From positions 1-38,057 of IMG/VR virus record IMGVR_UViG_3300042566_001761: DNA of 38,057 nt; one strand, given 5' to 3'. This document shows positions 1 through 38,057 of this stretch, one piece after another. Positions within the stretch are counted from its first letter, which is position 1. Each line of letters begins with the position of its first letter. The DNA comes from a virus. Lineage: Duplodnaviria; Caudoviricetes. The notes below the pieces were generated by a model, which saw nothing but the letters and a program-made list of their open reading frames with translations, was not told the origin of the DNA and searched no databases. The position numbers and the translations under genes were made by a program.

Positions 1-3000
1 ATTAGATCCAGCTAATTGAATTTGCGCTGGGTTAGCACTAATTGGAGAAATGTAGAGATTTCCTGTCATTTCATCTCCACTTATATTCACATAGAGAGAA
101 TCAGCGGTTCCTTGTGAAATACCTCCACTTGGAAGAGTAACTGAGTTACCTCCACTAATTGAAAGTGTACTTCCACTTAAACTTAGGGTTTGTTGATCTG
201 TATCGGTATCAATATCTGTCCAACTTGCAGTTACCGTACCTCCATCTCTTTGGGTAAGAGTAAGAGTTTTTGTAGTTGTTCCACTAACTGCAGCTGAAGT
301 TATTACATCATTATATGCAGAAGTCCAGTTATTAATATTAGTTTGTGAAAAATGTCCACTGTGCCAAACCTTATACCATGTACTATTCCAAGCAGAATCA
401 ATACCATTTCTTAATCGTAATCCTGGAATACCGCTTGCGTTAAGTCCAGTTTCATTAATAAATGCAAGTTGGTAAGAAGAATCTCCAGTACTTCCAGAGG
501 TTCCGTCCCATGGACTAAATGTCATTACTCCAGCATAGTTACCTACGCCATCTGCTGTGCCAGCTGTTACAAAATCCCAGGCAACTGAACGGTTATTCCA
601 GTTTGGACGCCTATCGCTTAGGTCTCTTGGACCATCTGGGAAACTAATCCATTTAGCCTCATCTGCATAACCGGCTGTACTGGCAGAACCGGCACTAGTT
701 GCATAGTTTACCGAGAAATTTGATGGATTGTAAACATACATATTTGTACCATCCGTACCACCCCATAACCAGGTTGGCTGACCACTTTGTCCACTCCATA
801 TGAAATTAATATCACTACCATCGCTTCTTCTAGGATAGGCTCTACCGCTTGAAGTAATATAACCTGGACCATTGGTTAATTGGTTAAGGTTAGTTAGGTT
901 TCCAGCATGCCATACAGTATTTCCATTGATTTGTGCATAATCGCCTCCTATTAAAAAATCTGGTATTCCAGTAAGTGCATTTCCACTTACATCAATTCTT
1001 AATGTATCTGGACTACCTTCATTATAAACAATACCATATCCAGTATTACTTGCATCATATTGCCAAATTGCAATATTTCCACTTGTACTTGGTCCATATA
1101 ATCCAGTTGTAATTGCTTTTGCTAAAGTTAGGGTAGTTGAAGTGGTTGCACCACGACCAGTTACCGAAGCAAGGGTATCAGTTTCAGTATAGCTAGTAAT
1201 AAATGCAGGAGCGCCTGTAATCTTACTCCATGCTAATGATGTAATCCATGCAGGATTTGCATATGATCCAGTTGTATAAACTCCATTTGTTACAGTTCCA
1301 GCATTACCAGTAACTGATATTCCCCATGTTCCATCTTCCCAAACATAATTGTAACCACTTCCAGTTTTAAGTCTACCATCAGTTGCTAAATAAAATCTAA
1401 TATTTCCAGACTGGGTAAATTTAATTTCTTCATCTAAATCATCTTGTGTACCAATTTCAAGATAAGATCCGCCGGCTTGATTTCCAGTAGAAACAAATCT
1501 AATAAATGCGGCATCCGTATTTAATCCCCAAGAAAGTCCTAATCCAGAAGTTGTGCCAAATGAAAGATTACCAGTCATAGTATCACCACTCTTAGAAACT
1601 TTTCCAGCAATTGAGTTGGTAACCGTTGTTGCAAAGTTAGCATCATCTCCAAGAGCAGCTGCTAATTCGTCTAAGGTATTTAGTGCACCAGGTGCTCCAT
1701 TAATTAAGTTATTAATTTGAGTTGTGACATAGGTTTGAGTTGCGTATCCAGATAGAGAAGCAGAAGTAATATAACCTGGTCCATTTGTTAATTGATTCAA
1801 GTTAGTTAGGTTTCCTTCATGCCAAATTCTATATTTAACTGGGCCCATTGACCAACCTCCAACAAAAAGATCATTAGTTGAACCGTCTAGTCCAAAGTGA
1901 ACTGCATAATCTCCTGAAATATGGAAAGTTTGAAAAGCATCTCGGTTAACATCGGCTTGATAAATTTGTAATGTAGTAGCTGATCCAACGGTATCTCCAG
2001 TTGCACCCTGCTGGGTATAAATTCTAAAAATATTATTAGTGTAATTAACTTCATCATCGCTTCTTAAAAAAGAACCTGAGCTTAATCCATCTAATAGGTC
2101 TGCGTCTAATCCTGAACCGGCTCCATCATTTCCTGCATGCCAAGGAGTATAACCTAATGCAGCAGTTACCATTCCCGAGGTAATGCCTGTAATATAACCT
2201 GGACCATTGGTTAATTGGTTAAGGTTAGTTATAGTATTAACAATATTTAGGTTACCTGAAGAAGTAGAAACACTAATTCCGGCACCAGCCGTTGCGCTTA
2301 GCAAACCCGTATTGACAATGTTTAAGTTACCAGAAGCAGTCGAAACACTAATACCTGAACCTGCAGTTCCGCTAAGAAGGCCAGTATTAACAATATTTAG
2401 GTTACCAGAAGAAGTAGAGACACTAATACCTGAACCGGCTGTACCGCTTAGTAATCCAGTATTAACAATATTTAAGTTACCAGATGAGGTAGAAACGCTA
2501 ATACCTGAACCGGCTGTTCCACTTAATAAACCAGTATTTGTTACGGTAACTGCGCCAGTTGTCGTGTTTACTGAGATTCCTGTGCCAGCGCTAACTGAGG
2601 AAACTCCAGCTGTAATTGTCCAGCTACGGTTTGCTGATAAATCATAGGTAACTCCATTAATTGTAATGGTTCTAGCATTTGTAACTGGAGTATAACCAAG
2701 TGCATTAATTACATCGGCTGAGGTAATTCCAGTTAAGTAGGTATTTGAATCGAGCGCCCATGTATTAGCACCAGTTCTTTTTAAGAATCCAGTTGTTGCC
2801 AATGCCGCAATTGCAGTTAGGTCAGCATCAAGCGGTTGATATGTAGTACCAGCAGTTCCAGTTGTTAAGTAGGTACTTGAATCAACTGAACCATCTGCTT
2901 TTAAGAATTGACTTGAGGTTCCACCATCTTTAATAAAGGATCTACCTGTAATATCATTTGCTCTAAGATCGGCATAGGCAAATGACGCATGTGAAGTATC

Positions 3001-5058
3001 AATAAATGGAGATGCGTCTGGTTCTGGCACATAACCTTTAAAGAATTTCCAAACATTATCAGTTGCATCTCTAAATAAACCTGCATGAGCATAGGATCCA
3101 TCATTGTAACCTGCAGCAAAACCAAGATCTGGATTTGCATTTGATTTAGCTCTTGCTGTACCGCCTGAACTATAAGATCCAGTTGCACTATTTGCAATGG
3201 TAAATGAGTTGGTTGAAACGGCAGTAATTGTTTGATTTGATAAGTTATATGCACTAGGCGTAACCCCAGTGATTGTAACTGACATTCCAGCAATATAATT
3301 ATGGGTTTCCTCCGTTGTATAAACTACAGTTGAACCATTTCCTACTGCATTGGTTATTGTTGTTTGAACACCATTGTTCAGATAAATCATGTTATCTGAT
3401 ACGCTCAAATTTTGAGCATTAACTGTTGTAGTAGTTCCACCAATAATAAGGTTTCCTACGACATTAATATTGCCACCTACATATAAATTCTTTGCAATAC
3501 CAACTCCACCCGCTGTAACAATTGTTCCAGTAGTAGTTGAAGTGGCTTGAGTTGTTCCAGAAAAAGTTTTAATTCCAGAAATAGTTTCATTACCTGAAGT
3601 ATGAACAACATTTGCATCATTGGCTGGAGTAAAACCTAACCAACCTGCAATTGTTTTATTAACCCATAGGGTTCCATCATATCCTAAAATATGTCCATTT
3701 ACTGGAACAGTTGTAATTAAGTCGACATCGTGTATTTCTTTTAATTCAAAACCATTCTGAACCTTTACAAAGATTTCTCCATTATTTGCATTTTTACGAG
3801 TTACGATACCAATAAAAACAAGGTGTCTTGGGGCATAGGGTTTATTTAGTAAACCATAAATAAGATTACCATTATCGCCTAACCAAACTGGATCACCTTC
3901 TGTACCAGCTAGGGAAGTATCTAATCCTGCTAATAAACCCTCAGTAACTACATTGGCCATTCCATTGGTTGCAACCGTTGCATCTAGGAGACCCATAGTT
4001 TTTGATGAAGTTGCTTCGCTTCCATTTGACGCAAGTCCAACAATCATATTAGTTCCATCTGCACTTGTTACATAAACTGCTTGGCCTTTATTAATTGCAA
4101 CTCCAGCTTTAACTCCATGTTGAACTCTTGAAACATAATTAACCGTATCGATAGTCCAAGTACGATCTGCCGTTAAATTTTGAGTTACACCATTAATCGT
4201 AAGATTTCTGGTATTAGGAACTGGGGTATAACCCAAAGCAGTAGTTACCTGGCCTGAAGTAATTCCAGTTAAATAATTTGGAGTCCAGTTAACCCATTGT
4301 GATCCATTAAATTGTAATAATTGACCATTTACCGCAGATGAAATTGTAACATCTGTTAAACTGTCTAGGTTAGTAGGAATTGAAATATTAGTTGCAGATA
4401 CTGCAGTAATTAAACCTTTAGCATTAACTGTGATTACAGGCACAGCTGACGCTGAACCAAATGTTCCAACGTTTGAGTTGACTGTAGCTAAGGCTAATCC
4501 AATTGTTCCATTTGAAGTTAGTGGAGAGTTTGCAATTACAAAATCGCTTCCAGTAATTCCAACTGAAGTTAAGGGTGGAGTAACTGTATTGTAACCAATC
4601 GTCCACCAATAAGTTGTACCATCATAGTAAACGCCTAAGACATCAGTTGCATTTGCGGCAGATGACGCTGTATATGTTCCACCTCCAACAATAGTACTTC
4701 CACCAGGTAAAGTTAGGGTGCGACCGCCGACTGCATCCTGTTTAACTAAGATTAAACCAGTATCGCCAGTTTCCATGTTAGAAATTACTAGAGTTCTAGC
4801 TCCAGCAAGTGTTACCTTTGCATTTGCACCAGAGTTAAAGTCCCAAGCGACAGCTGCGCCATCAGTCAGGGTTTGCTGAGCCATTGTAACCTTACCATTA
4901 ACTTTAAGATTACCGGCAACTGTAAATTTTTTAGTCGCCTGTAGAGTTAATGTAAGATTACCATTATCATCATGCTGTAGATACGGTTTATTGGAGGTAG
5001 TATTTCCTATAAATTCTAATAAACCGGATGCGGGAGTTATCTTGACCGTTTGCGCCAC
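1..5058 (-). CDS. Giant mosaic long tail fibre protein, partial (>1686 aa; 3' end beyond window)
   Basis: Manual translation from GTG at 5058 (MAQTVKITPASGLLEFIG...) stays open to position 1 (...ADSLYVNISGDEMTGNLYISPISANPAQIQLAGSN). Contains typical fibre motifs: ALGYTP x3, GGTSSQFLKADGSVDS, WHAGNDGAGSGLDADLLDG, APGALNTLDELAAALGDDANFATTV (P2 gpH-like), KSGDTMTGNL and a knob-like block ending WNSTWYKVWHSG. Absent from the ORF track because no stop lies in the window. Confidence 0.92.
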   Translation of the reverse strand, partial: MAQTVKITPASGLLEFIGNTTSNKPYLQHDDNGNLTLTLQATKKFTVAGNLKVNGKVTMAQQTLTDGAAVAWDFNSGANAKVTLAGARTLVISNMETGDTGLILVKQDAVGGRTLTLPGGSTIVGGGTYTASSAANATDVLGVYYDGTTYWWTIGYNTVTPPLTSVGITGSDFVIANSPLTSNGTIGLALATVNSNVGTFGSASAVPVITVNAKGLITAVSATNISIPTNLDSLTDVTISSAVNGQLLQFNGSQWVNWTPNYLTGITSGQVTTALGYTPVPNTRNLTINGVTQNLTADRTWTIDTVNYVSRVQHGVKAGVAINKGQAVYVTSADGTNMIVGLASNGSEATSSKTMGLLDATVATNGMANVVTEGLLAGLDTSLAGTEGDPVWLGDNGNLIYGLLNKPYAPRHLVFIGIVTRKNANNGEIFVKVQNGFELKEIHDVDLITTVPVNGHILGYDGTLWVNKTIAGWLGFTPANDANVVHTSGNETISGIKTFSGTTQATSTTTGTIVTAGGVGIAKNLYVGGNINVVGNLIIGGTTTTVNAQNLSVSDNMIYLNNGVQTTITNAVGNGSTVVYTTEETHNYIAGMSVTITGVTPSAYNLSNQTITAVSTNSFTIANSATGSYSSGGTARAKSNANPDLGFAAGYNDGSYAHAGLFRDATDNVWKFFKGYVPEPDASPFIDTSHASFAYADLRANDITGRSFIKDGGTSSQFLKADGSVDSSTYLTTGTAGTTYQPLDADLTAIAALATTGFLKRTGANTWALDSNTYLTGITSADVINALGYTPVTNARTITINGVTYDLSANRSWTITAGVSSVSAGTGISVNTTTGAVTVTNTGLLSGTAGSGISVSTSSGNLNIVNTGLLSGTAGSGISVSTSSGNLNIVNTGLLSGTAGSGISVSTASGNLNIVNTGLLSATAGAGISVSTSSGNLNIVNTITNLNQLTNGPGYITGITSGMVTAALGYTPWHAGNDGAGSGLDADLLDGLSSGSFLRSDDEVNYTNNIFRIYTQQGATGDTVGSATTLQIYQADVNRDAFQTFHISGDYAVHFGLDGSTNDLFVGGWSMGPVKYRIWHEGNLTNLNQLTNGPGYITSASLSGYATQTYVTTQINNLINGAPGALNTLDELAAALGDDANFATTVTNSIAGKVSKSGDTMTGNLSFGTTSGLGLSWGLNTDAAFIRFVSTGNQAGGSYLEIGTQDDLDEEIKFTQSGNIRFYLATDGRLKTGSGYNYVWEDGTWGISVTGNAGTVTNGVYTTGSYANPAWITSLAWSKITGAPAFITSYTETDTLASVTGRGATTSTTLTLAKAITTGLYGPSTSGNIAIWQYDASNTGYGIVYNEGSPDTLRIDVSGNALTGIPDFLIGGDYAQINGNTVWHAGNLTNLNQLTNGPGYITSSGRAYPRRSDGSDINFIWSGQSGQPTWLWGGTDGTNMYVYNPSNFSVNYATSAGSASTAGYADEAKWISFPDGPRDLSDRRPNWNNRSVAWDFVTAGTADGVGNYAGVMTFSPWDGTSGSTGDSSYQLAFINETGLNASGIPGLRLRNGIDSAWNSTWYKVWHSGHFSQTNINNWTSAYNDVITSAAVSGTTTKTLTLTQRDGGTVTASWTDIDTDTDQQTLSLSGSTLSISGGNSVTLPSGGISQGTADSLYVNISGDEMTGNLYISPISANPAQIQLAGSN
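854..896. repeat. 43-bp direct repeat, copy A (within NLTNLNQLTNGPGYIT linker of the fibre)
   Basis: gtaatataacctggaccattggttaattggttaaggttagtta is identical to 2189..2231. Confidence 0.95.
1766..1808. repeat. 43-bp direct repeat, diverged copy B
   Basis: 38/43 identical to copies A and C; the differences are synonymous (same LNQLTNGPGYIT peptide). Confidence 0.9.
2189..2231. repeat. 43-bp direct repeat, copy C
   Basis: Identical to 854..896; 1335 bp (445 codons) apart, in frame. Confidence 0.95.
2234..2608. repeat. Coding tandem repeat, 75-bp unit x ~5 (25-aa unit NTGLLSGTAGSGISVSTSSGNLNIV)
   Basis: gtatt(a/g)acaat..tta.gttacc recurs at 2234, 2309, 2384 and 2459, with a diverged unit at 2534; variation is mostly at third codon positions. 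Confidence 0.93.
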
Positions 5059-5079
5059 GTATGTAATAGACTATTTGAA

Positions 5080-5508
5080 TTATTTATTCATGTCTATCTC
5101 AATTTGCAATGGTTTAACATCTTTACGTTCAGCTTGTACTAAATAAAAAAAGTTTGGCTTATGTGAGCCTGCTACTTCAAAATAAGTATCAGTAATGTTT
5201 TTGACCCAAAGCGATTGAGATTTACCGAATGGTGTAATTGTTACTGTTATTGAGTCCTTATTTGCTAGGCTCTCCCAGTATTCTGGAAAAAAGATACGTT
5301 TTTCTTCACTCCTTCCTCTAAGATAGATTCCATGTTCAGGACCCTCTAAGTTACCATGAGCAAGTTTAAAGCCTGGCTTGGTTGGATGGTCAATAACGAA
5401 CTGTTTTGTAACAGCTGAAAAATTACCATTGTGATTAATATCTCCAGACGTTTCGTTATACGTCATGTGCGTACTAATATTAACTTGTTTTAATTTAACT
5501 TGAGCCAT
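5080..5508 (-). CDS. Stand-alone tail-fibre C-terminal/chaperone-like domain protein (142 aa)
   Basis: KQFVIDHPTKPGFKLAHGNLEGPEHGIYLRG...FPEYWESL...ITVTITPFG matches a domain usually found at the C-terminus of phage fibres; lies directly upstream of the giant fibre. Confidence 0.65.
   Translation of the reverse strand: MAQVKLKQVNISTHMTYNETSGDINHNGNFSAVTKQFVIDHPTKPGFKLAHGNLEGPEHGIYLRGRSEEKRIFFPEYWESLANKDSITVTITPFGKSQSLWVKNITDTYFEVAGSHKPNFFYLVQAERKDVKPLQIEIDMNK
5081..5087 (-). promoter_or_regulatory. Putative late promoter box ATAAATA for the giant fibre gene
   Basis: 22 nt upstream of the GTG at 5058; overlaps the stop codon of the 142-aa gene. Confidence 0.5.
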
Positions 5509-5534
5509 TTACGAGTTTGTATCTTTTCTATAGA

Positions 5535-5542
5535 TATTTATA
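5535..5542 (-). promoter_or_regulatory. T4-type late promoter TATAAATA
   Basis: Exact T4 gp55 consensus, 26 nt upstream of the ATG at 5508 and just downstream of a terminator. Confidence 0.75.
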
Positions 5543-5566
5543 CTCCGCGTTTTGACTTTGGATAAT

Positions 5567-5593
5567 AAAAAAGCCTCCATAAGGGAGGCTTTT
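5567..5593 (-). terminator. Rho-independent terminator (possibly bidirectional)
   Basis: Plus strand AAAAGCCTCC-ATAAG-GGAGGCTTTT; on the minus strand the GC stem is followed by U6. Lies 24 nt after the stop of the 485-aa gene. Confidence 0.85.
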
Positions 5594-5617
5594 ATTAAAT
5601 ATTAAAAATTAGCAAAA

Positions 5618-7075
5618 TTAGCTTACTCTATAAGTAATTTCAATTTCATCAGAAGTTTCAATTACATAAGGTAATCCAGTTATACGAACTGTTGTATTGT
5701 TACCTTGTGGCCATACCCAGTTAGTGGTTTTCTTTAGAGCAACTCCATTAAGCGTAACTGAAAAGATTTCAGCAGCAGCGTTTGATAAGGTAATATCAAC
5801 ATTTCCTGGAGTTCCAGCGGTTAAACCGGTTGCCTGTTGAACATTTAGTGCATTATTGCTAATAGTTACAGCTAAGGTATCAGTTGTACCTGCTACAATA
5901 TTAGTTCTAGTAAAAGTTAAACCTGCACCAGATTGAAAATCAAGTGTATCTGTATCTAAATCCAAACTTGCAGCAACTCCACCTTCAACTGAAATTCCCA
6001 ATTGACTGGCAGCTCCGATTAGGGTTTTAAGATTAGCAAATGTAATTTTCTGGTTAACTGCGCCAGATGAACTAATTGCAATAAAGTCAGCATCTGCGAT
6101 TGTTGTAACGGTTGCTAATTCAGAAAGATCTAAATTAATGGTTAATGTTCCAGAACTATATGTAGTATCAATTCCATTTGTTCCACCGGCAATTGTTAAA
6201 GTTGAACCTAATGCAACGGTACCTGATCCAATATCGCCAGCGAATCCGTGCGTGCTATTTGCAAGCATCGCATTAGTTACTCCGCCATTTTTAATGTATA
6301 AAGCATCTGCACCATCAATTCCAATTGAAGAGTTATCGTAATTTACATTAAATTTAGTACCAGTTCTGGTTAAACCTACGCCAGCTTCAGCAACACCTGC
6401 TGCAGAAAATTGAGTAAATTCAAGTTGAGCATTACCTGCTCCGTTATTAGTAGGTTCCCATAAACCAGCTGCTCCAGTATCAGAAATTGCTCCATTTGGA
6501 GAACTTAATACCCAACCTGTGTCAGCATAAACATCTCCTTGCTCAACAAAGGTAAATAATCCGCCAGAAACTTCTCCTCCATCTGGAGTTTTGTTATCAG
6601 CATCCTCTGATCTAGTCAATTGACCTCCTTGATATACATAAATACCATTTACTTTTTGACGGCCAGCTAAGGCTAATGCAATTAAGACACGATCACCATC
6701 GTTAATTGTTACATTGTCTAAAATTAAATTGGTAATTGACGCACCTGTTGAAATTATAGTAAACATATCTTGATCATCAACAGTTAAACCATTTACCGCA
6801 TTGTCAACTAGGATAGCTGGTGTACCGCCTGCTGCAGGTGTACCTGCACGATAAATTGCAGTTACCGATTTTTTTATATCTAATCCAGTTGCAACTGAAT
6901 CAACATATTCTTTATTTGCAGCTTGAGTTGGTGCAACTGGCGGCGAGCTGATTATTAAGTTTGCAGCAGGTGTGGTAATCGTACCAGTCGTTAGTGTAAC
7001 TGAACCAGTTGAGCCACTCAGTTTGTCTAATGAAACTGAAGTATCTTGTAGTTGTTTACCTTTAATTAATGCCAT
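5618..7075 (-). CDS. Virion fibre/decoration protein (485 aa)
   Basis: AANKEYVD-x-GLDIKKSV, GDRVLI...NGIYV...LTRSEDAD...FTFVEQG...GWVL block common in phage fibre/decoration proteins; G/T/A/S-rich beta repeats. Confidence 0.7.
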   Translation of the reverse strand: MALIKGKQLQDTSVSLDKLSGSTGSVTLTTGTITTPAANLIISSPPVAPTQAANKEYVDSVATGLDIKKSVTAIYRAGTPAAGGTPAILVDNAVNGLTVDDQDMFTIISTGASITNLILDNVTINDGDRVLIALALAGRQKVNGIYVYQGGQLTRSEDADNKTPDGGEVSGGLFTFVEQGDVYADTGWVLSSPNGAISDTGAAGLWEPTNNGAGNAQLEFTQFSAAGVAEAGVGLTRTGTKFNVNYDNSSIGIDGADALYIKNGGVTNAMLANSTHGFAGDIGSGTVALGSTLTIAGGTNGIDTTYSSGTLTINLDLSELATVTTIADADFIAISSSGAVNQKITFANLKTLIGAASQLGISVEGGVAASLDLDTDTLDFQSGAGLTFTRTNIVAGTTDTLAVTISNNALNVQQATGLTAGTPGNVDITLSNAAAEIFSVTLNGVALKKTTNWVWPQGNNTTVRITGLPYVIETSDEIEITYRVS

Positions 7076-7101
7076 TGTTTATGGAGTCTTTTTATTTAAG
7101 T

Positions 7102-7108
7102 TATTTAT
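7102..7108 (-). promoter_or_regulatory. Putative late promoter box ATAAATA
   Basis: 26 nt upstream of the ATG at 7075, in a 43-nt gap. Confidence 0.65.
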
Positions 7109-7118
7109 TTGTTGAGCA

Positions 7119-8426
7119 TTAGATAAATTGGAATGACCATAGGGCGCCAGCATTTTCAAAACTTCCTGTTCCAGAAACCCGTTGAATTCCAATCGCCCAA
7201 CTTTCATAGATAGGGTTGCCTGGGCTAGCTATAGTTTTATACGTAATTGTGTAGGTGCCGCTTACAGATTGTCCAACTTGTTGGGCAACTATAGTACTTC
7301 CAATTTGTAATGAAGTAATAAATGTTGAAATATTTCCGATATTTGAACCTTGTGCATTTAGAGCCTGTGCATTAAATTGAATTGCGCTTAGATTTGGATT
7401 TTCATAAGTTCCAGGGTTACCTCCTCCAACTAGATTAAACTCTTCAATGGCTTGAGAATTACCATCTCTCCAATAATATGTTGTGCTTGGAAGTGTAGGT
7501 TGAGCAAGCGTAACAGTTCCTCCACTAAAATATTCAAGAAGAATAAGGTCAGTTGTTTCTAATCCATGCTCAAGATAAGCTGGGCGAACGTAAAGTGAGT
7601 CGCCTGCTTCAACTTGATTTAATAGGAGCTGAGTATTTCCGCCGTTTCTACTAAAAAAGAAAGGTGACGTATTTGAATCGGTTAAAAGTCGTCTAACTCC
7701 ATTTACACTAATACATACAGTTGAATCAACGTGAATTGCCTTTTCGATTGGCGAATTAGCCGCAAGCGAATAGGACCCAGTGTTTGATGTATATGCAACT
7801 TGATTTGCATTACCTTGCTGAGCACTTGGTGTAATTGGGGCAGTTAGACTTGGAATAACTCTAATATGACCTTTCATCACATTAGAAGTTGCAGTATCTA
7901 CATAAAATAGGTCATCTGGCGCATCAAATGGAACTGTCCATAGGATATAACCTCCACTAGTTTGAGTGTTTGATCCGGTGCCGCTTGTTGGCATGCCAAC
8001 TGAATATGCGGTGCCATCTGCGCTTCTAATTTGAAGAGTGTGACCTATACTTGCAGAAACTTTAAATTTATAGATGTTTCCTCTAAAAACATAAATAGTT
8101 GGATTTTGGTTATTACCACTATTAAAATCAGCAGCTTCATTAACTTGCCATGAAGTATTTTGAGGATGTGCAACAAAGTTTAATAGATTAGCGTTAGTTG
8201 GTGAAAATTCAATAAGGTCAGCATCTAAAACGCCATCCTTAAACCAATACATTTTATTATCATCATTATCAACAATTCGGACCATCATGGTTGGGAACCT
8301 AATGGCTTGAGGAATTGAAGAAAGAGCTTCAGTTGTGGTTGCATAAGGACCAGAGTAACCATCCACTGGAACTGGGTTAACTGGTGTAATACCATAAGGT
8401 AATTGAAGTCCTGGTGTAAAACTCAT
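7119..8426 (-). CDS. Virion structural protein with cupredoxin-like domain (435 aa)
   Basis: NPTIYVFRGNIYKF...GHTLQI...WTVPFDAPDDLFY...MKGHIRV resembles the cupredoxin-like module of T4-like phage structural proteins. Confidence 0.6.
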   Translation of the reverse strand: MSFTPGLQLPYGITPVNPVPVDGYSGPYATTTEALSSIPQAIRFPTMMVRIVDNDDNKMYWFKDGVLDADLIEFSPTNANLLNFVAHPQNTSWQVNEAADFNSGNNQNPTIYVFRGNIYKFKVSASIGHTLQIRSADGTAYSVGMPTSGTGSNTQTSGGYILWTVPFDAPDDLFYVDTATSNVMKGHIRVIPSLTAPITPSAQQGNANQVAYTSNTGSYSLAANSPIEKAIHVDSTVCISVNGVRRLLTDSNTSPFFFSRNGGNTQLLLNQVEAGDSLYVRPAYLEHGLETTDLILLEYFSGGTVTLAQPTLPSTTYYWRDGNSQAIEEFNLVGGGNPGTYENPNLSAIQFNAQALNAQGSNIGNISTFITSLQIGSTIVAQQVGQSVSGTYTITYKTIASPGNPIYESWAIGIQRVSGTGSFENAGALWSFQFI

Positions 8427-8428
8427 GG

Positions 8429-10660
8429 TTATGCGATAGTTATTTGATGACGGTGATCTGAGCTATAAGGAATAGCATTGCTCAACGTGTATATTTTATA
8501 TGCAACTGGAGTTCCTCCTCCATCATTTACATTAAATGTTGAAAGAACATAGTTTGCTGTGATATTTGCATTTAGCGCATCTAAGTCTAATACTTCTACT
8601 AAAGACATTGTTGCTGGAACAGCCACTGTAAAAATTTTATCAGTTGCACCAGTATTTAAGATAAAGGTATTTCCAGCATCAGTAAATCTCCTATTTGCAA
8701 GGGCTCTAACTCCAGCTGAATTAGTTGGTGCTGTCGCACTAGGTCCATAGAATACCACGTATTTGTAAGTTATGTTATATGAAGCAGTTGCAGTTGTATA
8801 AGAATCTGTAACTGAAACTCGATAAGTTGCACTAGTTGCAGAAGAGGTAATTGAAGTATCTGTAAAATTCGTAAAGCTTCCGCCAGCCGCGGCCAATGTA
8901 CCCGCTGTCCCAATATTTGTGTATGCTCCACCATTAAATGAAACTGCATATTGGAATCCACTAATCGGAACGTTAACTCGGTTTCTAGAAGCAGATCCTT
9001 GCAAAACTGAACTTGTATTTCCTCGCTCCCTTACTTGATTAGATTCGATATTTAGAGCTAGTGTTGAAGCTGGCGCACTAAATGAGATACTTGGTGATTG
9101 ATATGATTGTGGTGTAATTGTCCAAGTCGCAGTAGCAGTCGCGCTAGCACTATCTGTTACAATATATTGATAATTGAAAGGTTGAGTATTAAAAGCAGTG
9201 TCAGTTAGAGAATGTGTATAGGTTGAAGCATTAACATCTGACATTAACGTTGTCCAAGCTCCTGAGCCATTGCGCCTCCACTGTAAAACTGCGGTTGCTG
9301 CATTTGCTCCAAGAGTATTAATAGTTTTTGAAAAATTTAAAACATTTACAATTGGGAGTTGATTAAACAAAATGCTCGTAGGGGAACTTAGAGACACGGT
9401 AGGAGCAATTGGTTCCTGTGCAATAAGGTTAAACACCTCTTCAGCAGTTTTACCCGCTGCGGGAATGGTTTCACCACTATTGTATCGACCTACGCTTTTA
9501 CCAAATGGTAAACTTACAACAATATCTGCATCAAAAGTAGGTGGAGCAATCGGTCTTACAAAAACTGTTACTTTATCACTAGATGGATCAGCAACTGCAA
9601 GAATAGATGAACTTAAGTTAGAAGGACCTTCCTTGAAATCAAGCTGTTCCATTTTAGTTAAGCTTGTTGCAGGATCAGTTGATGCAATATCTGTTCCGTT
9701 ATTACTTACAGTAAATGCTGAAACTGAATTAAGTGCTTCCGCATCAATTGCAATTGAAACTTGCTTGGTGGTTGGATTAAAATTAACATTAACTCCACCT
9801 TCTCCAGCAATTCTGATTGTATCATTTATTGAAGCCGCTTCAAATTGAATTGCTCCGCTTGCGCTTGCAATTTTAGAAAATCCAGGAGTTTGAACAGGTG
9901 AGTTAATTGTGACTTTATTAGTTGCATTATTAAATGAAACTGTTGTATCACCAGTACCTTCAATTCTAAATGTACTTTGAGGGCCTGCTGCTGTTAATTG
10001 AACATTACCTAGAGCATTTGCAATTTGGCTAAATGAATTAGTAGTTGCATTTGCTGAACTAATTATGACTCTCTTATTTACTGAGTCTAACGTTACTGTA
10101 GTACCGCCTTGTCCTTCAAATCCTAATGTATCAGTTGCATTACTTGCTCCAAATATTACAGTTCCCTGTGCATTGGCAATTCCAGTGAAAGCTGTTCCAA
10201 CTGGACCCGATGCAGCTTGGCCGCTTGATAATTTAACCCAGCCATTGTCATCAGTATAACCATAGAAACCCTCTCCAGCTGGAGCGGTATCGTTTGCATA
10301 GATAACATCTCCGACTATACCCGCAATTGCAAGTTTTCCAGTGTTATCTTGAAGTCTAAGTAATGGAGTTTGAAAAAGATTGGCAAGGGCAGATTGGGTC
10401 GTAAGAACTCCATCTGCATCGACTTGCATTTTAATTGAACCGTTTTGTACAACTTTAAATGATGTATTAACAGTAACTGTCGTTGCCGCAATTTGATTAA
10501 CCGAAATATTATTATTGGTTTCGTCAAATGAAATTGCAGTTAAGAACGCCTGGATGGCTGCCTGTAAGTTATCAAAATTCTGGTTAGACGTCGATATACT
10601 CGAGCTTAAACTTGAATCAGATAAATCCGTAATGTTTGTTAAATTAGAATAGACTCCCAT
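8429..10660 (-). CDS. Tail fibre/appendage protein with internal repeats and Ig-like C-terminal half (743 aa)
   Basis: N-terminal SNQNFDNL anchor-like motif; three ~51-aa repeats (aa 157-305); S/T-rich beta-sandwich segments (YQYIVTDS, YRVSVTDS). Confidence 0.7.
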   Translation of the reverse strand: MGVYSNLTNITDLSDSSLSSSISTSNQNFDNLQAAIQAFLTAISFDETNNNISVNQIAATTVTVNTSFKVVQNGSIKMQVDADGVLTTQSALANLFQTPLLRLQDNTGKLAIAGIVGDVIYANDTAPAGEGFYGYTDDNGWVKLSSGQAASGPVGTAFTGIANAQGTVIFGASNATDTLGFEGQGGTTVTLDSVNKRVIISSANATTNSFSQIANALGNVQLTAAGPQSTFRIEGTGDTTVSFNNATNKVTINSPVQTPGFSKIASASGAIQFEAASINDTIRIAGEGGVNVNFNPTTKQVSIAIDAEALNSVSAFTVSNNGTDIASTDPATSLTKMEQLDFKEGPSNLSSSILAVADPSSDKVTVFVRPIAPPTFDADIVVSLPFGKSVGRYNSGETIPAAGKTAEEVFNLIAQEPIAPTVSLSSPTSILFNQLPIVNVLNFSKTINTLGANAATAVLQWRRNGSGAWTTLMSDVNASTYTHSLTDTAFNTQPFNYQYIVTDSASATATATWTITPQSYQSPSISFSAPASTLALNIESNQVRERGNTSSVLQGSASRNRVNVPISGFQYAVSFNGGAYTNIGTAGTLAAAGGSFTNFTDTSITSSATSATYRVSVTDSYTTATASYNITYKYVVFYGPSATAPTNSAGVRALANRRFTDAGNTFILNTGATDKIFTVAVPATMSLVEVLDLDALNANITANYVLSTFNVNDGGGTPVAYKIYTLSNAIPYSSDHRHQITIA
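9746..10192 (-). repeat. Three ~51-aa protein repeats (F..IA.A.G.....A....T....G.G...V......K.V.I)
   Basis: AFTGIANAQG..., SFSQIANALG... and GFSKIASASG... at aa 157, 209 and 260 of the 743-aa ORF. Confidence 0.85.
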
Positions 10661-10674
10661 CTATGCCCAGTTTG

Positions 10675-10702
10675 TTTTTGTTATTTATTAACCAGAACTG
10701 GC
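10675..10702 (-). promoter_or_regulatory. Extended late promoter TAATAAATAACAAAAA with upstream palindrome GCCAGTTCTGG
   Basis: 16-mer identical to those at 30693..30708 and 36893..36908; core box 21 nt upstream of the ATG at 10660. Confidence 0.75.
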
Positions 10703-10707
10703 TTTGC

Positions 10708-12018
10708 TTAAAGAGCGATCTCAGTCTTAGAATCTTTGGTTGCGTGATACGCAAGTGGTGAACCAACAACTAGACACTCTGTTAGATTTGCAGAAACTTG
10801 CATATCTGATCGACCTTTAATTGTTGATTGCTGGATTGTATTTATGCCGGATTGGTTAAAATTACAGTTAGAAAGATTTGAGTATCTAATGTCATTTTTA
10901 TCAAAAATTGTACACTCTAATAACCTAGAACTTCTAACTTTACAGTTAAGTAAAGTACATTCAGAAATCTCAGCCTGGATAAATGAATCAATAAAAACAA
11001 TACCCGATAAGTTAAAGCCATTTTTGATACGACCCTCTAAAACTTCAAGTTGAGAGGTTTCTGAATTATAGTTAACCTTTCCTCTAACTAAACCGCCATA
11101 TGTTACTAAATCAAATAGTTTTTCTCTAACTAGATTAAATTTAGCGGATAGAATTTCTGGCCTAGAGTCTAGATCCATTGACAATGTTATCAGTGGATAT
11201 TTAGTCTCAAACGTTGAATAAGTTTTTAACCCTGTTAAGTGTTCTTTTTGTTCAGTTAAAATCTGTTTAATTTTCTCACGATCTTTATCTGAATAAACTG
11301 AATTTGATTTTAGGGTTGAAAATAGGGATTCAATAACTAAATTTAAAAGTTCAACTGCTTGAGCTGACTTCTTTTCATAATCCTTACCGCCAATATACTT
11401 AACAGTTACAAAACCTTCACTAATTCTATCAAAATTGATACCGAACTGTTTTGATCTTGGAAAGCTAAATTCCATTTGCGAAGAATAACTTCCAGACGGA
11501 ACAGTTGCCTCAGCAATAAATTTATTTTTTGGGTATATTAAATTTATAGAGTGCTTAAATATTTTACTAGATCTAATTTCTTGAGGCCATAGTTCAAATG
11601 CTTTAGCTTCATTAAAATTAAGTAAAAATTTAAACTTATTTAGTTGAGGAATTCTTGCACCCTCATTCATTTTTGAAAATCCTAAATCAATTTTAACTTT
11701 ACATAATTCATTGGTATAGCCATTTTCTTCAATAAATTTAAATGACTTAAGTAGAGCATTAACGCCTTCGTAATAGTATACTGGGCCAATTGTCATGCGC
11801 TTCATTTTAAAACCGTTATTGTAGAGATTAGTTAATCTTGCTCCATTTTCTTTTACTGGTTGCCAGGCATCTCTGGTTGCACCAACTTCTACTTCTCTAT
11901 GTAGAGTCAACTGGGCTTTTTCTGCAAGTTGTTGAATTGATTTGTTTGAAAAGAAATCAACCGTAAGCACAAACTGTGCAGATTCAACATGTTCTCTATT
12001 TTTAATGTCTAAAATCAT
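10708..12018 (-). CDS. Amidoligase (COOH-NH2 ligase)-fold protein, apparently inactive, with C-terminal beta-helix/pentapeptide-like repeats (436 aa)
   Basis: Order and spacing of LTVDFFS / RMTIGP / GYTNELCKVKIDL / KQFGINF / FVTVKYIGG parallel the Amidoligase_2 motifs GxExE / ExxSP / TNxSCGxHxH / KYxxxN / ExR. C-terminus shows 5-residue periodicity (ISECTLLNCKVRSSRLLECTI). Confidence 0.55.
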   Translation of the reverse strand: MILDIKNREHVESAQFVLTVDFFSNKSIQQLAEKAQLTLHREVEVGATRDAWQPVKENGARLTNLYNNGFKMKRMTIGPVYYYEGVNALLKSFKFIEENGYTNELCKVKIDLGFSKMNEGARIPQLNKFKFLLNFNEAKAFELWPQEIRSSKIFKHSINLIYPKNKFIAEATVPSGSYSSQMEFSFPRSKQFGINFDRISEGFVTVKYIGGKDYEKKSAQAVELLNLVIESLFSTLKSNSVYSDKDREKIKQILTEQKEHLTGLKTYSTFETKYPLITLSMDLDSRPEILSAKFNLVREKLFDLVTYGGLVRGKVNYNSETSQLEVLEGRIKNGFNLSGIVFIDSFIQAEISECTLLNCKVRSSRLLECTIFDKNDIRYSNLSNCNFNQSGINTIQQSTIKGRSDMQVSANLTECLVVGSPLAYHATKDSKTEIAL

Positions 12019-12028
12019 AAAATATTTA

Positions 12029-14092
12029 TTATCTGTTTATACCAATATATGGAATATTTAATCTTGGACGGCAGTTATCAATTATTCTTAGAATTGACTC
12101 ATCCTTAATGAATAATTGGCTGATTACAAAGTCATGGTCTTCCTCTTGAACCATTGTATTAAAAATTCTAATATTTGCAATATCAATTGGCGAAGAAACT
12201 AATCTAAAGTTTTCACTAATTGAAAAATTAAATGAACTTGCTCCAGTTAAGGTCTTTGCAGAATTGTGAAGTTGAGTAATTGAATTAAAGTTATTTACGT
12301 TAGCAGGATCCTGTGTAAATCCATAAATAGTTAGGGCAGCTTGATTAAATTGACTTGAAATTGGAACAAAGACTGCATACCATTTATCGATCTCCAATCT
12401 AACTTGATTAAATTGGGTTAACGTTGAATTTATTTCTAGTCGAATTGTTACATTTTTATCAGTTGAGTTATTAATTGTACTAATACTTCCATCTAGTTTT
12501 AAACCCTTTGAAGTACCATTATCATAGGCATCAATAAAACTAATTGAATCAGTTAAGGCATTAATTTTAACTAGGGCAAAAAACGTCATATTGGATTCAG
12601 TATCTCCAAGTTTTCCAATTTCATTATAGACAACTCCATAATCTCTAGTTAAGATATGAACATGACCATTTGTATCTTCTTCAAATGCCAATTGACTTGG
12701 CGTAAAGAAATTTGAATCCGCATATCTATCAATTTTAATATAACGGCCTAGTAGTGGATCATTTGAATTATAGGGTCCTCTAATTTTAATTGGCGCGCCG
12801 TTACTTAAATCATAAGTAGTTAGTTTATAACCAGCCCATAACGCAAATAACTCAGATTCTTCGTATGCGATTAATGTAAATTTAGTTGCAGGATCTTCGT
12901 ATTTAACTGAAGTCTTTGTAAAGTTTGTAGTGGCTGGTGTAACTTTAATTGGTACACTTGGAACACTTTTACTTTCATAATAATACTGAATTAGTGGAGA
13001 GTAGTTATAAGTTAGAGCCAATTGCTTGATTTTAAGATCTGGATGTAGAGCCTTACGAGTTTCATCAAATCTGGTCGAAATTGTTTTAAATTGCTGAGGC
13101 ATTGTTGCATCTTTAACTTCATCAATCATTTGATCTGCAAATAATTCATCGGTACTTGTAATAATATTATCTAAGAATGTACGGTCCTCCGCTTTCATCA
13201 TCATATCAATATTAGGCTGGAATTTAACTAATTGAATTTTCCAATAAACTGGCTCCTGCATAATTCCACGATACAGATACGTACCCTGAATTTCATACAT
13301 ACGGTTAGTTAGTGGAAAATAGAGGAAATCTTTTTTGCGAGGATGCGACGTTGCACCAAAGATAGTTTGGAAATATTCGTGATCGATATGGATCTCGAAT
13401 GGCATTTCAAAATCAACACCAAATTCTGCGTATGTAGGCTTATTATCTGGAAATTTATTTCCGGGTACAAGGACCTTAGCGCACTTTCGGCTAACAGTTT
13501 TGAATAGAGTCCACTCTTTGAAAACATAGTCTGCAGAGTCTCTATCTGGTTCCGTTTTAAAATAAACAACTTCATGTCCAAATAATTTGTTAGTATTGAA
13601 ACTTAACTGTTTAAAAATATTTACAGCCTGGTCTGCCGCATAAGGATTAAACGACATGGTACCAGTTGAAATAAGAGCCGGACAAACCTCATCACTACAA
13701 GTAATACTTGGTGTAAATAGGCTTGGTACAGAATCTGCTGCAACAATTTTAAACTTTATTTCATTTACAACAATTGGATTTGCGAGTTGGTCCCTAGTAG
13801 TATTATTGTATTCATACTTTAATTCAACAAATAAATCCGAATTGTTAAAAGCGAGTGCTGTAATATCCGCAATATCATACCAAAGTGACCAGTTTCCACG
13901 GTCTACCGAATATCTAAACTTTTTGCTTAAATAGTTTTGGTTATTGCCGTTTAGATCAACATCATCAGTAAAACTAGTAATTGAATAGGCGCCTGGTAAA
14001 GGATCCTTTGTTGAAAATAATCGATAGTTACTGCTGAATGTCAGACTTGACTTGGAAGTCTCTGGAATAAGCTTTAGGGTAATTGTCTGCAT
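12029..14092 (-). CDS. T4 gp14-like neck (head completion) protein with N-terminal extension and C-terminal LamG-like domain (687 aa)
   Basis: aa ~148-292: FNPY, FGHEVVYF, DYVFKE, FGVDFEMPFEIHID, PRKKDFLYFPLTNRMYEI and WKIQLVKF align with T4 gp14 LNPY, GVECYY, DLIFGE, FGMQVQDEVTLSIN and PKEGDLIYFPMDNSLFEI. C-terminal MTFFALVK...KWYAVFV...IANIRIFN is LamG-like. Confidence 0.78.
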   Translation of the reverse strand: MQTITLKLIPETSKSSLTFSSNYRLFSTKDPLPGAYSITSFTDDVDLNGNNQNYLSKKFRYSVDRGNWSLWYDIADITALAFNNSDLFVELKYEYNNTTRDQLANPIVVNEIKFKIVAADSVPSLFTPSITCSDEVCPALISTGTMSFNPYAADQAVNIFKQLSFNTNKLFGHEVVYFKTEPDRDSADYVFKEWTLFKTVSRKCAKVLVPGNKFPDNKPTYAEFGVDFEMPFEIHIDHEYFQTIFGATSHPRKKDFLYFPLTNRMYEIQGTYLYRGIMQEPVYWKIQLVKFQPNIDMMMKAEDRTFLDNIITSTDELFADQMIDEVKDATMPQQFKTISTRFDETRKALHPDLKIKQLALTYNYSPLIQYYYESKSVPSVPIKVTPATTNFTKTSVKYEDPATKFTLIAYEESELFALWAGYKLTTYDLSNGAPIKIRGPYNSNDPLLGRYIKIDRYADSNFFTPSQLAFEEDTNGHVHILTRDYGVVYNEIGKLGDTESNMTFFALVKINALTDSISFIDAYDNGTSKGLKLDGSISTINNSTDKNVTIRLEINSTLTQFNQVRLEIDKWYAVFVPISSQFNQAALTIYGFTQDPANVNNFNSITQLHNSAKTLTGASSFNFSISENFRLVSSPIDIANIRIFNTMVQEEDHDFVISQLFIKDESILRIIDNCRPRLNIPYIGINR

Positions 14093-14112
14093 TACAGATG
14101 GCGCTTTCTTTT

Positions 14113-14130
14113 TATTTATCCAAGTTTGGC
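14113..14130 (-). promoter_or_regulatory. Late promoter box ATAAATA with abutting palindrome GCCAAACTTGG
   Basis: Box 20 nt upstream of the ATG at 14092. Confidence 0.7.
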
Positions 14131-14146
14131 CCGGCCGCTAACTTAA

Positions 14147-14153
14147 ATAAATA
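14147..14153 (+). promoter_or_regulatory. Putative late promoter box ATAAATA (divergent)
   Basis: 19 nt upstream of the ATG at 14173. Confidence 0.6.
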
Positions 14154-14172
14154 TCAATAAAGATCCGGCACC

Positions 14173-14973
14173 ATGAAGTCTAACCTGAATGTGCCAGTCC
14201 TGGATCCACTATGGCTGGCAAACTCTAAATATGTGGATCTCGAATACTATAATTATGTTTTGCTCGACGCTAAACAAAAGTATCTCGCAGATCTTAAGTC
14301 GGGATCTTTTTCTAGATTCCATGAAATCCTATTTCATTATCTAAATTTAAACACAGTAATTGTCGATAAAGGCGTGTATGATTCTTCATATAACTTTAAA
14401 AAGGACGATCGCCATGTTATGGAAATTATTGCCTCATTAACCAGAAGCAGAGAAGAATTTGGTGGAGAAATCCTAAGAATGGGGTCTACAATTCTTGCAG
14501 AAACCCTTACAGAATATTTAGATATTATGCTGGACAAAATGGCATATACTAGACTCTATTTTAACTCAGCTAAACTCCATAAACTGGATTCAATTTATGT
14601 TGCCACTACACAAAATAGGGCTAAATTAAATCATATTTGGAAAGTCGCTAAAGATAAAGAGGTCCCATTTATGATTAGTCACGAACACCAACTAGAAATT
14701 AATGAGTTTTCTTGTGAAGATGGCGAATTTGATGAACTTCTAAGTCAAGTTAAACCTGAAATTAAGGACTTTTCGGCTAAGAAAAATGTAATGGTAATAT
14801 CTTCGGTTAAGAAAATAAAGGATGATCGACTGTTTGAGCTAGCACTAGCCACGGTTGTTGCCAATAAGCTTCTGAATCACTCCAGTGGCTTTAATTCTAA
14901 TATCTTATTGGATATTAAGTCTACATTAGAAAGAGGCCAGGTGATCCCCTATAAGCTTAGGTCCCTAACCTAA
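14173..14973 (+). CDS. Hypothetical protein (266 aa), only plus-strand gene
   Basis: Fills the gap between two minus-strand genes without overlap; has its own promoter box; K/E/L-rich globular composition. Confidence 0.85.
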   Translation: MKSNLNVPVLDPLWLANSKYVDLEYYNYVLLDAKQKYLADLKSGSFSRFHEILFHYLNLNTVIVDKGVYDSSYNFKKDDRHVMEIIASLTRSREEFGGEILRMGSTILAETLTEYLDIMLDKMAYTRLYFNSAKLHKLDSIYVATTQNRAKLNHIWKVAKDKEVPFMISHEHQLEINEFSCEDGEFDELLSQVKPEIKDFSAKKNVMVISSVKKIKDDRLFELALATVVANKLLNHSSGFNSNILLDIKSTLERGQVIPYKLRSLT

Positions 14974-16020
14974 TTATTCAAAGTTTTGGAAGTAGTTTCC
15001 ACCACTAGAAGACGGTCCGCTATAGAAACCAGAACCGCCTCCTGAATAAAACGATCCGCCGCCAGTATAGGTAAAGGTTGAACTTGTAATTGGCGCAGTA
15101 TAGCTAAATACTAAGTCAATTTCAGTAATTGTTTGATTGCTAGTAGCAGGTAAAGTTGGTGCAACATTGGAATCAGCTAGAGTTTGGGTAAATGGTAGAG
15201 TTGTGTCAGCAAACCCCATTTGTGGAGATTTTAATTGCCAATATGAAAATGAATATCCAGACGGAAGCGCTGAAGAAACTGATACGTTAACATTTTGACT
15301 ACTGCTAAATGACCTAATGATTTGATTAGAGTTTCCAGATTGAGGAATACCAGCGTTACCGTTTGCCGTAATTGTAATATATGAAGACAATGTACTAGAT
15401 GGAATTGTTACACCACTGGTTCTAATTAAATTTACTTTAAAAATACCACCATAGAAAGTTGCAGCAACTGCCGATGCACCAACCGCTGGCGCATAATTTG
15501 CAGAAATAATTCTCCAAGTATAAGTTTGTGGCGTTGCTAGAGCCCTAGATGTACGTTGACACTGAACGGTTACTGAGTTAATTGGTAAGTTTGCAACAGT
15601 TGTAATTGATGCACTAGTTAAAGGAAGAGCTGATAAGTTTATTACAGTAGTATCATTTCCACCTGATGTAAATTTAACTGGAATAGTTGAACTTTTTTGA
15701 TTAACTAGGACATATGTTCTATGTAAAACGTCTGCAGTTGGAGCAGGCAAAATCATTTCGGTTATTGCGCTAGTCGATCCAGCATATACAGTATAGTGTC
15801 CATTATTTAATTGAAGAGCACCCGTTTTTTCACTTCCAAAATATGCAACACTTGGTAAGCTTAACGACCCATTTAGCATAAAGTGCGAAGTTGGATTAGA
15901 AAGAACTGCATCCATTGTTGCATCTTCATAATAATTAAATTTTCCAGCCGCTACTCTTCCATCTCTGGTTACGGTGAATTTAATTGCTTTAAGTATATTT
16001 GATAAACTTACTGTTTTCAT
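14974..16020 (-). CDS. Virion structural protein with G/S/aromatic-rich C-terminal tail (348 aa)
   Basis: S/T-rich beta composition; ILPAP...RTYVLVN...SVTVQ...WRII module typical of fibre proteins; ends GGGSFYSGGGSGFYSGPSSSGGNYFQNFE. Confidence 0.6.
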   Translation of the reverse strand: MKTVSLSNILKAIKFTVTRDGRVAAGKFNYYEDATMDAVLSNPTSHFMLNGSLSLPSVAYFGSEKTGALQLNNGHYTVYAGSTSAITEMILPAPTADVLHRTYVLVNQKSSTIPVKFTSGGNDTTVINLSALPLTSASITTVANLPINSVTVQCQRTSRALATPQTYTWRIISANYAPAVGASAVAATFYGGIFKVNLIRTSGVTIPSSTLSSYITITANGNAGIPQSGNSNQIIRSFSSSQNVNVSVSSALPSGYSFSYWQLKSPQMGFADTTLPFTQTLADSNVAPTLPATSNQTITEIDLVFSYTAPITSSTFTYTGGGSFYSGGGSGFYSGPSSSGGNYFQNFE

Positions 16021-16034
16021 TGCTTATGTGTATT

Positions 16035-17663
16035 TTATACTGATTCGTTTGTTTGTGATCCAGAGTTAGTATCAGTTAGAGCTGGATCATTTGAGTAAGC
16101 AACAAAGTGCATACTACCATCGCGAGTTGTAATAAAGGCTGAACCCGTTCCAGTTGTTCCAGTTGGATTATCATCTCTGTATGTAAAGTTCATATTACCA
16201 TTATCATCAAAATAAGAATTAAATCCAATATAGCTGGCAAGTTGTGAGGCAATTGCAACATTCGCTGGAATAAGTTCTCCTTGAGTGGTTAATGTAGTTC
16301 TACGTGGCTTAAATAATTCAGTAAGGCCAGAACCAGATGTCGGCAAGCTGCTTTTAGTCATTGAACCAATATTAACTTGGTCAGCTAAATATCTAGTATC
16401 AGAAACGCTATCGGTTGTACTTTTGGTTCCATATACAGTAACTGATGAATTTGGTGATCCACCGAAACCTACGGCAGTTGTTTTATCATTTAGACCAAAT
16501 CTTTTTGCAACAACCTTTTTAGTGTCATTAAGAGTTGATCCAAATACTCCAATTGAAATATCTCCAGTCGCACAAATATCAAATGCGGCCTTTGTAATAA
16601 TATATGATATATTTGAAGAATTTATACCAAATGCCAATCTAGTTTTCGAAGAAGCGGTAGCTCTTTCGACTAATAATCCATTTAAATCAAAGATTGCATC
16701 ATTATCTGCAAAGCTTTTAATTGCTGAAGAACCTCCAGTGTAGAGAGTAACTCCATTGTGTGCAGAACCATCCATTTGGGAAGCTCTAAACTTAAATGCT
16801 GAAGTTGCGCCATTTACCGAATTTGAATAAGATGAATCACCACCTGCATTAAATTCAGATAAGAAGTATGCAACAGATGGGCTTGCTGTTGTATTATTAA
16901 TTAGTGCGTGTTTAATTCTAAGGTTATTCTCAGCAGCACTCATTTGGTGTTGGCCGTTTGGTAACTTATACAAAGAACCTAATTGAATATGATATCTACT
17001 TGCAGATTCGTCTGAAGTTGTTACAAAATTAGAATAAATTGTGGTAATTGCCTTGCTAACATCTCCAATCAGAGCATCTACACTGCTATTTGCAACAAAA
17101 TTGTTTTTATAAACATCTAAATCAAAGTTATTTAAAAATAAAGTTGAATTGTTGTAAGTAGAAGAAGAACCTCCATAATTAATTCCATCTGGATTAGTAT
17201 CAGCCAAGTCTGCGCCGGCATTTTTAAGAAATCTAACTATTCCATAATTCTTTTTCTTGGTACTTGCTGTAAAATTGGAGTCATTATCATTAATTGTAAA
17301 TAATTGCTTATTTAAGAAGAATTCAGTCGATACTGCTAATAGGTCTTGTACATTAAATATTTGAGACCATGCATTAGTGGTTCTTGTATAAAATTTACCG
17401 CCAGTCGTAATAAAGATATCATCAATTACTGCAGTGGTATTTGTAGTTTGGTCTTGTCCACTAAATATTCTAGAACCCTTTACTCCTCTTGGTCCAATTG
17501 GACCAGCTGGGCCAACTCCGCCAGTTGCACCTGCAGGACCAGTTGGTCCAGCTGCGCCAATGCCTAGCTCGATTAACTTAGTAAAGTTAAAATTCAGTTT
17601 GTCTGCCAATACGGCTTGGTTATCTGTTGTAAAAACCTCTTTAAGATTTAGTTGTACTGGCAT
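16035..17663 (-). CDS. Collagen-triplet fibre protein (542 aa)
   Basis: N-terminal DKLNFNFTKL anchor-like motif, then 10 Gly-X-Y triplets (aa 36-65). Confidence 0.75.
   Translation of the reverse strand: MPVQLNLKEVFTTDNQAVLADKLNFNFTKLIELGIGAAGPTGPAGATGGVGPAGPIGPRGVKGSRIFSGQDQTTNTTAVIDDIFITTGGKFYTRTTNAWSQIFNVQDLLAVSTEFFLNKQLFTINDNDSNFTASTKKKNYGIVRFLKNAGADLADTNPDGINYGGSSSTYNNSTLFLNNFDLDVYKNNFVANSSVDALIGDVSKAITTIYSNFVTTSDESASRYHIQLGSLYKLPNGQHQMSAAENNLRIKHALINNTTASPSVAYFLSEFNAGGDSSYSNSVNGATSAFKFRASQMDGSAHNGVTLYTGGSSAIKSFADNDAIFDLNGLLVERATASSKTRLAFGINSSNISYIITKAAFDICATGDISIGVFGSTLNDTKKVVAKRFGLNDKTTAVGFGGSPNSSVTVYGTKSTTDSVSDTRYLADQVNIGSMTKSSLPTSGSGLTELFKPRRTTLTTQGELIPANVAIASQLASYIGFNSYFDDNGNMNFTYRDDNPTGTTGTGSAFITTRDGSMHFVAYSNDPALTDTNSGSQTNESV
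17469..17558 (-). repeat. Collagen-like (Gly-X-Y)10
   Basis: GAA GPT GPA GAT GGV GPA GPI GPR GVK GSR. Confidence 0.9.
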
Positions 17664-17665
17664 TT

Positions 17666-20600
17666 TTAAATAAATTTCATTTTTGGTTCAATAATTAAAC
17701 TTAGCTTGCCGGTCGTTTTTAGAGGAACTCTTAACTGAACGGCTAGCCCGTTTTTAATATTTATTTGGACTCCTTCCAGCTTCTTATATCCTAACGCGTA
17801 GCGTTCGGCAGCAGTTTTAGTAATTATTTCTAAACCAGTAGGTTTTCCTTTATCTTCTAGGTACCAGATGTCTAATTGATCAATCGCGTAATTTGGAAGA
17901 ATATTTTCAATTGCATACTGTTTAACATATGTATTAAAATCGTAAGATCCTAGCATTTCTGGATTTCTTAGGGTTGGGTCAATATTAAAACTCGCAAGAA
18001 TTTGTGCATTTAGTCCAAGATCCAAAACCTTTTTTGCAAAAACATTAGTTAAATTTATATCAAGTTGAGCATCTGCTGTATTAACTTTATACAAAATATC
18101 AGATTCCCTATTAATATAGTCTGTTGAAATTGAAGGAAACTCTGTAATTTCACTAGCTGTAACTGAATCTATTTCGATTGAAGTCGGAAGAGATGCAAGT
18201 TTTGCCATAAAGTACGAGTCTTCTGCAATACGTCTAGTCCCAAACGCTGGAATAGATTCAGTTTTATTGGTATACTCTAAATGGAATCCATAATCCCAGT
18301 TTGATGCTAATAAGTATAAATCTCCACTTGAGATTGGGGTTTCTCCAATTAACTCAAACATTGGCTTATATTTGTCATTACCCTCAAGTTCCAAAATCTT
18401 CTTTTCGGAAACTTTAATATGTTCAAACCCTTTAACCTCAAAGAAGCGGTTTGCAATTGGATTAAATTTACAATTCGCATCCTTAACTACTTCTGCATTT
18501 AGCGTAGTATCTGGCATAAATGCAGTAACTTCTCTGAATATTGGAGAATAGGTTGAACCGTGTCTTCTTAAGTAAATCGGATTTTGTAAATATGATTCAG
18601 CTGCAGTATATCCAACTAAATTTGATGCTTGTCTTTTACTTGTAGTTTCAGCTTGGGTTAATTGGATATTAATAGGAGAAACGGTTGGAAGTTTTAATTT
18701 TTCAACAATAGTTGCTTCCTCTAATTCAATATAAAATTGATTTGTACTAACTGTGCCATTTGAATAAGTTGTATATGTAATATTAGAGCGACCTCTTTCG
18801 ATTGATCTCTTAAATTCATTAAAACTTAGTCTCTTAAATAAACCTTTATAATATGATTCGCCGCCTAATAAGAATGCAAAATTAATATTTTCCCAATGGC
18901 TTGTATCTAATGAAGGAATTGAGGAATCTCTCTTAATAATTTTATCAAAATTAAATGTAGTAGTTCCACTTGAAGTTTGAGAAACTGGTAAACTTGTAAA
19001 TAGAATTTCGCCTATGCCGGAATCAGAGTTCATTGCTATTCCATTTGGTAAAATTTCTGAAATACCAGATTGATTATCTAATCTATAGATAACCTGATCA
19101 ATTATCCTAAGTAATCTCTTATTAGTATCTCCAGTATAAGGTAAAATATTAAATGCTGAATTTGTTTCAGATGCTAACAATTGAGCGTTTGGATAAGTAT
19201 ATCCAGTTGCACCAGTCGAAGTATTTTTTAATTCTAAAACATCAATAACATTTATTAGAGAAGTGCTTACTGGTGCAACTCTATTTTGTATAGCAATTGC
19301 ATGTCTAATTTCAGATTGATAGAAATTAATTGGGGCCACCGTATTTTTTTGGAAAAATTTAATATTTACAGGAGAAGACGTTGCTGTAGCATTTGCAGAA
19401 AGAGTTATCTTAGGTTTAGGCTGATTGTTTACATCAAGAACCGTATTATCTACTGCAACGATGAAAGCACCCGCTGGAATACCGGTACCTGTTACATACA
19501 CCTTATTTGATGCACTATAATTTGCTCCACTTGGATCTCCATATGAAGTTACATCTAGATTTATTCCATCTAATAAGTAAATATCTGGGCTGCCTGAAGT
19601 TATCTCTGCAACCTGATTTTGTTTAACAATATTTGATAAAATAGATTTACTAATGGTTAAAGTGGTTCCACTAATTGCAGTAACGGTTGTTCCAAACTGT
19701 GACCAACCTGCAATATCAACCTCTGCTCCAATTAAGATTGGAGTTGCTGGAGTTGCGCTTAAAACAATGGTTGAAGAACCTGCTTCAACACTTGCCGTAA
19801 GAGGAGTTGGAGTTATTGTACTTCCAATAATGGCTGTTTGATTAACAAATGACGATTTAATGCTATTTGAATTAACCAATCGATCTTTAATAAATGGATA
19901 TAGACTTAAGCCAGATGGTAAATATGAATTATTTTCAGTCGTTGTAATACCTTGGCTAGTTCCACCTGGAAGAGTGATTGTATTAAGAGATTGACCTTGT
20001 CCATTTGAACCTAATCCATTTGCGTCAATTGGAAATTCTATGGTAAAGTTTTCAGGATAGGTTTGACCAAATACTTTTGTTGAAGTATTATCCTTAAACG
20101 ATAGCATACTATTTTTATTAACTTTACTAATTTCATCAATAATTTGGATATCCGTACCCCCGTCTAAAGAAAATATAAAAGGTAAACCATTATAATTAAC
20201 AAGTGTTGATAAATCAAAGCTATTTACTAAATTTATACTACTAAAACTTTCAGGTAACGTATTATACTTTTTATTTTTTGCATAATACATAAATGCTAGT
20301 GTAATATCAGAAATTGGCTTATTTCCGGCTGGAGTTGAAACAGAGCTTATATTAATTTTATAATCTGAGAATGAATTGTCCATATTATTAAATACATGCT
20401 CTTCAGTTGGAGCAAGACCTCCAGTTTTAGTTACAACTAGGCTCTTAGGCGAAGTTACCATACTTGTAACTTTCTTACCTAATCTTAATTCAATTACTAG
20501 AGTGATAAATTTAAAATCTCTAGACTCAATGAATTTAAATTGTATTGGGTTTTCTCCTGAATATGGAGTATCTTCAATTACCTTTAAGATTGAGGTAAAT

Positions 20601-23600
20601 CTATAATCATTAAATCTATTTGATTCTCTAACATATTTAAGTGCTCCAGATAATTCTTTTTCTGTAGTATTAGGGACAACTTCTTTAAAAACAAACTTAA
20701 TTCCTTTAAAAATAGTTTTAGCAAGGCCAGTCAATTTATCCTTTTTAACTTTTGAGAAACGGTATTGCGTTCTAGCACATGGAGTTAAAACTGAGTTGTT
20801 TAGATAACTAGGAGTAAAAATAAAATAGTCTTCGAAATAACCCTCTTGGGTTACAGCTAAGGTTGGATCAAACGGTGTATCAAAATATAACTTATTTTGT
20901 GATGCCGCAGTTATATCATGAATATAGTCATATAGTGATTCAATATAAAACCACTCATGTGTCATCGAACTTGAATCGGGTTCAGCCTTATTTGGTTCAG
21001 GCGAAAAGTTATTTACACCAAATACTGTGTCAGCATTAAGCCTATATGGATTTGATCTAGAATCAAGAGAACCGTCTGCTCCCCATTTACAAATGTATTT
21101 AACTAGACGATTTTTTCCAGCATTTTCTAATAAAAATCTTTCATAGTTGGAATCGTACTCAGATGATATTTTTCCACTAGTAAATCTATCTCTATAGATA
21201 TAGGAAGAAGTCTTGGTTGGACTAGATTCCGCATAATCTGAAGTAATTGTAAAAAATCCTTTAAAGTCTAAAATATCTGGATTGTTCTCGGCAAGTTCTA
21301 CATCATACGTTGGAGTATTTACAGAAAGAGCCGGAATAACAAATGGATCACCAGTTATTTTTGAAAAACTAACAACGGTTGGAACACTAGTTTTTTCAAT
21401 TAGGTCTCCATCTTGATATGTAGTTGATCCAATTTTAATATCTCCATTTAATACTCTATACGCAGATTTTCCTAAATTAATCATATTTACACCCTCTGGT
21501 ATAAACGACGATTTCCAAACATCACTTAGTTGAATCGATGCATATTGGCTATCAATGTGATCAAAATCAAAGTCTTTAATTGGTATAATTGATAGAGCAC
21601 TTACACTAGGTTTAAACTTCTTTTTAAATTGGACTAGGCCAAACTTTAATAGGGCTTCTGTTCCAGCTTCAGTTAGAATGTTTATATTATTATCGTAATA
21701 ATTAACCGCAAATATTTTATCAACTTCAGTAGTAAAGGTGTTTTCACTAATATAGTCAATGCTCTTTATAATGTTTTCAATTTCAACCCATCCAGATGGA
21801 GATTGAACTAAAATATCTGCCTTATTTGCATGCAATTTATCAAAATACTGGCCATCTACTGAAATATGTGAGGCTAGGGCTGAACCTGGCTCAAAGTTTA
21901 CAACTGGACAGCCTATAACAATAGTTTGATCAAGATTACCTATACCAAATGTTAGAGTTTTAATACCGGCGTCTGCAATTAGCGAACCCAACATATAATT
22001 GGTTTGATTAATACTCGGAAGAGACTCTCCATAAACAATGTAATCGCTACTAGTTAAGTCAATAGTTGTACTACTAGCAGATCCCAATAAGTCTGCTGCA
22101 GTTTTTCTAAATTCTGGAGAATCTGATATTGAAACTTTGGGCTCATCTGTAGATGGAATATATTGAGCAGCATATTCTAATGAAACGTTACCTTCGCTGT
22201 TTACAACAATAAAAATTCTATTATCCTGTGAGTATGCTTTAAATCCACTGTTTTGGATAGCATTAATTGCTAAAGTTAAAGATTCTGCAATTTGATGCAA
22301 ATTAGTCTCCAAGTCCTCTTGTGGAACTACGTCAACGCTATAGAAAAATTGATCTGGACCAAACTCGTTATAGACGGCAAGCGCATCTAAAACTGGAGAA
22401 CCTCCATAGGAGAATCCTGCAACTGCGCTAATCGTTTCATATCGTTTAGAATTTTGGTTTGTTGCCTTTCCATTAGGATAATATATTCTAATTTGATCTA
22501 GGTGGTTTGGTATATCATTAAGTGTAATTTCAATAAATGATCGGATTCCACCCTTAGTATAATTGGCAGAATCTTCCATAAAAGTTTCAGTTGGTCCGTG
22601 TAATAGAGATAAATCAATTGACTTGCTTGTAATCTTTAGTTTAGAGTTTGCAGCGTCTACTTGGGAAATCTTATGTAAATTTCCAGACTTATCTTCAATT
22701 GAAAGAATACCTGCTCCTCCTAATTCAGTTAATGCAGTCGAAACAGATTGTGGAATTGCATGAAATTTTAAGTCTAATCCATTTGAATTAGTTTGGGTAA
22801 ATGACGTTTGAGCATATTCATATGAATTGGGATTAGTTAGAGTTGGCGTATTTAAACCTAATGCAGCATGGTCGCTTAAATCAAAATCCAATTCTGCTAA
22901 ATCTACAGTATTACAGTAAATTCCAAAGTATCTATTAAATTCAAAATCATCTGATGAATCATCAAATAAAAATTCTAAGTTTAGAATATAAGGGTAAATA
23001 ATAGAGTTTCGCTCATAGCCAAGAGTTACATATTCTTCAAAATCTGTAATAGTCTTTCCACCAATAATTAATTCCTGTAGATTTTCAAACTTTTCGGTAA
23101 AACATCCCGCTTTATAAGCAATACCAGAATACGAAGAAAGTAGACCTCTATTAAAAGGAAAATTTAAAGTATTCTCTGGAAAAAGAGGATTACTTTGCAT
23201 TTTTTTAATGTACTTTCCTATATGTGAATCTACACCAAGATCAAAGGTTTTAATAATTTGAGCCTTATTTAATAGACTTGCAAGGTGAGTCGGTTTATCG
23301 TATGGGTAGTTGGATTTAGTTTCAGAAATCGTCAAATTACTTGCACCAGGTATTTTAAATATTACAAATTTCTCTGGAATTTCTTTATTTAAATAAATTG
23401 GAGCAAAGTACTTAAATTTTTCAGCATAACTTTTAGAAATACAATATCTTGCTCCAGAAAAATATTCAGAAAAATCATATTGGTCTGCAAAATTAGCAGA
23501 AGTTGAATTTAATGAAACATTAGTTTTTACATCAAACACAATAGACTCTGGTGTATTACCATTGCTAAAAAATCTATACAAGTTAGAATCATGCTGCGAA

Positions 23601-23785
23601 GTTGGATCAATTGGATATGCTTTATACTTATCTTTAGCTAATTCTGTATTTGCATCGATTGATTCAAAAAATAAGTTTTGGCCAGAATCTACTACAAGCT
23701 TAATATTTCCAGTAAGCTTAGGGTTTGTTCTGACCAATCCAAATGATGTGTCAAAGGGTGTAATCTTTTTATAAGATAATGCCAC
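17666..23785 (-). CDS. Very large virion structural protein, probably baseplate-associated (2039 aa)
   Basis: Uninterrupted ORF with GTG start inside the structural operon; no enzyme motif recognised; internal beta-repeat modules (GTTVTAISGTTLTIS; VTGTGIPAGAFIVAV...ITLSANAT). Function inferred from context. Confidence 0.6.
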   Translation of the reverse strand: MALSYKKITPFDTSFGLVRTNPKLTGNIKLVVDSGQNLFFESIDANTELAKDKYKAYPIDPTSQHDSNLYRFFSNGNTPESIVFDVKTNVSLNSTSANFADQYDFSEYFSGARYCISKSYAEKFKYFAPIYLNKEIPEKFVIFKIPGASNLTISETKSNYPYDKPTHLASLLNKAQIIKTFDLGVDSHIGKYIKKMQSNPLFPENTLNFPFNRGLLSSYSGIAYKAGCFTEKFENLQELIIGGKTITDFEEYVTLGYERNSIIYPYILNLEFLFDDSSDDFEFNRYFGIYCNTVDLAELDFDLSDHAALGLNTPTLTNPNSYEYAQTSFTQTNSNGLDLKFHAIPQSVSTALTELGGAGILSIEDKSGNLHKISQVDAANSKLKITSKSIDLSLLHGPTETFMEDSANYTKGGIRSFIEITLNDIPNHLDQIRIYYPNGKATNQNSKRYETISAVAGFSYGGSPVLDALAVYNEFGPDQFFYSVDVVPQEDLETNLHQIAESLTLAINAIQNSGFKAYSQDNRIFIVVNSEGNVSLEYAAQYIPSTDEPKVSISDSPEFRKTAADLLGSASSTTIDLTSSDYIVYGESLPSINQTNYMLGSLIADAGIKTLTFGIGNLDQTIVIGCPVVNFEPGSALASHISVDGQYFDKLHANKADILVQSPSGWVEIENIIKSIDYISENTFTTEVDKIFAVNYYDNNINILTEAGTEALLKFGLVQFKKKFKPSVSALSIIPIKDFDFDHIDSQYASIQLSDVWKSSFIPEGVNMINLGKSAYRVLNGDIKIGSTTYQDGDLIEKTSVPTVVSFSKITGDPFVIPALSVNTPTYDVELAENNPDILDFKGFFTITSDYAESSPTKTSSYIYRDRFTSGKISSEYDSNYERFLLENAGKNRLVKYICKWGADGSLDSRSNPYRLNADTVFGVNNFSPEPNKAEPDSSSMTHEWFYIESLYDYIHDITAASQNKLYFDTPFDPTLAVTQEGYFEDYFIFTPSYLNNSVLTPCARTQYRFSKVKKDKLTGLAKTIFKGIKFVFKEVVPNTTEKELSGALKYVRESNRFNDYRFTSILKVIEDTPYSGENPIQFKFIESRDFKFITLVIELRLGKKVTSMVTSPKSLVVTKTGGLAPTEEHVFNNMDNSFSDYKINISSVSTPAGNKPISDITLAFMYYAKNKKYNTLPESFSSINLVNSFDLSTLVNYNGLPFIFSLDGGTDIQIIDEISKVNKNSMLSFKDNTSTKVFGQTYPENFTIEFPIDANGLGSNGQGQSLNTITLPGGTSQGITTTENNSYLPSGLSLYPFIKDRLVNSNSIKSSFVNQTAIIGSTITPTPLTASVEAGSSTIVLSATPATPILIGAEVDIAGWSQFGTTVTAISGTTLTISKSILSNIVKQNQVAEITSGSPDIYLLDGINLDVTSYGDPSGANYSASNKVYVTGTGIPAGAFIVAVDNTVLDVNNQPKPKITLSANATATSSPVNIKFFQKNTVAPINFYQSEIRHAIAIQNRVAPVSTSLINVIDVLELKNTSTGATGYTYPNAQLLASETNSAFNILPYTGDTNKRLLRIIDQVIYRLDNQSGISEILPNGIAMNSDSGIGEILFTSLPVSQTSSGTTTFNFDKIIKRDSSIPSLDTSHWENINFAFLLGGESYYKGLFKRLSFNEFKRSIERGRSNITYTTYSNGTVSTNQFYIELEEATIVEKLKLPTVSPINIQLTQAETTSKRQASNLVGYTAAESYLQNPIYLRRHGSTYSPIFREVTAFMPDTTLNAEVVKDANCKFNPIANRFFEVKGFEHIKVSEKKILELEGNDKYKPMFELIGETPISSGDLYLLASNWDYGFHLEYTNKTESIPAFGTRRIAEDSYFMAKLASLPTSIEIDSVTASEITEFPSISTDYINRESDILYKVNTADAQLDINLTNVFAKKVLDLGLNAQILASFNIDPTLRNPEMLGSYDFNTYVKQYAIENILPNYAIDQLDIWYLEDKGKPTGLEIITKTAAERYALGYKKLEGVQINIKNGLAVQLRVPLKTTGKLSLIIEPKMKFI

Positions 23786-23807
23786 GTGATTCTACTTAAT
23801 TTTTATA

Positions 23808-26800
23808 TTACATAAAATTAGTGATCGAAGAATTCATGGATAAATTAAATGCTGAGTTTTTAAGAATATCAGTTAAGTCTGATATGTAAACTCCGCCTCC
23901 ACCGCCTCCGCCAGCTGAAACTGGTGTAAATATAGTTGGCGATGTAATAATTGTATCACGCTGATGCTTACCACTAACTTGAATATCAAATTCAAACAAT
24001 CCACTCTTTGTGTAAATGTCCAATCCGATAATTTTTGTATATGTAATGTTGGTTAATTTTTGACCGGTTGACCAGCCTCCAATTTCACCGATTTTATCAG
24101 TTGTTCTAAATTGAAAAACTACAGGTACTGTTATTGACGCAGCAGATCCAGCCATAACTGTACGTTTAGAAGATCTAGCGTTTGAACCATCTACTGAAAT
24201 TGATGCATAAGATTGCGGCATCATAAATAAGTATGCGCCACATGTCTTTTTACCGATTAGGTAATCATCGCCTGTACCAAATCCCAATTTAATTGGAAAA
24301 GTATCTAGTGCAGTGTATAGTGCTCCGCCGTATGCCGATGGAGAAACTGGTGTAACTCTTTCTGCTTGAGCGTAATACGGTACGCCAAATTCATTTGTTC
24401 CTGCTTCAGCACTTGTATTAAAGTGAATTGCTTGAGAAAAGGGCAAATATTTTTGAGCAGTACTTGTTATAGTATTATTAGAGAATTCATAAACAGAATT
24501 TGTAGTTAATCCTAAGAAAATATTGTTAATTGTTGTAGTTGAAACAGGGGAAGAAACTGTACCTAGCACTGAAAAATATGGATGGTCTTTGTGAATACAA
24601 AACTCAGTAAGGGTTCCATTTCCTTGACCTACACCATTTGCAACAGTTCCATTCCAAACCTCGGCAGTACTTCCACCAAGCGGAATAGTTGGTAGATAAT
24701 GTCCTCCCATATAATTAGGTTTTCCAGAAACTGCATTTGTTGATTGACTAAATGTATAGTTTTGGTTTGTAAAATATGAAGATGGATTAGTATTTGATCC
24801 AAATGCTGAGGAGTCGATTAAATCTCCATAATATAATTTCTTTCCATTATCTGCACTATAATATCTAGCGTATACATATTGGCTTTTTACTTGAGAAGAT
24901 TGATAACCGGTTCTTTGAGTAAATGCAGCAAAGCTTGCGCTAGAAACTCCATTTAGGTTTATTGGAGCTTTATCATATCTTAGGTATGCATTATATTGAG
25001 TATCTGTGTTTGCACCTGGGAAAGAAGTTGGAGCAGCCACGCCAATTCCTCCACCTAATGTTGAAATTAATTCTAGTGGGGTTTGTGAAGCATTTCTGAT
25101 CTTTACTTGGTATTCCTTTGATACAATCTTTCCTTTATCTAGAGCACCATCTGATAATTTAGCAGAGTCTACATAATAACCAGCAAATAAGTCAACAGTT
25201 TGTCCGTTTGTAACCTGTACTTCACTTCCATCTGGTGTAACAATGCTAACAATAAGTTCAGCACTTGCAGTTGAAAGTGATGCTTGAATTGCAGAAAGAG
25301 AATCTGCAATTTCCTTTAATTTATCATATAAAGAAATTGCTGTACCGTCCGCTAAGAAAAATCCAGATGAAATTGAATCTGTTGTGTGCGAATAGTATTT
25401 GTCTTTACTACTAAAAGAGGTAGATAAGTGAAGATCTAATCCTCTAGCATTAAGTTCTTCTTGTAAAGCAATTCGACTTTCGTCTGCCATTGCTTGTTGC
25501 GCAATTAGCGTATTTTCCTCAGACGATTGAATATTTGATGGAAAATCTACAGTAATAGATTCTGACCATTCGGATTCAACTGGGTTATCTGGAAAACCTG
25601 CTTCAGATAGAGATTTAATTTTAATTTCTACTGATTCGCCTTTTCTAATTGCAATATCTAATTGATTAATATTAACTGAGTTTGGGTCAGCTACGTTTTC
25701 TTCTGTCCATTCATATAAACCGGTTGTTGAATTATAAATCTTTTGTTTAGATTTAGTTAAAACTTCAGTCCATGGAGAAAAATATCCAGTGCGCTGAGCT
25801 CCAGTTGAATCAGTAAATGTAATAGGGTCAGCAGCTGATGCGTCTTTATTTGAACTTAAATATCTATATGCAATTTTAAATTGAACAGTTTTTTGTAGTC
25901 CATATGGAGAATCAATATCTGCTGGAATTTCCCAAAAACCTCTAACTCTATATTTAGGTGATACGCTAAATTCCGGTGAAGTTTTTACATTTAGTGAAAG
26001 CTCCTTAACTACAGTTGATAATTGAGAAAATGACTGAGCTCTTGCTGCAGTTTTATTATTTAAGTCCGACTGTGCTTTTAAACGAATTGCATCGTTTTGG
26101 TTACCAGAAGAATTTATTGTTTGTTTAAGAGTAACAATAGATTTATCAATTTCTCTTAAGTTTGAAGTAATTGATTCCTTTTGGGAAACTAGGTTTTTTA
26201 CAGTTGATGCAGAATCTGTATTTGTTACATGCGAATCAATTTGTAAAACCTTAAAGTTAGCTGCGTTTAGAGTTGGAGAATTTGGTTGAAATCCTAATGA
26301 ATTAGGAAGTTTCTTTTCTTTAGCAAAAGATAAGAATAATAGACCAAAGTCTGCAACGAAATTATTATAATATTCGTTTAGCGTTAAATTTTGACCGCTT
26401 TGTAAAGTAATTTGTAATTCATTTGTGTAAATTCCAAATCCATTTGATATAAAATCAACAGTTAAGTCCATTTTTGAACTAATTGGTTTAATAAAGATAA
26501 TTTCTCTTTCATTGTAACCAATATTTACAGCAAGGACAGGAGATCTATATAGTTCTGGTTTAATTCTTAAATTTTCAAAAAGAACAATACCATCTGAACC
26601 AAATACTCGTTTTAGAATAACTGACTTATCTTTAGTATCAACTGATTCGACTAAATATTCTGAGTTTTCCTCAGTTATTAATCTTGCACCAACTGATAAT
26701 TCGCGACGCTGAGCCGCTGGCGTAGATCCAGTAACATCAGTGTATTCTAATTTGTCTAAAACATATTTAATTTTACTGTAGCTTAAGATTTCGCCATTAA

Positions 26801-27506
26801 TTGTTTCAGGCACAGTAATTTCAGAAATAGATTGAACTTTAAATGTTCCTCTATATCTATTAATTGCACCAGGCAAATCAACGATATTAGTATCTTCAAA
26901 ATATGAAATTCCATTATTTACAAGATCTGTTAATAGAGTTGTGTAATTTACAGTATTTTTACCTTTATAATTATTATCAAAGTACGTAATTAAATCTGCA
27001 TCTTCGCCAACGTTTAGAATAACGCGTCTAACTTCAAATTTTGAAATATCATCAGATACATAATTTGTAACATCAATTGGTACGTACAAAAGAGGGCTAA
27101 GAAAACTTTCAAAAAACCAGTTATTTTTAGTTTTAAATCTAGTAGGTAACCCTAAACTTGCATCACCAATTTTTTCTAAATCAGTTATGGTTTTGGTGAT
27201 ATCGTTTAATTCAAATCTCTTAACGTTTCCTTGATCGTCTTTAACTCCAATTGTACTGTTATTCGCATTAAGAAGAGTCTTAAATTTAGTATCAATCTCT
27301 TCAATTCTACCGTTCATATATCCAATAGACGGAATAGGAATAGTTGTGCTTGTAGTTGGATCGTCAGAATTAATTTGAGTAACTTCAACTTGACTAGAAT
27401 TTGTAGTTAAAGCCTGGTTCATTTTTGAAATAAGCTCCTGCGCATTAGCAGTTTGCACGCCAAGCGAATTTAAGATCTCTGATAAAGAATTAGTTCCTTC
27501 AGCCAT
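23808..27506 (-). CDS. Large virion structural protein with central coiled coil (1232 aa)
   Basis: Long ORF coupled (TAATG) to the upstream gene; heptad-like region VKNLVSQKESITSNLREIDKSIVTLKQTIN; beta-sandwich segment KYRVRGFW...VEIKIKSLSEAG...SEWS. Confidence 0.6.
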   Translation of the reverse strand: MAEGTNSLSEILNSLGVQTANAQELISKMNQALTTNSSQVEVTQINSDDPTTSTTIPIPSIGYMNGRIEEIDTKFKTLLNANNSTIGVKDDQGNVKRFELNDITKTITDLEKIGDASLGLPTRFKTKNNWFFESFLSPLLYVPIDVTNYVSDDISKFEVRRVILNVGEDADLITYFDNNYKGKNTVNYTTLLTDLVNNGISYFEDTNIVDLPGAINRYRGTFKVQSISEITVPETINGEILSYSKIKYVLDKLEYTDVTGSTPAAQRRELSVGARLITEENSEYLVESVDTKDKSVILKRVFGSDGIVLFENLRIKPELYRSPVLAVNIGYNEREIIFIKPISSKMDLTVDFISNGFGIYTNELQITLQSGQNLTLNEYYNNFVADFGLLFLSFAKEKKLPNSLGFQPNSPTLNAANFKVLQIDSHVTNTDSASTVKNLVSQKESITSNLREIDKSIVTLKQTINSSGNQNDAIRLKAQSDLNNKTAARAQSFSQLSTVVKELSLNVKTSPEFSVSPKYRVRGFWEIPADIDSPYGLQKTVQFKIAYRYLSSNKDASAADPITFTDSTGAQRTGYFSPWTEVLTKSKQKIYNSTTGLYEWTEENVADPNSVNINQLDIAIRKGESVEIKIKSLSEAGFPDNPVESEWSESITVDFPSNIQSSEENTLIAQQAMADESRIALQEELNARGLDLHLSTSFSSKDKYYSHTTDSISSGFFLADGTAISLYDKLKEIADSLSAIQASLSTASAELIVSIVTPDGSEVQVTNGQTVDLFAGYYVDSAKLSDGALDKGKIVSKEYQVKIRNASQTPLELISTLGGGIGVAAPTSFPGANTDTQYNAYLRYDKAPINLNGVSSASFAAFTQRTGYQSSQVKSQYVYARYYSADNGKKLYYGDLIDSSAFGSNTNPSSYFTNQNYTFSQSTNAVSGKPNYMGGHYLPTIPLGGSTAEVWNGTVANGVGQGNGTLTEFCIHKDHPYFSVLGTVSSPVSTTTINNIFLGLTTNSVYEFSNNTITSTAQKYLPFSQAIHFNTSAEAGTNEFGVPYYAQAERVTPVSPSAYGGALYTALDTFPIKLGFGTGDDYLIGKKTCGAYLFMMPQSYASISVDGSNARSSKRTVMAGSAASITVPVVFQFRTTDKIGEIGGWSTGQKLTNITYTKIIGLDIYTKSGLFEFDIQVSGKHQRDTIITSPTIFTPVSAGGGGGGGVYISDLTDILKNSAFNLSMNSSITNFM

Positions 27507-29635
27507 TATCGTATTCTATCTATTTTAAAGTCCAAGTTCAATGAATCCGTACAAATTATTTCAAACATAGGACGATTATCGCTGGACCAGCCGTAATCAG
27601 TTAACATTCCTATTTTTGTATTGTATGCTTGAGTTACATTTGAAAAATCTAAATTTGTAGATCTAGCTAATGCATCTGTTGCAAGTGTAATTGTATAGCC
27701 ATTTAGGATAACTGGGTCAGCAAATACTAAACGTAAAACCTGACCCTTTTTCCATTGGGTTAGAGTATCATTGATTTTAAGTACAATGTTACCAGTAAGA
27801 GTATGTGAATTTCCTGACTTTTCGTGTCTATAATAGTTGGTAAATGGTACCAATGGTATTGATGATGCTAAAGAAATATCAAATAGCGGAGTGATCTCAA
27901 AATTATAATCAGGAGTTTCGTTGTTAATAGTTATTTGGTTATTAACTGTTCTGCTAACGCCTATGCCTTTTCCGCTTTTTACAACATCAGTATTATATGC
28001 AACTTCTAGTGAAGTTTTACCATTTACAAAATTTGTAAGTTGACCCTCAACATTTGTTATTTTCTCAACAACGTTTTTAGTATTTAAGAATAGGGCACTA
28101 TTTGCAAGCAAAGCTTTTTCTAAACTTGAAAGTCTTGTTTCAATGTCTGATGTTTTGCTTGTAGTAAGTAGGCTGGCTTTAACCTTTTCCCAATCGTTTT
28201 GTAATTTAGTAAGTTCACTAATTTTTGCCTCTTGACTAATTGCAACTGTTTGAAATCTATTCATTAAGTCTACAAATAGGTCTAGACTAAATCCAGCGTT
28301 TGCGTTAATATTTTTAACAGGCTGAACTGCAACATCTTCGATTGAAGTATCAAACTTAACATTTAATTTAAATGCATATGAGTTTCCATTAATTTTACTT
28401 AATGGATCTGGTTTGTATTTAGTTAGTCTTGGAATTTCAAATTCAAGACCATTTGATTGGATCTTATTTAGGAATAGGACACCATATAAATTTTTGGCTT
28501 TTAGTACTTTTGTTACTGGATCAATTACATCATAATAAACTAAAACTGTGTTGAAGTCAAAGTTTTTATTTTGAACGTTAATATCATTAAGTCCGGAAAA
28601 AGACGTTTTTGCATTTTGTGTTGCAACTAGATATTGATTAATATTAAAATTAACACATACTCCATCTAGAGTCGATCTAGTATAGTTAATTGTAGTAGTT
28701 GTACCACCGGCAGTTTTACTCTTTTTAATCTTTTTATTTACTGCTATATTATATTTCCAAGAAGTAGATGGTGCATCATAGGTTCCGTCTGTATAATATG
28801 AATTATTAAGAGTTCCTTGAAACCAATTTTGCGCAGTATATGTACTTCCAGCATACGCGGCTTGTTCTAATAAAACAGTTGAATCATCTAAATCATAAAA
28901 TGCGTTTAAACTTAATCCTTGTGGGTGAACCTCACTATATCGACGGCCTACAATAGTTTCTCTATCTTCTGGCAATTCTGGACTATGCGTAATAGTCATA
29001 TTTGGTTTATAGTTAGAGTCTGCTATTGAATCAAACATAATATATGGAGTAGATCCAACATTATTTGGGACATGTAGATATAATTCACTATATGAGTTTT
29101 CCTTTCCTTTATATGAATTAACAATATCAATTTCTCCAATATATTGGACAACCTTAGTATACGATGAGCCCACGGCTTCGTCTTCTTCTACAAATTTAGT
29201 AGAAGCAGATGTTTCAAGAGAATTTGCGGCTCTCCAACGAATTGCACCAGATTCCTTTAACCATTTCCAAAAAACTCTTTCTGATACGTTAAGTGGAAGC
29301 TCTCGGTTATATGAATCCTGAGAAATTAAAAGAGCTTCTAAGTTTAGTGCATAGTTTTGGAAACTTTGGGCTAAATTATAATTTTGGTTGCTTTGATTAT
29401 AAAGACCCGGATCGGTCATAAGAGTTTCACCTTGAGCTTTAAAAAATAGCTTATTATCTGAAGGAGTTCCATCTGGAGTTCCGACATTAGGTAAATTTAA
29501 AAGCACAAAATTAGAAAACTTAAACTGGTTACCACTGTTATTAAATGATAAAGTTAAGTCCTCTAATGAACTTTGAAAGGTGTAAAATATACCCTTTCTA
29601 GTTGTAATAGGTTTTATAATAGGAGCAACTGCCAT
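27506..29635 (-). CDS. Virion structural protein (709 aa)
   Basis: Long ORF in the late operon; coiled-coil segment (QEAKISELTKLQNDWEKVK...IETRLSSLEKAL) followed by a beta-rich C-terminus. No family recognised. Confidence 0.6.
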   Translation of the reverse strand: MAVAPIIKPITTRKGIFYTFQSSLEDLTLSFNNSGNQFKFSNFVLLNLPNVGTPDGTPSDNKLFFKAQGETLMTDPGLYNQSNQNYNLAQSFQNYALNLEALLISQDSYNRELPLNVSERVFWKWLKESGAIRWRAANSLETSASTKFVEEDEAVGSSYTKVVQYIGEIDIVNSYKGKENSYSELYLHVPNNVGSTPYIMFDSIADSNYKPNMTITHSPELPEDRETIVGRRYSEVHPQGLSLNAFYDLDDSTVLLEQAAYAGSTYTAQNWFQGTLNNSYYTDGTYDAPSTSWKYNIAVNKKIKKSKTAGGTTTTINYTRSTLDGVCVNFNINQYLVATQNAKTSFSGLNDINVQNKNFDFNTVLVYYDVIDPVTKVLKAKNLYGVLFLNKIQSNGLEFEIPRLTKYKPDPLSKINGNSYAFKLNVKFDTSIEDVAVQPVKNINANAGFSLDLFVDLMNRFQTVAISQEAKISELTKLQNDWEKVKASLLTTSKTSDIETRLSSLEKALLANSALFLNTKNVVEKITNVEGQLTNFVNGKTSLEVAYNTDVVKSGKGIGVSRTVNNQITINNETPDYNFEITPLFDISLASSIPLVPFTNYYRHEKSGNSHTLTGNIVLKINDTLTQWKKGQVLRLVFADPVILNGYTITLATDALARSTNLDFSNVTQAYNTKIGMLTDYGWSSDNRPMFEIICTDSLNLDFKIDRIR

Positions 29636-29656
29636 TTTGCGCTCAGGATTTTATTT

Positions 29657-30679
29657 TTAAATGTTATAAATTGCGTTTGAATCGCGAGTTACAACAAGTC
29701 TTTGTTGATTTGCACCCCAACTAGATGGAAGGTTTGCGCTGTTTTTAACAGTACCTACATTCATTAAGGTTACAGAAGAATTAAATAGGTTTGTTGTTAA
29801 ACCAACTGCCCATTGCGATGCTAAGGTAGTATGAGTTGAATCTAAACCAACTGCATCTTGGTCCATAATCGCAAAGTTTTGTCCAATAATTCTAATTTTA
29901 TGAGTTGCTGAGTTTGCCGCAGCAAATGTTTCATAGGCTCCGCTGATATGGGTCGTTGTGCCCAACTCTGTATTGGTAATTGCACGTACCATAATTGTAA
30001 ATTCTTGACCAGGTCTTATTGGAGAGTTTGTATCATTTATTAGAACAATATCAATACCATCGGTAATCGTGCTTTGGAAAGCATTTCCAATATAGAATGC
30101 GCTTGCGTCTAATGTTAATATAATTAAGGATTTACTTGTTGCAGTTAGAGTAACTTCGGCTTTTGCACGGTTTGCACCAGATACCGCGGTTAGAGTTTTT
30201 GTAACATCTTCACGGCTATTTGAAAAACTTCCTGTAATATTAACCGAACCTGCTAGGTTAGCCTGTCCATTTGCAGTAATTGCTCCAGTAAAAGTAGATA
30301 ATCCAGAAATACTAAGGCCTGCTGACGTAATTGAAGAATTGACAACCAGTGTTCCAGTTGTAATCTTACCTACGGTAGCACTGTTAACAGTTTCTGTTTC
30401 AAATTTAATTAAATCTGCAGTACCGGTTGCATTTTTAAAGTACAATTGACCATTTTGGATAGTCAACACCTTTGTTTTTAACTCAGTTAATGGAGTTAGA
30501 GTTGTGTCTGGGTCAACTCCGATCTTTTTATCAGAAAGATCAATTTTTAAATTGTTGATTAGATCTTCTAGTTTACTCTTAAGTAATCCGGTATTACCGT
30601 TAGTAATAATACGCATATCTGAAACATACGTAGTTTCTAGAATTTCTGTTGTTGATAGTGATAGTGCAACAAAAGCCAT
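29657..30679 (-). CDS. Short fibre/spike-like structural protein (340 aa)
   Basis: N-terminal helix with an NxN motif; triple-beta-helix-like stretch GTLVVNSSITSAGLSISGLSTFTGAITANGQANLAGSVNITG. Confidence 0.6.
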   Translation of the reverse strand: MAFVALSLSTTEILETTYVSDMRIITNGNTGLLKSKLEDLINNLKIDLSDKKIGVDPDTTLTPLTELKTKVLTIQNGQLYFKNATGTADLIKFETETVNSATVGKITTGTLVVNSSITSAGLSISGLSTFTGAITANGQANLAGSVNITGSFSNSREDVTKTLTAVSGANRAKAEVTLTATSKSLIILTLDASAFYIGNAFQSTITDGIDIVLINDTNSPIRPGQEFTIMVRAITNTELGTTTHISGAYETFAAANSATHKIRIIGQNFAIMDQDAVGLDSTHTTLASQWAVGLTTNLFNSSVTLMNVGTVKNSANLPSSWGANQQRLVVTRDSNAIYNI

Positions 30680-30692
30680 TTGTTTTTTCTAT

Positions 30693-30708
30693 TTTTTGTT
30701 ATTTATTA
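30693..30708 (-). promoter_or_regulatory. Extended late promoter TAATAAATAACAAAAA
   Basis: Exact 16-mer shared with two other gaps; core box 20 nt upstream of the ATG at 30679. Confidence 0.75.
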
Positions 30709-30772
30709 GTAGAGTGTTACCTCACAAATAAAGGACGACTAGCCTTCTTGTACTTAAAAAATAGAAACTGGC

Positions 30773-31597
30773 TTAAGGATTACTTAAATTTATTGCAGAG
30801 CCGTCGTTTCGATTAATTATCGTACCATCTGACAAGATTTCGTAGTCATCAAAGTTAATATCTATCATTTGAGAGTCGGCATTTAGCGTATTTTTTGCTA
30901 AACTTGATGTGATTTCTCTTGAATTTAAACTTTGCTCAATATAATCTATGTATGAGTCCTTTGACATTACCTTTACAAATTGGCTTGACGGTAGCGGGTG
31001 TTCATTACCCCAAAGATCAATGACTGTTCCAGATATTTCATATTCACCAACTTTGTCAAATCTCCAAATAAAGGTCCAACCTGCTTCAACCTCAATCAGG
31101 GTTTTCGGAGCAGACCCTGATGTAATATCAGTTAGCTTCCAAAACACTTTATCCTTTCCCATAACTTCTCTAGCTGAGATAAACACCGGTAGATGGGCTG
31201 GAACAGTTAAACGGTCAGTTGCTATCTTTAATTCTGATACATCTAGGGAATTTCTGGTAAAAAATGATGGAATAAATCCAACTTGTTTTCCATCTTTATA
31301 TGAAATAAAACCTCGGTTTTTCCAATATTCTGGCTCAGAAACTTTTCTAGTTACTTCAACTCCATTTTCAATAAATTTTCTACCATATATTTGATCATTC
31401 AGTGGTGCATATACCATAAGATTCTCAACATCAAACTCCGGAATAACTCCATATAATTTTAGTTGCTCAAGGTTTGCCATTTGCTCCTTTGAATAGGTTT
31501 CAATCGGTTCATAGTATGAATACTTATTCGCAGAGGTAAATGTTACGTTTGCGCTAGGTAATCCAATTGTAGATATGTTAACATAAGTTATCGGCAT
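30773..31597 (-). CDS. PKD/Ig-like domain structural protein (274 aa)
   Basis: WKL...FIWRFDKVGEYEISGTVIDLWGN is PKD-like; start overlaps the upstream stop (TAATG). Confidence 0.6.
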   Translation of the reverse strand: MPITYVNISTIGLPSANVTFTSANKYSYYEPIETYSKEQMANLEQLKLYGVIPEFDVENLMVYAPLNDQIYGRKFIENGVEVTRKVSEPEYWKNRGFISYKDGKQVGFIPSFFTRNSLDVSELKIATDRLTVPAHLPVFISAREVMGKDKVFWKLTDITSGSAPKTLIEVEAGWTFIWRFDKVGEYEISGTVIDLWGNEHPLPSSQFVKVMSKDSYIDYIEQSLNSREITSSLAKNTLNADSQMIDINFDDYEILSDGTIINRNDGSAINLSNP

Positions 31598-34362
31598 TAA
31601 TTATGATCAATTTTTAATTTAGCGGATCTTACTCCAATACCAGCTGGCTGAACTCTAAGTTTAACACTATATGTATTTCCAGGAGTAATTGTAATATTAT
31701 TAATAATTGAGACAACACTTTCATTTTGACCTGATCCAAGAACTAATTTAAATTCGTCTGCATCTTGATCTATTGATATTGAAGCAATTTCAAGGGTTGT
31801 ACTAGTTGAGGTATTTGTAATTGGAACAGTTAAATCTCTATTTGCACCAACTTCTGTTGAATTAAATACAATTACCTCATTTGCTGTACCTACATTAAAG
31901 CTTGGTGCACTAACCAATACTGAGACATTAATCGTATTAGAAACAACGGAACTTGGGCCTTTTACCCTAATCGAGAAAAGATCGGTTCCTGTATAGTTTA
32001 AAGTTGGAATATATCGAATTCCATAATTTAAAATGGATAAGGTTCCCTGGCTAGGCTGAGTAATTACCTCAAACCCATTAAATGAAGATCCATTTAAGTT
32101 AACATAAGGTAATGTATTAATGTCAATATAGGTATTTCTTCCTGATATTTGCTGAGGAATTTGCGATAAGATTGGTGAAGCCGGCTGCACAGTTAAAGTT
32201 GCGGTAACACTTGATGTTTGAGCAGTTGGCGCATTATCGTTAACTACAGTTGCCGTAATGGTATATGTACCATTTTGCACATTTGTATATGTGACTGGGC
32301 TATTTGCGGCGCCTGTTCCTAATGGTGAACTAATTGTATAGCTTTTAGCATATTGAGTAGATACTCCAATCGTTACGTTGCTTCCACTAGTTATAGGAGC
32401 GGTAAATATTCCAGGATTACTGAAGGAAACCGTTGGAAATGGCGCAAGTACCTCTACTTGAAATTGTTTAGAAAAACTATTTGATAATGAAGTATTCTTA
32501 AATGGTGACGTATAATTAACAGTTAGGGTAGGGGTAATAAGTTCATATGCTGGATTTATTCCCCAAAGAGCAGTAAATGATCGAGTTGAATTATTTACAG
32601 AAATTACTGGAATAATAGTTGATCCAGTTTGAGTTACCGTAATACCGTATAGGGCATCTTCAGAAAATTCTGGAATCCACTCTGGGTAGACTGAATTGAC
32701 TCCAACTTGAATTGTTCCTGAAATACCTTGTCTTAGTACTTGATTTGCAATATAAGTATCACTAATTGGTTCTCCTACTACAACTTCTCTATATACTTGA
32801 AATCCAGTTGAATCGTTAAATGCGCCCTTAATACTAAATCTATAATAGCCAGGTACCCTTGGTCTAAATGATACTGAAGTTAATCCCTGGCCGTATTGAT
32901 AATATGAAAATCCTGGAATTTCTGGTAAAGAATTTAAGTCAGTACTTGAGTTTACATCTGCAATATTTTGCCAATCAGTTTCACTTGGGCTGGTTTTTTG
33001 TTGAATTGACCAAATAAGAGAAGTTTGATTTACTTGTTGTAAAGTTGCAGAAATCTTATAAACTCCTGGAATAGGATCTTCTGGTGATTGGTCAATAATT
33101 GAAACATACGATCTATTTTGGTTTGCAGTTGGTGTCGTAATATACGAATATGACTGAGACGTTCCGGCGCTTCCAGGTATGGCCTCAGATGCGATACTTA
33201 GAGAGGCTAAGTTTTGGCCTTGTGGAACATCACTAGTTGTAAAAGTTACAAAATTTGAATATAAGTATGAATTGTCTGATCCTTGTAAGTATGATCTTAG
33301 ATAGTATGGTCTGTTTGGAGTTAACCCTGGAATTTGAGTAACCAAATTAGATGGGCTAATGCTTGAATTAAATGCGCCCGATTCAAATCTAACTACTCCA
33401 GGCTGCCCTACTTCTAAGTTTGTGGAATTATCTAGTTTGTAGATAACTCCATACCTAACGTAAACATCGCCTCCACTATTAGTAAAGGTTGAGGTACTGG
33501 TTGCGCTGGTTTGTGTAATAGCGCTTATAGTTGGGGTAGTAATTGTACTTGCGCCAACCGTACTAAAACTTCCAGTAGGTGATGTCCCTACTCCAGTTGA
33601 ATTATTTGCGAATGCTGTTAAAGTATACGCTGAACCTGCAAGTAATCCATTAAATTGCACAGATATTCCAAGCGAAAAATCAGTAAGAGTTTGGACTCCA
33701 ACTTCGGTACCGTTTTTAAATAATTTAAATTGAACACTAGTTACAGTACTGCCACCATTATTTGAAATTGTTGTTGTTGCAATTACTGAGGTTGCTGTAA
33801 TTGAACTAAAGGTCGGCGTTGTTAGCGTTGCAACCGTACCAGTTTGCGGTGGAGTACATGCTCGATATCGAACCGTTTCTCCTATACACTCTCCGCCATT
33901 TGAGGCCGGTGTAACAACATATCGAGTTTGCTGCTCCTGATACGATCCATTAATTAGTCGACATGGGCCCCAATCTCCAACGACAAAGGATTGTTGAGTT
34001 TCGCCATAACCCCAATCGCTTAATACGCAATTGACTGGGCTTCCTCCAACTATACAATCGCTATGGTCAAAACATGAACTAAATCCACCAGAAATAGTTA
34101 TTCCATATGGTCCAGGATCAAAAACATAATCACCATATACCCTAATTAAAGGCTGCGAGGTTGAACATACGGCTAATGTTATAATTGACCCATTATAACT
34201 TTGGAACCAATTTGAAGCCTGCACAATGGTAGACTGCCCAGATGAAAAATCAGTATATTGAAAATCTACTGCATTAATTGGAGTTTGATTAGTATCAATA
34301 TCAATTTGATAACAAAATGGACTTCCTTCTATATTTTCCGGTTGGTCTATAAATGCTGGCAT
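31597..34362 (-). CDS. Mosaic adhesin-like virion protein: Cys-containing N-domain, TSP1/spondin-like repeat, 2x FN3, Ig-like, Big_9/cadherin-like and ASH/choice-of-anchor-D-like domains (921 aa)
   Basis: PVNCVLSDW...WGPC...QTRYVVTPASNGGEC...YRAC; GLLAGSAYTLTAFANNSTG and GLTPNRPYYLRSY (FN3); TQPSQGTL...YIPTLNYTGTDLFSIRV; FNSTEVG...ITNT...LEIASISI...ITPG...VRSAKLKIDHN. Confidence 0.75.
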   Translation of the reverse strand: MPAFIDQPENIEGSPFCYQIDIDTNQTPINAVDFQYTDFSSGQSTIVQASNWFQSYNGSIITLAVCSTSQPLIRVYGDYVFDPGPYGITISGGFSSCFDHSDCIVGGSPVNCVLSDWGYGETQQSFVVGDWGPCRLINGSYQEQQTRYVVTPASNGGECIGETVRYRACTPPQTGTVATLTTPTFSSITATSVIATTTISNNGGSTVTSVQFKLFKNGTEVGVQTLTDFSLGISVQFNGLLAGSAYTLTAFANNSTGVGTSPTGSFSTVGASTITTPTISAITQTSATSTSTFTNSGGDVYVRYGVIYKLDNSTNLEVGQPGVVRFESGAFNSSISPSNLVTQIPGLTPNRPYYLRSYLQGSDNSYLYSNFVTFTTSDVPQGQNLASLSIASEAIPGSAGTSQSYSYITTPTANQNRSYVSIIDQSPEDPIPGVYKISATLQQVNQTSLIWSIQQKTSPSETDWQNIADVNSSTDLNSLPEIPGFSYYQYGQGLTSVSFRPRVPGYYRFSIKGAFNDSTGFQVYREVVVGEPISDTYIANQVLRQGISGTIQVGVNSVYPEWIPEFSEDALYGITVTQTGSTIIPVISVNNSTRSFTALWGINPAYELITPTLTVNYTSPFKNTSLSNSFSKQFQVEVLAPFPTVSFSNPGIFTAPITSGSNVTIGVSTQYAKSYTISSPLGTGAANSPVTYTNVQNGTYTITATVVNDNAPTAQTSSVTATLTVQPASPILSQIPQQISGRNTYIDINTLPYVNLNGSSFNGFEVITQPSQGTLSILNYGIRYIPTLNYTGTDLFSIRVKGPSSVVSNTINVSVLVSAPSFNVGTANEVIVFNSTEVGANRDLTVPITNTSTSTTLEIASISIDQDADEFKLVLGSGQNESVVSIINNITITPGNTYSVKLRVQPAGIGVRSAKLKIDHN

Positions 34363-34363
34363 A

Positions 34364-36886
34364 TTAGTTTGGAGTTACTTTTACGGTAAAGTTATTTGTA
34401 TTTGAACTTTCCTTAGCAGTTGCATATACTTTATTATTTACAACTTTATATCTAAATTTAGAAATAGCACTATGTGTTGATGCATTTAATTGAGTAATTA
34501 AATTATCGATTGTCGAATAAGTTGGAACTGTATATGGATCGTGTAATCCTAGTCGTATTTTATGACCGATTGTTGGTGCATCAATTGAAAATCCTTGTAA
34601 AAAATCTGATTGATATGATAATTGATAGAATTTAGTATGGAAAAGGTCACCTATTCTTGCATTAGAAATATCGCTTACTCTAGGTTTAACTGAATTTTCT
34701 CCAAGTCCCCAAGAATACGCATAGTCTGAAACTAGAGTTGGATCACTAACTAATTTAAATTCACCACTTAGCTTATCCTTTATTTTAGCTTGAGTTGGTG
34801 CAGTATTATTACTAAAATTATTTGAATAGTACGCCCAATCAAATAATTCTTTTTCTAAATCAATCGATCCTATTTTTTGAGTGAATGATGGAATAGTTAC
34901 ATTTGGATTAAACATATAACTGCCTCCCATATCTCCAACTGTAACATTAGTTAAGTCTTTAAACTGATATGAAAATTTGTCTGAAGTTCTAGTAAATCCA
35001 ACTGTAGTTGCAACGGTTGGTTTAACTGTAAATTTAATAAAATCGACTGAAATTCCAGCAAATTGATCGTATACTCTTAATTCAATTAAATAGTCTCCAA
35101 CGTATGGTAAAAAGTGTACAATTCGGTTAAAGTCATAAATTGTTCCACGGAAACTCCATTTGTATTGGTTTGGTGCATTTTTAGTTATAGTCCATTCAGC
35201 ATCAACTAGGTTTAAATATGTGCTAATGTCCCGAACCCTAGCGCCCTCTGTTTCTAGATCGCCAAAGGTAATACCGTCATACTCTGATATTCTATATTTA
35301 GGAAGTTCTGCTTTAAGGATAATCGGGCAACCTAATTGTTCTTTAACATTAACTTCGCCGTTTGCCCAATAGTATGATGATCCATGGCGTTTCCATTCTT
35401 CGGCTTGGACTTGTTGATAAAATACTTCAGTTGCTTTAATTAAAGCTTTTTGCTGAGCTGCTGAATATCTTTGCCCATCGCTGTATGGATTAGCTATTGC
35501 TGAAAATGTTCCAGCTGAATCCTTTCCAGTATTAAATGAATATTTTGGAAAGTTATTTAAAATTTTAGCTGGATTTGCTGAATCGGCTTCCGCTGAATAG
35601 TAAATAGGTCTAATATCTCTGATATATGGAACTGCAATTGTTGAGCTAGGTAATTCAATAGAAGCTTTTACTTTAGTATTTACGTCTATACTTCTAGTTT
35701 GAACGTCATCTGTCCAATAACGAATATTGAATTTTTCAAAAAATATAAATTCTCCAATAATATCACGTACAATTACATGTATTGGTAAGATTTCTCTTTT
35801 TATCTTTTTGGCTAATCCATCTAATTTATAGAAAATTTCAGCTGGTGTAAAATCAGTAGTTTCAATCACTTCAGGTAAGCCGTCATCATCGTAATTATTG
35901 CTAGCTTTGGTAAATTGATAACAAAGAGCAATAAATGAAGTCTTTTTAAATTGAGCAGACTCTAATACGGCGCCTCCGTTTGAAACATAAACCATATTAT
36001 CAATTTTGCCATCATCTAAAAAATCTGTAATGTTAACTAGCGCGAATTGATCAAGCGCAGCTGATGAATTGTTAACGTTTTGCCAAAACTCTTTAACGTC
36101 TAGTGTATCTTTATAACCAAATAAATTTATAAAATTACTTAAACCTTTATAGGTTCCAACATATGGGAAAACCTGATCGCGATTAACTAAAAGCTCTTTT
36201 CTGGCTTGGTCAATTTGTTGCCAATCGGGTAGAGCCTCTTTAATATCATAATCCTTTAATAGTTGTGCGTCGTCTCGATGGAAAGAAATTCCAAAATTAT
36301 TTAGCCATAGTCTATATCTAGAATCCTCGTCTAGACCCTCTCCATAATAATCTATTTCTAAAATCTTAACAGATGATGAAACTGTATTACCGGATAAAAT
36401 TTCGTGATATGCCAATAACTTACGTTGATAAATCTTTTCCTCAGCTGGAGAAAAGGCAATATTTACCTGTAATGGAAGGTTGATATCTAATGGAGAACTA
36501 GAACCATTTGAAAAATCAGAATGATTAAGGGTTACTTGGTTTACCCTTTCAATATAAGGTAACTCGGTAACGCTATTTCCGGTGATATCTTGTTTAACTA
36601 CATATAAAAAGAAGGGCTGCACTCCGTCTAAATCAAGAGTTTCCCATTTAAACACAATTCTTTCGTTTTGAGCTAATATTGGAAACTTATAATTAGTAGA
36701 GTCTTTTTCGACTGCAAAAATTTGTCGGCTATCATATAACCCAATTGAAATTGGACTAATATACTCTCGGCCATACCACCAGGTGATAGCATCTGACTTT
36801 TGAGTCTCAGAATTAAACTTAGTGGTCTGAAAGTTATAGTTTTCACCAAACTTATCAAAAAATATGAGATTAGAAAGTTGCATCAA
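34364..36886 (-). CDS. Baseplate wedge-like structural protein (840 aa; ATG at 36883 is the likelier start)
   Basis: FPYVGTYKGLSNFINLFGY and KREILPIHV resemble the KGT...G / lPah signature of P2 gpI / T4 gp7-type wedge proteins; PKD-like VGDYLIELRVYD. Confidence 0.55.
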   Translation of the reverse strand: MMQLSNLIFFDKFGENYNFQTTKFNSETQKSDAITWWYGREYISPISIGLYDSRQIFAVEKDSTNYKFPILAQNERIVFKWETLDLDGVQPFFLYVVKQDITGNSVTELPYIERVNQVTLNHSDFSNGSSSPLDINLPLQVNIAFSPAEEKIYQRKLLAYHEILSGNTVSSSVKILEIDYYGEGLDEDSRYRLWLNNFGISFHRDDAQLLKDYDIKEALPDWQQIDQARKELLVNRDQVFPYVGTYKGLSNFINLFGYKDTLDVKEFWQNVNNSSAALDQFALVNITDFLDDGKIDNMVYVSNGGAVLESAQFKKTSFIALCYQFTKASNNYDDDGLPEVIETTDFTPAEIFYKLDGLAKKIKREILPIHVIVRDIIGEFIFFEKFNIRYWTDDVQTRSIDVNTKVKASIELPSSTIAVPYIRDIRPIYYSAEADSANPAKILNNFPKYSFNTGKDSAGTFSAIANPYSDGQRYSAAQQKALIKATEVFYQQVQAEEWKRHGSSYYWANGEVNVKEQLGCPIILKAELPKYRISEYDGITFGDLETEGARVRDISTYLNLVDAEWTITKNAPNQYKWSFRGTIYDFNRIVHFLPYVGDYLIELRVYDQFAGISVDFIKFTVKPTVATTVGFTRTSDKFSYQFKDLTNVTVGDMGGSYMFNPNVTIPSFTQKIGSIDLEKELFDWAYYSNNFSNNTAPTQAKIKDKLSGEFKLVSDPTLVSDYAYSWGLGENSVKPRVSDISNARIGDLFHTKFYQLSYQSDFLQGFSIDAPTIGHKIRLGLHDPYTVPTYSTIDNLITQLNASTHSAISKFRYKVVNNKVYATAKESSNTNNFTVKVTPN

Positions 36887-36892
36887 CTTGGC

Positions 36893-36921
36893 TTTTTGTT
36901 ATTTATTAGCCAGGAATTGGC
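36893..36921 (-). promoter_or_regulatory. Extended late promoter TAATAAATAACAAAAA with upstream palindrome GCCAATTCCTGGC
   Basis: Directly after the sigma-factor stop; heads the structural operon. Confidence 0.75.
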
Positions 36922-36924
36922 AAG

Positions 36925-37344
36925 TTAGATAGTGTAGATTTCGCTCTCTCCGGAATGGCTTAGGGAAATCGTTACAATCTTTTCGCCTTTTCCTATGTGC
37001 TTATAAATCTTCTTGTATTCTTTAGCGTAACCGTTCTTTGCAATTTGGGTAAAGTAGGCAAATGCATTATTGGATTTTTCTTCATTAAAGTTTCTCCAAT
37101 ATCTTAAAAGATCAAGTAGAGCAGATTGAATACAGTCTTCTCGATCTAGTGGATTTTGAAACTTTAATTTTTGAATAGCCCGATTAGCTAAAAGGATAAA
37201 ATAATCAATTGCCTTTGGAGAAAGTTCTCCCTTTGTGTGCTGATAACCTGTTTCTTCATTTAAGAGACCGTGTTTGCAGCGGATAATTTCATTTGTGAAG
37301 TCTTTATTATTAATATAGTACTTCGGGTCTTTAATTCTTGCCAT
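36925..37344 (-). CDS. gp55: T4 gp55-like sigma factor for late transcription (139 aa)
   Basis: YINNKDF, REDCIQSALLDLLRYWRNFNEEKSNNAFAYFTQIAKN match the gp55 motifs YVNNKE and FDxxKxxNxxAYxTQ. Confidence 0.85.
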   Translation of the reverse strand: MARIKDPKYYINNKDFTNEIIRCKHGLLNEETGYQHTKGELSPKAIDYFILLANRAIQKLKFQNPLDREDCIQSALLDLLRYWRNFNEEKSNNAFAYFTQIAKNGYAKEYKKIYKHIGKGEKIVTISLSHSGESEIYTI

Positions 37345-38006
37345 TAGTTTAGGGCCTGGTAAATTTTTAATACACTTAAATAAGAATCGACTAGGTCAGG
37401 AAATGGTGATTTAATTTCAGAAGCAGTGACTAGTTCTGTACTATATTTATTTAAGCATTGAGCTAGGGCAGAGTCTTTAGCTGCCTCAATTTTAGGGTCT
37501 TCTATAAATTGATTAAATACATCAAATTTATTAGCATTACCCTTTGCTCCTATTGCATTTTTTAATTCTGATGGAGAAAATATGAATAATCCTGCTAAGT
37601 TATTATCAAGTAATCTATCAGTAATAGTCTTTTTAAGAATTCCTGTAGTTTGAACAATATCAACAAGCGAATTACCCTTTGCTCCGTAAGCAAATCCTTC
37701 AATTCCAACAATAATGGGCTTTTGTGGAACTTTAGTTAGGACAGTGTCAATTAAGGTATTAACTAAAAGTAATTGATTTTGCAGTTTCTTTCTTTCAGTA
37801 TCTGAATAACTTAGTCCTTTATTGTTCTTTTCGCCTAAGTTAACAATATGAATATCTGGAAATTCTAAATTGATTCCTTCTAAGAAGTGAAGGTAAGATT
37901 TACTTAATTTAGTATTGGTGACTGCAACCCATTTAAACGTCTTGAAATCATGACTGATACAAGCCGCTGGGAAGTTAATAGAGAAGTCAAATCCTATAAT
38001 AGTCAC
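37344..38006 (-). CDS. RuvC-like Holliday junction resolvase (220 aa)
   Basis: RNase H-fold acidic motifs IIGFDFS, VGIEGFAYG, SPSELK...GNANK and DLVDSY; GTG start; stop overlaps the gp55 start. Confidence 0.8.
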   Translation of the reverse strand: MTIIGFDFSINFPAACISHDFKTFKWVAVTNTKLSKSYLHFLEGINLEFPDIHIVNLGEKNNKGLSYSDTERKKLQNQLLLVNTLIDTVLTKVPQKPIIVGIEGFAYGAKGNSLVDIVQTTGILKKTITDRLLDNNLAGLFIFSPSELKNAIGAKGNANKFDVFNQFIEDPKIEAAKDSALAQCLNKYSTELVTASEIKSPFPDLVDSYLSVLKIYQALN

Positions 38007-38057
38007 GCATAGTTAAGTAATTTGTAATACTTTACTGAAAAATTTATAAAAGGTTTC

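Follow-up and report, generated by a model that had tools for sequence, protein, structure and literature searches.

Thrombospondin type-1 repeats (TSRs) are taught as eukaryotic, secreted and glycosylated modules; the glycosylated eukaryotic forms bear an O-fucosylation motif spanning C2-C3 and a WxxW motif for C-mannosylation. What, then, is such a repeat doing in a tailed phage? The question is raised by a stretch of 38,057 nucleotides (IMG/VR record IMGVR_UViG_3300042566_001761, Caudoviricetes; hereafter the window), in which a reading of the letters alone had singled out a spondin-class TSR in a presumed virion protein. That reading went on to propose a horizontally acquired eukaryotic adhesion module, perhaps fixing the phage to algal or animal surfaces or to sulfated polysaccharides.

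The locus and its protein

For two neighbouring genes, matches were found in 31 GenBank phage records apiece – Lak, PAU, PTm1/PTm5, pT24, MA9V, MaF61 and huge phages, LR756500 among them – and the source phage is a lake-dwelling jumbo-phage relative of Lak, PAU and PTm1. Its host probably belongs to the Bacteroidota, since most named hosts of related phages do. A 216.8 kb relative, rated 84% complete, has a gp23-type capsid. In the window a late sigma factor and neck, baseplate and tail-fibre genes lie on the same strand as the TSR gene, and it is this same-strand run of neck, baseplate and tail-fibre genes that suggests a structural context for the protein. Gene order around the TSR gene (Table 1) is unchanged in all seven relative loci compared, and in LR756500 the homologue of the 840-aa neighbour stands directly after the baseplate wedge gene, phrog_219.

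The protein itself is probably accessory, because in five of the seven loci it is only 53-58% identical where its neighbours are 77-99% identical, because LR756500 lacks the gene at the syntenic position, and because a tblastn search with the whole protein gave no credible match in 50,697 GenBank phage records. One lead is that the 840- and 274-aa neighbours may correspond to one 998-aa gene of LR756500, with the TSR gene inserted between them; the match of the 274-aa protein is not significant (E 3.2; profile E about 0.3). An assembly artefact was ruled out: the gene occurs in 10 IMG/VR loci, and contigs from two other runs span the whole of it.

Table 1. Features of the TSR-bearing gene and its neighbours (positions in the window)
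Feature	Position	Strand	Remarks
Upstream neighbour, 840 aa	34364..36886	minus	conserved in Lak/PAU/PTm1-like phages; phrog_28177, 31 phage records; likely baseplate-region protein
TSR-bearing ORF, 921 aa	31597..34362	minus	likely an accessory fibre of the virion surface; Cys-rich domain, then the TSR, then Ig/FN3-like domains in a chain
N-terminal four-cysteine beta domain, aa 15-103	34054..34320	minus	most variable part; candidate distal tip
Four-cysteine TSR, aa 109-170	33853..34038	minus	sequence, profile and fold matches
Two fibronectin-III-like domains, aa 175-377	33232..33840	minus	strand pattern of model; boundaries inferred
Four further Ig-like beta-sandwich domains, aa 383-819	31906..33216	minus	model; boundaries inferred
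C-terminal Cep192_D4-like Ig domain, aa 826-921	31600..31887	minus	well conserved; candidate anchor
Downstream neighbour, 274 aa	30773..31597	minus	start codon overlaps stop of TSR gene

Twenty-six full-length relatives of the 921-aa ORF were found. Its AlphaFold model is a string of beta-sandwiches, for which Foldseek returned multi-Ig/FN3 proteins; together with the annotation of relatives (PF00041 is precomputed on four of the 26, in the FN3-like region), this establishes that tandem Ig/FN3-like domains are present, and the model puts about seven of them after the TSR. Weak matches to Y_Y_Y and TQ fall at aa 688-724. The C-terminal domain matches Cep192_D4 at E 2.2e-7 (31.5 bits, against a cut-off of 35.5) and is 64.5% identical to that of distant relatives. 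No PHROGs family covers the protein.

Conservation along the protein is uneven. Lowest among the nine domains is the N-terminal one, with a mean identity of 44% to 19 distant relatives; two copies occur in 16 of 24 relatives, giving 40 across 24 proteins. It matched no named family, and in the ESM Atlas recovered unnamed viral clusters only (0.80-0.82). We considered whether this domain is common to other TSR-bearing phage proteins and found no support for the idea, the best score in 82 such proteins (7.3 bits) falling below that from 20-fold shuffles (7.5). The TSR is the most conserved domain, at 65% identity with 24 of 63 columns invariant, closely followed by the ASH-like and D8 domains (64.5% and 63.4%).

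The fold of the repeat

The TSR segment translates to the 62 residues on which the original prediction was built. Alone, it matches the two families that one would hope for, and yet passes neither cut-off: 17.6 bits for TSP1_spondin (PF19028), where 41 are needed, and 17.4 for TSP_1 (PF00090), where 21.6 are needed; PKD_5 moreover ties with TSP1_spondin at 17.6. A phmmer search of PDB sequences found nothing. Run against 1.84 billion proteins, phmmer gave 52 matches at E<=1e-3, many of these E-values being sums over repeats. Of these, 45 were scanned, a member of the family and six proteins of great length having been set aside; 38 of the 45 carried TSP1_spondin (36 over the cut-off) and seven did not. 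A profile of 76 related repeats then matched 24 PDB sequences (best E 1e-10), among them complement C6-C9, F-spondin, R-spondin, UNC5, MIC2, thrombospondin-1 and other TSR proteins.

Prediction of structure points the same way. Given the 76-repeat alignment, AlphaFold modelled aa 107-173 with a pLDDT of 94.7 as an elongated, antiparallel fold of three strands, whereas in the full-length model aa 130-174 stay below a pLDDT of 50; the confident model thus needed the TSR alignment. All 46 PDB matches listed by Foldseek for the TSR model contain TSRs (one of them, under the bare title 'Metalloproteinase', is taken to be ADAMTS13), although none of those listed reaches E<=1e-3: the best E is 0.03, with TM 0.63-0.64 to complement TSRs and an rmsd of 2.0-2.4 A. 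VIA-align gave a modest best Z of 5.2 (rmsd 2.7, 53 residues aligned), and all 22 matches listed are TSR or TSR-like. A PKD-like or FN3 reading was set aside, since FN3 and PKD matches span only the short TPASNG part while the fold search gives TSRs. On these models, aa 109-170 are a genuine four-cysteine TSR fold, much as the original prediction had it.

An altered member of group 2

A further issue is the kind of TSR that this is. Its cysteines are C112, C134, C159 and C169; N138 occupies the C3 position and C6 is absent, which bears out the earlier assignment of C1, C2, C4 and C5 as kept and C3 and C6 as missing. In an alignment of the window sequence with 23 of its 26 relatives (three near-duplicates were left out) exactly four cysteines are found in the domain in 24 of 24 members, the third being displaced by one column in three, and the C3 position is N in 21 and Q in three. 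The cysteines of both capping disulfides of group 2 TSRs are present in all 24, the bonds being predicted, and the pair that forms the third, bottom disulfide (C3-C6) of F-spondin proper is missing. This excludes the strict F-spondin type but not the fold, because that bond is missing also from C-terminal complement TSRs, according to the portion of Tan et al. 2002 available to us (PMC2173040).

The ladder residues are likewise modified. In place of the three tryptophans of strand A stand L114 (24/24), W117 (23/24) and W131 (W 17, F 6, K 1), and loss of the first tryptophan has a precedent in TRAP-type TSRs (Tan et al. 2002, PMC2173040, same portion). Thirteen residues separate W117 from W131, which amounts to an insert of 11 residues found, among the listed rows of 159 aligned repeats, in the window family only. 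The three arginines of strand B read E143 (R in 15/24), Q145 (24/24) and R147 (24/24), in a register taken from the alignment. Tyrosines at 141, 148 and 166 are invariant, as are glycines of the insert; Y119 is kept in 23 of 24 and an aromatic residue at 126 in all. The spacing from C2 to the arginine is long, of the six-cysteine type, and is common to the giant-virus-like protein P0041. Having neither C3 nor WxxW, the sequence lacks the motifs for C-mannosylation and for O-fucosylation across C2-C3.

Comparison with group 2 TSRs (PF19028; F-spondin TSR4, PDB 1vex; complement C6-C9), which furnish the best structural matches, is therefore one of likeness with marked departures. Shared are the predicted three-stranded fold, the PVxC N-terminal cysteine, the cysteine layout of an A-C strand disulfide, and the S-x-W, W-x-x-C, R and P-x-x-NGG-x-C motifs. 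The window TSR differs in the absent C3-C6 pair, in having 13 residues and not two between the tryptophans, in reading E/R-x-Q-x-R and not R-x-R-x-R, in scoring below the Pfam cut-off and in being net acidic; its protein, moreover, has no secretion signal and is made in the bacterial cytoplasm. The repeat is modelled to fold like group 2 but is an altered, not a strict F-spondin-type, member.

A proposed neck beneath a variable tip

What might such a repeat do? Our preferred reading, to which we assign a probability of about 0.5 and which presupposes the virion location suggested by the gene neighbourhood, is that the TSR is a stiff, disulfide-stapled neck presenting the variable tip of an accessory virion fibre. 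The C-terminal end of the Ig/FN3-like chain would anchor the fibre to the virion, and the TSR would hold the cysteine-rich N-terminal domain away from the chain. That domain is the candidate for a variable tip because of its lowest identity and its occurrence in one or two copies; it may bind glycans of cell surfaces or particles. The disulfides C112-C159 and C134-C169 would form by oxidation after lysis. The charge of the TSR, its altered ladder and the variability along the protein agree with this reading.

A modular chain of Ig- or FN3-like domains on an accessory gene product recalls known phage Ig-like adhesins: Hoc of T4, and the BACON and PKD proteins of Bacteroidota phages, as described in the portion of PMC13370021 available. 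The likeness to T4 Hoc and to the BACON/PKD families is one of domain type, not a sequence match. Unlike these adhesins the window protein carries a TSR and eight cysteines toward its N-terminal end, and it comes from freshwater and not the gut; its adhesion is putative.

Certain observations sit less easily with a neck. Conservation of the TSR exceeds the obvious need of a passive spacer, and the repeat is single where elsewhere TSRs form tandem rods. The low confidence of aa 130-174 in the full-length model and the lack of a PHROGs family also weigh against the model, as does the supply of oxidising power: among 150 of the 238 ORFs of the 84%-complete relative no thiol oxidase was seen, only thioredoxin.

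The most serious competitor, which we regard as unlikely but well worth keeping in view, is that docking or ligand binding falls to the TSR itself, as a conserved surface whose insert and tyrosines would bind a neutral glycan, a protein on the host surface, or a further protein or subunit of the virion. That the single-copy TSR should be the most conserved of all domains in a fast-diverging protein is what a binding surface would lead one to expect, and the invariant tyrosines, the near-invariant Y119, the aromatic at 126 and the family-specific insert argue in the same direction. Small disulfide domains, however, have many residues that are fixed by structure, packing of the insert could by itself account for the tyrosines, and the ASH-like and D8 domains are conserved almost equally.

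Four-cysteine repeats in other phages

A pattern scan of IMG/VR recovered 46 viral loci, of which five belong to the window lineage, eight were read as giant viruses and 33 as other tailed phages. The giant-virus reading stems from Pfam for L017, L026, L049 and in part L020, from the record name for L047 and from likeness for the rest. In the tailed phages the repeats lie on crAss-like phrog_14478 proteins, on a major tail protein (phrog_1407) and on a protein with tail-fibre matches, with up to 10 repeats per protein, and others adjoin tape-measure, tail and virion genes; L019 has no clear genomic context. C3 is absent from all 69 repeats of 23 of the 33 tailed-phage loci (near-duplicates dropped), a figure biased by the four-cysteine seeds of the search. 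Repeats without C3 number 11 of 49 in the giant-virus loci; among eukaryote-like proteins they number 20 of 82.

Databases already annotate such proteins. UniProt A0A6J5N7M8, from an uncultured Caudovirales phage, carries a TSP1 repeat and ranks first among viral fold matches (E 1.3e-3, TM 0.63), and RefSeq names a Flavobacterium protein TSP1 (WP_182650583.1). These and the other phage repeats (L009-L046) share with the window TSR the cysteine class, a VITPASNGG-type loop and placement in virion structural genes. They are mostly tandem repeats of about 48 residues with W-x-x-W and RTR, whereas the window TSR is single, longer and fitted with the insert and invariant tyrosines, and resides in a Lak/PAU-like myovirus.

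In 50,697 GenBank phage records, by contrast, tblastn with P0027, a crAss-like TSR pair and the window TSR found no TSRs (one row, E 7). The original prediction had held that a domain widespread in phages would count against it; the domain turns out to be present in 33 other tailed-phage loci and yet missing from the GenBank records. A scan of bacterial genomes with a single protein found one locus, in Myxococcaceae and of the six-cysteine type; four of 301 genomes of that phylum match at E<=1e-5, namely the seed genome, two with single matches and one with a stop. As judged by sequence patterns, four-cysteine TSRs turn up repeatedly in phages and yet are rare, and the phages in which they have been seen to date are uncultured.

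In the literature searched, which included few subscription papers, we found no published description of TSRs in phage virion proteins. PMC7824862, in the available portion of which 'thrombospondin' appears only in a reference, lists different adhesion domains that jumbo phages have in common with eukaryotes, and a TSR match is absent from the four supplements of PMC13370021, on Ig-like phage adhesins. The window TSR is thus one case of a recurring, database-annotated and apparently unpublished phage class, and the surprise it offers is moderate. It extends that class to a jumbo phage of the Lak/PAU-like kind and to a single-copy form of distinct structure. A disulfide-rich TSR employed repeatedly on virion proteins made in the bacterial cytoplasm is a new fold in the phage surface-decoration kit of Ig, FN3 and lectin domains, and raises the question of how such disulfides form.

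The origin of the repeat and the question of glycan binding

By score, the four closest single repeats are phage or phage-like, and class means are 98.8 for phages and 72-93 for the giant-virus and eukaryote-like sets; this ranking is biased, the window sequence having been part of the alignment whose patterns were used to find the phage loci. A tree of 76 rows and 57 columns, in which 34 of 73 inner branches are open, groups the window family at 100/99 on a long branch. The free tree sets two six-cysteine giant-virus or giant-virus-like rows beside it (93/88, unstarred); the AU test does not reject (p 0.4) a clade that unites the family with every phage and Flavobacterium repeat, a result that falls short of proving that clade. 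As the sequences stand, the tree does not name a donor.

Under our preferred reading, the neck, the module may have reached the lineage from a pool common to aquatic phages and not directly from a eukaryote. Grounds for such a pool are that unrelated tailed phages carry four-cysteine TSRs on their structural proteins, that the closest repeats are phage or phage-like and that the phage clade was not rejected; the giant-virus-like tree neighbours, and the long C2-to-arginine spacing shared with P0041, count against it. A bolder version, which we think rather improbable, has aquatic tailed phages keeping a minimal four-cysteine TSR class of their own, of long standing, as a mobile module that decorates virions and passes among crAss-like phages, siphoviruses, podoviruses, jumbo myoviruses and giant viruses. 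In the window lineage, on this view, a hairpin of 11 residues and three tyrosines that never vary would have turned it into a new surface for binding the algal or bacterial polymers on which the host lives.

More doubtful still is the view first proposed for this locus, namely that the module came from a eukaryote or giant virus and sticks the phage to sulfated polysaccharides or to algal or animal surfaces. Bacteroidota hosts often live on algal polymers, which suits such an adhesin. TSRs are mostly eukaryotic in databases (scores 0.79-0.83, to be taken as a lead only), and the available portion of PMC3417536 treats TSP1 as an animal-type domain. Giant viruses certainly possess the fold: prasinoviruses and Fadolivirus supply BFVD ranks 2-23, and P0041 and P0034, read as giant-virus-like without genomic context, are four-cysteine forms with a similar loop. 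Most giant-virus TSR proteins, however, are tandem rods of six-cysteine repeats with a hydrophobic anchor at the N-terminus, and their eukaryotic hosts supply oxidative folding. Four-cysteine forms in giant-virus loci and eukaryote-like proteins, along with the tree neighbours, favour a donor on the eukaryotic side; that placement is unstarred, and the competing phage clade survives. A one-off capture from a eukaryote is probably not the explanation, because similar repeats recur in unrelated uncultured phages: with the same cysteine class in 33 such tailed-phage loci, the claim of a distinctive eukaryotic acquisition is not supported. Nor is there a codon or compositional signal of foreign origin: the GC3 of 0.29 lies inside the range of the window (7% of 138 windows are as high). 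More generally, a TSP1 match in a phage or a bacterium does not prove that the domain was recently transferred from a eukaryote.

The charge of the domain speaks to the second half of that proposal. Counted from the sequence – and not as surface electrostatics – the net charge of the window TSR is -2; in the relatives it is at or below zero in 20 of 24 and above zero in four, with a maximum of +1. The same count shows none of the basic cluster that marks the front face of the glycosaminoglycan-binding TSRs of F-spondin (TSR5/6) and ADAMTS-4. The available portion of Tan et al. 2002 (PMC2173040) ties such binding to extra basic residues and states that F-spondin TSR1-4 are not involved. The window TSR is unlikely to bind sulfated, heparin-type glycans, given its net acidic charge, its single remaining ladder arginine (the middle arginine layer is glutamine throughout the family) and its 11-residue insert.

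Least credible of all, and in our estimation very improbable, is that the protein acts off the virion, being made late and either set free at lysis or put on the surface of the host: the lack of a virion family match, and of a T4-type late promoter directly upstream (the window has one TATAAATA, at 5535), would suit this, but no signal peptide or membrane span was seen when the sequence was judged by eye, the gene sits within a structural run with start and stop codons overlapping, and elsewhere TSRs are fused to recognised virion proteins.

Occurrence of the gene in sequencing runs

RNA runs contained only 5-11% of the words of the gene, and one contig from an RNA library covers the TSR, which is not proof of transcription. 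At least half of the words were present in 15 runs; seven of these may be the source sample, and seven of the other eight come from lakes or freshwater.

TSRs as probable virion surface decoration

A strong hint that thrombospondin type-1 repeats (TSRs) decorate virion surfaces, in the manner of Ig domains, came from major tail proteins: in two loci, two tandem four-cysteine TSRs are appended to such a protein, and the gene adjoins a second tail gene copy that lacks TSRs. In the PHROG scan, which covered L016, the protein fell into phrog_1407. TSRs are also found, in numbers of one to ten, in a crAss-like virion protein (L012, L014, L021, L034 and L044; phrog_14478 in the three loci scanned), where they sit past residue ~1400, within a variable C-terminal extension.

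Coordinates of the features discussed
Feature	Locus	Position	Remark
Genes flanking the TSR gene	window	30773-31597; 34364-36886	compared with L060:21112-24108 (huge phage LR756500)
Unnamed beta domain	window	34054-34320	90 residues, four cysteines; one or two copies
436-aa ORF	window	10708-12018	amid structural genes
TSR-bearing major tail proteins	L016; L036	4422-5465; 2294-3340	
Lectin and cysteine-rich genes	L076 (G002, relative)	10116-15285	behind tail-fibre genes
TSR protein	L048	173-5293	giant-virus-like
Bacteriorhodopsin-like gene	L030	8921-9577	giant-virus-like contig
TSR repeat protein	L061	4810-7562	Myxococcaceae; record with N gap

The TSR gene and its surroundings

The neighbours on either side of the TSR gene may correspond to the two halves of a single 998-aa LR756500 gene, with the TSR gene inserted between them; the C-terminal match is in register but non-significant. 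The N-terminal beta domain was modelled confidently (pLDDT ~70-89), and modules resembling it flank TSRs in other phage proteins, with scores not above those of shuffles.

Elsewhere in the window, the 436-aa ORF has no PHROG family and its C-terminus weakly matches pentapeptide repeats. In the relative, three genes encode Laminin_G_3 lectins, and a 438-aa ORF in the same stretch has 25 cysteines.

Giant-virus-like and cellular TSR proteins

The giant-virus-like TSR protein, which has an N-terminal hydrophobic stretch, is also matched by phage tail-fibre PHROGs 11439 and 2056, making it plausible from sequence matches that modules have been exchanged between phages and giant viruses. The bacteriorhodopsin-like gene adjoins a TSR gene array. 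The Myxococcaceae protein is cellular, with six-cysteine repeats and a hydrophobic and basic C-terminal tail.
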